A stretch of 64,000 bases of DNA from Myxococcota bacterium (GTDB taxonomy: Bacteria > Myxococcota_A > UBA9160 > UBA4427): positions 352,001 through 416,000 of the forward strand of contig OZ252299.1 in NCBI GenBank assembly GCA_965250285.1. Reading direction: 5' to 3'. The notes below the pieces were generated by a model. That model did no database searches and was not told where the DNA came from. It saw nothing but the letters and a program-made list of their open reading frames with translations. A program made the position numbers and the translations under genes. This document shows positions 1 through 64,000 of the stretch, piece after piece. Numbering within the stretch: position 1 is the stretch's first letter; each line of letters begins with the position of its first letter.

Positions 1-1076
1 TTGGCCGTGGCGACGACGAAGACCGGCGCCTGCTTCTCGGAGAGCCAGGTCAGGAACGAGCCGAACACGCGCGCGGCCTTCGGATCATTGCCCGAGGCCG
101 AGAAGCCCTTCTCGATCTCGTCGATCCAGAGCACGGCCGGCGCGATCGACTCGGCCACCGCCGTCGCCTCCCGAATCGCCGCTTCGGGGCTCTGCTCAGT
201 GCCGGAGAAGACCGAGGCGAGATCGAGTCGCAGCAGCGGGAACTGCCACTCGAGCGCCACGGCCTTCGCACACAGCGACTTACCGCAGCCCTGGACGCCG
301 AGCAGCAGCAGACCCCGCGGCGAGGGCAGACCGAACTGCCGTGCCTCGAGGCCGAAGGCGCGGCGGCGCTCGCCGAGCCAACGCTTCAGCTCTTCCATGC
401 CACCGACCGTCTTCATGCTCTCATCGGTGTCGTGGTAGGTGAGAGAAGGCGTGCGGCGCAGCGCCTGACGCTTCTCGCGGGCAATGTGCCCTGCAGTCTC
501 GATCGTGAGGCCGCCCGTCAGCTGACAGGCCTTGCGCACGACCCGCACGGCCTCGGCGGCCGTCAGGCCGAGGGCCGCGCGTACGGCGGCCTGGAGCGGC
601 TCGGATCCGGCTTCTGCGCCGACCTCGGGCACCTTGGCGAAGAGCTGCTCGAGCTCTTCGGCTCGGGGCAGGGGCAGTTCGACGTGGCCGGCCTCGCGCT
701 CGAGCTCGAGGGGCAGCTCACACACGGGTCCGATGAACGCGAGTGTCTGACGCTTGCGGTGGAAAGTGGGCAGCAGATCGCGCACCAGGCGGACGGCGCG
801 ATCGTCACCGAGGAGCCGCTGAGCATCGAGCAGGGCGAAGACGACGGGCTCCTCGATCGAGGCCATGCGTCGAAGGCCGGCGCACAGGTCGTCGTCGGTC
901 GACTCGTGACCGGCCAACCCGCTGGCGATCGACCACGTCACCATCTTTCGCTCGGCGCCCTTCGCGGCGCGTTCGAGCACGCGAAGCCCCCGATCCTCCT
1001 CGAAGGTCTCGAGGGCGACGATGCGCCAGCCCGAGCGCAGCAGCAGGGTCAGCTCGGAGACGACAGCCTGGCTCAT
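1..1076 (-). CDS. AAA+ ATPase, Ycf46-like (3' end runs off the window)
   Basis: Read manually, as it is absent from the ORF track: [27 protein letters not shown]...[11 protein letters not shown]...[22 protein letters not shown] (Walker A)...[11 protein letters not shown] (Walker B)...[18 protein letters not shown]. Confidence 0.85.
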
Positions 1077-1179
1077 GAATCCACCGTTCCCATGGGCGCG
1101 AAGGCCCGTCTCGTGCGTTCGCCGAAGCGCGCGTAGCGCGGGCGAGCCCTCGGCCCGACCGGCAGCACGGCTCCGTCTC

Positions 1180-3084
1180 TTATCCGTTGTCGGCCGTGAT
1201 GCGCACGACCTCTTCGAACGTGGTCAAGCCCTCTGCGAGACGCCGGATCGCACACTCCCGGAGGCTCTCCATTCCCTCGATGCGCGCCGCGTCGTTGATC
1301 TCGTTCGCGTCTTCGCCGCCTCGAATCAGCTTCTGCACGCGCCGACCGACCTCGAGCATCTCGAAGACCGCGATCCGGCCGTGCAGGCCGGTGTGTCGAC
1401 AGTCTGGGCAGCCTTCGCCGAAGCGCACGGGGAGCTGTTCGCGCCGCTCGACCGGGATCTTGATGCCGAGTGCGCCGACCTGGTCGGGTGTGAGGTAGCC
1501 ATCGACCCCGCAGCTCGGACAGATCTTGCGCACGAGGCGCTGGGCGACGACGCCGCGCAGCACACTGGAGAGCAGGAAGGGCTCGACGCCGAGCTCGGTC
1601 AAGCGCGTGACGGCGCCGGCCGCGTCTCGCGTATGGACGGTCGAGAAGACGAGGTGGCCGGTCAACGCAGCCTGGACGGCCATCTTGGCGGTCTCGCCGT
1701 CGCGGATCTCACCGACCATGATGATGTCGGGATCCTGACGCAGGATCGTTCGCAGGGCCTGGCTGAAGCCGAGCTCGATCTGTCGCTGCACCTGCACCTG
1801 GCTGAAGCGAGCATCGATCAGCTCGATCGGATCCTCGACGGTCGTGATGTTGATCTCGGCGCCCGACAGGTATCGCAGCGTCGAATAGAGCGTGGTGGTC
1901 TTGCCCGACCCCGTCGGGCCCGTCACGAGGATCAGGCCCGAGGGCGAAGTGATCCAACGCTCGAACTTCTCGCGCTCGTTCGTCGTGAAGCCGAGGTCGT
2001 GCAGCTCGGCCATCAGTACGTTCGGATCGAAGACGCGAATCACGACCTTCTCACCGAAGGCCGTCAGCATGCTCGACACGCGCAGCTCGACCTCGCGGTC
2101 ACCCCGGTTGGTCTTGATGCGACCATCCTGGGGGCGACGGCGCTCGGCGATGTTCATCTTGGCGAGCACCTTGACCCGTGACGTCACGGCGCCATGGACC
2201 GAGAGGGGCAGCTTCTCGATCTCGTGGAGGATGCCATCGATGCGAAATCGGATCGCCGCGTGATCGGGACCCGGCTCGAGGTGGATGTCCGACGCGCGCT
2301 GATCGAAGGCGTATTTCAGCAGGTAGTCGACCGCTGCGACGACGTGTTCGTCGCTAGTGGCTTCGAGCTCGGCGTTGCTTCGCAGCTCGACGAGCTCAAC
2401 CAGAGCGGTATTCGCACCGTGCCCTTCACTGAGCTCTTCGTTCGCTTTGTCGACCTTCTGCTTGAAGCCATGCACTCGCTCGATGATCGCGAGGATGTCC
2501 TTCTTCGCGCTGACGACGTACATCAGCTCGAAGTCGAGCATGTTCGAGAGCGACTCCTGAAGCGTGCTGTCGAAGGGGTCGGTGATCGCGAGCGTCAGGC
2601 GGTTCGCCTCTCGTGAGACGGGCACGACGACATGACGATGGGCGAAGGCCCGTGAGAGCGTCGACGTGATCAGCTTGTTGTCGAGCTTCAGCGGGTCGAG
2701 CTTCTTGTACGGGAACATCGCTGCTTCGGCGATGCACTCGGCGATCGTGTCTTCGTCGATCAGGCGCCGCTCGCGTTTCGCGTTCGGCATACAGGCGGCC
2801 ACGACGATCTCGGCGGCGCTCACGTCGTACTTCGCGGCGGCCTGAGAGCGGACCGATCCGACCTTCTCTTTCAGCACCTGACTGCGCAGGGTCATCGTGC
2901 GCGACTCGATGTCGGCGCTCTGACTCTCTTCGATCAGACCCGCATGGACGAGCAGCTCGAGCAGCTCGGTGAGGTTGAGGGGCGGCCGCAGGTCGTCGGA
3001 GCCGGCGAGATCGCGCAGGGCGCTCGGCTCGGGCTTCTTCGCGGGCGGCTTCTGGACGCGGCGCTGGGGAATCTGCTCGGACAT
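1180..3084 (-). CDS. GspE/PulE/PilB-family secretion/pilus assembly ATPase
   Basis: ASDIHLEP, RRPQDGR, Walker A GPTGSGKTT, TVEDPIE, LRQDPDIIMVGEIRD, TGHLVFSTVH, Zn site CPSC...GCPDC; ATG start chosen at 3084. Confidence 0.93.
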   Translation of the reverse strand: MSEQIPQRRVQKPPAKKPEPSALRDLAGSDDLRPPLNLTELLELLVHAGLIEESQSADIESRTMTLRSQVLKEKVGSVRSQAAAKYDVSAAEIVVAACMPNAKRERRLIDEDTIAECIAEAAMFPYKKLDPLKLDNKLITSTLSRAFAHRHVVVPVSREANRLTLAITDPFDSTLQESLSNMLDFELMYVVSAKKDILAIIERVHGFKQKVDKANEELSEGHGANTALVELVELRSNAELEATSDEHVVAAVDYLLKYAFDQRASDIHLEPGPDHAAIRFRIDGILHEIEKLPLSVHGAVTSRVKVLAKMNIAERRRPQDGRIKTNRGDREVELRVSSMLTAFGEKVVIRVFDPNVLMAELHDLGFTTNEREKFERWITSPSGLILVTGPTGSGKTTTLYSTLRYLSGAEINITTVEDPIELIDARFSQVQVQRQIELGFSQALRTILRQDPDIIMVGEIRDGETAKMAVQAALTGHLVFSTVHTRDAAGAVTRLTELGVEPFLLSSVLRGVVAQRLVRKICPSCGVDGYLTPDQVGALGIKIPVERREQLPVRFGEGCPDCRHTGLHGRIAVFEMLEVGRRVQKLIRGGEDANEINDAARIEGMESLRECAIRRLAEGLTTFEEVVRITADNG

Positions 3085-3305
3085 GACGCATCGCTTATCG
3101 GCAGCCGGCGAGAAATCCCAATCCTCCCGGTCGCGCATCGGCTGCAGCGCGGTGCAGTGACGCTGAACGGGTTCCGCTGGCACCGCGCGAGTGCGGGCGC
3201 AGGCGACACCGGGTCGAGGCTACGGGCGGCTCGCAGCCGGGGGCGGAGGTGGGCCCTGCGCTGGGCGCCGGGCCGGCGCGGGCGCCTTCGACGGCGCCGG
3301 CGCGC

Positions 3306-4298
3306 CTAGAGCGTGCGCATGCTGATGTAGGCGACGTAGATCGCGAAGAGGGCGAAGCCCTCGTAGCGAATGATCACCTGGCGGTGGGTGTTCGAAGTGA
3401 GCCAGAGGGCCAGTGTCAGAATGGCGGTCGCTGCCAGGTCGAAGTGGGCACTCTGCGGAAACTCCATCGGTTTGATGGTCGCCGTGATGCCGCCGATCAG
3501 GAGCGTGTTGAAGATGTTCGAGCCGACGATGCCGCCCACCGCCATGTCGACGGCTTTCCTGCGTACGGCGAGGATGGCCGCGACCAGCTCGGGGAGGCTC
3601 GTCCCCACCGAGACGAGGGTGAGGCCGATGATCACCTTGGGCACGCCGAGAATCGTCGCCAGACTGACCGCCGAGTTGACCGTGAAGTCGGCGCCGATGC
3701 TCAGCCCGATCAGGCCCGCGATCGTGAGGCCGATGTCGCGCCCGATTCGGGGGGGTGTGTCTTCGTCGGGCAAGTCGGCGTTGGCGATCAGCGGCGAGAT
3801 GTCGGCTTCTCGGAAGCCCGCCGTGCGCTGTCGGCTGAGGTCGCCGACCGTGTAGTAGAGAAAGACGATGAAGAAGAGCAGGAGGATCAGTCCATCACCG
3901 CGACTGATCGTATCGACCGGGCCACCGAGATCGGTGTCGAACCCCATGATCGCGAACGCCAGGGTGGCCAGCAGAAGCATCGGCAGCTCGCGGCGCGTGA
4001 CGACGCTCTGGATCGGGAGCGGACTCAGGAAGGCGGTCAGGCCCACGATCAGCCCGATGTTGGCCATGTTCGAGCCGAAGATGTTGCCGAACGAGAGCGC
4101 GCCGGTGTCGTTCAGCGCCGCCTTCACGTTCACGAAGAGCTCGGGTGCGCTGGTGCCGAAAGCGACGACGGTCAGGCCGATCGCGAGCGTCGATACGCCG
4201 AGCGCGCGGGCCAGCTGCGCGGCCGACCGCACGAGAAGCTCCCCCCCGCCGACGAGAAGGATCAGGCCGAGAGCCAACCATGCGAGCTGGGTCCACAT
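3306..4298 (-). CDS. Calcium/sodium:cation antiporter (CaCA, YrbG-like)
   Basis: Two alpha-repeats GTSAPELF...GSNMAN and GTSLPELV...GSNIFN; multiple TM helices. Confidence 0.92.
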   Translation of the reverse strand: MWTQLAWLALGLILLVGGGELLVRSAAQLARALGVSTLAIGLTVVAFGTSAPELFVNVKAALNDTGALSFGNIFGSNMANIGLIVGLTAFLSPLPIQSVVTRRELPMLLLATLAFAIMGFDTDLGGPVDTISRGDGLILLLFFIVFLYYTVGDLSRQRTAGFREADISPLIANADLPDEDTPPRIGRDIGLTIAGLIGLSIGADFTVNSAVSLATILGVPKVIIGLTLVSVGTSLPELVAAILAVRRKAVDMAVGGIVGSNIFNTLLIGGITATIKPMEFPQSAHFDLAATAILTLALWLTSNTHRQVIIRYEGFALFAIYVAYISMRTL

Positions 4299-4564
4299 CG
4301 CGACGAACTCTAGCAGCACGTTCGAGGCCCCGGCCCTGCCCGCGGCGCGGAAAGTCGGCTCGGCGAGAGCCGGCACGGCGCGTGCACATGGCTTCGAGGC
4401 CGCAGCCGATGGGCTCGGCGCCGGTGTGCCCCGGAGCGTTGACTCCGACGCGTTGCGGCGTGATGTTCTGCGCGTCACCCGACCGCTGAATGGCGCCTTC
4501 GCGCCTCGCACTGCAGGCGGCGGGCGCGGCCCGCTCGCCGTCGCCGCCGCTCGAGGACCCTCGC

Positions 4565-5326
4565 ATGTCGACCCGCTACGAGCTGCGCGATGGCGCGGCC
4601 TGGATCACGCTGGCCTCGCCAGAGAATCGCAACGCGATGACCGACGCCCTGATCGGCTCACTTCTCGACGATCTGACCCGGGCCGAGGCCGACCCCGACG
4701 TGCGGGCGATCGTGTTGACGGGGGACGGCCCCGCGTTCTGCGCGGGGGCCGATCTGAAGAACCGGGGTGCCGGGGTCCTGGATCAGCAGGGAGCCGAGGC
4801 GCCGCTGGTGCGGATCCTGAAGATCCTTTGGGAGGGCGCGAAGCCGACGATCGCCGCCGTGAACGGCCACGCGTTCGGCGGCGGTGTCGGGCTGGTCGCG
4901 GCGTGCGACATCGCCCTCTGCGCCGACAGCGCGCGCTTCAGCTTCAGCGAGGTTCGCATCGGCGCGATTCCGGCGATGATCTCGGTCGTTTGCATCCCGA
5001 AGATCGGCGCGAACCAGGCGATGCGTCTCTTTCTGAGTGGCGCGCGCTTCGATGCGCATGCGGCGCAGGGCTACGGCCTCGTGCACGAGGTCGTGCCGCT
5101 CGACGGGCTCGAGTCGGCCGTGCGGCACGAGCTGGCCGAGATTGCGAAGGGTGGTCCGATCGCCGTCACCGAGGCGAAGCGATTGGTGCGCGCCGTTTCG
5201 ACCTCGTCGATGCAGGCCGGCTTCGACTACGCCCAGCGAAAGATCGCCGAGATCTTCGCGTCGGACGAAGCGGCCGAGGGGATGGCCGCGTTCAGCGAGA
5301 AGCGTCCCGCCGCCTGGGTCGAGTAA
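4565..5326 (+). CDS. Enoyl-CoA hydratase/isomerase (methylglutaconyl-CoA hydratase-like)
   Basis: FCAGADL, AVNGHAFGGGVGLVAACD, FSFSEVRIGAIP, EGMAAFSEKR; GAGG upstream of ATG. Confidence 0.9.
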   Translation: MSTRYELRDGAAWITLASPENRNAMTDALIGSLLDDLTRAEADPDVRAIVLTGDGPAFCAGADLKNRGAGVLDQQGAEAPLVRILKILWEGAKPTIAAVNGHAFGGGVGLVAACDIALCADSARFSFSEVRIGAIPAMISVVCIPKIGANQAMRLFLSGARFDAHAAQGYGLVHEVVPLDGLESAVRHELAEIAKGGPIAVTEAKRLVRAVSTSSMQAGFDYAQRKIAEIFASDEAAEGMAAFSEKRPAAWVE

Positions 5327-5394
5327 GGACGGCGCGTGGCGCGCTCGCGGTGCCGCGCCCGGGAACGCACCGCGTCGTCTGCGACTTTCGAGCC

Positions 5395-6732
5395 TCAGTG
5401 CGTGGCTTCGAGTCGCTTGCGCCGCTCCCGCACGCGCATCGGCACGCCGCCCTTGGGCGCCAGCGTGACGTTTCGGCGCTCCGTCGCCGGCGCCTCGCGT
5501 TCGAGCAGCTCGAGATCGAGCTCGTTGAGGATCGTCGCGAGCGCCAGCGCCATCTCGTGGAGCGCAAACGACGCGCCGAGGCAGCGCCGCGCGCCGCCGC
5601 CGAAGGGCAGGTACTCGAACGGCGTGAAGCGTCGCTCGAGGAAGCGCTCGGGAAGAAAACGGGACGGCTCGGGAAAGGTCTCGGGGTTCGTGTGCGCGAG
5701 TGAGATGCTGGCGCAGAACCCGGCGCCCGCCGGCACCTCATAGCCGCCCAGCTCTCGGTCGACGGCCAGGATCCGCATCACTTCGCTCAGGATCGGATGC
5801 ACACGGAGTGTCTCCTGACACACGGCCTCGAGGTAGGGCAGCTCGGCGATCGTCGCGGGGTCGAACTCGGGGCCCACCGAGTCGATCTCGTCGCGCAAGC
5901 GCGGGAGGACGCCCGGCGTGCGGTGGATGCGATCGAGCGCCCACGAAAGGGCGATGCCCGTCGTCTCATGACCGGCGGCGAGGAAGGTCTTCAGCTGCGA
6001 CGCGATGAATGCGTCGCTCGGTTTCGTGCCGTCTTCGTACTCGAGGCAGAGCATCTGCGATAGCACGTCGTCGCGCTCGGCTGCGACGGGGCGAATGCGC
6101 TGGATCTGCTCGAGCAGGAGCGCATCGGCGCGGCGATTGACCCTCTGAAAGTGCGCCCACGGCCCCCGACCGAAGAACTCGCGCTGCAGCGGCTTCGCGA
6201 ACAGGAAGAGCGGGCTGAGCGCGTTCATCGTCGCGAGGATCGCCTCGTGATACGTCTCCATGCGTTCGGGCTCTTCGACGCCGAACATCGCATCGAGGAT
6301 CACGTCGAGTGAGATCGCCTGCGTGAGCTGCATGGCGGTGAAGCAGTCGCCCGCTTCGAGTCGGGCGACGCGACGGTGGGTGGCCCGCACCATCATCGGC
6401 CCGAGCCCGCGCATGCGCGAGCCGAGGAAGGGCGGGCCGAGCAGCCGGCGGTCACGACGATGCTCGGGGCCCGACTTGATCAGGATCGCCTGGGCGCCGA
6501 TCAGCGGCGCCAGCACCTCGTTGCCAAAGGGCAGGTAGTCATCGGGGTCGGCCGTAAAGATGTCGCGAATCAGATCGGGACGACCTGTCGTGATGAGATC
6601 GCCATTCAGTGCGTTGATCCGGAACGGATCACCATGGGTGTTGCGCCACTGTTCGATGACGTCGGGGCCGCCCGTCATCAGGCGGTACGTCGTCCACCAC
6701 TTCGAACGCGGACCGGGGGGCAGGTCAGCCAT
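5395..6732 (-). CDS. Cytochrome P450 (CYP110/CYP135-like)
   Basis: N-terminal LPPGP, I-helix AAGHETT, ETLR, PERF, heme motif FGGGARRCLG. Confidence 0.93.
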   Translation of the reverse strand: MADLPPGPRSKWWTTYRLMTGGPDVIEQWRNTHGDPFRINALNGDLITTGRPDLIRDIFTADPDDYLPFGNEVLAPLIGAQAILIKSGPEHRRDRRLLGPPFLGSRMRGLGPMMVRATHRRVARLEAGDCFTAMQLTQAISLDVILDAMFGVEEPERMETYHEAILATMNALSPLFLFAKPLQREFFGRGPWAHFQRVNRRADALLLEQIQRIRPVAAERDDVLSQMLCLEYEDGTKPSDAFIASQLKTFLAAGHETTGIALSWALDRIHRTPGVLPRLRDEIDSVGPEFDPATIAELPYLEAVCQETLRVHPILSEVMRILAVDRELGGYEVPAGAGFCASISLAHTNPETFPEPSRFLPERFLERRFTPFEYLPFGGGARRCLGASFALHEMALALATILNELDLELLEREAPATERRNVTLAPKGGVPMRVRERRKRLEATH

Positions 6733-6971
6733 GCGCCGACTCCTTCGTGCGAACGAGGAAGGCGAGCGGCACGTGCCTGCTCGCCACGCGTCGAGTGTCC
6801 GCGGCGGGCCGAGGCGTGGGAAATGCATCGGATCGCTGCGCGACGCCGCTGCGGTTTCGGTGGCGCCCTAGACGCAGCAGGCCCGCCGAGAACGGCGGGC
6901 CTGCCTGGTGGCGCAGCGCGATGTGGCGCGTGGGGGCGTTCGGACGCCGTTCGCACGCGGGCGAGAGAGGC

Positions 6972-8204
6972 CTACGCCTCGGGCGTGAACTTCACCTTCA
7001 TCTCGCAGCACGTCCGCACGAGGGCCGAGGGCTTCAGCACGGGGCCGTCGCTCGCGTAGGCCATGTCCGGCATGCGCTTCAGGATCTGCTCGAAGGCGAC
7101 GCGCAGCTCCATGCGTGCCAGGTTCGCGCCGAGGCAGAAGTGCGTGCCCATGCCGAAGGCGAGATGCTGAGGGTTGCGATCGATGTCGAACTTCTCGGGA
7201 TCGTCGTAGCGGCGGGGATCGACATTCGCGGCCGGGTACATGATCAGGACCTTGTCGCCCTGCTTGATCGGCTGGCCTGCGATCTCCGTATCCTGGGTCG
7301 CCGTTCGTCCGAAGGAGTGAATCGGCGACACGAGCCGCAGCATCTCTTCGCACGCCTGAGGGATCAGCGACGGGTCCTCGATGAGACGCTGCCGCTGCTC
7401 GGGGTGCTCGATCAGCAGGGCCATGCCGCCCGAGAGCGCGTTTCGCGTCGTCTCGTTGCCCGCGACCATCAGCAGAACGAGCATCATGACGAGTTCGTCG
7501 TTCGCCAGGGCGTTCTGCTCCTCACTGAACTCGATCTCTTCGATCAGCTCGGTGCGGCCGAAGTTGCCGAGCACGCCTTCGTCCTTGGCGCCGACGAGGA
7601 TGCTCACCAGATCGTCCTGCGGATTCGCACGCCGGTCTTCGATGATCTCCTTCGTGTAAGCCGAGTACTCCATGAAGGCCTTGGCCGCCCTGGCCATGAT
7701 CTCTGGGTTATCGAAGTTGCCGTCGCCGGCGATCATCGCGTCACTCCACTCGTGGAAACGCTTGCGGTCCTCTTTGCGAATGCCGATCATCTCCGCGATC
7801 AGCAGTAGGGGCAGCGGGACCGCGATGTCCTCGACGAAGCAGCACTCGCCCTTCGCCGCCACGGCGTCGATCGCATCGTTGGTGATCTCGAGGAAGACTG
7901 CTTCGAGCTTCTTGACCATCCGGGGCGTGAAGCCGCGGTTGATCAGCTTGCGCAGGTTGCCGTGCTTCGGCTCGGCTTCGTCGATGAGGCCCAGCTTGGC
8001 CGGGTTGTTCGGGCGCACGCCCTCGGCCGATGTGAAGAGCTCTTGATGCTTCGAGACGTACTCGACGTCGGCATAGCGTGTGACGACCCAGACCTGGTCT
8101 TTCTCCGACCAGTACACCGGGGCGTGATCCTGCATGTATTGCAGGCGGGGCCGCATGTCTTCGTCCCAGCTCGAGGCGGAGAGAAAATCGACGTCGAGAT
8201 CCAT
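6972..8204 (-). CDS. Cytochrome P450 (CYP124/125/142-like lipid or sterol side-chain oxidase)
   Basis: VAGNETTR, EEMLR, heme motif FGMGTHFCLG; AAGGAG RBS before ATG 8204. Subfamily is an inference. Confidence 0.9.
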   Translation of the reverse strand: MDLDVDFLSASSWDEDMRPRLQYMQDHAPVYWSEKDQVWVVTRYADVEYVSKHQELFTSAEGVRPNNPAKLGLIDEAEPKHGNLRKLINRGFTPRMVKKLEAVFLEITNDAIDAVAAKGECCFVEDIAVPLPLLLIAEMIGIRKEDRKRFHEWSDAMIAGDGNFDNPEIMARAAKAFMEYSAYTKEIIEDRRANPQDDLVSILVGAKDEGVLGNFGRTELIEEIEFSEEQNALANDELVMMLVLLMVAGNETTRNALSGGMALLIEHPEQRQRLIEDPSLIPQACEEMLRLVSPIHSFGRTATQDTEIAGQPIKQGDKVLIMYPAANVDPRRYDDPEKFDIDRNPQHLAFGMGTHFCLGANLARMELRVAFEQILKRMPDMAYASDGPVLKPSALVRTCCEMKVKFTPEA

Positions 8205-8247
8205 GGTGGGGGGCTCCTTCTGCGTCGCCGCACGACGCAGTTTCAGT

Positions 8248-8952
8248 TCATTCATCGGCGGACCGTGGGTCCGACTGTTCGCTCGACACGAGCAGCTTCA
8301 CCAGCTCGCCGAAGAATTCGACCTGTCGTCGAATGGTCTCCGGCGAATCGGGTTCATCGCCCGTGAGGATTCTCAGAAGGGGAGCGGTCGTGAAGTGACC
8401 GATCAGTAGGTTGTAGAACGCGAGCAGAAGCATCGGCCGTTGCTCGGGCTTCCAATGGCTTCCTGCACTCACCTGCTCGAGTGCTGCCGCTCCGCCGACG
8501 AGCGCGGGCTGGACCGATTCGTCGAGTACGAGTGCGAGTTGTTCGCCGCCCGAGAGCAGCTCGTACTGCAGCAGCTTGGGGATGTTCGGTCGAGCGCGAA
8601 ACACATCCATCATCGACGCGATCACGTGCTGCGGCTCGCTCGAGAGCCGGCCATCGTTCACGCCTTCGAGCACGTCGGTGATCGGCGCGATCGCGCTCGA
8701 GAGCACGGCCTCGTAGAGCGCCGACTTGCTGTCGAAGTGGTTGTAGAGGCTCGGGATGCGAATGCCGACCCCGTTCGCGACGTCGCGCAGCGAGGTGCCG
8801 GCGTAGCCTCGTTCGGCGAAGGCGGCCTCGGCGGCGCTGAGGATCCGGTCGCGGGTCGAGGGGCCCTCGGCCGCACGACGCACTTCGCCCGACCCGGCTC
8901 GGGCGGGGGCGGTTCGAACGTCGGGGGTGAGCGGAGACGGCATCGGGGGCAT
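8248..8952 (-). CDS. TetR/AcrR family transcriptional regulator
   Basis: TRDRILSAAEAAFAERGYAGTSLRDVANGVGIRIPSLYNHFDSK HTH; start uncertain (8952 or 8943). Confidence 0.92.
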   Translation of the reverse strand: MPPMPSPLTPDVRTAPARAGSGEVRRAAEGPSTRDRILSAAEAAFAERGYAGTSLRDVANGVGIRIPSLYNHFDSKSALYEAVLSSAIAPITDVLEGVNDGRLSSEPQHVIASMMDVFRARPNIPKLLQYELLSGGEQLALVLDESVQPALVGGAAALEQVSAGSHWKPEQRPMLLLAFYNLLIGHFTTAPLLRILTGDEPDSPETIRRQVEFFGELVKLLVSSEQSDPRSADE

Positions 8953-8977
8953 CCGGTCGCGGGGCAGCGAGCGTGCT

Positions 8978-9032
8978 AACTAACGATCGCTAGGAACTAA
9001 CAAACGCTAGTTTCGGTCGATCGGCGGCCCAA
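8978..9032 (-). promoter_or_regulatory. sigma70-like promoter with two tandem TetR-type operators
   Basis: Minus strand TTGGGC(9032-9027)-17 nt-TAGCGT(9009-9004); imperfect palindromes AACTAACGATCGCTAGGA (8978-8995) and AACTAACAAACGCTAGTT (8995-9012) in a locally AT-rich patch. Confidence 0.65.
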
Positions 9033-9180
9033 GTCAAGCTGAATCTGTGGCCGAATGGGCTCTCTGGGGGGCGAACGGGCTGCGTGGGCGATCGAGCGGC
9101 GTGCGGGCGCTGCGAAGCGTGCGAGGCCGCACTCAGACGTCCGTGGATGCCGCCGGCGCGCACGCCGACCGCGCCCGGCC

Positions 9181-10719
9181 TCAGCGCACGCGGATCGCGA
9201 AGTGCGCCAGATCGCGCGTCTTCGCACGCAGGAGCACGGCCAGCACGAAGCCGACCAGCGCGGGGTCGGGGGCATGGGGCTTGAGGGCGTAGCGGAGGCC
9301 GAGGGTGCGCCCCGCATCGTCGTCGAGCGCGACGATCAGCTCGCCGACGCCCGCGCCGCCGTCCTCGGCCTCTTCGGCCTGAGCCCGAACGCGGAGGATC
9401 CGCCGCGCGCCGCGTTCGTACTCGGGGTTGGTCACGTGGGTGAAGAACCGGTCGACGAACGCGCGGTCGAGCTTGTCGAAGAGCGCCTCGACCGAGCCGG
9501 TTCGAGAGTGCTCCGAGAAGTTCACGCGAGCGCCGCCCTCGGCCGGCTCGACCCAGGGCTCGAGCTGTCGCTCGACCTCGTTCGTGTGGGCCGCAGTCTG
9601 CGCTGCGCGGGCGGCCTTGCGCGAGATCTGTTGCGACGTCGAGAGCTGCACGGCCCGGGTGTCGCGGCGCGCCTCGCCGACCAGCTCCTTCAGGCGCCGG
9701 ATCTCGCGGTTGCGTGCGCGCAGCTTCGACTCGAGATCGGCGTGTTGCGTCTCGACCTCCGCGAGCAGCTCTTCGGCTGCTGCGAGCTCTTCGCGCGAGG
9801 CGTCGAGGTCGTGCTCGTATCGCTCGACCATCGAGTCGTGCTCGGCGAGCACGCGCTCCATCTGTGTCTTCTTCGATTTGATCGAGCGCAGGCGCGCATC
9901 GTCCACGCGATCGGGCGGCTGGCCCCGGGTCACCTCGTCGAACTCGCGGTCGACCGCGGCGATCTCGGCGTCGAGTCGGGCACGTTCGTGCGCCGCCTCG
10001 TCGCGTTGGCGCTCTGTCTCCGTCACTCGACTTCGGAGCAGCGCCGTCTCCCGGCGGTTGACTTCGCGCAGATCGCCGAGCTCGCCCGCGACCTCGCGCG
10101 CCTCCGCGTCGATTCGGTCGAGCTCGAGCTGATCGCGGTGCAAGGCACGCACCGTGCCGAAGCCCACGAACATCACCGTGATCAGGTAGCCGTAGAGCGG
10201 CAGCGATCGGTTGTAGAGGTGGCGCTCGAGCCAGGCATCGGCGTCGGCGAAGTAGTCTTCGGCCGAGAGAGTCCAGGCGCGGCCGAGCGCGGTCAGCAGC
10301 GGCGGTCGAATGCCCTGCGCGACCTCGACGACGAGCCGGCGCCCATCGGCCAGATCGAACTCGAAGCGCTCGGCGAGCGCCGTGCGCTGCAGATCGACGA
10401 CACCGCGGTTGTGCAGGCGCAGAGGCTCACCGCCCGAGGCACGCGAGAGCGTGACGTCGACGTGCGCCGCACGACGGTCGATGTGCTTCTGGATCGCGGC
10501 CTCGGCCGCTGCATCGGTCGGCCCAGGCCACAGGGCGACCAGATCTCGCACATCGCCGGCCATGCGCTCTGCGCCGGCGATCGCGAGGTGTCGCTGGGTA
10601 TCGTAGAACGTGTGCCAGTTGAACGCGTAGAGCACCGATGCGAGCAGCACCGAGCCCGCGAGCCAGACGACGGTCGAAGCCGCCGCCGAGCGCCAGATGC
10701 GCGCGCGCAGCCCACTCAA
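9181..10719 (-). CDS. Hypothetical 2-TM membrane protein with long coiled coil and unknown C-terminal domain
   Basis: 512-aa ORF; hydrophobic segments VVWLAGSVLLASVLYAF and LYGYLITVMFVGFGTV; E/R/L/A-rich heptad region; TTG start. Confidence 0.7.
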   Translation of the reverse strand: MSGLRARIWRSAAASTVVWLAGSVLLASVLYAFNWHTFYDTQRHLAIAGAERMAGDVRDLVALWPGPTDAAAEAAIQKHIDRRAAHVDVTLSRASGGEPLRLHNRGVVDLQRTALAERFEFDLADGRRLVVEVAQGIRPPLLTALGRAWTLSAEDYFADADAWLERHLYNRSLPLYGYLITVMFVGFGTVRALHRDQLELDRIDAEAREVAGELGDLREVNRRETALLRSRVTETERQRDEAAHERARLDAEIAAVDREFDEVTRGQPPDRVDDARLRSIKSKKTQMERVLAEHDSMVERYEHDLDASREELAAAEELLAEVETQHADLESKLRARNREIRRLKELVGEARRDTRAVQLSTSQQISRKAARAAQTAAHTNEVERQLEPWVEPAEGGARVNFSEHSRTGSVEALFDKLDRAFVDRFFTHVTNPEYERGARRILRVRAQAEEAEDGGAGVGELIVALDDDAGRTLGLRYALKPHAPDPALVGFVLAVLLRAKTRDLAHFAIRVR

Positions 10720-10758
10720 CGTGCGATCACCCCGTTGCTTCGAATGCGCTCCGCCGGG

Positions 10759-11619
10759 TCAGGGCAGCTCGTCGAGCCAGGCCGCATCGACGAACCAGCG
10801 TGCTCGCAGCTCCTCGAGCAGACCCGTGCCCTCGAGCAGGTTCACGTAGTTCTGCACGAGGTTCGTGAACAGCGGGTCGTTCGCGGGCAGGGCGATGCCG
10901 ATCGGTTCGAAGTTGAACGGCGAGCTCAGGCTGATGAGCCCGGCGTCGGGGTTGCGAAAGACCGAGATCACGCAGATCGGGAAGTCGGCCACGAGCGCGT
11001 CGACCTTGTCGTCGATCACCGCCTGCACGGCATCGTCATACGACTGAACGCTCGTCAGCTGGGCCTCGGGGGTCACCTCCTGCACGAAGCGCTCGCTCGT
11101 CGAGCCGGCGAGGGCCGCCAGACGTACGGTGCCCTTGTTGATGTCGCCCGAATCCTGCGAGTTCGCGAGCGTGTCGTCCTTCGTCAAGATCGCCTTGCCC
11201 GAGACGAAGTACGGGCCGACGAAGCCGACCTTCATGTTGCGCTCGGGGGTCATCGTGAGGCCCGACATCACCATGTCGACTTCACCCGCATCGAGCGCGT
11301 TCAACAGGGTGCCGAAGGGCCGCTGCACGAGCTCGAGATCGACACCCAGCGAATTGGCGAGCGCGCGGGCCAGGTCGACCTCGAGGCCGATCAGCTCGCC
11401 GCTCTTGTTGACGACGTTGAAGGGCGGCTGGTCGCCGCTCATGCCGACGCGCAGGGTGCCGCGCTCGACGATCGCCGCCAGCACCGGGGCGTTCGAGGCG
11501 TCGGACGAAGGGCCGCCGTTGCCACCGGTCGAGGTGCATGCGGTGAGACCCATCGCGACGAGGGCCAGGGCGACGACGAGCAGGCGCTGGACGGTCGAGG
11601 GGACCATCTTCGACATCAT
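10759..11619 (-). CDS. Polar amino-acid ABC-type substrate-binding lipoprotein (SBP family 3)
   Basis: Lipobox LTAC; GTLRVGMSGDQPPF, GLEVDLARALA, DMVMSGLTMTPER, FVGPYF. Confidence 0.9.
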   Translation of the reverse strand: MMSKMVPSTVQRLLVVALALVAMGLTACTSTGGNGGPSSDASNAPVLAAIVERGTLRVGMSGDQPPFNVVNKSGELIGLEVDLARALANSLGVDLELVQRPFGTLLNALDAGEVDMVMSGLTMTPERNMKVGFVGPYFVSGKAILTKDDTLANSQDSGDINKGTVRLAALAGSTSERFVQEVTPEAQLTSVQSYDDAVQAVIDDKVDALVADFPICVISVFRNPDAGLISLSSPFNFEPIGIALPANDPLFTNLVQNYVNLLEGTGLLEELRARWFVDAAWLDELP

Positions 11620-11932
11620 GATTCGATTACTCCTGAGCCGGAAACACGGCGGAATGCGCTCGCGTCGTTTCCCGGTGAGGGGGTCATGCGGACCGGGGCG
11701 CCAGCGGTGGCGCGCCGCGCCGTTCGGGGAGAGCGGTCTGGATGCACGCCGCACCCCGAGGGCTGCGCGGGTGTAGCAGCCGGGCTCGGGCGACACAAGC
11801 GAGCCGGCTCAGGGTGCGCGCAGGGCCGTTCGGCCGGGCCCTCGGCTGCACGCGCCGAGGTGGGCGCGTTTGCGATCGTTTCGCTGCGCCGGCTCGCGAC
11901 CAAAGCGGCGGCGCGCCCGGGCGCAGGTTTGC

Positions 11933-12820
11933 TCAGCTCTGCCCCTGTTCGCGCAGCGCCCGCTGGCGGAGCGAGGCCGCCGACTTCGGGCCCTGATCCG
12001 CCGAGCGAAGCAGGATCGACTGGCTGCTGTGGCCGATCGGCCCCTTCGCATCGTGGACGAACGCGAGCGCGGTGCCGGCGCCCTCGCCACCGTAGTGGAT
12101 CAGCCCGTCGAGTCCGACCCACTCGCCTTCGAGCGGGCGATGCAGATTCACGCTCGTATCGGGATTGATCGCGCTGAAAGCCCGCGCCGGCGGAATGCCG
12201 CCGCTGCGGAACGTCCGCGAAATGAACGAGCAGGAGTAGGTCCAGTCGGCGACGAGCGCGGTGCGCACGAAGGGCGAGAGCGTCTCGCCCTCGACGAGCG
12301 GCAAGCGCATGCGAAACCAGATCGCCGGTCGCTCGGCGCCCTGGACCGGCTGGAAGTCGACCGCCTGATGGAACGCCGGCGGCATCGGCTCGTCGCTCTG
12401 CGGGATGAACGAGCCCGACCACTCGGGATCGGGCGCCGGCATCGGCAGCCCCGTGCCGTACGACGTCGGCTCCTCGGCCGTATCGATCTCGGAGACGCGC
12501 AGGCGCATCGCCGTCGCGCGCGCACACACCCGGCCGTCGGCCTCGATGCGCGCCTCGACCAGCTCACTGCTCCGGCCGGCGTGGAAGATCTCGGTCGGCG
12601 TTTCGAGCGGCGTGAGCGGCGCCGCCCGCATCATGTCGACGGTGAAGCGCGTCACCTGAAACTCGCCTTCGCTCGGGACGCCCTCGATGGCGCGCGCCAG
12701 CAGCCCGAGCATGGCGCTCCCGTGCATCGTGCCCTCGTACCACGGGCCGGTGGCCAGTGGCTGCGGAATCCAGCGCGCCCCGTCGCGGGCGAAAATGAAG
12801 GGCGGAACATCGGCGGGCAT
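11933..12820 (-). CDS. Acyl-CoA thioesterase-like double-hotdog protein
   Basis: GPWYEGTMHGSAMLGLLARAIE, RFTVDMMRAAP, INPDTSVNLHRP; GGAGA RBS before ATG 12820. Confidence 0.85.
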   Translation of the reverse strand: MPADVPPFIFARDGARWIPQPLATGPWYEGTMHGSAMLGLLARAIEGVPSEGEFQVTRFTVDMMRAAPLTPLETPTEIFHAGRSSELVEARIEADGRVCARATAMRLRVSEIDTAEEPTSYGTGLPMPAPDPEWSGSFIPQSDEPMPPAFHQAVDFQPVQGAERPAIWFRMRLPLVEGETLSPFVRTALVADWTYSCSFISRTFRSGGIPPARAFSAINPDTSVNLHRPLEGEWVGLDGLIHYGGEGAGTALAFVHDAKGPIGHSSQSILLRSADQGPKSAASLRQRALREQGQS

Positions 12821-12909
12821 GGGTTCTCCGTGGGCTCGCCCACTCGAACGACGACGGCGCGCCCCGGTCGAGTCGGTGCGTCGGCGCCGCTTCGGGCACG
12901 GGTCGGGCT

Positions 12910-13353
12910 TCAGGGCGCTTCGTGGATGGCGCCGCGCGCGCCAGGCGCGCGGTGGCCGAGGTTCGAATCGTAGACGAGAACGCGGGCGGCGGCCGGTGCC
13001 AACACCTCGCGGCCGGCTCGCACGTGGTCGGGATGTGCGAGATACGTCTCGAGGGCGGCCCGGTCGCGCAGCACCACGACGATCGACAGGTCGAAGCTGT
13101 CGTCGACGATCGGTCGGTCGCTCTCGATGGGTCCACCCACGAGCACCTGCTCGACGCCGTCGATCGACTCGAAGCCGAGCGAGGCGTGCACGAGGGCGGC
13201 TCGCGCTTCTGAGTCGTCGGGATCGTTCAGCCATACGATCACGACGTGCGCCACGCCGGGCTCGCCGGGCGGCGGCGCCGCGCAGGCGCCGAGCACGAGC
13301 GAGGTCAGGACCGCGGTGGCAATGAGCCGCGCGCGGCGCGCCACGCCGTTCAT
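12910..13353 (-). CDS. Dabb (stress-responsive A/B barrel) lipoprotein
   Basis: Lipobox LGAC; VAHVVIVWL...ALETYLAHPDHV...VLVYD. Confidence 0.8.
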   Translation of the reverse strand: MNGVARRARLIATAVLTSLVLGACAAPPPGEPGVAHVVIVWLNDPDDSEARAALVHASLGFESIDGVEQVLVGGPIESDRPIVDDSFDLSIVVVLRDRAALETYLAHPDHVRAGREVLAPAAARVLVYDSNLGHRAPGARGAIHEAP

Positions 13354-14357
13354 GAAGCCTCTCCGCCGGGCGCAATGATGATGGCCTCGTCGCGCAGCGC
13401 CTTCGTGAACTCGAGGAGCGCAGCCTGCTCGCGTTCGCGCTCGACGCGGCTGCGCACCTCGGTCTCGACCTCGGCAAGCGGTGGATCGACCGCGGGCCGC
13501 GCGTCGCTCACGAAGACGAAGTGCTGTCCGAAGCTCGACGCGATCGGGCCAACGAAGGCCCCCGGTTCGGCCTCGAACGCGCCGCGCGCGAAGTCGTGGC
13601 CGAAGCGGCGCGCGAGCTCGTCTTCGCTCGTGCCGCGCACGCGCACGGGCAGCAGGGAGGGGTCGCCGAGCTCGACGGCGTCGTCGGGCGAGAGACCCGG
13701 GCTGCGCAGCTGCTCGCCGACCTCACGCGCCACGGCATCGAGCGCGTCGCCGTGGCGGTCGCGGCTCAGATAGATCTGCGTGAGATCGCGGCGCGCTGGT
13801 CGCTCGAACAGTTCGGGGTTCGCTTGGAGGAACGCTTCGAGCTCGGCGTTCGACGGGGGGTCACGGCGCGACGCTTCGGCCACGGCGAGGCGCACGCGTT
13901 CGCGCAGGCGGCGCTGCACGACGATGTCCGTCTCGTCCATGCCCTGCTCGTATGCTCGGGCGAGCAGGGCCGCGTCGTCGGCCGACGCATCGGTTTCGAG
14001 AAAACGCTGGTTCTGGATCAGCCGCCGCTGCACGACGGGGTCGGTGCGGTGCCAGCCGCGCCGTCGCGCTTCGGCGACGAGCAGCCGGTCATCGATCTCG
14101 CGGTCGATCAGGTGGCGGCGCAGCGCCGCATTGGGTGCACGCCCGGTCTGTTGGGCGAAGGTGATCTCGAGCGCCTGAACGTCGGCATCGCTCAGCACGA
14201 TCGTCGGACCGTCGGGCGCGTCGTCGAAGATGCCCGCGGCGGAGTAGATCAGCCCACCCGCAAAGAGGAAGGCGACGCCGCGCACCCACGGTCGCGCGAG
14301 CCACGGCCGCGTCGGCGCTTCGCCTCGCTCGCGCACGGTGTCTCCGCGATCGCTCAC
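13350..14357 (-). CDS. PpiC/SurA-like rotamase-domain protein
   Basis: N-terminal TM, LVAEARRRGWHRTDPVVQRRLIQ, GPIASSFGQHFV; GTG start overlaps DUF3604 stop (GTGA). Confidence 0.75.
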   Translation of the reverse strand: MSDRGDTVRERGEAPTRPWLARPWVRGVAFLFAGGLIYSAAGIFDDAPDGPTIVLSDADVQALEITFAQQTGRAPNAALRRHLIDREIDDRLLVAEARRRGWHRTDPVVQRRLIQNQRFLETDASADDAALLARAYEQGMDETDIVVQRRLRERVRLAVAEASRRDPPSNAELEAFLQANPELFERPARRDLTQIYLSRDRHGDALDAVAREVGEQLRSPGLSPDDAVELGDPSLLPVRVRGTSEDELARRFGHDFARGAFEAEPGAFVGPIASSFGQHFVFVSDARPAVDPPLAEVETEVRSRVEREREQAALLEFTKALRDEAIIIAPGGEAS

Positions 14358-16312
14358 GGCGTCCCGGTGCCGACCCAGATCGGCGACGTCCAGGCCCGCT
14401 GCTGGATCGTCTTCGCGTGTTCGGGGGCGCAGCAGTCCTCGTAGCCGGGCGGCACCGAGCGCGCGGCGCCGTCGCATACGACGCCGGCCTCGCGGCAGAC
14501 CCTCTGGCTCCAGCGGCAGGTCGGGTTCTCGATCACGCGCGCATAGTAGAAGGCGGGCTCGCCCGGATCGAACGCATCGTCGGTCCAGACGGCGCACAGC
14601 TCGCGCGCGCCCCGGCCCTCGGGCTCGCAGGTCATCGTGTCGACCGTCGCGCCGTTCTCGCCGCCCGCGACGTCGACGACACGCTCGCGCAGCTCGTCGC
14701 CATCGAGCCAGCCCTTCACGATCTGGATGCGCTGCAGGTCGGTGCCTTCCGCCCCAGGTACCCCGGCGTCGGCCCGTGCCGAGACGAGGAACCTCAGCGG
14801 GGCGGTCGCTTCGGGGGGCGACTCGAGCTTGCCGCCCATGGGCATCCCACCCGCGTAGGCGCGAGCGACCCGGTCGCTCGCATCGCACAGATCTTCGGGC
14901 AGGTCGTAGCCGCCGAAGAGGCGGGCTTCGATGCGCGGGCCGCTCGTACCGTACGTTTCGCGGCGCTTCAGCGCAGCGAAGATCGAGCTGCGTGAGTTCT
15001 CTTCGGCCCAGACGACCGCGAGCCCCCCCGGCCCGAAGTCGATCGCATCGGGCAGGCCGCCGTCCATCGTCTGGTCGGGGGGCTTGCCCGCGCCGCCGTG
15101 GCCGGGGAAGGAGGCGCTCTGCTCGACGAGGCCCGGCGTGCCGAGGTGCGTATCGGTGCTCGCGATGATTCCGTACTCGAACGGGTTCACGCCGAGGCGC
15201 TGCTCCTGAGCGAGGCCCTCCTGCAGCACGTGTCGCACGAACATCCGCGGCACATGTTCGCCGTTCTGCCATGGCAGGAACCGCGCGCCCATGGTCGTCG
15301 TGTCGAGCTTCTCGAAGCCGCACAGCTCGTCGTTCGTGCCGACGCCGGTGCGGCACTCGCTGTCGCCCTTGTGCTGCATGATCTCGACGAGGCGTTCGAG
15401 TCGGTGACGTTTCGAGGCGATGTCGACATCGATCGGCTGCCCGGCATCGTCTTCGATCGCGAACATGTAGCCGCCGCCGAGGTTCGAGTTGTGGGGGATG
15501 ACGATGACGTCGCAATCGATGTCGGCGCCGGTGCAGTCGCGCTCGAGCGCGTCCCAGAGCCCCTCGGGCTCGGGCTCGTCGATGGCCGAGGTCGGCAGCT
15601 CGGGCACCGCGTCGTTTGCGAAGATGACGTTGCGGTGCATGTTCGCCGAGGTCGATCCCTTCTGACCCGTCCACTCGTAGGCTGTGAACGCCGTGAACGT
15701 GCACGCGTCGCTGCGATCGGTCGCGGCATCGGCGGCGCGCTGCATCTCCTGCCACGGCCCTCGGGAGGCCTCGATGCAGAGCTCGCCATTCTCGCCGCAG
15801 AAGGCCGGGCGATCGCCCATGCTCGCCTGCAGGTTCATCAGGAAGAACGCGGCCCGGGGCCACCAGCGGTAGATGCGGCACTGGATCGACGTGTACCCGG
15901 CGAGGTCGGGGTCGGTGCAGTGCTCGAGCTCGCCGAAGACCTCGGCGTGATCGGTGACGGCCGCGAAGTCGAGCGGGCGCGAGAGCTGAACGTGGCGGAG
16001 CGGGTTGCCGTCGTCGTCGTGCGGTTGGATGCCGATGCGTTCGCCTCGGGCGAAGCGGTACGCCTCCTCGGGGCCGTTGCGGGTATCCATGGTCGAGGCG
16101 TCGAGCGAGTAGCGCGTGTGCACGTGCAGGTCGCCGAAGAGCGGCTGCCGGTCGGGCGTGTGGTTCGCGCAGACGCCGAGCTCGACGTCGGTCTCGTTGA
16201 TGTCGCCGGTGATGAGCTCGCTCGTCACGGCGAGCGCATGGGTGGCGACGCAGCTGAGCAACGCGACGAGCAGAGCGCTTACGGCGGCGCGCGGGGCTTT
16301 CGATCGGGGCAT
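14354..16312 (-). CDS. DUF3604 domain secreted protein (PHP-like metal-binding fold)
   Basis: Signal peptide; FGDLHVHTRYSLDA, LDFAAVTDHAE, NMHRNVIF, IPHNSN, VEIMQHKGDSEC, STDTH, RAWTSPIW. Confidence 0.88.
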   Translation of the reverse strand: MPRSKAPRAAVSALLVALLSCVATHALAVTSELITGDINETDVELGVCANHTPDRQPLFGDLHVHTRYSLDASTMDTRNGPEEAYRFARGERIGIQPHDDDGNPLRHVQLSRPLDFAAVTDHAEVFGELEHCTDPDLAGYTSIQCRIYRWWPRAAFFLMNLQASMGDRPAFCGENGELCIEASRGPWQEMQRAADAATDRSDACTFTAFTAYEWTGQKGSTSANMHRNVIFANDAVPELPTSAIDEPEPEGLWDALERDCTGADIDCDVIVIPHNSNLGGGYMFAIEDDAGQPIDVDIASKRHRLERLVEIMQHKGDSECRTGVGTNDELCGFEKLDTTTMGARFLPWQNGEHVPRMFVRHVLQEGLAQEQRLGVNPFEYGIIASTDTHLGTPGLVEQSASFPGHGGAGKPPDQTMDGGLPDAIDFGPGGLAVVWAEENSRSSIFAALKRRETYGTSGPRIEARLFGGYDLPEDLCDASDRVARAYAGGMPMGGKLESPPEATAPLRFLVSARADAGVPGAEGTDLQRIQIVKGWLDGDELRERVVDVAGGENGATVDTMTCEPEGRGARELCAVWTDDAFDPGEPAFYYARVIENPTCRWSQRVCREAGVVCDGAARSVPPGYEDCCAPEHAKTIQQRAWTSPIWVGTGTP

Positions 16313-16331
16313 GGGGCGGGCCGTCTCCGGG

Positions 16332-17750
<1,419 letters not shown>

Positions 17751-17768
17751 TCAGGGCGAGCCTGAAGC

Positions 17769-20700
17769 TCAGCCGACGAAGCGTCGCGCGTTGCGGAACA
17801 GACGCATCCACGGCCCATCCTCTTCTTCGGTCGAGGGGTGCCACGAGTGCTGCACGGTGCGGAACACGCGCTCGGGGTGCGGCATGAAGATCGTTGCGCG
17901 GCCGTCGGTCGACGTAACGCCCGTGAGGCCGGCTCTCGAGCCGTTGGGGTTGTCGGGATAGCGCTCGGTCGGTGCACCCCGGTGGTCGACGTAGCGCGCG
18001 CTCTCGAGGCCCTCGTTCGACAGCGCGGCAGCGGCCGCCGCGCTGCGGTGCTCGACCCGGCCCTCGCCGTGCGCGACGGGCACCAGCAGGCGAGACCCCG
18101 CCATGTCGGCGAAGAGCACCGAGGGGCTCTCGAGCAGCTCGACGGTGACGAGCCGGGCCTCGAACTGCTCGGATCGGTTGCGTACGAAGCGCGGCCAGTG
18201 GCTGGCGCCCGGGATCAGCTCGTAGAGGTTCGAGAGCATCTGGCAGCCGTTGCAGATGCCGAGCGAGAAGGTGTCGGGGCGCTCGAAGAACGCTGCGAAT
18301 GCGTCTCGGGTCGCCGGGTGGAAGAGCACCGACTTGGCCCAGCCCTCGCCGGCCCCGAGCACGTCGCCGTAGCTGAACCCCCCGCATGCGACGAGCCCCT
18401 TGAAGTCGGCGAGGTGGCGCCGTCCCTCGAGCAGGTCACTCATGTGGACGTCGATCGCTTCGAAGCCGGCCCGGTCGAAGGCCGCGGCCATCTCGACGTG
18501 ACCGTTCACGCCCTGCTCACGCAGAATCGCCATGGGCGGTCGCACACCGGTCGCGACGAAGGGCGCGGCGACGTCCTCGCTCGGGTCGAACGTCGTCGTC
18601 GGCGTGAGGCCGGGATCGTCGAGGTCGAGTCGCGCCGCGTGTTCTTCTTCGGCGCACTCGGGGTCGTCGCGCAGCGCCTGCATGCGGCGTGTCGTCTCGC
18701 TCCAGAGGTCGCGCAGGGCGTCGCGGCCGCGTTCGAAGAGGATGCGGTCGCCGCTTCGCACGCGCACTCGATCGTCGCCGGTCGGTCGCCCGATCCAGTG
18801 CGATGCCTCCGCAAGCTCGTGCCGAGCCAGCAGCGCTTCGACGGCCTCGACGTCGCCTTCCCGCACCTGCAGGACGGCGCCGAGCTCCTCGCAGAACAGC
18901 GCCGCGAGACCGTCGTCGCCCAGGGCCTCGAGGTCGACGTCGACGCCGCAGCCCCCGGCGAAGGCCATCTCGCACAGCGTCGCGAAGAGACCGCCGTCGC
19001 TGCGGTCGTGATACGCGAGCACCTGTCGCGCTTCGTTCGCGGCGTGGACCGCATCGAAGAACGCGCGCAGCGCCTCGGGGCGGTCGACGTCGGGCGCCGC
19101 GTCGGCGACGCCACCATAGACCTGGGCCAGCGCCGAGCCGCCGAGTCGATGCTGGCCGAAGCCGAGATCGATCAGCAGCAGGCGCGTCGCGCCCGCGTCG
19201 CTCTGGATCTCGGGCGTGAGAGACCGGCGCGCATCCGATACCGGCGCGAAGGCCGAGACGATCAGCGAGATCGGACTCGTCACGCTTTGCTCGCCGCGCT
19301 CGTCGTCCCAGACCGTGCGCATCGAGAGCGAGTCCTTGCCGACGGGCACCGCGATGCCCAGCGCCGGACCGAGCTCGAGACCGACGGCGCGGACGGCGTC
19401 GTACAGGCCAGCGTCCTCGCCCGGTGCGCCGGCGGGCGCCATCCAGTTGCACGAGAGGCGCACATGGCGCGTGCTCGGGATCGACGCCGACGCCAGATTC
19501 GTGAGCGCCTCGCCGATCGCCATGCGCGCCGCGGCGGCGGGATCGAGCAGCGCTACGGGCGTGCGTTCGCCCACGGCCATCGCCTCGCCGACGACGCCGT
19601 CGAAGTCGGCGAGGGTAACCGCGGCGTCGGCGACCGGAACCTGCCACGGGCCCACCATCTGATCGCGCGCGATCAGGCCGGTCACGGTGCGATCGCCGAT
19701 CGAGATGAGGAACGTCTTGTCGCCGACGGTGGGCAGCTGCAGCACGCGTGCGGCGGCGTCGTCGATCTCGATGGTGTCGCGCGGGAGCGGGTCGGGCGTG
19801 AACGCCACGCGCGTCACGTCGCGCTCCATCTTCGGCGGCTTGCCGAGGAGCACCTCGAGCGGCAGGTCGATCGGTGTGTCGCCGAAGTGCGCGTCGGTGA
19901 CGACGAGCTGGCCGTCGTCGGTCGCCTCGCCCACCACGGCGAAGGGGCAGCGTTCGCGCGCGCAGATGGCCTCGAACTCGTCGAGCCGATCGGCCGCGAT
20001 CCCGAGCACGTAGCGTTCCTGGCTCTCGTTGCACCACAGCTCGAGCGGGGTCATGCCCGGCTCGTCGTTCGGCACTTCACGCAGCTCGAAGCGCGCGCCC
20101 CGCCCGCTGTCGTGCACCAGCTCGGGCAGCGCGTTCGACAGGCCCCCTGCGCCGACGTCGTGGATGGCGATGATCGGGTTGTGCTCGCCGCGCGCCCAGC
20201 AGCCGTCGATCACCTCCTGGCAGCGTCGCTCCATCTCGGGGTTGCCGCGCTGCACCGAAGCGAAGTCGAGGTCTTCGGCGCTGTCGCCGCTCGCCATCGA
20301 GCTCGCGGCGCCGCCGCCCAGTCCGATCAGCATCGCGGGGCCGCCGAGCACGACGATCTTGCCGCCGGGCGGGATCGTGCCCTTGTCGACGTCCCCCGGC
20401 CGCACGTTGCCGAGCCCGCCGGCCAGCATGATCGGCTTGTGATAGCCGCGCACCGCGCGACCCCAAGGGCCGGGCACCTCGGCTTCGAACGCGCGGAAGT
20501 AGCCCGCGATGTTCGGCCGGCCGAACTCGTTGTTGAACGCGGCGCCGCCGATCGGTCCCTCGAGCATGATGTCGAGGGCCGAGGCGATGCGGGCCGGCTT
20601 GCCGTGATCGACCTCCCACGGCTGCTCGGCGCCGGGGATGCGCAAATTCGAGACCGAGAAGCCGGTGAGGCCGGCCTTCGGCTTGCCCCCGCGGCCGGTC

Positions 20701-21665
20701 GCGCCCTCGTCACGAATCTCGCCCCCCGATCCCGTTGCGGCGCCCGGGAACGGCGAGATGGCCGTCGGGTGATTGTGCGTCTCGACCTTCATCAGGATGT
20801 GCGCAGGCTCGGCATGCCGGCCATAGATGCCGGTCGCGGGATCGACGAAGAAGCGTTCGGCCTCGTGTCCGGCCATCACGGCTGCGTTGTCCGAGTAGGC
20901 CGAGAGCACGCCGTCGGGCGACTGGTTCGTCGTATTGCGGATCATCTGAAACAGCGACTGCGTCTGTGCTTCGCCGTCGATCTTCCAGTCGGCGTTGAAG
21001 ATCTTGTGCCGGCAGTGTTCGCTGTTTGCCTGGGCGAACATCATGAGCTCGACGTCGGCCGGGTTGCGTCCGAGCTCTCGAAACGCGTCGGCGAGGTAGT
21101 CGATCTCGTCGGGCGCGAGCGCGAGACCGAGCTCCTTGTCGGCCTGCGCGAGGGCCTCGCGGCCGCTGCCGATCACGTCGACCTGGCCGAAGGGCTTGGG
21201 GCTGTGCTCTTCGAAGAGGGTCTCGGCGCGGGTGATGTCGCCCGCGACCGTCTCGGTCATGCGGTCGTGCAGCGCTTCGGCGAGCACCGAGAGGTCGCGC
21301 TCGTCGAGGTCGCCTTCGGCGTGCCAAGCGATGCCGCGCTCGATGCGTGCGACGGCGTCGAGCCCGCAGATGTGGGCGATGTCGGTTGCCTTGGACGACC
21401 ACGGCGAGATCGTGCCCACCCGTGGCAGCACCAGGAGCAGCGAGCCGGCGTCGCCGGCCCCGGCCTCGTCTTCGGGCGTCGGGCCGTAGCGGAGCAGGGC
21501 TTCGAGCACCTGCTGCTCATAGGCGTCGAGGTCGCGGTCCAGCTGCACGAAGTGCATGAAGCGGGCGGAGAGTCGCTCGAGCTTCGGGATGCGGGCCGAG
21601 AGCGACCGAAAGGTCCGCTCGAGGCGCGCGGGGGTCAGGGCGTCCGCGCCGCTCAGGTGGAGCAT
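17769..21665 (-). CDS. purL: Phosphoribosylformylglycinamidine synthase, large fused type
   Basis: [50 protein letters not shown], glutaminase [20 protein letters not shown]. Confidence 0.97.
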
Positions 21666-21924
21666 CGGGGCCTCGCTCGTCCGCCGGTCATGGCGGGCCT
21701 CGCGCTGGGGGAGCGGGCCCGGTCCGTCCGGCATCCCGCCGACTCTTGAATCGGCGGGCAGGGGGTTCGCAACGCCGCCCGGTTGAAACACCTCGGCCCG
21801 TCGTCGGCCCCGCCGGGTGGCTCGGCGGCGGGCTCGCGTCGGGTCGGCGCTCGGCGCCGGGTGGGGCTGTGGGGATGCAACGCGGGCAGTCTACCGCTTC
21901 ACGCGGCGGCTTTCAGCCGGCGGC

Positions 21925-21956
21925 GGTGCACCTCGCGATGGGTGCACCTCGCGATG
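21925..21956. repeat. Perfect 16-bp tandem duplication (GGTGCACCTCGCGATG x2)
   Basis: Copies at 21925-21940 and 21941-21956 in the divergent purL/nucleotidase intergenic region. Confidence 0.85.
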
Positions 21957-22096
21957 GCGGCTGCGCCGCCGCGCGACTTCATGGCAGCCCCCAAAGGGAT
22001 TCGGCATCGTCCCGCCTTCGAAGCGTCCTGGCCCGCGGCGGTGAGGCCGGGGGACCCGAGCACGGCACGAGCGGACACGCGAAAGGAAGAGCAGGC

Positions 22097-23086
22097 ATGG
22101 CGTACGAAGCGGAGCGCGCGGCGGCGATCGAGGCGGTCGAGATCGCAAGTCGACTGTGTCAGCAGGTGCAGTCGGTGCTCGTCGACGACGCGTCGATGGC
22201 CAAGAAGGACAAGTCGCCCGTGACGGTCGCCGACTTCGGAGCCCAGGCCGTGGTGTCCCACACGCTCGTCTCGGCGTTCCCCGACGTACCGCTGGTCGGC
22301 GAAGAGGACGCCGCCGAGCTGCGCCAGTCCGACAACGCCGGGCTCTGCGCCCAGGTGGTCGAGCACGTGCAGCGGGCGAAGCCCGCCCTCGGTGAGAGCG
22401 AGGTACTCGAGCTGATCGACCGGGGAACCTATGCCGGCGGCGGCGCGGGCCGGCACTGGACCCTCGACCCGATCGACGGCACGAAGGGTTTTCTGCGCCG
22501 CGATCAGTACGCGGTCGCGCTGGCGCTCATCGAAGACGGCGAGGTCGTGCTCGGAGTGCTCGGTTGTCCGAATCTGCCGGTCGACACGGCCGACCCCGAT
22601 GGCGAGCGCGGTGGCCTCTTCGTGGCCGTGAAGGGCGAGGGTACGTTCACGCGGCCGCTCACGGGCGATGCCGAGCGCCGGATCCACGTCACCGATGTGA
22701 CCGACCCGTCGGGCGCGAATTTCTGCGAGTCGGTCGAGTCGGGCCACTCGAGCCAGGACGACAGCGCGAAGGTCGCCGAGCTCCTCGGCATCACCCAGCC
22801 GCCTTTCCGGATCGACAGTCAGTGCAAGTACGCGGCGGTCGCGCGCGGCGACGCGTCGATCTATCTCCGCCTGCCGACCCGCGCCGACTACGAGGAGAAG
22901 ATCTGGGATCACGCCGCGGGCTCGATCGTCGTGCGTGAGGCCGGCGGCCGAGTGACCGACGTGACCGGCGCCGATCTCGACTTCTCGATCGGCCGGACCC
23001 TGGCGAAGAACACGGGCGTGATCGTCACCAACGGCCACGTGCACGACCCGGTGGTCGCGGCGGTCCGCCAGGTGCTCGGCGTCTGA
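22097..23086 (+). CDS. 3'(2'),5'-bisphosphate nucleotidase, HAL2/SAL1-like
   Basis: KKDKSPVTVADFGAQA, VGEED, WTLDPIDGTKGFLR, GVLGCPNLP, ESVESGHS, DSQCKY, EKIWDHAAG. Confidence 0.92.
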   Translation: MAYEAERAAAIEAVEIASRLCQQVQSVLVDDASMAKKDKSPVTVADFGAQAVVSHTLVSAFPDVPLVGEEDAAELRQSDNAGLCAQVVEHVQRAKPALGESEVLELIDRGTYAGGGAGRHWTLDPIDGTKGFLRRDQYAVALALIEDGEVVLGVLGCPNLPVDTADPDGERGGLFVAVKGEGTFTRPLTGDAERRIHVTDVTDPSGANFCESVESGHSSQDDSAKVAELLGITQPPFRIDSQCKYAAVARGDASIYLRLPTRADYEEKIWDHAAGSIVVREAGGRVTDVTGADLDFSIGRTLAKNTGVIVTNGHVHDPVVAAVRQVLGV

Positions 23087-23102
23087 GCCGCCGCGGCGAA
23101 GC

Positions 23103-24152
23103 GTGATCGAGCCGGAGCCCTTCGGCGTCACGCGGGGCGGTCTGCCCGTCGCGCGCCATCGCCTGCGCAACGCGCGGGGCACCGAGGCCGTCTTGATCGA
23201 CTACGGGGCCTCGCTCACCGAGCTGTGGGTCGACGGCGTCGACGTCGTCCTCGGCTTCGACTCGCTCGCAGGCTACGAGGCGCATCGCACCTGGTTCGGC
23301 TGCGTCGTGGGTCGCGTCGCAAATCGCACCGCGGGCGCTCGTTTCGAGATCGATGGCGAGGCGTTCGAGCTCGAGTCGAACGAAGGCACACATCATCTAC
23401 ACGGCGGGTCGCAGGGCCTCTCGACCCGGGTGTGGCAGCCCGAGCCCACCGACGGCGGGCTTCGATTCAACGTCACGAGTGAGCCGGGGGACGGGGGCTA
23501 CCCCGGCCGCCTCGACGTCGCCGTGACGTATCACTTGACCGACGACGACCGACTGCGCATCGAGTATCGGGCAACCGTCGATCGGGCGACGCCCGTGAAC
23601 CTGACCCATCACGCCTACTTCAACCTGGCCGGCCATGGGGATGTCCGTGGCCACGAGCTCGAGATCGGGTCGAGCCGGGTGGTCGAGGTCGGACCCGATC
23701 TCATCCCGACCGGCGTGCTGCGCGAAGTGGCCGAGACGCCCTTCGACTTTCGAAAGGCCAAGCCCGTCGGTCGCGATCTCGAGGCCGCCCCGGGCCAGGG
23801 GTACGACGTGAGCTACGTGCTCGCTGGCTTCGACGACGCGCAGGCGCGCGCGTCGCTCCGCCCGGCGAGGGTCGCCACGCTGATCGAGCCCCGGTCGGGG
23901 CGACGCATGGGCGTCTCGACGTCAGCGCCGTGCCTGCATCTCTACACGGGGCAGGCCCTCGACGGTCGACGTGGCAAACGCGGCGCCCGGCTCGATGCAT
24001 TCGGCGGACTGTGCCTCGAGGCGCAGCATCCGCCGGACGCGCTGCATCAGGCGGGCTTCCCATCGATCGTGTGCCGCCCGGGCACGCCCTACCACCAAGT
24101 CACCGAATACGACTTCGCCGCTGCCAACGAGGTCGACAGCGGCGAAGTGTGA
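23103..24152 (+). CDS. galM: Aldose 1-epimerase (galactose mutarotase)
   Basis: GRVANR, HHLHGG, GYPG, TPVNLTHHAYFNL, LYTG, CLEAQHPPD. Confidence 0.9.
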   Translation: MIEPEPFGVTRGGLPVARHRLRNARGTEAVLIDYGASLTELWVDGVDVVLGFDSLAGYEAHRTWFGCVVGRVANRTAGARFEIDGEAFELESNEGTHHLHGGSQGLSTRVWQPEPTDGGLRFNVTSEPGDGGYPGRLDVAVTYHLTDDDRLRIEYRATVDRATPVNLTHHAYFNLAGHGDVRGHELEIGSSRVVEVGPDLIPTGVLREVAETPFDFRKAKPVGRDLEAAPGQGYDVSYVLAGFDDAQARASLRPARVATLIEPRSGRRMGVSTSAPCLHLYTGQALDGRRGKRGARLDAFGGLCLEAQHPPDALHQAGFPSIVCRPGTPYHQVTEYDFAAANEVDSGEV

Positions 24153-24186
24153 CTCGATCGATGAGTCGGGCCAGCGAGGGCCGGGC

Positions 24187-26937
24187 TCAGCTGAGCAGCG
24201 AGAGCGTCGTCGTTCGCTGGCGCTCGGCGATCTCTTCGGGTGACTCCTCGATGACGACCTCATCGGGCTCGATCTTGAAGATGGGCTGGCCCGCCGTGAC
24301 GACCTTGCCGTCGCTGTCGGGCATCAGGTTCTCGGTCACCGTGCCCGAGAAGGGCGCGTTGATCTTGTTGAACATCTTCATCACTTCGATCACGAAGAGC
24401 GGCTGGCCTTCGTCGAAGTGCGTGCCGACGTCGGCGAGCACCGGCAGATCCGGCGCCTCGCGGGCGTAGTACGTGCCGCCCATCGGTGTGACGATCTCGT
24501 CCGAGCTCGCCTTGGGCGGCGGGTTCAGGCCCTTGATCAGATCCTTCATGATCTGTTCGTCGAGGTACTGCTCGGGGAACACCGGCTCGAGCTTCTCGTC
24601 GACGGTGATATCGAGGAAGCCCGATCGAATGCCGATGCGGGGAATCATCAGCAGCATCTCGAGGCCGAGCTGGAAGCCGCGGTGCGCCGCCTGGCACCTC
24701 GCCCACAGCTCGGCATTGCCACCGGCGATGGCTTCGGCGCCGGCGCCATCGAACAGCTTCTGCTGTTCGGCCCACTCGGAGACGCCCGTGCGTCGTTCGA
24801 CCTCCGAGTAGAAGTCCAGGGCCTCGCGGATCGCGGCGGCGTCATCCTGCCAGATCATCTCGCTCGCGGGCTTGCCCGGGGCTTCCTCCATGTGGAGGTA
24901 GTGGTAGAGCGCGTCGAGGAACCCCACCGGGTTCTCGGCGAAGTCGACCTTGTCGCCTTCGCGGATCCAGAGATGGTCGTCGTGCAGGCCGATGAACCCG
25001 GCGAGCGCATGCGGATCGGCCAGCAAACGGCCGAGCGGGCGCAGCAGCAGGGTCTCCTTCGCGGCGAACACCGTCTTGGCGTCGCGGTCGGGGATTCGAC
25101 CCAGCGTCTCCTGCGCGGCGACGTCGAGATCGACGTCCTTCGCGATCACCTCGAGCGAGCCCACGGCGGCGAGGTAAGACGACAGGAAGCGCGTGTTGGG
25201 CTTCATCATGGGCTCGAGCCCGAGCGTCCAGTTGATCAACCCGTACTGCATCTGGCAGCTGGTCTTCACGTCGTCGCCGCGAATCTCCATCTGGCGGAGG
25301 ATCTCGGCGAGGCGGTCGAGGTTCTCGGCGCGGCTCCCGGCCTCGGCGAGGATCAGCGCGATGTTGCTGTCATAGGCGCCGGCCAGGTTGTAGTAGACGA
25401 ACGAGCCCGTGTCGGGGTTCGCCACGCTGATGCCCTGGTCGTCGCGGTGCTCGAAGTCGAGCGGCTGTGACCAGCTTCGGATCATCCCACCGGCGTGGGG
25501 CTGCAGCGCCGCGTTCATGGCGTTGACGCGGATCTCGGCGCCCGAGATCGATCTCAGCTCGCGGGTCGGTCGAGGCAGGCGCGGACCGTGGAGCGTCACG
25601 AGCACCATGGCCTCGATGAGCCGGTCGACGTAGAAGCAGTCGTTCTCGTCGTCGGGGTTGGTGAACTTCAGGCGATAGGCGAGCTCGGTCACGCCGTGCT
25701 CGACCTGGATGCGCGTGTTCATCTCCATGAAGAAGTGGTCGAAGCCCTCGACGATGCACTCGAAGGTCGAGACGCTATCGAGCCCGACGCCCTGGCCGAA
25801 GCGCTCGGAGTCGTCCTCCATGTTCTGAAGCGTCTGCTTGTCCTTGGTGAGGGTCTCGGCTGCCACGCCCTCGTAGCGCGGGATCGCCTCGTCGAGCAGC
25901 TCCTGGGTCAGCGAGAACTCGAGCTGCTTCTGCTCATACATCTGGATCGAGCAGTCGCGACCGCCGAGCGACATCGCCCAGTCACCGTTGCCGATCACCT
26001 GGATCTCGTTGTGTCGCGTGGTCTCGAGGTTGAGCTCGATGAGGAAGTTTCGGTTCGAGCCGGGCGCCGTGACCTTCTGTTCGGCGAGGATCTCGAACAC
26101 CGCGTCGGCGGTCTCCTCGACCTTCGACACCACGCGCTGCCCCTTGCCGCCGCCACCGCCGATCGCCTTGTAGCGGATGCGCTTGTCGGGGTACTGGGCC
26201 CAGATCTTCTCGCTCTCGCGCTCGGCTGCGCGCTGCAGCTCCTCGATCGTGACCAGCTCGATGGTCTGGGCATAGCCGGCCTGCAGGAGCGCCTCGGCGT
26301 TCTCGATCGGCTCCTTGTCGCCCTGCCAGGCCCATGCGCCGTCGAGGCCGTTCGCCTTTGCGAGCGTCTCGAGCGCGCCCTGGTCGGGGTGGGCCTCGAG
26401 CAGCGCGATGGCCGAGATGTAGTCGACGCCCGGGATGACCGCGTTGCCGAGGGCGCGGGCGAGCTTCTTCGCCTCGTCCTTGGCGCCGGCCTTCTTGATC
26501 ACCGAGCTCGACGGGCCGATGAACTCGAGCCCCGCCTCTTCGATCGCCTCGATGAACTCGAAGTCTTCGGCCATGAAGCCGTAGCCGGCGAAGAGGTGCG
26601 TGTACCCGTTCGCCTTGGCGATGTCGATGATCTCACCGATGCGCTCGACCTTCTCGGCCTGGCCCACGCCCATGTAGTCGGCGACGCGGTGCACGTTGGC
26701 CGGGAACTTCAGGCTGCGCAGCTCGGGGGCGAGGCAGCGCGGGTAGACGATCGAATCCTTCTCGCTGAGCAGCATGCCCCATTCGCGCACGCCGCACTCT
26801 TCGAAGACGTCGAACGCCTCCTTGCGCACCGGGCCGCGGCAGACGACGAGGCACTTCACGTCCTGCAGCGAGAACGATCGCACCCAATCCGAGTCGGCTT
26901 CGTGAAACGTGCTTTCGGTCAGATCACTCAGTCGCAT
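24187..26937 (-). CDS. Acyl-CoA carboxylase alpha subunit (biotin carboxylase fused to biotin carrier)
   Basis: AGYGFMAED, FIGPS, KAIGGGGGKGQR, RDCSIQ, FMEMNTRIQVEH, C-terminal biotin site EVMKM. Confidence 0.92.
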   Translation of the reverse strand: MRLSDLTESTFHEADSDWVRSFSLQDVKCLVVCRGPVRKEAFDVFEECGVREWGMLLSEKDSIVYPRCLAPELRSLKFPANVHRVADYMGVGQAEKVERIGEIIDIAKANGYTHLFAGYGFMAEDFEFIEAIEEAGLEFIGPSSSVIKKAGAKDEAKKLARALGNAVIPGVDYISAIALLEAHPDQGALETLAKANGLDGAWAWQGDKEPIENAEALLQAGYAQTIELVTIEELQRAAERESEKIWAQYPDKRIRYKAIGGGGGKGQRVVSKVEETADAVFEILAEQKVTAPGSNRNFLIELNLETTRHNEIQVIGNGDWAMSLGGRDCSIQMYEQKQLEFSLTQELLDEAIPRYEGVAAETLTKDKQTLQNMEDDSERFGQGVGLDSVSTFECIVEGFDHFFMEMNTRIQVEHGVTELAYRLKFTNPDDENDCFYVDRLIEAMVLVTLHGPRLPRPTRELRSISGAEIRVNAMNAALQPHAGGMIRSWSQPLDFEHRDDQGISVANPDTGSFVYYNLAGAYDSNIALILAEAGSRAENLDRLAEILRQMEIRGDDVKTSCQMQYGLINWTLGLEPMMKPNTRFLSSYLAAVGSLEVIAKDVDLDVAAQETLGRIPDRDAKTVFAAKETLLLRPLGRLLADPHALAGFIGLHDDHLWIREGDKVDFAENPVGFLDALYHYLHMEEAPGKPASEMIWQDDAAAIREALDFYSEVERRTGVSEWAEQQKLFDGAGAEAIAGGNAELWARCQAAHRGFQLGLEMLLMIPRIGIRSGFLDITVDEKLEPVFPEQYLDEQIMKDLIKGLNPPPKASSDEIVTPMGGTYYAREAPDLPVLADVGTHFDEGQPLFVIEVMKMFNKINAPFSGTVTENLMPDSDGKVVTAGQPIFKIEPDEVVIEESPEEIAERQRTTTLSLLS

Positions 26938-26940
26938 GGT

Positions 26941-28629
26941 CTACTCGTGCTCTCGCTGCGGGCCGCCCATGGGCTCCGGGGTGTAGTGGCGCATCAGGAA
27001 GGCCAGATTGCGCGACAAGATGCGGCGGCTCTCGCCCGGCATGACGATGCGGTGCACCGAGCCCAGGCTGAGCGCCTCCTTCGGGTTCATCAGCTCTTCT
27101 TCGTAGCGGGCCGTCAGGCCGGCGAGTGCGGCGTCACGCGCCGCTGCTGCGTCGGCGGGGTCGGCGCCGTCGGCGATCGCCTTGTCGTAGGCCTTCGCCG
27201 CGGCCCGCACCTCGTCCTTGTACACGAAGTCGCGGCCACCGCCCGGACCCATCACGGCGATGCGAGCCATCGGCATCGCGAAGACGCGATCGGCGCCGGT
27301 GAAGTACGAGTTGTAGCTCGCATAGGCACCGCCAAACGCGTTTCGAATGATCATCGTGAGGCTCGGCGTACGAATGTCGATGATCGAGTCGAGCAGCTTG
27401 CGACCCGCCTGGATGATGCCCTTCGACTCCTGCTCGGTGCCTGGCAGGAAGCCCGTCGTGTCCTCGATGAAGATCATCGGGATGTTGTAGAGGTTGCAGA
27501 AGCGGATGAAGCGCGTGCCCTTGAGCGCGGCCGCGATGTCGATCTGACCCGACGCCACGAACGAGTTGTTCGCGACGAAGCCCACGACGTGTCCGCCGAG
27601 GCGGCCGAACGCCGTGATGATGTTGCGGGCCCGCTGCGGCTGCAGCTCGAAGTACTCGCCGTGGTCGCACACCTGCTGCAGGTACAGCGTGATGTCCATC
27701 GGCGCGTTCATGCCGGCCGGGCTCGTGAACGTCTTGCGGAAGAGCAGGTCTTCTTCGTCGACGTGTCGATCGGTCGGGTCGGAGGTCTCGTGGAAGGGCG
27801 CGCCCGTGTGGTTGTTGTCGGGCAGATACGTGAGCAGCCGCATCGCCTGGCGCAGCGAAGCGAGCTCGTCGGGCGTGACCAGGTCGCACACGCCCGACTG
27901 GCCGTGCACGCCGGGACCGCCGAGCTCGTCTGCGGTGACGTCCTCGCCCAGGGCGCTCTTGACGACGCCGGGCCCCGTCAGGCCGATGAACGTCTCGTCG
28001 CACTGAATCATGAACGAGCCCTGCCGGGGCAGGTAGGCGCCGCCGCCCGCGTTGTAGCCGAACATCAGGCTGATCGAGGGCACGAGGCCGCTGATCCTGC
28101 GCAGGGCCGTGAATGCCTCGCTGTAGCCGTCGAGGCCGCCGACGCCGGCGGGCACGAAGGCGCCGGCCGAGTCGTTCATGCCGATCAGCGGGATGCCCTT
28201 CTCGCCGGCCATGTAGATCAGGCGCGCGAGCTTGGCGCCGTTGGTCGCATCCATCGAGCCGGCGCGCAGCGTGAAGTCGTGACCGTAGACGGCGACGTCG
28301 CGGCCATCGATGCTCAGGATGCCGGTCACGATCGAAGCGCCGTCGAGGTTCGGGCCCCAGTTCTGGAAGAGCATCTGCGGCTCTTCGCGACTGAGCACGT
28401 TGATCCGCTCCCAGACCGTCATGCGCCCCTTGGCGTGCTGGGTGCGCACGCGGGCGATCCCACCGCCGAGCAGCGGCTTGCGGATCAGCTCTTCGCCGAG
28501 CGCGAGGGCCGCGTCGTACGGGTTGTCGGGCGCCGCAGTTTCGGGCGCGGCCTCGACGGGCGCGGCGGCGTTCTCTTCGGCTGCTTCGGCCGCGAGGGGA
28601 TCGTTGGTCTGATACTCGGGTTGGGCCAT
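26941..28629 (-). CDS. Acyl-CoA carboxylase carboxyltransferase (beta) subunit
   Basis: [61 protein letters not shown]. Confidence 0.93.
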
Positions 28630-29119
28630 GGGGTCGGTCCGGTCCTGGAAGGGTGCGGCGCCGAGGCGGACCCGGTCGCCGTACGCATTCATCTCGTCCG
28701 CGCGAGGCGGCGCATTCGGTGCCTTGCTCGATCGTGCCCCGGTTCCGTGCCGGCCCGTGCGGGTCCGGTCGGGCAGAGTGCGGGGGCCGTGCAGACGCTG
28801 CATGGTCGCCGCTTCCGTTCACCGATGCATCCGGCGTGTCGAGGTTGCAGCGGGCGGATTCCCTGCGGGGCAGGGTCTCGCGCCAACCTCGAGCAGCTGG
28901 CTCGGTTGGGGCGCCGAGAGGCAGCGGGGGGCCGCGTCCTCTCGTCGAGCGCGCGCAGTCTATCGGGTTTGTCCAGGCGGAGCGAGGCTCGCGCAGAGGC
29001 AAATCGGCCCGTGGCCCGGCCCCATCCGGCCGCGTTCGGCACCAATCTGGACAGCGCCGGCGGATCGCGCCACCGTCGGCCGGTCCGACAGTGAGCAGAG
29101 AGAAGAGAGAGGAAGCACG

Positions 29120-30199
29120 ATGCCGGCACCGATCGGTCGCGACGCCGCCAAGACGAAGGCCCAGCTCGAGGATTGGTTTCGTGCGCGCGAAGAAGGCGCC
29201 GACTCGGTCACGCTCGAAGGCCTGGGCGGGCCCGAGGAGACGGGCTTCTCGAGCGACACGCTGATGTTCGACGTCGTCGTCGCGCGTGCCGGTGCCGCGC
29301 CCGAGCGCCGACCGGTCGTGGTGCGCATCGAACCGGCGACCCCGTTCCCGATCTTTCCCGAGTACGACCTCGGCCTGCAGTTTCACATGATGCAGCAGCT
29401 CGAACGCGAGGCGGTGCCGGTGCCGCGGATGATCGCGATCGAGCACGATCGCGGCCCTCTGGGCGCTCCGTTCTACGTCATGGAGCGGCTCGACGGGCGC
29501 GTCCCGACCGACACGCCGCCCTATCACACGGCGGGCTGGATCACCGAGCTCGGTGCCGGCGACCGGGCGGCGATGTGGTTCAGCGCGCTCGACGCCATGG
29601 CCGAGGTGCACAGACTCGACGTCGAACAGCCGCGCTTCGACTTCCTTCGCCGCCCCGAGGCCGGGCAGACCCCGCTGCAGGCGCAGCTCGCCTACTGGGA
29701 TCACTACCTCGAGTGGGGGATGGAGCGTGAGACCTATCCCCTGCTCGATCGTGCGCTCGCGTGGCTGAACGCGAACCAGCCTTCGAACGAGCCGACGGCG
29801 ATCTGTTGGGGCGACTCGCGCATCTCGAACCAGATGTTCGACGACACCCGCTGCATCGCGGTGATCGACTGGGAGATGGCGTTCCGAGGCAATCCCGAAG
29901 CCGACCTCGCCTGGTTCATCAGCCTCGACCGCTGCTTCACCGAGGGCATCGGCGTCGAACGGCTCGCCGGGATGCCCGACCGCGACACGACGATCGCGCG
30001 GTGGGAGGAGCGCGTCGGCCGCGCCGTCGAGCACTGGGACTACTACGAGTGCTTCGCGCTGTTTCGTTTCTCGGCGATCATGGCTCGCGTGATGCTGCAG
30101 CTGAAATACTACGAGAAGCTGCCGCAAGACGTGATGGCCGACCGCGACAACCTCGCGAGCCTCGTGCTCGAGAAGGTGCTCGCCGAGCGCGGCGCTTGA
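29120..30199 (+). CDS. APH-family phosphotransferase (ACAD10/11- or LvaA-like kinase)
   Basis: GFSSDT, LGAPFYVMERLDG, CWGDSRISN, AVIDWEMA..GNPEADLAW; GAGAGG RBS. Confidence 0.88.
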   Translation: MPAPIGRDAAKTKAQLEDWFRAREEGADSVTLEGLGGPEETGFSSDTLMFDVVVARAGAAPERRPVVVRIEPATPFPIFPEYDLGLQFHMMQQLEREAVPVPRMIAIEHDRGPLGAPFYVMERLDGRVPTDTPPYHTAGWITELGAGDRAAMWFSALDAMAEVHRLDVEQPRFDFLRRPEAGQTPLQAQLAYWDHYLEWGMERETYPLLDRALAWLNANQPSNEPTAICWGDSRISNQMFDDTRCIAVIDWEMAFRGNPEADLAWFISLDRCFTEGIGVERLAGMPDRDTTIARWEERVGRAVEHWDYYECFALFRFSAIMARVMLQLKYYEKLPQDVMADRDNLASLVLEKVLAERGA

Positions 30200-30301
30200 T
30201 GGCGGTGCCTCGCCGCGACGGAACACTCAGGGGCCCAACGACATCGAAGCGGGGAGAGCCGAGGGCGGAGCGCCGCGAGCGGAGAGCGGAGTGAGAGGTT
30301 G

Positions 30302-31012
30302 ATGTCGGACAACGACGAATCAGGCGAGAGCGCACCGCGCCAATACGGCATCGAAGACGAGCTGCCGCGCGATGGCCGAGTTGCCCGCGCCGTTCGCACG
30401 CGTCGTGCGGTGGCCGACGCGATGCTCGCCCTGATCGACGACGGCGATCTGCGCCCGACTTCGAAGGCGATCGCCGAGCGCGCCGGCGTCAGCGAGCGCA
30501 CGATCTTTCAGCATTTCGACGATCTCGAGGCGCTCTTTGGCGCCGCGTCCGAACGCGTCGGGGAGCTGATCGGCAGCCAGGCCGAGAAGGTGCCCATCGA
30601 CGGCGACTTCGAGACGCGGCTGGCCGCGTTCGTGCACGAGATGGCGTACCTGAACGAGGCGATGACGTTCGTGCGCCGCGCGTCTCGCCTCCACGAGCCG
30701 TATTCGCCGGTCTTGCAGGAGGCGCTGGGCAACCTGCGGGCCCTGCGCCGCCGCATCGGAGAGAAGGTCTTTGCGCCCGAGCTCGCGGCGCTCGACGACC
30801 CCGAGCTCCGGCGGCGCGCCGCGAACGGGATCGTGCTGCTCTCGCTCTGGAGCAGCTGGGAGAACATGCGCGCCCATCTCGGCCTCGACCGGGCGGAGGC
30901 GCGCGCGACCCTGAAGCAGGGGCTGCGTGGCATGCTCGGGCAGCCGCGCCCCGCGAGCGAGCCCGTGGAGGACGCGACCGATCCGCGCCTCATGGACGAG
31001 CCAGAGGCGTAG
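30302..31012 (+). CDS. TetR/AcrR family transcriptional regulator
   Basis: DGRVARAVRTRRAVADAML...PTSKAIAERAGVSERTIFQHFDDLEAL. Confidence 0.9.
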   Translation: MSDNDESGESAPRQYGIEDELPRDGRVARAVRTRRAVADAMLALIDDGDLRPTSKAIAERAGVSERTIFQHFDDLEALFGAASERVGELIGSQAEKVPIDGDFETRLAAFVHEMAYLNEAMTFVRRASRLHEPYSPVLQEALGNLRALRRRIGEKVFAPELAALDDPELRRRAANGIVLLSLWSSWENMRAHLGLDRAEARATLKQGLRGMLGQPRPASEPVEDATDPRLMDEPEA

Positions 31013-31033
31013 CGGTTCGAGTCTGCGCCACCC

Positions 31034-32005
31034 CTACGTGGTGCGCAGGAACTCCGAGAGGCCGTAGCCGACCTGGTCGCCGATGCGCCACTCGGTCATG
31101 CCCTCGCCGATGTGCGTGACCATCCCCTCGCGGCGATTGCGCAGCGGGATGAAGCCCTTCACGTCGCCCTCGATCTCGATCGATTCGCCCTTGCTCGTCT
31201 CGACGCGCACGTGCACCCGCTCGTGGTAGAGGCCGTTCTCGGCGTAGTCCGCCGTGATCTCTGCATGCTTGACGCCCACGAGCTCGCCGTCGCGCATGAT
31301 GACGCCGCCCGCCTTCACGTGGTCGGCGTCGCGCCGAACGATCGAGATCATGGCGCCGAGCTTCTCGCCGAAGTTCATCGTCAGCCACTCGTAGCTCTCG
31401 ATGGCTTGCCAGTGCCGCGGGCCCCAAGAGTGGTCACGCAGCCCATAGCCGTCGATCGAGATCGTCTCACCGTCGATCTCGATCGTGCCGGTCACACCCA
31501 TGTGCTGCTCGTAGTGCGCCTTGGCGAACTGGTTCTCGGCTTCACGCCCCTGCTCGTCGGGGTCACCGGCCTTGCCGTACATCGGTCCGACGGCGCGGTG
31601 TTCGAGGTCGAGGACGATCTTCTTCTTCGGGCTCTCGAGGAACGCGCTCTTCGGATCGGCCATCGACTTCGGGTCGTCGAGCTCGAGCACGCTGCCCTCG
31701 TAGACCGTGCGCAGGCGTTCGGTCGGCTCGATCACCTCGAAACGAAGGCCTCCGGCGTCGAACGCGTCGTTGTGATCGATCGGCGCGCGCTTGAAGCTGA
31801 AGAGCACGCGACCGTCTGGCATGTAGAGGCACACCGTCATCTCGGCCCGGCCTTCATTGGCGCGGTTGCCGAGCCGTACGAAGCCCCCCATCGACTTCGC
31901 CGGGTCGAAGAAGTTGAAGTACATGCTCTCGTTGAAGTTCGGCTCGGGGCCGAGCTCATGCGTGTAGTCGTCTTCCGGCTTGAGGTTGCCGAGGATCTTC
32001 GCCAT
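31034..32005 (-). CDS. Conserved hypothetical, AttH/tocopherol-cyclase-like double beta-barrel protein
   Basis: NFNESMYFNFFD, HYEQHM, GLRDHSWGPR, YGLSEF motifs; fold is inferred. Confidence 0.7.
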   Translation of the reverse strand: MAKILGNLKPEDDYTHELGPEPNFNESMYFNFFDPAKSMGGFVRLGNRANEGRAEMTVCLYMPDGRVLFSFKRAPIDHNDAFDAGGLRFEVIEPTERLRTVYEGSVLELDDPKSMADPKSAFLESPKKKIVLDLEHRAVGPMYGKAGDPDEQGREAENQFAKAHYEQHMGVTGTIEIDGETISIDGYGLRDHSWGPRHWQAIESYEWLTMNFGEKLGAMISIVRRDADHVKAGGVIMRDGELVGVKHAEITADYAENGLYHERVHVRVETSKGESIEIEGDVKGFIPLRNRREGMVTHIGEGMTEWRIGDQVGYGLSEFLRTT

Positions 32006-32079
32006 GGGGGTGTCCTCTCACTTCGGGTGTCGGGGCAGCTTCGCCGAGACCGGGCGCTCGGGCAAACGGAGCGCCGCAT

Positions 32080-33333
32080 TCAGGAGACGAGCGGCGGGGG
32101 CTTGCCTTCGGGCGCCGGCGATCGACGAAACGCGAGCCAGGCGACGCTGCATGCGACGAGAAAGCCGACACCCAGCACGAGCAGCACCGGGTGATCGCCG
32201 TGTCGTTCGATCGCGAAGCCGGTCGCCGGCCCGATCACGCAAAAGCTCAGGCGAAACACCAGGCTGCGGAGCGACACGAAGCTCGCGCGGTCGCCGCTCG
32301 GGATCACCCGATGCTCCTCGTGCGAGAGCACCGGGCCGTTCAGACCGCGGCACAGGCACAGCGCGAAGTAGAACGCGAAGCCATAGAGGGCGTGCGTGAG
32401 TCCCATCCCGAAGTAGCCGACGCCAACGAGAGCCAGCGCGGTGAGCAGCACGGCGTGGGTGCCAAAGCGCCGCTCGGCGCCGGTCGCCGCCAGTGAGCCG
32501 ATCGCGACGACGTAGTTGGCGGCGGCCCAGATCGGACCGATCCACGCGACCGGGACGCCCGCCTTCTCGGCATACAGGGCGACGATCCACACGGGCACGA
32601 AGGTCGATAGCCCGAACAGCACCGACAGCGTGAACGTCGATCGAAGCCGCGCCGATCCCCGTCGAACGTATCCGACGAGCGCGACGACGCGCGCCCAGGC
32701 GTCATCGACGACCGGTCGGTGGAATGCGGGCTCGACCAGCGCGAGCGCGACGCCGAGCGCGACGACCCAGACGCCCGCCTGGACGTAGAAGGGCAGCTTG
32801 AACGAGATCGCGTAGAGCACGCCCGCGGCGAGGGCCGCGCTGCCTTCGCCCATCTGGCCGAAGAAGCGCGCGCGGCCGAACCACTGACCGAACGTGTCCT
32901 CTTCGTCGAGCTCGACGAGCGTCTCGTAGAGCATCGCCGAGTTCGTGCCCGAGATCAGCGAGAGGGCGAGCGCGAGAAAGACCTCGGCCAGAGCGACACC
33001 CCAGAAACCAGCGGCCTCGGCGTAGACCAGCCACCCGACGACCGAGATCGCCGAGGCGGTGACCATGCTCGTGCGGTAGCCGATCCGGTCGGCGAGCACG
33101 CCCGACGGAAACTCGAACAGCGCGAGAGCGGCGGCGAAGATCGCCTGCAGCACCATCACGCCGGTCATGTCGACGCCGAGCTCGTGGGTCTGATAGATCG
33201 TGACGATGGCGACCGGAAAGAGCGTCATCATCAGTGTGTGGTGCGTGCAGAGCAGGACGAGATTTCGGCGCAGACCGGCGCGCGGCGCGGGAGACTCGGA
33301 TTGCGCGTGCGGTCGGTCCACCCCTCGACTCAC
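32080..33333 (-). CDS. MFS transporter
   Basis: About 12 TM segments; EFPSGVLADRIGYR (motif A), SGTNSAMLYETL, IPSGDRASFVS. Confidence 0.88.
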   Translation of the reverse strand: MSRGVDRPHAQSESPAPRAGLRRNLVLLCTHHTLMMTLFPVAIVTIYQTHELGVDMTGVMVLQAIFAAALALFEFPSGVLADRIGYRTSMVTASAISVVGWLVYAEAAGFWGVALAEVFLALALSLISGTNSAMLYETLVELDEEDTFGQWFGRARFFGQMGEGSAALAAGVLYAISFKLPFYVQAGVWVVALGVALALVEPAFHRPVVDDAWARVVALVGYVRRGSARLRSTFTLSVLFGLSTFVPVWIVALYAEKAGVPVAWIGPIWAAANYVVAIGSLAATGAERRFGTHAVLLTALALVGVGYFGMGLTHALYGFAFYFALCLCRGLNGPVLSHEEHRVIPSGDRASFVSLRSLVFRLSFCVIGPATGFAIERHGDHPVLLVLGVGFLVACSVAWLAFRRSPAPEGKPPPLVS

Positions 33334-33780
33334 CCTTCCTCAGCCCCCGCCGCGGGTGCTCGCGGGAGCGGCGGCCACGGCACGGCCCCGCGAGGAGACT
33401 GGACAAGCGCAGGGTCCGTGACGAAAACAATCCGCGCAGCCACACAGCTGGGTGTGTGATTCGGCCCGCGCCCCTTTGGCGGGGTGGGGCGACCGAAAAA
33501 GCGAAGCACGATTTCTCTTTCGAACTCGGGCAGTTTGGCGTTCGCCCGCTGCGATGTAAAGCCGACTCCACGCGGGGAGACTTGCGGAGGGCGGTGAGGC
33601 GTGTGCTAAACGGGTCGCCTTTGAGAGCCGGATTCAGCGGCGCGGCATCGGAGGGCGGCTCAAGTCCTTGCGGGTCGCTTCCGATCCCGGCTGTGGCTCG
33701 GACCGGGGGGTCGGGCTCGCGAGGTGGGGTCGCGCAGCGCAGCGAAAGCGCGGCCGGAGAGGACACGACGCAGAGGAACC

Positions 33781-36630
33781 ATGGCGAAATCGCTGGTCAT
33801 CGTAGAGTCGCCCGCGAAGGCGAAGACGATCAACAAGTACCTGGGACGGGACTTCGTCGTGAAGTCGTCCGTCGGCCACGTACGTGATCTGCCGACCTCG
33901 GGCTCGGGCAAGAAGGTCGATCCGGCCGAGCGCGCGAAGCAGGCCGCCAAGACCCGCGCGATGCCCCCGAAGAAGCGCGAGGCCTATAGAAAGAAGAAGG
34001 CGAAGGAGGCGCTGATCGCGCGGATGGGCGTCGACCCCGAGAAGGGGTGGAAGGCCCGCTACGAGATCCTGCCCGGCAAGGAGAAGGTCGTGAACGACCT
34101 TCGCAAGCTCGCCAAGGGCGCCGACTCGATCTACCTCGCCACTGATCTCGATCGCGAGGGGGAGGCCATCGCCTGGCATCTTCGCGAGATCATCGGCGGC
34201 GACGACAAGCGCTTCAAGCGCGTCGTGTTCAACGAGATCACCAAGTCGGCCATCGAAGAGGCGTTCTCCGACCCGGGCAAGCTCGACATGTCGCGGGTGA
34301 ACGCCCAGCAGGCGCGGCGCTTCCTCGACCGGGTCGTCGGCTACAAGCTTTCGCCGCTGCTCTGGCAGAAGGTCGCGCGCGGGCTCTCGGCCGGGCGTGT
34401 GCAGTCGGTGGCGGTGCGCATCATCGTCGAACGCGAGCGCGAGATCCGCGCGTTCATCCCCGAAGAGTACTGGGAGGTCTACGCCGACCTCCTGACCGAG
34501 AAGAACGAGGCGCTGCGGCTTCAGGTGATGAAGCGCGACGGCGAAGATTTTCGCCCGACGTCCGAGGCCGAGACCCAGGCCGCCGTGCAGCTGCTCGAGC
34601 AGGGCAGCTATGAGCTCGCCGAGCGCAACGACAAGCCGACCAAGACGCGGCCGGGCGCGCCCTACATTACGTCGACCCTGCAGCAGGCGGCCTCGACCCG
34701 GCTCGGCTTCAGCGTCAAGAAGACGATGATGCTCGCGCAGCGGCTGTACGAAGCGGGCCACATCACCTACATGCGAACCGACTCGACGAACCTGTCGGGG
34801 GAGGCCGTCGAGGCCTGTCGCGAGCACGTGCGCGGGAAGCTCGGCGATCGCTACCTGCCCGAAGAGGCGATCTCGTACTCGAGCAAGGAAGGGGCGCAGG
34901 AAGCGCACGAGGCGATCCGACCCTCGGACGTGCACGTCGAGCCCGATCAGCTCGACGGTCTCGAACGTGATCAGCAGCGTCTCTACGACATGATCTGGCG
35001 GCAGTTCGTCGCGTGTCAGATGAACCCCGCCGAGTACCTGAGCACGACGCTCGTCGTCAAGAATGGCCCCTTCGAGCTGCGCACACGCGGTCGAATTCTG
35101 GTCTTCGACGGGCATACGCGCATTCAGCCGCCGTCGGGCTCGGGTGACAAGACCGGCCCGCTGCCGGACGTCGAGGTCGGCACCACGCTTTCGGCTGCGG
35201 CCCTCGATCCGGTGCAGCACTTCACGAAGCCGCCGGCGCGCTTCGGCGAAGCCAGCCTCGTAAAGGAGCTCGAGAAGCGCGGCATCGGTCGCCCGTCGAC
35301 GTACGCGTCGATCATCTCGACGATTCAGGATCGAGGCTACGTACGCCTCGACGGCCGACGCTTCCACGCCGAGAAGATGGGCGAGATCGTGACCGAGCGG
35401 CTCGTCGAGAGCTTCGAATCGCTGATGGACTATGGCTTCACGGCAGCGCTCGAAGAGTCGCTCGACGAGATCGCCGTCGGCGACAAGAAGTGGAAGGACG
35501 TGCTCGACGAGTTCTACTCGGGCTTCGAAGCGAAGCTCGAGGCGGCCGGTGCCGAGAAGGCGGGCATGCGCCCGAACGATCCGACCGACGTCGACATCGC
35601 GTGCCCGAAGTGCGGTCGCCCCATGCAGATCCGCACGGCGCAGACCGGGGTGTTCCTCGGCTGCTCGGGCTACGCGCTGCCTCCGAAGGAGCGGTGCAAG
35701 TGCACCATCAACCTGATTCCGGGCGACGAGGCCGTGAGCGCCGATGCGGAGGATCAGGAAGAGGCCGAGTCGATCCTGCTGATGCACAAGCATCACTGTC
35801 CGATCTGTGGGACGGCGATGGACAGCTATCTGATCGACGAAGACCGCAAGCTCCACGTGTGCGGCAACAACCCCGACTGCCCGGGCTACGAGGTCGAGCA
35901 GGGCAAGTTCGTCATCAAGGGTTACGACGGTCCGGTCCTCGAGTGCGACAAGTGCGGCTCGGACATGCAGCTCAAGAGCGGACGCTTCGGCAAGTACTTC
36001 GGGTGCACGAACGAAGAGTGCAAGAACACCCGCAAGCTGCTGCGCAGCGGTGAGCCGGCCCCGCCGAAGGTCGACCCGATCCCGATGCCGCATCTGCTCT
36101 GCGAGAAGTGCGACGACCACTTCCTGCTGCGCGATGGCGCCGCCGGCATCTTCCTCGCGGCCAGCCAGTTTCCGAAGCATCGGGAGACGCGCGCGCCGAC
36201 CGTCGAAGAGCTGAAGTTCGTCGACGATCAGCTCGACGAGAAGTACAAGTATCTGGCGACGGCCCCGGCGGCCGACCCCGACGGCAACCCGGCCATGGTG
36301 CGGTTCCTTCGCAAGACGAAGGAGCAGTACGTGATGAGCGAGGCCGACGGCAAGGCGACGGGTTGGCGCGCCTACTACCGCGACGGCAAGTGGGAGCAGG
36401 AGATTCCCGAGAAGAAGGCCGCTGCGAAGAAGGCGCGCCGCAAGAAGGCGGCCAAGAAGAAGAAGGCGTCGAAGAAGAAGGCTTCGAAGAAGGCCGCCAA
36501 GAAGAAGGGCGCCAAGAAGAAGGCGTCGAAGAAGGCGGCGGCCAAGGCCGCGAAGGGACGCGGGGGCAAGGGCAAATCGGCTGATCGCGTCGGCGGCGCT
36601 TCGGGCTCGCGTCGCGCGGCCACGGGCTGA
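33781..36630 (+). CDS. topA: DNA topoisomerase I with Zn ribbons and Lys-rich tail
   Basis: [43 protein letters not shown] (catalytic Tyr), [18 protein letters not shown], several CxxC ribbons; GAGG RBS. Confidence 0.98.
36412..36576 (+). repeat. Low-complexity Lys/Ala coding repeat (AAGAAGGC-type units) in the topA tail
   Basis: [55 protein letters not shown]. Confidence 0.9.
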
Positions 36631-36687
36631 GGCGACGCGGTGCAAGGCGGGCGCCGGGACCGGCCGGCTGGGCGTCCTGGTTTGTGC

Positions 36688-36716
36688 TTGACAGGAGCGC
36701 CGCCCGAGAGTGAACT
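36688..36716 (+). promoter_or_regulatory. Putative sigma70 promoter of the two-component operon
   Basis: TTGACA(36688-36693)-17 nt-TGAACT(36711-36716), about 50 nt before ATG 36768. Confidence 0.45.
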
Positions 36717-36767
36717 GAGTCGATCCGGCCGCCCGATCGGCCGCCATTCCAGCGAACCCCTCGGCTC

Positions 36768-38033
36768 ATGAACCGCACCATCGACCGCGTTCTGCTCGCT
36801 CGCCACGTCGCCCTCAGTCTGGGCGCGGTCGCTGCCTTTCTGTTTCGATCCGAGCTGCAGACCGGCTACGTCGCGCTGTGGATCGTCGGCGTCAGCGCGA
36901 CGCTCAACTTCATCGCCTACCTGTTCCAGAGCCGGCCGCGGTTCGCCGCCTTCAGCCGCCAGGCTTCGCCCATCATCGGTCTGGGCAGCTGGACCGCGCT
37001 CGCCGCGGTGACCAACGGGGCCAACTAGCCCTTCATCGCCGGGCTCTGGCTCGAGATCGTGCTCTCCGCCGTTGCGCTTCGACTGCGCGGCGTCGCCGCC
37101 GTGACCGCGGCGGCGCTCGTCGGCGTCGTTGCTGCTGAGGCCTGGGTGGACTTCAGCAATGGGTGGGTGCGCCTGGCCCTCCAGCTCGGTTTCACCGGCG
37201 CGATGGGCACGCTCACATTTCTCCTCGCGCGCCGCTGGCTGCGAGCGCAGACCCGCCTCGACGCCGAACGCAACGAACTCGATGTACGGCTCGCCGAGCT
37301 GAATCAGCGACTCGAGGACGAGCGCGTCGTCGCCGAGCTCGGTGAGAACGTCGCGCGCCTCGCGCACGGCTTGAAGAACGCCGTGCACAGCCTGCGCGGC
37401 TTCGTGCGACTGATCGAGCCGAAGGTGCAGGGGCAGACCGGAGTCGGGCCGGCGATGGAAGGGCTGCGCCGAGCGATCGACGATCTCGAATCGCTCGCTC
37501 ATCTGACGTTGGGATCGGCGCCCGCGGCGCCGCCACCGCCGGATCGCGGGGCGTCGCCCCCGCCGTCGGCGACCCACAGCGACGGCGCCGAGATCGCCGT
37601 CGTCGTCGAGGCCGCGGCCGCGAGCGTGGGCGGCGCACACGATGCGTTCGAGGTCGAGGTCGTGCTCGCACCGGCGCTGCCGCCGACATCGCTTGCGGCG
37701 AAGTCGCTCGAAGAGGTCTTGATCATCCTGCTGCGCAACGCGGCCGAGGCGATGGACGGGAGCGGCCGCGCCGGGATTCGCGGGGACGTGCACGAGGGCG
37801 GCTTGCGGCTCGTGGTGCACGACACCGGACCGGGCTTCGGCGATGTCGACCTCGCCGAGATCTTCAAGCCGGGCTACACGACGAAGGAGGGCGGCAGCGG
37901 CTATGGGCTCTTCCTCGCGCGGCGCATCCTCGAAGAGCACGGGGGGCGGCTCGATCTGACGAGCGGCGACGAGGGCGGTGCGCGGGTGACGCTGTGGCTG
38001 CCCGCGGCCGCGGCCGAGGCGGGAGCTCGATGA
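36768..38033 (+). pseudogene. Membrane sensor histidine kinase interrupted by an in-frame TAG at 37026-37028
   Basis: ORFs 36768-37028 and 37059-38033 share a frame (..VTNGAN*PFIAGLWLEIV..); H-box LAHGLKN, N-box LLRNAAEA, DTGPG, FKPGYTTK, GSGYGL. Confidence 0.8.
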
Positions 38034-38067
38034 TGGGGCGCTTCAGGGCAGGCGGGGAGAGGCTCTC

Positions 38068-39396
38068 ATGAGTGAACAGATCCTCGTGGTCGAGGACGAG
38101 CGCTCGGCCGCTGACTATCTGAAGACCGTGCTCGTCGATCTCGGCTACGACGTCCGCGTCACCGGCAACGGCATCGAGGCGCTCATCGCGCTCGAGGCAA
38201 ACGCGTACGACCTCGTCGTATCCGATCTGCGAATGCCTCAGATGGACGGCTTCGAGTTGCTCAGTCACGTGAAGCAGCGTTGGCCGCGGCTGCCCGTGAT
38301 CGTCTTGACCGGCGAGTCGGAGGTGAGCGGCATCGTCGAAGCGGTGCAGCTCGGTGCAACCAACTATCTGATGAAGCCCGCGACGCCGCCGCTGATCGAG
38401 TCGGCGGTGCGTCGAGCGCTCTCTGCGCGACCCGAACCGGTCGGCGACGATGCATCGATCCCCGAGCTGATCGGCCGCAGCCCGGCCATGGTCGAGGTGC
38501 GTCACCGCGTGGTCATGGCGGCGCGGAGCGACGTACACGTCATGGTCACGGGCGATACGGGCACGGGTAAAGAGCTCGTCTCGCGCGCGATCCATCGGCA
38601 CTCGGCTCAGGCCGACGGGCCCTTCATCGCGCACAACTGTGCCATCGCGCCCCACGATCTCTTCGAGAGCGAGTTCTTCGGCCACCGCAAGGGCTCGTTC
38701 ACCGGCGCCGATCGCGATCGTCTCGGTCTGCTACGCGAGGCCGATGGCGGCATGCTCTTCCTCGACGAGCTCGAGACGCTCCAGATGGTTCATCAGGCGA
38801 AGCTCCTGCGCGTCATCGATGACGGCGAGGTCCGGCCGGTCGGCGACGAGCGGGCCTACCGCGCCTCGGTGCGCTTCGTGGCCGCCACGAACCGCGATCC
38901 GCGAACCATGATCGAGGCCGACGAGCTGCGATCCGACCTCTACTACCGATTGCGCGGCATCGAGATCGCGCTGCCCCGACTCAGCGAGCGCGCCGACGAC
39001 ATTCCGCTGCTCGTCGAGCACTTCCTCGGCGAGGAGGGCCCCGAGCTCACCGACGACGCCATGGCCGCGCTCGTCGAGGCGCCGTGGCCGGGCAACGTGC
39101 GACAGCTGCTGAACGTCGTGAATGGGGCGAAGGCGCTGGCCGGGAGCGGCAAGATCACCCGTCGGCACCTGGCGATGGATGAAGGCGTCGTCGAACGCCC
39201 CGCGCGCGTGCAGCCCGAAGGCGCCGACGGCGGCTCGGTCGTACCGCGCGGCGCGACCCTGCGCGAGGTCGAGAAGCAGGCGATCATGCAGGCCCTCGAA
39301 GACTGCGACGGCAATCGCACGAAGGCGGCGAAGATGCTCGACATCGACCGCTCGACCCTGCGCCGCAAGATCGCCGAGTACGAACTCGACACGTGA
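38068..39396 (+). CDS. sigma54-dependent response regulator (NtrC/AtoC family, REC-AAA-Fis HTH)
   Basis: ILVVEDE, SDLRMPQMDG, GDTGTGKE, FGHRKGSFTGA, LFLDE, AATNRD, WPGNVRQL, GNRTKAAKMLDIDRSTLRRK. Confidence 0.95.
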   Translation: MSEQILVVEDERSAADYLKTVLVDLGYDVRVTGNGIEALIALEANAYDLVVSDLRMPQMDGFELLSHVKQRWPRLPVIVLTGESEVSGIVEAVQLGATNYLMKPATPPLIESAVRRALSARPEPVGDDASIPELIGRSPAMVEVRHRVVMAARSDVHVMVTGDTGTGKELVSRAIHRHSAQADGPFIAHNCAIAPHDLFESEFFGHRKGSFTGADRDRLGLLREADGGMLFLDELETLQMVHQAKLLRVIDDGEVRPVGDERAYRASVRFVAATNRDPRTMIEADELRSDLYYRLRGIEIALPRLSERADDIPLLVEHFLGEEGPELTDDAMAALVEAPWPGNVRQLLNVVNGAKALAGSGKITRRHLAMDEGVVERPARVQPEGADGGSVVPRGATLREVEKQAIMQALEDCDGNRTKAAKMLDIDRSTLRRKIAEYELDT

Positions 39397-39420
39397 GTTG
39401 CGCGGCCGCTTCGGCGCCGC

Positions 39421-41163
39421 TCAGGTGCGTCGGGCGTCGAGATCCACCACCGCGGCCGAATCCGGTGCGCCGCCGCGGCGGACATCGGGCGCGCCGACCC
39501 GCGCGGCGTCGGCCGTGCGGTCGTCGGGCTGAGCCTGGCTGTCTCGCTCCGCCGCCACCCGCGCTTCGTAGTGCGTGATCTCGCGCGCCGTCGTCTCTTC
39601 GTCCCAGTCGAGCACCTCGGCCATGAGCGCGGCGACGTGGGGCGCCGCCTCGAGCCCGCGATCGAAGGTCTCGATCGAGATGCGTGTGCGGCGCGTCAAA
39701 ACGTCGTCGAGATGCAGGGCCCCTTCGTGCGAAGCCGCATAGAGCGCCTCGACCATCAGGTAGGGGGCGGCCCCCGGGATCGTCTCGCGCAGCTCGGGTC
39801 GCTCGCGCATCATGCGAGCGAGCTCCTGAATGCGCGAGCCGTGGCGGGAGATCAGGTGCTCGACCGAGTGCACGTGCAGGTCGAGGTCGTCGGCGACGCG
39901 CTCGCGTCCGTTCCAGAAGCCCTGCACGCCCGGTGCACCGATCAGTGGGATCGTTTCGGTGCACGAGGGTGGCACGCGGTGGGGGAGGCCCCGCGCGGCG
40001 AGGTCGATCGCGTCCTTCGCCATCACGCGATAGGTGGTGTACTTGCCGCCGGCCACGGTGATCAGCCCTGACACCGACTGCGACACCGCGTGCGTGCGCG
40101 AGAGCTGGCTCGTCGATTCGTCCTCGCCGAGGAGAAGCGGTCGCAGACCTGCGTAGACGCCCTCGATGTCGCCATGGGTGAGTGGGCTCGCGAGCATCTG
40201 GTTGACGGTGTCGAGCAGGTAGTCGATGTCGCGGCGGCTCGCGGCGGGGTGGTCGAGATCGAGGTTCCAGTCGGTATCCGTCGTGCCGACGATCCAGTGC
40301 GTCTTCCACGGGATCACGAAGAGCACGCTCGTCTTCGTGCGCAGGATCAGGCCCGAGTCGCCGTGGATGCGGTCGCGAGGCACGACCACGTGGATCCCCT
40401 TCGAGGCGCGCACGTGAATGCGACCCCGCCCCGCGAGCGACTGGACGTGGTCGGTCCAGACCCCCGTGGCGTTGATGATCTGCTTGCCGCGCAGGTGGAT
40501 CGTCTCACCCGATTCGAGGCAGCGCGCCTGCACACCGGTGACTCGGCTGCCGACCTCGCTGAAGCCGATGCAGCGCATGCTGCTCGCGAGCGCCGCGCCG
40601 TGCACGCGCGCCGTCCGCGCGATCGCGAGCGTGTGCCGCGCATCGTCGACGAGGCCGTCCCAGTACTGGATGCCGCCGCGGACCTGCTTGCCATCGAGGC
40701 CCGGGAACAGCGAGAGCGTGCGGCGGCGCCCGAGGTGGCGATGCCAGGGCACGGCCTTGCGTCCACCGACGAGGTCATAGAGCGCGACGCCTGCGCCGAT
40801 GTAGGCGCGCTCGAAGACGCGATGCTGCAGCGGGTAGAGGAAGGGCACGGGGCGAACCAGGTGCGGGCAGAGACGCTGGAGCATCAGCGTCTGTTCGTGC
40901 TTGGCTTCGCGCACGAGGCCGAACTCGAGCTGCTCGAGATAGCGCAGGCCGCCGTGAATGAGCTTGCTCGATCGACTCGACGTGCCGGCGGCCCAGTCGC
41001 GCTGTTCGACCAGGGCGACGCTGAGGCCGCGGGTCGCCGCGTCGAGGGCCGCGCCGACGCCGGTCACGCCTCCACCGACGATCACGACGTCGAACTCCTC
41101 GGTGCGCATGCGCTCGAGGTCTTCGGCTCGCTCGTGCGGTCCCAGTCGGGATCGGTCGGTCAC
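39421..41163 (-). CDS. glpD: FAD-dependent glycerol-3-phosphate dehydrogenase
   Basis: VGGGVTGVG, GTSSRSSKLIHGGLRYLEQ, NATGVW, SKGIH, GTTDT, YAGLRPL, GGKYTTYR; GTG start after GGAGG. Confidence 0.93.
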   Translation of the reverse strand: MTDRSRLGPHERAEDLERMRTEEFDVVIVGGGVTGVGAALDAATRGLSVALVEQRDWAAGTSSRSSKLIHGGLRYLEQLEFGLVREAKHEQTLMLQRLCPHLVRPVPFLYPLQHRVFERAYIGAGVALYDLVGGRKAVPWHRHLGRRRTLSLFPGLDGKQVRGGIQYWDGLVDDARHTLAIARTARVHGAALASSMRCIGFSEVGSRVTGVQARCLESGETIHLRGKQIINATGVWTDHVQSLAGRGRIHVRASKGIHVVVPRDRIHGDSGLILRTKTSVLFVIPWKTHWIVGTTDTDWNLDLDHPAASRRDIDYLLDTVNQMLASPLTHGDIEGVYAGLRPLLLGEDESTSQLSRTHAVSQSVSGLITVAGGKYTTYRVMAKDAIDLAARGLPHRVPPSCTETIPLIGAPGVQGFWNGRERVADDLDLHVHSVEHLISRHGSRIQELARMMRERPELRETIPGAAPYLMVEALYAASHEGALHLDDVLTRRTRISIETFDRGLEAAPHVAALMAEVLDWDEETTAREITHYEARVAAERDSQAQPDDRTADAARVGAPDVRRGGAPDSAAVVDLDARRT

Positions 41164-41272
41164 GGTCGCTCCCTCCCGGAGAGCGCGGAATCTAGCCGAT
41201 CGGTCGCTGCTCGGTGCACCTGCGCCGCGCGGTCCCACTCGGTCGCCCCGACGCACGCGTCGCGCCGATGGG

Positions 41273-42007
41273 TCACACGACGAACAGGTCTTCGATCGAC
41301 CGGATCGTCTCTTCGAGGGTGCGCCGCTTCTCGCTCGGCATCGCGATGAACTCGAGGCCCATCCCGTTGGGCAGCGTCTGGTCGTGCAGATTGCCGGGCA
41401 CGTTCGTGTAGAGCACGCGTCCGGCGAGATCGACCGTGCCGCCAGGGAGCGGCAGCGTCACCGCGACCTCGGCCCCGCGCTGCGAGGGACGCGCGGTGGC
41501 GAGGTATGCTCCGCCTCCACTCAGCGAGTACACCGACGTCCGCTTGCGCCGCCCGCTCACGGCGAGCACCGCCTGCCAGTCGGTGGGGATGCGCGTGTCT
41601 TGGCGCAGAGCGAGCAGATGCTCCTCGGCCGATGCGCGGTTGATCTGGAAGCGAAGCGTGTGATCGCCCACTGGGCCCCAGAGCGCGAGCGTCACATGGG
41701 CGTCCCGCAAGCGGTCGAGGGTCTCGCCATCGGGGAACTCGGCCGCTGCGATGACCGCGTCGGGCCGGCCGTCGGCCAGTCGCGCACGCAGGGTCGCCAC
41801 GGCGCGGCCGAGATCGAGGGCGGGCAGGTCGGCTTCAATCAGGATGGCGCGCGCCGAGACGCCGCGCTCTTGCGCAAGGTCGAGCGCCTCTTCGGCCGTC
41901 TTGATCCGCCGGGCCCGGTAGCCGAGCCCGCGGATGCGCTCGGTGAGGTCGCCGAGGCCCGGGTCGTGGTCGCCGATGATCAGCACCGGACGTTCGTCCT
42001 GGTACAT
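41273..42007 (-). CDS. Pseudo-receiver + PilZ domain protein
   Basis: REC-like N-terminus (VLIIGD...TAEEAL...ILIEADLP); PilZ RQDTR, SLSGGGAYL, GMGLEF; GGAGGAG RBS. Confidence 0.78.
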   Translation of the reverse strand: MYQDERPVLIIGDHDPGLGDLTERIRGLGYRARRIKTAEEALDLAQERGVSARAILIEADLPALDLGRAVATLRARLADGRPDAVIAAAEFPDGETLDRLRDAHVTLALWGPVGDHTLRFQINRASAEEHLLALRQDTRIPTDWQAVLAVSGRRKRTSVYSLSGGGAYLATARPSQRGAEVAVTLPLPGGTVDLAGRVLYTNVPGNLHDQTLPNGMGLEFIAMPSEKRRTLEETIRSIEDLFVV

Positions 42008-42114
42008 GCGCGCGTCTCCTCCTCTATCTGCTTCGGCGGGGTTGGCGAAGGGCTTGAGTGGAGGCAGCCTCGGCGGCTTGAGACGCCGCCCGACGGGGAA
42101 CTGCAGGAGGCGCT

Positions 42115-43794
42115 TTGGTGACCCCGGGCACGAAGTCGGCCGCCGTCGAGACGTGGCGCGTGCGGGCCCTGCCGCTCGCGCTCGACGAGGACGAGCGCGT
42201 GCTGCTCGGGCGCGCGTGCGACGAGATCGGCGTCGACCCCGGCGACGTGCTCGCCCTCCGGCTCGCGCGCAAGTCGGTCGACGCGCGGAAGCAACGCGGT
42301 CAACGGCGCGTCCGTTTCGTCGTGCACGTCGATCTCGATCTCGAAGCCGGTCTCGAAGCGCGCGGGGGCGAGGTGTTCGAGCGCGCTCGACGCGGCGGGC
42401 GCGTCGCGCTGCAGCACGCGGCCCAGGGCTTCGAGGTCGAAGGCGCCGAGCGCCCGCCGGGTGGCGCGCGCGTCGTCGTCGTGGGCTCGGGGCCGGCCGG
42501 GCTCTTCGCCGCGCTCGCGCTCGCGCGCAACGGGGTGCCGGTCGACGTGCTCGATCGCGGGCCCGATCTGCGCGCGCGCGGCCGGGCCGTCGCGCGCTTC
42601 GTCCGCTCGCGCGAGCCCGACCCCGAGGCCAACCTGCTCTTTGGCTGCGGCGGCGCGGGCACCTACAGCGATGGCAAGCTCTACACGCGGGTCGATCACC
42701 CGATCGAGGGCGCGATCATCGAAGAGCTCGTGGCGTGCGGCGCGCCGCCCGAGATCGCCTGGGACGCGCGCGCCCACATCGGCACCGACCAGCTGCACCG
42801 GGTTCTGCCGAAGCTCATCGCACGCCTCGAAGGGCTCGGTGTGCGCCTTCATTGGGGTGTGCGCGTCGAGGGGCTCGTGAGCGAGGACGGGCCCGCGCGC
42901 GCGGTGCGGGCGCTGCGCACGAGCGAAGGCGATTGGCCGTGCGCCGGCGTGCTGCTCGCCCTCGGCCATAGCGCCCGCGACTCGTTCGAGGTGCTGCGGC
43001 GCGATGGCCTCGTGTTCGCATCGAAGCCCTTCCAGCTCGGGGTGCGCATCGAGCACCCGCAAGCCTTGATCGATCGGGGTCGCTACGGCCCGCCCGAGAT
43101 CGTCGAGCAGCTGGGCCATGCCTACTACGCGCTGTCGGCGCGCGCGAGTGAAGGCATCGCCGGCGCGCACAGCTTCTGCATGTGTCCGGGGGGGCAAATC
43201 GTCGGCACCGTGAACGTGCCCGGCCTGCTCTGCACGAACGGCATGAGCAACTCGCGACACTCGTCGCCCTGGGCGAACGCCGGGCTCGTCACGACGCTGG
43301 GCCCGGCCGAGTTCGGTCCCGAGCCGTTCGACGGCTTGAAGCTGCAGGCCGAGCTCGAAGCCCGCTTCTTCGAGGCGGGCGGCGGCGACTACACCGCGCC
43401 GGCGCAGCGCGCCGATGACTTCATCGCGGGGCGCGAGAGTCGCGGCGAGCTCGCTTCGAGCTACAAGCTCGGCACGTGCGCCCGGCGCGTCGATGCGCTG
43501 CTGCCGGAGCGCGTGCGGGATGCCCTGCGCCACGCGCTCGGACGCTTCGATCACGCGATCCCCGGCTTCGGCGGGCCCGACGGTCTGCTCGTCGGCATCG
43601 AGTCGCGCAGCTCGGCGCCGATTCGCATGCCGCGAGATCCGGTGACGCGACGCGCTGCGGGCTTTGCCAACGTCTTTCCGGTCGGGGAGGGCGCTGGCTA
43701 CGCCGGCGGCATCATGAGCGCGGCGATCGACGGCGCCCGCTCGGCCCGGGCGCTGCTGGGCGTGTACGAACCACCTCGGCGAGGCGACGGTTGA
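42115..43794 (+). CDS. Uncharacterised FAD-dependent oxidoreductase (COG2509-like)
   Basis: VVVVGSGPAGLFAA, GGAGTYSDGKL, HIGTD, LGHSARD, GVRIEHPQ, SFCMCPGG, GEGAGYAGGIMSAAIDG. Confidence 0.88.
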   Translation: MVTPGTKSAAVETWRVRALPLALDEDERVLLGRACDEIGVDPGDVLALRLARKSVDARKQRGQRRVRFVVHVDLDLEAGLEARGGEVFERARRGGRVALQHAAQGFEVEGAERPPGGARVVVVGSGPAGLFAALALARNGVPVDVLDRGPDLRARGRAVARFVRSREPDPEANLLFGCGGAGTYSDGKLYTRVDHPIEGAIIEELVACGAPPEIAWDARAHIGTDQLHRVLPKLIARLEGLGVRLHWGVRVEGLVSEDGPARAVRALRTSEGDWPCAGVLLALGHSARDSFEVLRRDGLVFASKPFQLGVRIEHPQALIDRGRYGPPEIVEQLGHAYYALSARASEGIAGAHSFCMCPGGQIVGTVNVPGLLCTNGMSNSRHSSPWANAGLVTTLGPAEFGPEPFDGLKLQAELEARFFEAGGGDYTAPAQRADDFIAGRESRGELASSYKLGTCARRVDALLPERVRDALRHALGRFDHAIPGFGGPDGLLVGIESRSSAPIRMPRDPVTRRAAGFANVFPVGEGAGYAGGIMSAAIDGARSARALLGVYEPPRRGDG

Positions 43795-43812
43795 CGTGGC
43801 GTCACGCGTCGA

Positions 43813-44898
43813 TCAGCGGGGCGGGACGCCCTTGCCAAAGACGTTGATCCCGCGATTGAACGGCGCCTGCCGCTCGGGGTCGTAGCCCGAGGCCTCGGGC
43901 GGCGGTTCGCCCCAGATCGGGTGGGCGTGCGCTTCGGGCAGGTGCTTCGCGAGGCGCGACTGCGTGTGGTCGTCGAGCGCCTGCCACTCGCGCCGGAGCT
44001 CTTCGAGACACCACACGCGGTAGCGTGAGCTCGGCACGTCGACGTAGCGCTGCCCCTGGATCTTCATCGCGTAGCGCGTCTGCCCCTCGGCCCAGGCCAC
44101 GGCGTTCTGGCGCAGCTGCTCGACGTGGGTCTCGCACGCCTCGCGCAGCAGGTCGGCGAGGGGGGCGTCGACGTCGTCGATCAGGGTCGCGGGGGCGCCC
44201 GTCGGCCGCGCATTCCAGACGCGGGCCGTCCACTCGAACACGCCCGAGGCCTGCTGGCGCATGATCTCGGCGGGGGTCGGATCCTGGGCGAAGTGGCGGA
44301 ACATCGGCGCCATCAGGCCGAAGTCGGCGATCGTCGGCGCGTCGCCCAGCACGTAGGGGCGAGTGGCGAAGATGCGCTCGAGGCAGTCGAGCGCCGTGAA
44401 GTAGCCTCGCTCGACGTGATCCCACGTATCGGCGGTGACGCCATCGCCGCGAACGAACCCGTTCAGCTGCCGACGCCAGATGCGCCCCCGCCGCAGAAAC
44501 CGGGGCGCCTTCACGTGGGCCCCCTGTTCGTCTGCCAGTGAGCCGCCCAGGTGCTGGCGATCGATGAGATAGCTCCAGCGGTAGTGCATGGCGGGGCGCC
44601 AGAGCCACTCGTCGGCATAGTCTTCGACGAGCAGCGCGATGAATCGAAGGCCCGGATCGCCCGGGTAGATCGATGGCGCGCTCTGTTGCGCATCGAGCCA
44701 GGCGAGCATCGGGCTCGAGTCGGTCATCCAGCGGCCGTCGTCGAGTCGGGCGACGGGCATCTGCGTGGTGCCCGCACCGTCGAGCACCTCGCGGACGTGG
44801 GCATACGTGGGAAGCAGCTCGTAGTCGATGCTGCGGTAGCGCAGATACGCTTCGAGCTTGCCCGTGTAGTACGAATGCTTGCTGCCGTAGACCTTCAT
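43813..44898 (-). CDS. Glutathione S-transferase-like protein (long form)
   Basis: SYYTGKLEAYLRY, QMPV...TDSSP, EDYADEWLWRPAMHYRW, YVLGDAPTIADFG. Confidence 0.82.
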   Translation of the reverse strand: MKVYGSKHSYYTGKLEAYLRYRSIDYELLPTYAHVREVLDGAGTTQMPVARLDDGRWMTDSSPMLAWLDAQQSAPSIYPGDPGLRFIALLVEDYADEWLWRPAMHYRWSYLIDRQHLGGSLADEQGAHVKAPRFLRRGRIWRRQLNGFVRGDGVTADTWDHVERGYFTALDCLERIFATRPYVLGDAPTIADFGLMAPMFRHFAQDPTPAEIMRQQASGVFEWTARVWNARPTGAPATLIDDVDAPLADLLREACETHVEQLRQNAVAWAEGQTRYAMKIQGQRYVDVPSSRYRVWCLEELRREWQALDDHTQSRLAKHLPEAHAHPIWGEPPPEASGYDPERQAPFNRGINVFGKGVPPR

Positions 44899-44953
44899 GC
44901 ATGGACCTTCATGGTCGCCGTCCGCCGTCATGAGTGCGGCGAGCGTCGCCGCG

Positions 44954-45979
44954 TCAATCCTCGATGCTGCCCCAGGCGTTGCCATTTCGCTTGCGCCACC
45001 CGGCCAGCGGCTCGGGCAGATAGCCCGTCGCGGCGTGGCGGTCGATCACCGAACGATGCACGAGCGCGCCCTTGGGCATGCGCCGGGGGCGCTGGCGCCC
45101 CCGCAGCCGCCACATGAGGCTCCACGACTCGCTCAGCTCGACGCGCTCGAGGCCGTCGAGGGCGCCGTGCACATGCTTCTCGAAGCGCAGGCCGGTGGTG
45201 TCGGCCTCGCGGACCATCCACCCGAGCGGGATGTCGCTCGCGCGATTTCGCTTCTGGCCCTCGACGCCCCCGCCCACGTCGCTGTGGACCCCGGCGAACC
45301 AGACCTGCTTGAGGTCGGCGGCCGACTTCTTCTTCCAGAGGGTCGGCGCGAAATCCTTGCGCAGCTCGTCGATCGCGACGGCGTGCCGCGCGACGTCGAC
45401 GCTCGAGCCGAGCTCTTCGTCGTAGAAGAGATCGGCCTCGTCGACGAACGCGAGCACCCGGGTGGGGATGCCGAGCGCGCCGACCGTATCCCAGACGCCG
45501 AGGAACCGGACGGGGCCCCGCTCGGCCTCGACGCAGTGCCGCTTGCGCCAGTCGGATGCCGCGTCGTCCGAAGGCTTGATGTCGCTCTGCTTGTAGAAGT
45601 CGAAGGCCTTCGGGATGTGCTGGGCGCGGCTTCGCTTCAGGATGCCGCACTTGTTCAGCATGCCGGCGAGCGCACGTGCCGTGTAGGCACCGCGGCTGAA
45701 GCCGAACAGGAAGATCTCGTCGCCGGGATCATAATTCTGAACGATGAACCGGTAGCCATCCTGGATGTTCTTCATGATGCCCAGGCCCGACACGCCGGCG
45801 CGCGTCTTCGAGTACGTCGTGCCGACCCCCCAGTCGTAGAACACGACCTGCTGCACGCCGTGCTCGTCTTCGGGCTGGATCGATCGCGCGACCCGCACGA
45901 CGTTCGTGGGGTTCTCGGCCTCGGGGTCGTTCCACGTGCCGTCGGAACAAATGACGATGCGTTTCTTCGCGGTGGGCAT
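44954..45979 (-). CDS. DUF2235 alpha/beta hydrolase (Tle1-like phospholipase family)
   Basis: RIVICSDGTWN, TNV, YDWGVGT, LFGFSRGAYTAR, GVWDTVGALG, HAVAIDE, QVWFAGVHSDVGGG. Confidence 0.9.
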   Translation of the reverse strand: MPTAKKRIVICSDGTWNDPEAENPTNVVRVARSIQPEDEHGVQQVVFYDWGVGTTYSKTRAGVSGLGIMKNIQDGYRFIVQNYDPGDEIFLFGFSRGAYTARALAGMLNKCGILKRSRAQHIPKAFDFYKQSDIKPSDDAASDWRKRHCVEAERGPVRFLGVWDTVGALGIPTRVLAFVDEADLFYDEELGSSVDVARHAVAIDELRKDFAPTLWKKKSAADLKQVWFAGVHSDVGGGVEGQKRNRASDIPLGWMVREADTTGLRFEKHVHGALDGLERVELSESWSLMWRLRGRQRPRRMPKGALVHRSVIDRHAATGYLPEPLAGWRKRNGNAWGSIED

Positions 45980-46075
45980 GGGCGTCCTCCGATGGGGGAG
46001 CCTTGATGCTAGTGCGCGGGCACAGTGTCGTCCGTGCGATCTTCGTGGCGCGTGCGTGCAGGTTGGAGCCGGGGA

Positions 46076-46489
46076 TCAGCCGAGCTCGACCAACGCCGTC
46101 CCCATCACCCGCGTCTCGCCCGCCTCGTTCACGATCGTCATGTCGATCTCGGCGACGCGTTCGTCGTCGCGCAGGTCGGTGACGACGCCGCGGCAGCGGG
46201 GCTCGCTGTCGACGATCAATGGCGCACGGAAGATCGTGTCGAGCTTGATGATCTTCGCGTTCGGAGCCCAGGCGTGGATCTGGGCGGCCATGATGCCCTG
46301 GCTCATGATGCCGGGCACGATCGCGCCGGGCAGGCCCGAGGCGCGCGCCTCTTCGTGATCGTTGAAGCGGCCGAACGTCATGTGCGTCGCCTCGGTGAAC
46401 TTGTGGATCGTCGGCATCGTCACGTCGGGCGTGAACTCTTCGAGCTCTTCGCCGAACTCGACGTCTTCGAATCGCTTGGTCTCGGCCAT
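46076..46489 (-). CDS. MaoC-like (R)-specific enoyl-CoA hydratase subunit
   Basis: FEDVEFGEEL, FNDHEEARASGLPGAIVPGIM hotdog pattern. Confidence 0.8.
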   Translation of the reverse strand: MAETKRFEDVEFGEELEEFTPDVTMPTIHKFTEATHMTFGRFNDHEEARASGLPGAIVPGIMSQGIMAAQIHAWAPNAKIIKLDTIFRAPLIVDSEPRCRGVVTDLRDDERVAEIDMTIVNEAGETRVMGTALVELG

Positions 46490-46502
46490 CTTTCCGTCTG
46501 CC

Positions 46503-46937
46503 CTACGCCTGATCCTTCTGGATGAGCTTCCAGTCGACGATCGACACGAGCTCGCCCGACGCGTTGAAGAACTCCATGCGGTGCACGACGAACATCATGC
46601 CGCCCGAACGACCGGTCTTCTCGAAGATGTCATGAATGTGCGACTTGGCGACGAGCTCTTCGCCGGCGCGGATCGGGGCCTTCGGCTCGACGCACTTGCC
46701 ACCGTCGAAGCTCCGCATCATCTCCATCGGGAAGTCTTCGGGCAGCTGCTTGCGGCCGTGATACCGCGTCGTGTAGTTCGGCACGGCCTGAAAGTCGGGG
46801 TGAGTCGGATCGACGAACCGGGGATCGGTCTCGCCGCAGGCCTCGGCGAATGCCTGCATCTGCCCGGCCTCGGTGGTGAATCGGCTCTCGTCGAACTCGT
46901 GGCCGACGTACTGCTTCTTGAGCGCGGCGACGTCCAT
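46503..46937 (-). CDS. MaoC-dehydratase N-terminal-type (HadA/FAS1-like) hotdog protein
   Basis: FAEACGETDPRF, PIRAGEEL, EKTGRSGGMMFVV...NASGELV. Confidence 0.82.
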   Translation of the reverse strand: MDVAALKKQYVGHEFDESRFTTEAGQMQAFAEACGETDPRFVDPTHPDFQAVPNYTTRYHGRKQLPEDFPMEMMRSFDGGKCVEPKAPIRAGEELVAKSHIHDIFEKTGRSGGMMFVVHRMEFFNASGELVSIVDWKLIQKDQA

Positions 46938-46967
46938 CGGGGGCTCCTGCTGAATCGGTGGCCGAAG

Positions 46968-47606
46968 CTAGCTCGCCGGCAGCTCGGGTGTCACGGCTTC
47001 GAAGTCGCCGCTCTCGAGCGCCGCGAGCAGGCCCGCCATGTCGCCGATCTCCGTCTCGAAACGGGTCGCGCAGCGCCCGACGTGGCTCACGATGTGCGCA
47101 TCGCTCCCGCCGATGCCGCCATAGCCGTACTGCTCGGCCACCGCGGCGGCCATGTCGTTCTCGTTGCCGCGGCTGCCGCCGTTCAGCGTCTCGACGATGC
47201 GCACGCCCTCGACGGGCCCGCGCGCCTCGTAGTGGGCGCAGAGGCCGACCTTGGTGCGGCCCGGGTGACACGGCACCGCGATGCCGCCGCAGCGGGCCGT
47301 CTCGCGCACCACGGTCTCGCACGAGAGGCCGATCTGGCCGAAGTCGTAGGCGGCGCGCATGTCGTCGTTGACGCCGAAGACGAGCACGTGGCCGTAGTCG
47401 GTCTCGACTTCGCTCGCCTTGAGGATCAGCAGACCGAACTCGTCCTCGAGCGGGCGGTAGTCGCTCTCGTCGTCGAAGAGCCGGTGCTCGCTCAGCACGA
47501 ACCCGTCGATCGGGATCTGCTTCTTGCGGATCCACTGGCAGTAGTTCTCGACCTTGGCGCGACCGTCGTCCGACACGATCGAGTGGTTGTGCAGGTCGAG
47601 GATCAT
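46968..47606 (-). CDS. PHP-family metal-dependent phosphoesterase
   Basis: DLHNHS..SDDG, SEH, GHVLVFG, PCHPGR, ETLNG, GGSDAH; ATG overlaps DUF35 stop (ATGA). Confidence 0.85.
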   Translation of the reverse strand: MILDLHNHSIVSDDGRAKVENYCQWIRKKQIPIDGFVLSEHRLFDDESDYRPLEDEFGLLILKASEVETDYGHVLVFGVNDDMRAAYDFGQIGLSCETVVRETARCGGIAVPCHPGRTKVGLCAHYEARGPVEGVRIVETLNGGSRGNENDMAAAVAEQYGYGGIGGSDAHIVSHVGRCATRFETEIGDMAGLLAALESGDFEAVTPELPAS

Positions 47607-48013
47607 GCGGGCACGAATCTCGGCACGCCGAGCCCCTCGTCCGTCTTCACGAAGTCGACCTTCACCGCCATGCCGATCGAGACGTCTTCTGGGGCGCAGC
47701 CGACGACGTTGGTCAGCAGTCGCGGCCCCTCTTCGAGGTCGACATACGCGAACACGTAGGGCACCGCCTTCACGAACGCGGGCAACTGGTTCTGGTGCGT
47801 GACGGTGAACGTGTGCACTGTGCCGCGGCCGCTCGCGACGAAATGCTCGATCGAGTCGCCGAGGCAGCTGACGCAAACGGCGCGCGGGCGATGCTGCACC
47901 ACGCCGCAATCGCTGCAGCGCTGTAGCACGAGCTCGCCGCGCCCCGCGCCCTCCCAGTAGCCGCGGGTCTCCCAGTCGCAGTAGGGCGTCTTGTACTGGA
48001 TCTCTTCGGCCAT
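47603..48013 (-). CDS. DUF35 Zn-ribbon/OB-fold protein
   Basis: YWEG...LVLQRCSDC...PRAVCVSC...SGRGTVHTFT...LEEGPR...IGMAV. Confidence 0.92.
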   Translation of the reverse strand: MAEEIQYKTPYCDWETRGYWEGAGRGELVLQRCSDCGVVQHRPRAVCVSCLGDSIEHFVASGRGTVHTFTVTHQNQLPAFVKAVPYVFAYVDLEEGPRLLTNVVGCAPEDVSIGMAVKVDFVKTDEGLGVPRFVPA

Positions 48014-48028
48014 CGTCGCCTCTTTCGC

Positions 48029-49189
48029 TCAGTCGCGCGTCAACAGCAGGGTGGCGCCGCTGTGCGAGACGCCGAGCGTGCCGCCCGTGCCGTGCGCGAG
48101 CGCGACCTCGGCGCCTTCGACCTGTCGATCGCCGAGCCCGCCGCGCAGCTGGCGCGTTGCTTCGATCACGAGAAAGATGCCGCGCATGCCCGGATGATTC
48201 GAGCTCAGGCCACCGCCATCGGGGTTGACGGGCAGCGCGCCCCCGAGCCCGATGCGGCCGCCTTCGACGAAGGGGCCGCCTTCGCCCAGCTCGCAGAAGC
48301 CCAGGTTCTCGAGCGACGAGAGCACCGTGATCGTGAACGAGTCGTAGATCGTGCAGAGGTCGACGTCGGCGGGCGTCATCCCCGCCATCTCGAATGCCCG
48401 TCGCCCCGAGTCACCCGATGCGACGCGCAGCAGGTCGGGCGCGCCGATCTCTTGATGCCAGACCGCCTCGCCGCAGCCGCGAACCACGACCGGCGGCTGG
48501 CGCAGGTCGCGCGCGCGCTCGGCGCTCGTCACGACCACCGCGCCGCCGCCATCGCTGATGATGCAGCAGTCGAGCAGGTGGAGTGGCTCGCTGATCATGC
48601 GGCTCTCGAGCACGTCGGCGTGGCTGATTGGCTTGCGCATCTTGGCGTCGGGGTTGAGCGACGCATGACGCCGGATCTGCACCGCGATTTCGGCGAGCTG
48701 CTCCGAGGTCGTGCCGTAGAGGTGCATGTGGCGCTGCGCCACGAGCGCGTAGCTGCCGACCGTCGTCATGCCGTAGGGCGAGACGAAGGCGCCCGCGGCG
48801 CTGCGCCCTCCGCCGCCCATGCCGGTGCCGATCGCCATGGCGTTGCTCGCTGCCGTGCTTCCGTAGAGGATGAGCGCGACGTCGCACAGCCCGGCGTGGA
48901 TCGCAGCGGCCGCATGGGTCACGTGCGCGACGAACGACGAGCCGCCGATGTTCGTATCGTCGAGGTAGCGGGGCTTCAGGTTCAGGTACTCGGCGAGGTT
49001 GACCACCGCCATTGGTCCGGCCGAGATCCCCGCCGTGAAGAGCCCGTCGACGTCGTCGAGCGAGAGCCCCGCGTCTTCGAGCGCGCCCCGCGCGCACTCG
49101 GCCATGATCTGCTCTTCGCTCTTGTCGGGCGCCCAGCGCGTCGGATGCTCGTAGACGCCGGCGATGGCGCAGTGACCGGAGAGACTCAC
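48029..49189 (-). CDS. SCP2/Ltp-type thiolase-like protein (no nucleophilic Cys)
   Basis: AIAGV, DTNIGGSS, LLDCCIISDGGGA, IYDSFT, PVNPDGGGLSSNHPG, EATRQLRG. Confidence 0.88.
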   Translation of the reverse strand: MSLSGHCAIAGVYEHPTRWAPDKSEEQIMAECARGALEDAGLSLDDVDGLFTAGISAGPMAVVNLAEYLNLKPRYLDDTNIGGSSFVAHVTHAAAAIHAGLCDVALILYGSTAASNAMAIGTGMGGGGRSAAGAFVSPYGMTTVGSYALVAQRHMHLYGTTSEQLAEIAVQIRRHASLNPDAKMRKPISHADVLESRMISEPLHLLDCCIISDGGGAVVVTSAERARDLRQPPVVVRGCGEAVWHQEIGAPDLLRVASGDSGRRAFEMAGMTPADVDLCTIYDSFTITVLSSLENLGFCELGEGGPFVEGGRIGLGGALPVNPDGGGLSSNHPGMRGIFLVIEATRQLRGGLGDRQVEGAEVALAHGTGGTLGVSHSGATLLLTRD

Positions 49190-50001
49190 CGGACCTCCTC
49201 CGTGAACGACCGCAGCAGGCTCGCCACGGCGGCCGAGGCCTCCACCGGCAGCGCATGACCCGCGCCTTCAATCACCTCGAGGCGGGCGGTGGGCGTCGCA
49301 CTGGCCAGGGCGTCGGCGGCCGCGCGCACGGGGGCTCGTTCATGCTCGCCGACGACGACCAGCAGAGGGACGGTGAGCCCGGTTGCTCGTGCACCTTCGT
49401 CGAAGCCGCGGCAGGCCGTCATGTCGCCGAACGTGGCGCGCGGGTCGGTCTTCATCCCCTCCATGAAGTAGGGGCGCATGATGTCCTGGGGCGTGCCCTC
49501 GGCGAACACGCTCACGTCGAAGGGGCGCCGCGCCTTGCCCTCGGTCACGCGCTGCATCAGCGCGTAGGCGTCGTCGTCGACCGGCAGCGTCGCTCCGCAC
49601 CCGATCACGACGACCCCCGCCACCGTGTCCGGCGCATCGAGCGCGACCCGCAGCGCCGCGGCGCCGCCAAGGCCGTGACCGGCGAGCACCGGTCGGTCGA
49701 GCTCGAGCCGGCCGATCGTCGCCCGCACCAGTGCGGCGAGCCGGCCGACATCGCCGAGCGAGTCGAGCTCGCCGGAACGTCCGTGGCCGGGCTGGTCGAA
49801 CGTGATCAGATTGGGTGCGTTGGCCACCTCGGCGAATGCCTCGCGCACGTGCGAGAAATCCCACCCGTGGCGGCCGGCATCGTGGAGCGCGAGCACGGCG
49901 CCGGCGCCGTCCACCTGGGGTGGACGGCCCGGCAGTGTGGTCGGTCCGTCGTGCACGACGTAGAGCGCCGTGTCGTCGACGTGCAGGTACTTTGCGGGCA
50001 A
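49186..50001 (-). CDS. alpha/beta-hydrolase-fold protein, nucleophile Ser replaced by Gly
   Basis: FDQPGHGRS, LAGHGLGG, VPLLVVVGEHE, IEGAGHALPVE; TTG start inferred. Confidence 0.78.
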   Translation of the reverse strand: MPAKYLHVDDTALYVVHDGPTTLPGRPPQVDGAGAVLALHDAGRHGWDFSHVREAFAEVANAPNLITFDQPGHGRSGELDSLGDVGRLAALVRATIGRLELDRPVLAGHGLGGAAALRVALDAPDTVAGVVVIGCGATLPVDDDAYALMQRVTEGKARRPFDVSVFAEGTPQDIMRPYFMEGMKTDPRATFGDMTACRGFDEGARATGLTVPLLVVVGEHERAPVRAAADALASATPTARLEVIEGAGHALPVEASAAVASLLRSFTEEVR

Positions 50002-50029
50002 AGCCTCGACCTCGCGGCTCGCCGCCGCT

Positions 50030-51277
50030 CTACTTGCTCGGCGGACCCGTCGGGATGTCCTTGAACGCAAGGCCCTTGTCGGCGCGCGCCTCGGGCGGCA
50101 GCCCGAGCACGCGCTCGGCGATGATGTTGCGCAGCACCTCGTCGGTGCCACCCGCGATGCGCAGGCCCGGGATGCCGAGATAGCGACCCTGCCACTCGGC
50201 CTCCTGCGGCGTGTACGCCTCGTCGAACGATGCGCTCGCCGCGCCCTGGAGCTCCATCGCGAAGGCGGCCATGTCCTGGCCGAGCACCGCGCCGACGAGC
50301 TTGCCGAGGCTGGCCTCGGGGCCGGGCGTCTTGCCCTGGCTGAGCGCCGAGAGCGTGCGATTGCCGGTGAGCTTCACGCCCTGACCGCGAATGTAGAAGT
50401 CGGCGAGCTTGTAGCGCACCGAGCGGTCTTCGATGGCGGGGCGACCGTCGAGGTCGGTCTCCTGCGCGAGGCGGAAGAGGTCGCGCATGCCGCCGGCGCC
50501 CGCGCTGCCGCCGATCGACGAGCGCTCGTTCATGAGCGTCGTGATCGACACGGCCCAGCCGTTGCCGACCTCGCTGATGCGCTGGCTGTCGGGGATGCGC
50601 ACGTCGGTGAAGAACACCTCGTTGAAGCCCTGACCCTTGTTGATCTGCGTGATCGGCCGCACCTCGACGCCCGGTGCGTGCATGTCGACCACGAAGAACG
50701 TGAGGCCCGAGTGCTTGGCCACGGTCGGGTCGGTGCGCACCACCAGAATGCCCCAGTCGCAGAAGTGGGCGCCGGTGGTCCAGATCTTCTGGCCGTTCAC
50801 GATCCAGTCGTCGCCGTCCTTCACGGCCGTGCTGCGCAGGCCGGCCAGATCCGAGCCGGCGCTCGGCTCACTGAAGAGCTGGCACCAGATCTCTTCACCC
50901 GAGATCATCTTCGGGATCCAGCGCTCTTTCTGCGCATCGGTGCCGTGCGTGAGGATGGTCGGTCCGCACATGCCCAGGCCGATGCCGAAGATGCCCGGCG
51001 GCGTGCGGAACTTCGCCTCCTCCTGGTTCCAGATCACGCTCTGCATCGAGTTGCCGCCGCGGCCGCCGAACTCCTTGGGCCAGGTGATGCACGTCCAGCC
51101 GTCGTCGGCCTTCTTCTTCTGCCAGGCCTGCGCTTCCTTCACCGTCTCGGGCGTGGTGCGCTCGCCCAGTGCGTCCGCGCCGGGGTCGCCGGGCTGACGC
51201 AGCTCGGCATTCGCCTCGAGCCAGCTGCGGCACTCGGCGCGGAAGGCGGCCTCTTCGGGGGTGTCGTTGAAATCCAT
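50030..51277 (-). CDS. Acyl-CoA dehydrogenase (alpha subunit of heteromeric pair)
   Basis: WCQLFSEPSAGSDLAGL, NGQKIWTT, FNEVFF, LMNER, IAGGTDEVLRNIIAERVLGLP. Confidence 0.93.
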   Translation of the reverse strand: MDFNDTPEEAAFRAECRSWLEANAELRQPGDPGADALGERTTPETVKEAQAWQKKKADDGWTCITWPKEFGGRGGNSMQSVIWNQEEAKFRTPPGIFGIGLGMCGPTILTHGTDAQKERWIPKMISGEEIWCQLFSEPSAGSDLAGLRSTAVKDGDDWIVNGQKIWTTGAHFCDWGILVVRTDPTVAKHSGLTFFVVDMHAPGVEVRPITQINKGQGFNEVFFTDVRIPDSQRISEVGNGWAVSITTLMNERSSIGGSAGAGGMRDLFRLAQETDLDGRPAIEDRSVRYKLADFYIRGQGVKLTGNRTLSALSQGKTPGPEASLGKLVGAVLGQDMAAFAMELQGAASASFDEAYTPQEAEWQGRYLGIPGLRIAGGTDEVLRNIIAERVLGLPPEARADKGLAFKDIPTGPPSK

Positions 51278-51364
51278 GGGGTGTTCCTCTCTGTCTCGCG
51301 GTGCGTCGCCGGCGCGGCCTGCGCGCTTCGGACGACGCCCTGGGTCGGTTTCGAAGCGGCGCGT

Positions 51365-52477
51365 CTAGTGGTCGTCGGAGAAGTCGACGCGGTCGACGAG
51401 CTTGTTCCGCCAGGCGTTCGGGGTGCCGAGAGCCCCCGCGAGCGCCCGCGCGCGTCGGTAGAACAGGTGGCAGTCGTACTCCCACGTGTATCCGACGCCG
51501 CCGTAGAGCTGCACCATTTCGATCGACATCTGGTTGAGCGCCTCGCTCGCCTGCACGCGGCTCTGGCACGCGGCGACCCCGAGCTCGGGTTCGTCGCCTT
51601 CCAGCGCCCAGGCGCCGAAGAAGCAGCTCGATCGAGCGAGCTCGACCTCGCAGTAGAGGTCGGCGAGGCGATGCTTGATCGCCTGGAACGACGCGATGGG
51701 GCGGCCGAACGCGTAGCGGCCTTCGACGAAGGCCTTGGTCAGCTCGAAGCTGCGTGTCGCGGCCCCGAGCTGCTCGAACGCCAGGAGCACGGCGGCGCGG
51801 TCGAGCAGCGCTTCGGCCTGGGCGGCGCCTTCGCCGGCGGTGCCGAGCAGCTCGGCCGGGGCGCCGTCGAAGTCGATGTGGGTGAGCGGCCGCGTCGGGT
51901 CGAACGCGTCGATCGACTTGCGCGCGACACCATCGCCCGTGAGGTCGACCAGGTAGAGGCCGAGGCCGCCGTCGCCCTGGGCGGCGACGACCGCGAACGT
52001 CGCGATCTCGCCGTCGGGCACGGGTGACTTCTGGCCCGTCAGCTTGCCGCCGTCGACCTTCGCGGCGACCGACTCGACGCCCTGCTGGCCGGGCTTCTCG
52101 GTGAGGGCGAAAGTGCCGATGGCGTCGCCGCTCGCGAGCCCGGGCAGCAGCTTCTTCTTCTGGTCGTCGCTCCCGAAGCGCAGCAGCGCCTCGGTGGCGA
52201 AGTAGACGCTCGACGAGAAGGGGATCGGCGCGAGCGCGCGGCCGACCTCTTCGGCGATCAGCGCGAGCTCGAGGTAGCCGAAGCCGGCGCCGCCGTACTC
52301 CTCGGGAATCACCGCGCCCTGCCAGCCCATCTCGGCTGCGCCCTTCCAGAGCGCTTCGGCGTAGGCGGCGTCGCTTTCGAGGATCTCGCGGCAGACCGCG
52401 AGGGGAGAGTGCTCGGCCAGATAGTCGCGCGCCGTCTGTTGCAGCAGCTTCTGGTCGTCGGAGAAGTCGAAGTTCAT
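51365..52477 (-). CDS. Acyl-CoA dehydrogenase (short beta subunit of heteromeric pair)
   Basis: MNFDFSDDQ, EEVGRALAP, RYAFGRPIASFQAIKHRLAD, QLYGGVGYTWEYDCHLFYRRAR. Confidence 0.92.
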   Translation of the reverse strand: MNFDFSDDQKLLQQTARDYLAEHSPLAVCREILESDAAYAEALWKGAAEMGWQGAVIPEEYGGAGFGYLELALIAEEVGRALAPIPFSSSVYFATEALLRFGSDDQKKKLLPGLASGDAIGTFALTEKPGQQGVESVAAKVDGGKLTGQKSPVPDGEIATFAVVAAQGDGGLGLYLVDLTGDGVARKSIDAFDPTRPLTHIDFDGAPAELLGTAGEGAAQAEALLDRAAVLLAFEQLGAATRSFELTKAFVEGRYAFGRPIASFQAIKHRLADLYCEVELARSSCFFGAWALEGDEPELGVAACQSRVQASEALNQMSIEMVQLYGGVGYTWEYDCHLFYRRARALAGALGTPNAWRNKLVDRVDFSDDH

Positions 52478-52582
52478 CGGGGGGACTCCGTGGCCGCCGA
52501 TCGGAGCGGCCGGATGAATGGGGCAGTTGCGGGGCCAGGGTGGTGTCCGCACGCACGCCGGTCACGCCGGCGGCGAAGATCG

Positions 52583-52613
52583 AGAATCCACCGGATTGAT
52601 TCGCGTGTCAATC
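52583..52613 (-). promoter_or_regulatory. Putative promoter/operator of the ACAD-thiolase operon
   Basis: Palindrome GATTGATTCGCGTGTCAATC (52594-52613) overlapping minus-strand TTGACA(52611-52606)-17 nt-GATTCT(52588-52583). Confidence 0.6.
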
Positions 52614-52647
52614 GCGGCCCCGGCGGGCGTCAAGCCGCCGGGGCCGC
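52614..52647 (-). terminator. 13-bp perfect GC stem-loop downstream of the esterase gene
   Basis: GCGGCCCCGGCGG-8 nt-CCGCCGGGGCCGC; no U-tract, so terminator role is uncertain. Confidence 0.45.
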
Positions 52648-52696
52648 CCCAAGTAACCGATTCAGAACGCGAAAAGCGCGCCTTGGGCGACGGCGC

Positions 52697-53647
52697 TCAG
52701 GCCTGGGCGAAGGCCTTCGTCAATACCTCTCCACACTCGTCGAGCAGGGCCTTGCCGTCGTCGCTGATCGGGGAGAGCTGGAAGAAGATGTGCGCCATGC
52801 CGTCGTACTCGTGGAACTGCACCGCGACCCCCGCGGCCTCGAGCTTCTTCGCATACGCCCGACCTTCATCGCGCAGCGGGTCGAACTCGGCCGTGACCAC
52901 GAGCGCGGGCGGCAGGTCGGCGTGGCTCTTGGCCTTGATCGGCGAGAGGCGCGCATCGGTCGTCGGGTCGGGCTTGCTCTTCATGTAGTTGCCCATGAAC
53001 CACTGCATCGTATCGAGCGTGAGGAAAGGTCCCTCGCGGTTCTCTTCGAGCGACGGATACGTCGTCGCGTCGCCGCTCGCATCGACGGCGGGATAGACGA
53101 GCAGCTGGAAGCAGAGCTTCGGGCCGCCGTGATCGCGGGCATGAATCGCGACGGCGGCGGATAGGTTGCCGCCGGCGCTGTCGCCCGCGACCGCGATCCG
53201 CATCGGATCGCCGCCGAGATGGGCCGCATTCTCACCGACCCATTCGAGCGCGGCATAGGCGTCTTCGAACGCGGCCGGAAAGGGGGCTTCCGGAGCCAGG
53301 CGGTAGTGCACGGCGACGACGATGCAGTTCGCCTTGTTGCAGATGGCGCGGCACTCGCGGTCATGGCTATCGAGGTCGCCGATCACGAACCCGCCGCCGT
53401 GGTAGAAGACGACGACCGGGAGCGCGCCGCTCGCGCCACTCGGCGTGTACACGCGCACCGGGATCTCACCGGCCGGGCCGGGCACGCTGCGGTCGCTGAC
53501 CGAGCCGACCTCTTCGGTGCCCGGGAAGAGCTGCGCGAGCGCGAGATACGAAGCACGGGCCTCGTCGGGCGTCATGTCGCTCATCTGGACGGCGTCGGGG
53601 CCTTGCATGCCTTCGGCGAGGGGGACGAGCTGGGGGTGGAGCGGCAT
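52697..53647 (-). CDS. Esterase/lipase, hormone-sensitive-lipase family
   Basis: YHGGGFV, YRLAPE, AGDSAGGNL, DPLRDEG, GMAHIF. Confidence 0.93.
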   Translation of the reverse strand: MPLHPQLVPLAEGMQGPDAVQMSDMTPDEARASYLALAQLFPGTEEVGSVSDRSVPGPAGEIPVRVYTPSGASGALPVVVFYHGGGFVIGDLDSHDRECRAICNKANCIVVAVHYRLAPEAPFPAAFEDAYAALEWVGENAAHLGGDPMRIAVAGDSAGGNLSAAVAIHARDHGGPKLCFQLLVYPAVDASGDATTYPSLEENREGPFLTLDTMQWFMGNYMKSKPDPTTDARLSPIKAKSHADLPPALVVTAEFDPLRDEGRAYAKKLEAAGVAVQFHEYDGMAHIFFQLSPISDDGKALLDECGEVLTKAFAQA

Positions 53648-53686
53648 CGGTGTTCTCCTGGTGCGAGGGGGCGTGGGCTCGCTCGG

Positions 53687-54205
53687 CTATGCGCCGGGAT
53701 CCGACCCGGCGCCGGTGAAGGGTTCGATCACATCGTGGCGCAGGGCGTCGAGGCATGCGCGCGGCGCGCCCGCGCGCTCGAGCGCCTGCTCGGTGTCGCG
53801 CAGGATCCGCGTGATGCGGTCGGCGCGTCCGACCTCGCCCGTCTCGAGCGCGTTGGTGTCGAAGAGAATCTCGTGACCGTCCGGGTCGCGTGTCGACCAG
53901 CAGGCCCCGTCGGCGTCGGCCGCGTTCTCGAGGTCATCGGCCCGGTAGCGGCGGGGCACTTCGCCGGGGGCGTCGGGCAGGGCGGCCGTGACCGCGCCGT
54001 GGATCGCGAAGGCGTCGCCCCCGCGCCAATTGAGCAGCGGCGCGTCGAGGAACGTCATGAGGGCGAGTCGGAAGGGGCCGTTGCGCAGGACGATGCGGAG
54101 GCCCGGGACTTCTTCGACGAGCTCCATGCCCAGGGCTTCGTAGAAGCGGCGGGAGCGCGCGAGATCGCGTGCGGGCAAGCAGAGCGAGGTCCAGCCGAAG
54201 TCCAT
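53687..54205 (-). CDS. VOC/glyoxalase family protein
   Basis: LPARDLARSRRFYEALG...RDPDGHEILFD; GGAGG RBS. Confidence 0.8.
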   Translation of the reverse strand: MDFGWTSLCLPARDLARSRRFYEALGMELVEEVPGLRIVLRNGPFRLALMTFLDAPLLNWRGGDAFAIHGAVTAALPDAPGEVPRRYRADDLENAADADGACWSTRDPDGHEILFDTNALETGEVGRADRITRILRDTEQALERAGAPRACLDALRHDVIEPFTGAGSDPGA

Positions 54206-54265
54206 GGGCGCCTCCGAGAGCCCGTGCGCGGGCCCTCGGATGCTACCCCACGGCCAACCGCCACC

Positions 54266-54370
54266 TCAGGCCGGTGCGTACTCGACCAGCTCGAGGTCGA
54301 GGAGCCGGCGATAGAAGGCGATGGATCGGTCGAGATCGGTGACGGTCAGATTCACGTGCTCGAGAAACAT
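54266..54370 (-). pseudogene. 34-aa internally deleted VOC/glyoxalase remnant
   Basis: MFLEHVNLTVTDLDRSIAFYRRLLDLELVEYAPA*, with AAGGGAG RBS. Confidence 0.7.
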
Positions 54371-54508
54371 ACGGGTCTCCCTTCGTCGGGCGGTGCGTCG
54401 AAGGGCAGCGTGCCTCAGGGGCGCTTGGGGCGGGGCGATCGCGCCGAGACATCGACGACGGGTTGGCGCGTCGACGGGGACGCCGGTTGATCCCCGGGGC
54501 GGGGCGCC

Positions 54509-55495
54509 TCAGCCGCCCCCCAACAGTGTGTCGATGGCGCGTTCAACGAGCGCGGCCAATGCCCAGGCGATCGGCGGGATGATCACGTAGACGAGCACGC
54601 GCGTGAGCAGTCGCAGGTCGAGGGGCCAGGTGCGCGCGTCGGCGAGTCGGTCGCGGTGGGCGAGCAGCTGCTCCAGCCGCACCGTTCCTTCGCTCGATTC
54701 GGCCGCGCGATCACCGATCGCGTCGAGCTGCTCTTCGACCCGGGCGAGGCGCGCGTCGCGGTCGGCGCGGATGCGGCGGTGCACGAGGCGAAGGGGCCAG
54801 ATCAGGTAGAACGCGAGCGACGGTGTCGCGACCAGCAGGGCGAAGCGGTAGTTGCCGGGGCGAAACTCGAAGTCGAGCGACTGGAGCGGCGCGAAAAGGA
54901 GGGCCCCCATCACGATCGCGGCGTCGAGCACTCCGTTTCGCGCCAGGGGCCGCAGTCGACCCAGCCGCAACACGTCGACGGGCAGCTTCTCGCCGAGGTG
55001 CGCGAAGACGTTGGCCGCGATCACGCGCACGCAGAGCACGTTGCCGATGACCGTCCACAGGAAGATCTGGCCCAGCGAGATCGAGAGCGCGATGAACGGG
55101 TAGGGCGCCTGGGTCGCCCAGAGCGGATTCGTGTTGAACAGGCTCAGCCCGAGTCCGAGCAGCGTACCGAGCCACCAGGTGCGGCCCCACGCCGAGGCGA
55201 TCGTATCGAGCGCGGTGTCGGCATCGGCGGGGTCGGTCAGCTGCGGGCGCAGCTCTTCGACGAGCTCGGCCGACCGGCGCTGGGTGATCGTCCAGGCCGC
55301 CGTCAGGTAGGTCGTGACGCCGATCAGCATGAGGGACATGCCGATCAGCTCGCGGGCCGCCCAGCCCCAACCGGGGCGGTCGGTCGTCGAGAACGTGCCG
55401 GCCGACACGTAGAGCACCGTCAACCCGACGAAGGCGCCGGCGGCGGCGAGCAGGCCCGGCGTGCCCCGGGTTCGTGTGAGCGTCCATCGACCCAT
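54509..55495 (-). CDS. Hypothetical multi-pass membrane protein
   Basis: About 7 hydrophobic segments; ends WPLDLRLLTRVLVYVIIPPIAW; start uncertain. Confidence 0.7.
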   Translation of the reverse strand: MGRWTLTRTRGTPGLLAAAGAFVGLTVLYVSAGTFSTTDRPGWGWAARELIGMSLMLIGVTTYLTAAWTITQRRSAELVEELRPQLTDPADADTALDTIASAWGRTWWLGTLLGLGLSLFNTNPLWATQAPYPFIALSISLGQIFLWTVIGNVLCVRVIAANVFAHLGEKLPVDVLRLGRLRPLARNGVLDAAIVMGALLFAPLQSLDFEFRPGNYRFALLVATPSLAFYLIWPLRLVHRRIRADRDARLARVEEQLDAIGDRAAESSEGTVRLEQLLAHRDRLADARTWPLDLRLLTRVLVYVIIPPIAWALAALVERAIDTLLGGG

Positions 55496-55530
55496 CTCGC
55501 GCGAGCGTATCACCGCCGCGCCGATCGCGA

Positions 55531-56271
55531 TCAGTGACGATACTTGGCGTACATCCCCTCCACCCAGCGCAGGCCCGACTCGCCCGCCCAGCGCGCTCGC
55601 CACTCGACCATCGCCGGGCCGAGGTCTTCGGGCAACGTGGTGTGGAACCCGTCGGGATAGGTCGTGATCGAGAGCAGGGCGGCCGCCGTCAGGTCGGCCG
55701 CCGTGAAGTGATCGCCCACGAGGTGACCGCCGTTCTCGGCCGCCCGGGCCACCCGCGCGAAGGCTTCGGTCGTCGTCTCGAGCCCGGCCGCCGCGCCCGC
55801 CGCATCGATGCCCATCTCGCGCTTCATCACCCGGCGGAGGACCGGGAGCGCTGCGCGATAGAGCCGCTCGCGCAGCCCCCACGGCTCGCGCACGAAGATG
55901 CGTGCGACCGAGTCGAGGTCGGTGAGCAGCTCGTGGAAGAGCGCGAGCCGCACGGCCGGCCCGAGTTCGTCGTCGAACCACGCGATCGTCTCGACGCACT
56001 GCCGTCGCTCGGCCTCGTCGTGCGGGAAGAGCGGTCGCTCGGGCAGCCAGCGATCGAGGGCGAAGAGAATTTCGGTGCTGCCCGCGATGACTTCGCCGCC
56101 CCACTCGAGCACCGGCGTCTGCGTCTGGCCCGTCAGCTTGCGCATCGCTGCGGCATGCGGCCCCGGCCAGTGCTCGACGACCTCGTAGTCGAGCCCCTTC
56201 CACGCGAGGCCCCAGTGTGCCTTCTCGTTGAAGTGCGAGGCCCGAAAGCAGTGCAGGATCGGCTTCGTCAC
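55531..56271 (-). CDS. Glutathione S-transferase family protein
   Basis: SHFNEKAHWGL, GQTQTPVL, GSTEI, LVGDHFTAADLTAAALL; GTG start after AAGGAG. Confidence 0.87.
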   Translation of the reverse strand: MTKPILHCFRASHFNEKAHWGLAWKGLDYEVVEHWPGPHAAAMRKLTGQTQTPVLEWGGEVIAGSTEILFALDRWLPERPLFPHDEAERRQCVETIAWFDDELGPAVRLALFHELLTDLDSVARIFVREPWGLRERLYRAALPVLRRVMKREMGIDAAGAAAGLETTTEAFARVARAAENGGHLVGDHFTAADLTAAALLSITTYPDGFHTTLPEDLGPAMVEWRARWAGESGLRWVEGMYAKYRH

Positions 56272-56434
56272 GGTCGGTTCTCCTTCGGCTCGCGTCGCGG
56301 CGCGAGGCGGTCTACGGGATCGAGCGCCGGGCACGGGGATACGACCGCACGCTGAATATGAGCGCGAACATATCTGCCGTCGGACGCGTCAGCGGCTCGA
56401 GCGCACGACGCGGGCCTTCGCTCGGCGGTGGTCT

Positions 56435-56779
56435 TCATGCGCCGACGCCTCCGTCGATCGGCGACGCATCCTCGGCCGAGCCGAGGCGTACCCGGTCGAG
56501 GGGCAGCCCTCCCTCGCCCGGGTACGCGACCGGCACGGCCGGCTCGCAGCGTTGGCTGGTCTCGAGAACGGCCCGCTCCACCGCCCCCTCTTCGACCGGG
56601 CGTGCGACGCGCGGCGGGGCGTCGCCGGCCGGTGTCGCGCCAGCGCGCGCTCCCTCGAGGAGCGATACCGACACGACGAGCACGAGCAGCAGCAGGCCCA
56701 GCACGCCGGCGGAGACCAGGTGCCACACCACCTGCTCGGCCCGAACCTCGAGCCGTCGCTGTCCTTCGAACGGATTCAT
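56435..56779 (-). CDS. Small hypothetical single-TM protein (114 aa)
   Basis: GGAGAGG RBS; MNPFEGQRRLEVRAEQVVWHLVSAGVLGLLLLVLVVSVSLL... then P/A/E-rich tail. Confidence 0.6.
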   Translation of the reverse strand: MNPFEGQRRLEVRAEQVVWHLVSAGVLGLLLLVLVVSVSLLEGARAGATPAGDAPPRVARPVEEGAVERAVLETSQRCEPAVPVAYPGEGGLPLDRVRLGSAEDASPIDGGVGA

Positions 56780-56979
56780 GACCCCTCTCCAATCGGTTCC
56801 AACGGGTGCCCGGCCTCGTCCGGCCACCCGACAGACGGAGGCCGAGACCCCCGACTGCGTGCTTCGGCGCGCCTCTGGCACGCCGTTTCCCCCTTCGCTC
56901 CGGCCGACTCGGGGCGTCCTGCCTCCTCCAGGACGCCTGCTCCCGGCGGTTTCGCCCGCGCTCGCGCAACACGAGCCCC

Positions 56980-57022
56980 AAAAAGCGAAAACCCCTTCGG
57001 CCTGCTGGCGAAGGGGTTCTCG
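56980..57022 (-). terminator. Intrinsic terminator (attenuator) downstream of the leader ORF
   Basis: Minus strand CGAGAACCCCTTCG-ccagcaggc-CGAAGGGGTTTTCG followed by CTTTTT; 14-bp stem with one G-U pair. Confidence 0.85.
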
Positions 57023-57048
57023 TTTCGACTCGGTCTGGGATCGGGTTG

Positions 57049-57249
57049 CTAGACCCTTCCTCGCCAAGTCCCCCTTCGTGTGTGCCGCCCAACGCGGTCG
57101 ATCTTCGCGTCGAACGCACACTGCGTGATCTGGCCTGCCCACGGCTTGAGGCCGTTCTGGCCCGCAAACGCGCTCGAGACCGGCCCACGGGCCGACGCGT
57201 GCCCGGCGGGCACCGCGCGCATCTCGTTGTGGTTGCAGGTGAACGACAT
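57049..57249 (-). CDS. Putative attenuator leader peptide (66 aa)
   Basis: GAAGGA upstream of ATG; MSFTCNHNEM...GRHTRRGTWRGRV*; last codons complementary to the terminator 5' arm. Confidence 0.6.
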   Translation of the reverse strand: MSFTCNHNEMRAVPAGHASARGPVSSAFAGQNGLKPWAGQITQCAFDAKIDRVGRHTRRGTWRGRV

Positions 57250-57354
57250 CAGTGAATCTCGATCCTTCAATGCAGACGATGCAGATGCGCGAGCGATGGA
57301 TGATGCCCGCGCGCTGAATGCGAAATCGGTGCGGAACTCGCACCGGCTGGCCCG

Positions 57355-57427
57355 TGTGTATCGGCGATCGCGGCCGGTGTCAAAGCAAAAAATGAGCCGA
57401 CACCAAAAAAACATTGACCCTGACACC
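57355..57427 (-). promoter_or_regulatory. Putative sigma70 promoter with upstream T-tracts and GGTGTC boxes
   Basis: TTGACA(57383-57378)-17 nt-TACACA(57360-57355); T6 and T7 tracts upstream; GGTGTC/GACACC at 57376, 57399 and 57422. Confidence 0.6.
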
Positions 57428-57569
57428 ACCGAGCGTCGCCCGCCCGACACCGAAGCGACTCATCGATACCGGGTCAGGTGGCGACCCCCGCAAGGCACGC
57501 AGCGACGAGCCCGCCCCCACCCCGCACTCCGTTGCGGGGCCGCCCGGGTGCCCCCGCCTCGGGCGCTCG

Positions 57570-58976
57570 CTACAGCAACTTCTTGATCATGTTCAGCTTC
57601 GAGTCGCTGTACGGCGGGTACACGAACTTGATGTCGAGCCAGGTGCCCCGGCGCATCACCGACTTCTGGTGCGAGAACGTGTCGAAGCTCGTGCGCCCGT
57701 GGTAGGCGCCCATCCCCGACTCGCCGACGCCGCCGAAGGGCATGTTCGGGTTGCCGATGTGCAGGATCGTGCCGTTCACGCAGACGCCCCCCGAGCTGGT
57801 CTCGGCGATCACGTGGTCGACGGCCTCCGCCTGCTCGCTGAACATGTAGAGCGCCAGCGGCTTATCGCGGCCATTGATGAACCGGATCGCCTCGTCGACG
57901 TCGTCGACGACCAGCAGGGGCAGGATCGGCCCGAAGATCTCCTCGGTCATCGCGCCCGACGTCGGGTCGACCCCCGTCAGGATCGTCGGCGCGATGTAGA
58001 GGTCGTCTTCGTCGGTCTCCCCGCCCACGACGGCCTCGCCGTCCTTCAGCAGGTTCGCGAGCCGCCGGTGGTGCCGGACGTTCACGATGCGGCCGAAGTC
58101 GTCGCTGTCGCGGGGCGAGTCGCCGTAGAAGTTCCGAATCTCGCCCTTCAGGGCGTCGATGAGATCGCCCTCCATGCCCCGCTCGACGAGCAGGTAGTCG
58201 GGCGCGATACACGTCTGGCCCGCGTTCAAGAACTTGCCCCAGGCGATGCGGCGGGCCGTGACGTCGAGCTTCGCGCTGCGGTCGACGATGCACGGGCTCT
58301 TTCCGCCGAGCTCGAGGGTGACGGGCGTCAGGTGCTTCGCCGCCGCCTCCATCACGATCCGGCCGACGGTGCCGTTGCCGGTGTACATGATGTGGTCGAA
58401 GCGCTGCTCGAGCAGCGCCGTCGTCTCTTCGACGCCGCCCTCGATGAGCACCACCGAGTCTCGGTCGAGGTACTTCGGGACCAGGTCGGCGAGCAGGGCG
58501 CTGGTGCGCGGCGTCACCTCGCTCGGCTTGAGGACGACGCAGTTGCCGGCCGCCAGCGCGCCGAGCAGCGGCGAGATCAGCAGCTGCACGGGGTAGTTCC
58601 AGGGCGAGATGATCAGCACGACGCCGAGCGGATCGCTCACGATCTCGCTCTTCGAGGGGAACGTCTGCACGGCCCCCTTCACCTTGCGCGGCTTCATCCA
58701 CTTCTTGACCGACTTCGCGACCTGCTTGGCCTCGTCGGCGATGATCGCGATGTCGGCGGCGTAGGCCTCGAGCGCCGGCTTGCCGACATCGAGGTGCAGG
58801 GCCTCGGCGAACGCGTCGGCGTGGTCGCGCATCATGTCGCGCACACGCTCGATCTGCTGGATGCGCCACTCGGCCGGGCGGGTCAGGCCCGAGTCGAAGG
58901 TGGCGCGCAGGCGCGCGACGTCGTCGGCGATGCCCTCGACGGGCGTCTGGGGCACGGGGATGGGCTCGGCAGCCAT
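57570..58976 (-). CDS. Aldehyde dehydrogenase (ALDH3/fatty-aldehyde type)
   Basis: PWNYP, LKPSE, YTGNGTVG, LELGGKSP, NAGQTCIAPDY, EEIFGPILP, PFGGVGESGMGAYHG. Confidence 0.95.
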   Translation of the reverse strand: MAAEPIPVPQTPVEGIADDVARLRATFDSGLTRPAEWRIQQIERVRDMMRDHADAFAEALHLDVGKPALEAYAADIAIIADEAKQVAKSVKKWMKPRKVKGAVQTFPSKSEIVSDPLGVVLIISPWNYPVQLLISPLLGALAAGNCVVLKPSEVTPRTSALLADLVPKYLDRDSVVLIEGGVEETTALLEQRFDHIMYTGNGTVGRIVMEAAAKHLTPVTLELGGKSPCIVDRSAKLDVTARRIAWGKFLNAGQTCIAPDYLLVERGMEGDLIDALKGEIRNFYGDSPRDSDDFGRIVNVRHHRRLANLLKDGEAVVGGETDEDDLYIAPTILTGVDPTSGAMTEEIFGPILPLLVVDDVDEAIRFINGRDKPLALYMFSEQAEAVDHVIAETSSGGVCVNGTILHIGNPNMPFGGVGESGMGAYHGRTSFDTFSHQKSVMRRGTWLDIKFVYPPYSDSKLNMIKKLL

Positions 58977-59129
58977 GGGCAGGTCCTCTCGATCGGGGTG
59001 GGCGCGCGGTTCGGCGCCGTGGCCCCGAGATTCTACGAGGTGCGTTCGAGGCGGGCCATCCCAGCGGGGTCGAGCGCCCGGCCGGCCAAGGGGCGCAGGC
59101 AGCGCCGGACCGTGGGCGCCGAGGTGGGG

Positions 59130-59861
59130 TCAGGCCGGTGCGACCTCGCTGACCGAGATCCGGCCGCCCATGCACACGTCGACGTCGGCGCCCGAGAGCC
59201 GTGCCCGGCCGTGGTAGTCGGCTCCGTTCAGGTAGCCCTCGGTCCCGATCTCGAACGTGACCGGCAGCGGACTCGGATCGACGGGGCAGACCGACCAGCT
59301 GGTGTCGACGGCCTCGTCCGGCGGGTGCGGCAGATTCACGTTCCAGTAGGCGTACGCCGTCGGGGGTCGATCCAGCAGGTGGTCGAGCACCGGACGGGCC
59401 CGTTCCATCGTCGCCTGCCAGTCGATCGTGCGATGTCGGGCCTGGTACTGCGAGATGGCGATCGCCGGCGTGCCGCGAAGCCCGGCCTCGCGCGCCGCGG
59501 CCGCCGTGCCCGAGACGAACGTGTCGGTGCCGAGGTTGGCGCCGTGATTGATGCCGGCGATCACCCAGTCGACGGGGCGCGGGTGCGCGGCGGCGTGGGC
59601 GGGCCAGAGCGGCCCGCCGCGGGCGAGGGCGAGGCGAGCGCAGTCGGCGGGCGTGCCCGAGGCGGCGATGCGGTCGGCCCCGCGTGCGTCGGCCTCGATG
59701 TGCCGCCCCGATTGCGCCAAAGCGTGACCGATGCCGCTGCGGGGCCCGTCGGGAGCGATCACGATCAGGTCGGCTTCGGGGCGAAGTGCGCGCAGGGTCG
59801 TCTCGAGGGCCTCGATCCCCGGCGCGTCGATGCCGTCGTCGTTGGTGATCACGATCCGCAC
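59130..59861 (-). CDS. surE: 5'/3'-nucleotidase SurE
   Basis: RIVITNDDGIDAPGI, SGIGHA, GTPADC, AGINHGANLG...SGTAAAAREA, WNVNLP. Confidence 0.92.
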   Translation of the reverse strand: MRIVITNDDGIDAPGIEALETTLRALRPEADLIVIAPDGPRSGIGHALAQSGRHIEADARGADRIAASGTPADCARLALARGGPLWPAHAAAHPRPVDWVIAGINHGANLGTDTFVSGTAAAAREAGLRGTPAIAISQYQARHRTIDWQATMERARPVLDHLLDRPPTAYAYWNVNLPHPPDEAVDTSWSVCPVDPSPLPVTFEIGTEGYLNGADYHGRARLSGADVDVCMGGRISVSEVAPA

Positions 59862-60134
59862 GGCGGCGGAGCCTAGCAGCCGGTTCGGCCTCGACGCGCC
59901 GTCCTCGGGTGCGCGACCCCGTCGGGCCGGCGGCTCGGAGGCCGGTCGCTGGCCGGCTGCCGATCGGCTGCAGGCGGGTTGCGGGGCGGGTGCAGCGAAG
60001 CGCGACAGGATCTGGATTGTGTGCGTTTTTTCCTTCACTCGACGGGACGCCGGACGAAAAGGCCTGTGCGAGGCTGTGCGCTCGAGTGCCTCCCCCCTTT
60101 CAACCTCCTCGACGCGCGCAGCGGAGGACCCCCG

Positions 60135-60722
60135 TTGAAGACCACCCCCGAAGAATCCGACCGCCTGCGCGGCTGGCTCGGCGACGGCCTCATCTCGGCC
60201 TCTCGTCAGCTGAGCGACGCGCACTCGGCCGAGACCCGAGTGCACGTGCTGCACGCCCGGGCGTTTCCGCTCGATCAGTTCGGCGAGCTGGGCCTGCATG
60301 GGGACGAAGACGATCTCGTCGCCGGCGCCCTCACCGCCTGTCGCGGTGACCTTTCGGGCGCCGCGCTGCTCCACATGGATCCCGAGGCTGCGCTCGCGTG
60401 GTCGCGCGCGCTGGCGCCCGGCGCGGACGCGATCGCCACCTTCCTCGGTGCCGGCGACGTCCTGCTCGGCTCGGTGATCCGCGCTGCGAGTGACGTGCTC
60501 GGGCTCCCGACCGAGCTCGGCGCGTGCCAGCTGGTCGAGGACACCCTCGGCGGTTGTCTGCTCGCGACCCATGCCCCGCCCGACACGGTGCTGATCGGCG
60601 CCAAGCTGGTCGTCGAGACCGGCGCAGAAGGGGCCGCCGACGAGCAGACGCACGACGCCACGTTCCATCTGCTGCTCGACGGCAAGCTCGTCGGCGCGAT
60701 GCTGCAGACGATCGTCGAGTAG
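60135..60722 (+). CDS. Hypothetical, degenerate CheC-like protein
   Basis: GGAGG RBS and TTG start; GLISASRQLS...GDLSGAALLHMDPEAA...LLGSVIRAASDVLG pattern resembles CheC/CheX. Confidence 0.55.
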   Translation: MKTTPEESDRLRGWLGDGLISASRQLSDAHSAETRVHVLHARAFPLDQFGELGLHGDEDDLVAGALTACRGDLSGAALLHMDPEAALAWSRALAPGADAIATFLGAGDVLLGSVIRAASDVLGLPTELGACQLVEDTLGGCLLATHAPPDTVLIGAKLVVETGAEGAADEQTHDATFHLLLDGKLVGAMLQTIVE

Positions 60723-60812
60723 CCCGGGTTTCCGAGCGCGCGCGAAGCTCGTCGACCGGGTGCGCGCGTGCCGGCTCGGCAGCGCGGCACAGCTCGCGTA
60801 TCGTCCGCACCC

Positions 60813-61427
60813 ATGATCTATTGGATCCGCCACGGTGAGACGCCGGGCAACCGCGACCGTCGGGTCCAGGTGCCCGAGACGCCTCTGTCGGATCGCGGTC
60901 TCGCTCAGGCGGCCCGTCTGGGCGAGCGCCTGCGAGATGCAGGGCTGGTGCGCCTGCTCTCGAGCGACCTCGCCCGGGCGCGCATGACCGCCGAGGCGGT
61001 TGCCGCGACCACGGGCCTCGCGCCCGAGCTGCACGACGTCTACCAGGAGCGCAACTTCGGCGATCTGCGCGGCACGCTCTACGCCGACCTCGAGTTCGAT
61101 CTATTCGGCCCCGACGTCGAGCCGCCGGCCGGCGAGTCGTGGCCGGTATTTCACGCGCGGGCCGACCGGGCGTGGACGCATGCGCTCGCGGCCGCTGCCG
61201 AGGCCGAAGGCCCGATCGCGGTCGTGACCCACGGTCTGGTCCTCGGCTCGGTGCTCGGGCGATCCGTCGGGGGCGGCGATGGGCCGATGCACTTCGGCAA
61301 CACGTCGGTCTCGATCACGGTCCCGGCCGACGATCGGCCGAGCGGCTGGCGGCTCGAGCTGCTCGACTGCACCGAGCACCTCGACGCGGCGATGGCCGAT
61401 GATGCCGGGGGCATTTCGGGGATCTGA
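60813..61427 (+). CDS. Histidine phosphatase (phosphoglycerate-mutase family)
   Basis: IRHGET, SSDLARARMTA, ERNFGDLRG, GES, VVTHG, NTSVS. Confidence 0.92.
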   Translation: MIYWIRHGETPGNRDRRVQVPETPLSDRGLAQAARLGERLRDAGLVRLLSSDLARARMTAEAVAATTGLAPELHDVYQERNFGDLRGTLYADLEFDLFGPDVEPPAGESWPVFHARADRAWTHALAAAAEAEGPIAVVTHGLVLGSVLGRSVGGGDGPMHFGNTSVSITVPADDRPSGWRLELLDCTEHLDAAMADDAGGISGI

Positions 61428-61538
61428 GGGCGCGCGTCTCGTGGCGCGGGGCGGTCCGTCGGGACTCTGCGCTTCGCCTCGAAGCGGGCGCGGGGCGCCG
61501 CCGATGAACTGCGCCCGGCCGGTCGGCCGGCAGCGGGA

Positions 61539-62708
61539 TCAGTCCTCGCCGAGTAGGCCGCCCACGTCGCGCCGCGTGAAGAGCATGAAGCACACGTTCT
61601 CTTCGACGTCGCAGTCCTCTGTGTCCTCTTCGACCGAAACGAACTCGTACTGCTCGCTGTGGTAGTAGAGGCATTCGAGGTCGAGCAGCCGCGCCATCGT
61701 GACGAGGATCGGCTGCTGCCAGACCGTCCAGTTGTGGTAGTCGAACAGCGCACGCTCGCCGGTCTCGTCCGAAGCTTCGAGATGGAAGTGCATGAGGTTC
61801 GTGAACGGGTTCGGTTCGCCGTCGGGCTCTTCGACGAGCTCGACGTCGAAGCCCGCGTCCTCCATCTCGGGCCGCGACATGTCGTCGGTGCCGCCCATCT
61901 CGGTCACCGTCACGAGCTGAGGGACCTCGAGCATGAAGTAGTCGACGTTGCGCGTCGCCACGTCGAGCAGCTTGTAGAGCTGTTTCGCGTCGAACAGGTG
62001 ATGGCTCTGCTTGCCGATCAGGCTGAGGCTCTCGCCCTTCGACAGGCTCTTGACCTGCTGCCAGAACGATTCGTCGAGGATGTCGTTGACGAGGTAGTGC
62101 TTCTCGGTCTGGTCGAGCCAGGGTTGGGCGAGGACCTTCTCCTTCGCCTTCTCGTCGAGGTCGGCCATCACGTACTGGTACTCGGGGAAGCGGAAGTGCC
62201 CCTCGTACGAGAAGTCGGCCGTGCCGGCCATCGGCTCGATGATCGTGCCGACGTTGCGGCAGAGCCTGGTCGCGACGAAGTCTTCGACGCCGAACTCGAA
62301 GGTGCCCAGCACCGAAGCGTAGACCGCGTAGGGGTCGAGCTGATCGAGGCCCCCCTCGAGGTACGCGCGCACGTAGTCGTAGTCGACCTTGAAGGGCGAG
62401 TCATACGACTTCATCCAACCGAAGTCGGTGAAGTCGTGGAACCCCTCGCTGGCGATCGAGCGCCAGTAGTCGAGGCGCTTCTTCTTCTTCTTGATCTTGG
62501 AGTTGTTCGCCTTGAAGCCCCGCAGGACGCAGGGGTGCATGCGGGCGACGATCCGCTTTCGTTCGGGCTTCTCGAGCTTGTCGAGGCGGCAGTCGGCCTG
62601 AAGCGCGATCCAGTCGGGCTTCGACTCTTCGCCCGATTCGATCGCGGAGAGGATCCGATCCAGCGCTTGCCATGATCGGGCCACGCGCGTCCGCTGCTTG
62701 ATCTCCAT
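61539..62708 (-). CDS. Hypothetical protein with class I SAM-methyltransferase-like core
   Basis: 389 aa; IIEPMAGTA (motif I), YVMADLD (II), LVNDIL (III), QSHHLF (IV). Confidence 0.65.
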   Translation of the reverse strand: MEIKQRTRVARSWQALDRILSAIESGEESKPDWIALQADCRLDKLEKPERKRIVARMHPCVLRGFKANNSKIKKKKKRLDYWRSIASEGFHDFTDFGWMKSYDSPFKVDYDYVRAYLEGGLDQLDPYAVYASVLGTFEFGVEDFVATRLCRNVGTIIEPMAGTADFSYEGHFRFPEYQYVMADLDEKAKEKVLAQPWLDQTEKHYLVNDILDESFWQQVKSLSKGESLSLIGKQSHHLFDAKQLYKLLDVATRNVDYFMLEVPQLVTVTEMGGTDDMSRPEMEDAGFDVELVEEPDGEPNPFTNLMHFHLEASDETGERALFDYHNWTVWQQPILVTMARLLDLECLYYHSEQYEFVSVEEDTEDCDVEENVCFMLFTRRDVGGLLGED

Positions 62709-62792
62709 GCCAGCTCGTCTCCGGCCGCTCGTTCCATCGGCCGTTCGTGGGGAGTGCGGTGCCTCGACGGGGCGGCCGCTCGATCGAGTCGC

Positions 62793-63062
62793 CTAGCCGG
62801 CGGCCTCCTCGGCGCGGCGTTTCTCGTAGTCGTCGAGATAGGCCTGCAGCGAGACGTGCACCTGACGCGCGACGTCACCCCGCCAGCCCTGGATGGCCGA
62901 CAATACGAGGAATGCCTGCGCCGCCATCGCGTCGGCGCCCTTTTCTTTGATGACTTCGAGTGCTTGCTCGGCTGCGCCGACCACCGACCCGTGCGGACAC
63001 TGTCGCGTCACGGCAGTGATCGCTTCGACCACGCCGAGGATGCGCTCTTCCCCGTCGCTCAT
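62793..63062 (-). CDS. Small hypothetical helical protein (89 aa)
   Basis: MSDGEERILGVVEAITAVTRQCPHGSVV...IQGWRGDVARQVHVSLQAYLDD; natural amino-acid composition, co-oriented with the next gene. Confidence 0.6.
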   Translation of the reverse strand: MSDGEERILGVVEAITAVTRQCPHGSVVGAAEQALEVIKEKGADAMAAQAFLVLSAIQGWRGDVARQVHVSLQAYLDDYEKRRAEEAAG

Positions 63063-63394
63063 GCGGCGCATCATATCGCAGAAGCGCGCGCGTGGTGCCG
63101 CGGATTCGAAGTTCGACGCAGTCCGCACACGATGCGGCGGGCTCGAAGTTCGGCCCGGCCCCGCGAGTGATGCAGGCATTGGTGGCGGGCGAGCGCCCCG
63201 AAGTGGTGCTTCGCGTCGGCACCCTCCGTACTCTCCGAGCGGTCGAACTCGTTGCACCACGAACCACGAGAAGGCGGAGGCCGCCGACAAAGCCGGCGCC
63301 TCGGGGAGAGCGCATGGGGATCAATCAGCGGCATGGGTCGCGCCGGCGGCGTACGGAGCGACGAGCCGCGATCCGCACGGGGAGCGTGCGATGC

Positions 63395-64000
63395 ATGCTG
63401 CACGTCTGCCTTCGGGTGTGCGGTGTGTCGCTCATCGTGCTCGCCCTCGTCTCGAACGCGTCGAGTCAGAACTTCGACTCGGTCGAGATCACCGTGACGC
63501 CGCTGCGGAGCGGTCTCTCGATGATGACGGGCGCCGGAGGCAACCTGCTCGTCTCGACGGGCGACGACGGCGTGCTCGTCGTCGACGATCAGTACGCGCC
63601 GATGGCGCCGAAGATCCGCGCTGCGGTCGAGCGGATGAGCGCGTCGCCGATCCGGTGGGTGATCAACACGCACTGGCACGGGGATCATACCGGTGGCAAC
63701 CAGGCGATGGCCGAAGCCGGCGCCGTGATCGTTGCGCACGACAACGTGCGCGTGCGGATGAGCAGTGAGCAGTTCATCGCCGCCCTGGGTCGACGCGTGC
63801 CGCCGTCGCCGGTCGAGGCCCTGCCGGTCGTGACGTTCAGCGAGGCGATGTCGCTCCACTTCAATGGTCAGGAGCTGCGGGTGCACCACGTGGCTCCGGC
63901 CCACACCGATGGCGACGCCATCATTCACGTGCGCGACGCGAACGTGCTCCACACCGGCGATCTCTTCTTCAACGGTTTCTATCCGTTCTTCGACTCTTCG
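63395..64000 (+). CDS. Secreted MBL-fold metallo-hydrolase (cyclase/CphA-like), 3' truncated by window
   Basis: Read manually: signal peptide, GAGGN, VVDDQY, INTHWHGDHTGGN, AHTDGD, HTGDLFF. Confidence 0.9.
   Translation, partial: MLHVCLRVCGVSLIVLALVSNASSQNFDSVEITVTPLRSGLSMMTGAGGNLLVSTGDDGVLVVDDQYAPMAPKIRAAVERMSASPIRWVINTHWHGDHTGGNQAMAEAGAVIVAHDNVRVRMSSEQFIAALGRRVPPSPVEALPVVTFSEAMSLHFNGQELRVHHVAPAHTDGDAIIHVRDANVLHTGDLFFNGFYPFFDSS

Follow-up and report, generated by a model that had tools for sequence, protein, structure and literature searches.

What controls transcription of a small membrane-protein gene that, in an uncultured member of the Myxococcota, lies some 200 nt beyond a terminator-like hairpin, itself preceded by a promoter and a 66-codon open reading frame? 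A first-pass annotation of this DNA (the window, meaning the whole 64,000-nucleotide stretch analysed here) had read these parts as a leader in which the ribosome decides between termination and read-through. The elements exist and make up a real and conserved module, and this module is very probably a ribosome-dependent transcription attenuator. The sequence of the window by itself is no proof of a switch, because a generic scan returned 0 promoters and 0 terminators within 54000–60000, Rfam gave 0 matches in the window at the gathering threshold and the duplex between antiterminator and terminator arm has a shuffle p of 0.065; it is conservation that lifts the window element above chance.

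Every part of the leader that had been described was recovered on the minus strand. The sigma70-type promoter (57355–57383) has TTGACA at 57383, a 17-nt spacer and TACACA at 57360, and a conserved CCGA directly precedes its -10. Two T-tracts 5' of the -35 (57387–57411) may act as an UP element, AT-rich tracts being present in several relatives, and a short 5'-UTR hairpin is predicted at 57327–57345, which the same-genus relative has with changed pairs. The leader ORF (uORF, 57249–57049, 66 codons) is followed after 26 nt by the hairpin, a 14-bp stem (5' arm 57022–57009, 3' arm 56999–56986) with a U-tract reaching 56980. The segments credited with pairing potential were all located: CGAAGGGG at 57078 (57078–57071, codons 58–60 of the uORF, the antiterminator core) and again at 56999, ACCCCTTCGCCA at 57017, and a second G-rich segment at 57066–57053. 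This last segment belongs to an inner helix (57070–57027) that folding predicts to stack on the antiterminator helix and to run across the uORF stop. On the 3' side come a strong Shine-Dalgarno sequence (SD), GGAGAGGGG (56790–56782, ~200 nt past the terminator), the gene of a 114-aa protein with a single transmembrane (TM) segment (56779–56435), a GST-family gene (56271–55531; Pfam GST_N_3, E 3.8e-14) and, 3' of the latter, a 328-aa multi-TM protein (55495–54509) for which neither Pfam nor NCBIfam gave a match at cut-off. On the 5' side an aldehyde dehydrogenase gene (58976–57570) lies between the leader and surE (59861–59130), a conserved landmark of the locus by synteny, and the order is the same in L154. 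The leader DNA showed no differences across four sequencing runs, all from one study and one of them possibly the source of this DNA.

When 41 genomes were searched at the DNA level, a same-genus relative proved to have the whole element, and a further three genera had only the hairpin. The hairpin pattern, run over GTDB, returned 86 stretches, of which 80 were read; 24 were kept as the module on the basis of the promoter motif or a match to the TM protein, and with the window and L013 these make up the 26 loci referred to below, the other 56 being excluded as lying 5' of other genes or as ordinary terminators. Record titles of the 26 loci are mostly Myxococcota, Myxococcales or Deltaproteobacteria, with four Spirochaetaceae that conflict with the family assignment. 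A rough motif count put an RtcB-like start in 38 of the 80 pattern loci (one confirmed by Pfam), and in L040, L041, L048 and others, from Brevundimonas/Caulobacteraceae records, the hairpin pattern comes after a ~29-codon uORF and directly 5' of rtcB.

Searches with the downstream protein matched 36 of 68 genomes of one Myxococcota family, in 8 of its 19 genera (one match weak), with 28 of 31 genomes positive in one genus and 32 of the 68 without a match; outside the family there were 2 weak matches among 401 genomes of the phylum. The terminator was present in 33 of 35 protein-found loci, the two misses being the weak outside-family matches (33/33 within the family), and in 7/7 family loci unused in building the model. 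Of 32 protein-fetched loci, 30 had the promoter motif and 31 both the uORF and the antiterminator, with the misses at a contig edge. None of these locus counts is independent, because the genomes are kin. The family is wider than the 36/68 count, given that L168 (G011) has the uORF, the hairpin and a diverged small TM gene missed by the protein profile, along with a diverged -35. No second copy of the leader was found in this genome; the window terminator scores 63.6 bits under RNA model R1, and besides this element the RNA model found only the attenuator of leuA and one terminator flanked by convergent genes.

The region 56970–57110 folds at z = -2.93, with 1 of 200 shuffles as good. The check on hairpin covariation in homologues gave a divided answer: the terminator covaries (4 pairs, 10 cells, 0/500 shuffles over 30 rows, 26 of which had been picked by a pattern that fixes the terminator core), whereas covariation of the antiterminator is not significant (60/500 shuffles over 30 loci). 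The antiterminator pairing itself is conserved, as the annotation had expected, being 90.9% paired with the terminator 5' arm over the 30 loci. Its core (family consensus GGAGGGG) falls inside the uORF in 26/26 loci, where every reading frame is represented (17/6/3); apart from the hairpin, it is chiefly this complement of the terminator arm that is conserved in the leader. The 5' arm, the 3' arm and the antiterminator have changed together in the genus of the window (two loci) and in L082, where the register was set by hand. Taken singly, the duplex beats shuffles at p < 0.05 in 10 of the 26 loci and misses in the other 16, the window included, and in 25 of the 26 it is stronger than a same-length upstream control from the same uORF. 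The U-tracts are weak in many relatives (5–9 U in 12 nt). Thus the proposal of mutually exclusive antiterminator and terminator structures, tied to a uORF that is conserved and looks translated and following a whiB7/wblC-like logic, is supported by conservation across the family.

Two G-rich segments had been proposed to pair with the terminator arm. Both are present, but they are unequal, and conservation outside the genus is limited to the first. In nascent-RNA folds the register at 57078–57071 gives the minimum (-54.5 kcal/mol, with the inner helix), against -41.8 for the register at 57066; the second segment as main antiterminator was ruled out on energy and conservation. The main antiterminator sits 26 nt 5' of the stop (26–69 nt in the 26 loci, median 34). 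In folds of the window, ribosomes at codons 54–66 are predicted to cover the core, and a ribosome at the stop codon would remove the inner helix and the second segment, its footprint touching the core at the margin only and leaving it free or borderline; in most loci a ribosome at the stop barely alters the predicted pairing. The original claim that a ribosome at the stop masks the antiterminator is therefore not borne out, and the folds place masking during elongation, not clearly at the stop. At equilibrium the terminator is more stable than the antiterminator in 26/26 loci, by 3.6–18 kcal/mol, so that any switch must be kinetic.

The scaffold of this switch is common property of the lineage. 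Among the top-scoring non-module loci of the hairpin model, 12 were read; in 11 of them the same switch stands 5' of isopropylmalate-synthase-family genes with Leu-rich leaders (L178 was judged by its leader only, as the contig ends before the gene), and in the twelfth it stands 5' of an MFS gene. Classical leuA leader-peptide attenuators are the reference class here. The predicted leuA attenuators of the lineage (L173–L185) share with the module a near-identical terminator hairpin, a G-rich antiterminator and the promoter form; their leaders contain Leu clusters, are ~20–35 codons long and in most cases stop at the antiterminator, whereas the uORFs of the module run to 51–110 codons without a run and stop 26–69 nt past it. 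The attenuator predicted for this genome's own leuA (L185, G000:C1:1233478–1233834, plus strand) shows the same promoter form and antiterminator/terminator scaffold, with a 34-codon leader containing a Leu-Leu-Leu run and a gene 3' of it that matches HMGL-like and IPMS_D2. Since the same switch precedes leuA, also in this genome, the window element appears to be a long-leader version of the standard attenuator of the lineage. Short uORFs (27–35 codons) on the same scaffold were also seen in L043, L047, L064 and L181, with genes for MFS-like transporters behind L043, L047 and L181 (Pfam confirms that of L181).

The promoter form, TTGAC-18 nt-TA with a -10 that lacks the final T of the textbook -10, also stands 5' of 12/12 leuA/MFS leaders of the order, the leuA of this genome included, and for this reason is likely the housekeeping promoter form. 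The CCGA (57364–57361, minus strand, and its homologues) is almost invariant in the module and absent from the leuA promoters; it may be an extended -10 or a factor site.

As to the uORF, its frame looks translated while its peptide looks nearly free of constraint. In the window GC3 is 0.89 (GC1 0.62, GC2 0.57), GC3 exceeds GC1 and GC2 in 26/26 uORFs (0.80 vs 0.62 and 0.60), and dN/dS ranges from 0.24 to 1.27 across 11 pairs (0.81 for the window and its same-genus relative). The first Met is the sole invariant column of the peptide over the 26 loci, lengths span 51–110 codons (with 45 in L154 and 116 in L130), and Pfam and NCBIfam held no match to the uORF. A conserved leader C-terminus, which the annotation had suggested looking for, is not supported at the protein level: only the RNA is kept, with the antiterminator read in different frames. 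In the window a weak SD (AAGGA, 57267–57263) lies 13 nt from the ATG, with an in-frame TTG at 57270; for L090 and L095 the starts were reassigned to a GTG behind an SD in the analyses of His and ribosome-binding-site (RBS) pairing, composition, amino-acid types and dN/dS. Three uORFs (L012:1252–1479, plus strand, L089 and L171) are lengthened by short tandem repeats, which is consistent with tolerance of length and sequence.

Does the leader then sense a particular amino acid? It was correctly described as lacking a run of one residue, and across the 26 uORFs no codon position is fixed either. A leader built to sense all 20 amino acids was rejected (18.3 types per uORF, with 17.9 in each of two controls, and 21/26 uORFs without Tyr; the window has 19 types and likewise no Tyr), as was an arrest-like RAxP motif near the N-terminus, seen in the first five uORFs and lost among the 26. 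Sensing of a single amino acid, most plausibly His (early) or Trp (one mid-leader codon), is unlikely, although it finds some footing in the data: His makes up 11.5% of codons 2–10 (1155 control genes: 2.2%) and occurs there in 18 of the 26 uORFs, 25 of 26 contain Trp somewhere, and the scaffold is that of the leuA attenuators, whose sister leaders would sense leucine. The leader starts are G-poor, however (42% C and 18% G in codons 2–10, vs 31% G), and this composition alone predicts 17 of the 27 early His codons. Moreover, codons 2–10 of the same-genus relative are free of His, the target is neither a biosynthesis nor an uptake gene, and kinship among the loci makes the counts overstate the signal.

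The better reading is that the attenuator lets RNA polymerase into the small membrane gene when ribosomes generally lag on the leader, to which we assign a probability of about 0.6. A ribosome keeping pace with RNA polymerase would cover or unzip the G-rich antiterminator (codons 54–66) as the 5' arm emerges; with the antiterminator covered the hairpin would form, and transcription would stop near 56980. Were the ribosome stalled or slowed in the first ~53 codons, the antiterminator would be free to capture the 5' arm ahead of synthesis of the 3' arm, and read-through into the small membrane gene would follow. The input would likely be general slowing, by ribosome-targeting antibiotics or by starvation for almost any amino acid, since the peptide shows no constraint and most amino acids occur in it.

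This model of coupled versus lagging ribosomes is based on the attenuation mechanism of wblC/whiB7 (PMC10274678 and PMC11550727). For whiB7, PMC10274678 has poor uORF translation allowing the antiterminator and read-through, and loss of the start codon inducing. Like those leaders, the module has a long uORF of mixed composition 5' of a Rho-independent terminator, with read-through predicted upon poor translation; an untranslated window leader is likewise predicted to read through, so that loss of translation should induce as for whiB7 (PMC10274678). There are also differences. The whiB7 uORF is rich in Ala (25–40% according to PMC10274678), whereas the module uORFs have 13.0% (background 12.1%; 9 of 66 codons in the window). 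The whiB7/wblC systems belong to Actinomycetota, the module to Myxococcota hosts with RBS-antiterminator pairing in 11 of its 26 loci; and the gene targeted in the window is a truncated RND adaptor anchor (see below) instead of a WhiB-like regulator, with no feedback loop seen. In Pseudomonas, the PA5471.1-armZ leader links ribosome inhibitors through attenuation to RND efflux, that by MexXY, by way of an anti-repressor (PMC12057347). That route is indirect, in contrast to the window leader, which sits directly on an adaptor-derived gene.

Slightly less credible than amino-acid sensing, and improbable in our view, is that the terminated leader is itself the product, as a small RNA or protein ended by an ordinary terminator, with the gene transcribed separately or by leakage. 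A leader of ~370 nt with its own promoter and a hairpin-gene gap of 74–315 nt would suit such a product, as would a terminator favoured at equilibrium and an antiterminator without significant covariation. A peptide with one invariant column would not, nor would a leader whose conservation outside the hairpin is largely confined to the terminator-arm complement; every complete locus has the gene behind it, and the leuA leaders use the same complement.

Some relatives of the window may follow a second logic. In 11 of 26 loci the pairing between the antiterminator and the 20 nt 5' of the uORF start is stronger than for 95% of 300 control RBSs, and cognate RBS-antiterminator combinations outperform swapped ones (p = 0.024). 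Whole-leader folds predict that a ribosome at the start codon raises antiterminator pairing by at least 0.3 in 7 of 26 loci, over spans of 150–300 nt for which long-range fold predictions are uncertain. The window has no such pairing (-5.4 kcal/mol, a value that 93% of control RBSs match), and its antiterminator pairing probability is 1.00 in every state except with a ribosome on the core. In the paired relatives a leader free of ribosomes would end in termination, and induction would come from a ribosome held at its start, so that loss of the start codon is predicted to repress in those relatives and to induce in the window. The logic predicted for these relatives resembles that of Bacillus subtilis vmlR, where a ribosome stalled at the start of the uORF breaks an anti-antiterminator; there the 3-codon uORF lies in a local hairpin, unlike the long spans of the relatives and the unpaired window (PMC9226507).

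The C-rich uORF start raises another option, namely that control is mainly by Rho, loading there when the leader is untranslated, or by a DNA- or RNA-binding protein, for which the CCGA would be a factor site. We consider this very unlikely: the skewed codons, the weak U-tracts and the absence of CCGA from leuA promoters are in its favour, but the hairpin covaries, its complement is conserved, and the G-poor stretch extends over only ~27 nt, which is short for a rut site. A precedent for such an arrangement is the DUF1127 leader of Sinorhizobium, a uORF attenuator that requires C-rich codons at the head of its uORF and base-pairing between these codons and the RBS; it is a parallel to the C-rich start and to the RBS pairing of the relatives described above (PMC12218461).

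We now turn to the gene behind the switch, which had been taken as unrecognised. The 114-aa protein has one helix (8–47, hydropathy peak 22–40) and is otherwise coil; Pfam and NCBIfam (TIGR01730 included) gave no match, and the ESM Atlas only unnamed clusters below 0.9. Profile searches with its family returned 141 and 88 matches, mostly of 70–130 aa, together with longer homologues that an exhaustive HMMER search found and a word-indexed search missed. One of these, P0145, is a 396-aa RND periplasmic adaptor (TIGR01730, 208.6 bits vs a cut-off of 94.9) that matches the family profile at E 1.4e-14 and the N-terminal anchor pairwise at E 1e-5 (tblastn E 1.4e-11, driven by the TM segment). Like adaptors of that type, the window protein keeps the TM anchor and linker; unlike them, it has no hairpin, lipoyl, barrel or membrane-proximal domains and no adjacent permease. 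The link of the window protein to adaptors runs through the anchor, and its tail after the TM segment is by itself not significantly adaptor-like (4.6 bits, 29/100 shuffles as good). On these matches, the small protein is best regarded as the N-terminal membrane anchor of an RND periplasmic adaptor lineage from which the adaptor body is absent.

Other members of the family retain more. P0167, P0152 and P0168 keep the N-terminal part of the adaptor, L013 and P0169 only its C-terminal domain, and in L042 adaptor-like sequence continues beyond the stop. Because complementary remnants occur in different genera, in a graded series, we infer a full-length ancestor. In L013 (1662–2153, plus strand) and P0169 the TM anchor is joined directly to the C-terminal membrane-proximal domain, a minimal adaptor derivative.

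The full-length form P0145 is represented by one protein, from a contig of 1737 bp, and a metagenome scan for its DNA context gave one adaptor of 27% identity. No full-length form with this N-terminus was found among 68 family or 225 class genomes, 6/6 regions read around the closest lipoprotein-type adaptors had no such hairpin, and a close orthologue of the permease of the nearest adaptor is absent from this genome (best 23–32%). In the loci listed no RND permease lies 3' of the small gene. The idea of a module that includes the GST and the membrane protein fails, as a GST follows in only 2 of 26 loci and the next gene is on the opposite strand in at least 8 of 26. The ancestral target of the attenuator was likely an efflux adaptor.

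The remnant is under purifying selection, as dN/dS over the anchor (first 45 codons) is 0.14–0.35 in 11/11 pairs (0.14 for the window), against 0.24–1.27 for the uORF, and homologues of the small gene have a strong SD and an intact start. It is thus very unlikely that the small gene does nothing and that the locus is in decay, as what is left of an efflux operon under attenuator control: the graded truncations and frameshifts across lineages, the missing permease and a distribution so patchy that nearly half of the family genomes have no match would fit decay, but the constraint on the anchor already disfavours it, as do the SD and start, the retention in one genus and the conserved promoter and switch.

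AcrZ-type proteins are small pump partners, and Pfam and NCBIfam searches showed no sequence link between AcrZ and the window protein. Judged by its ancestry, the anchor peptide would most likely act in trans on an inner-membrane transport complex, a tentative proposal that falls well short of an even chance and is the weakest step of the model.

A whiB7-like attenuator is a well-known kind of regulator; in open-access main texts we found no description of this element. Its effect is restricted to one lineage. With the module, whiB7-like ribosome sensing, which is sequence-independent, would be extended to a Myxococcota family without cultured members, and the same RNA switch is seen to serve leuA, an MFS gene and an efflux-adaptor derivative. 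The target is unusual too, a selected remnant of a pump subunit with truncation intermediates still visible. One could go further and suppose, more doubtfully, that the adaptor was whittled separately in several lineages to its anchor, now a translation-stress-induced microprotein tuning transport complexes in trans under two leader logics, whiB7-like in the window and, in RBS-paired relatives, induced only by a ribosome held at the start. If true, this would be a natural series from biosynthetic attenuator to antibiotic sensor and from pump subunit to regulator.

Two minor features of the genes downstream may be added. An inverted repeat, ATATG-N8-CATAT (window 56373–56356, minus strand), lies ~85 nt before the GST start and is absent from the corresponding place in the same-genus relative; it is a possible operator for separate control of the GST gene. 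In the largest genus, many short forms of the small protein (those of L044–L106, and P0001 and relatives) end in RPSG or RPAG after a variable tail, possibly a selected C-terminal motif.
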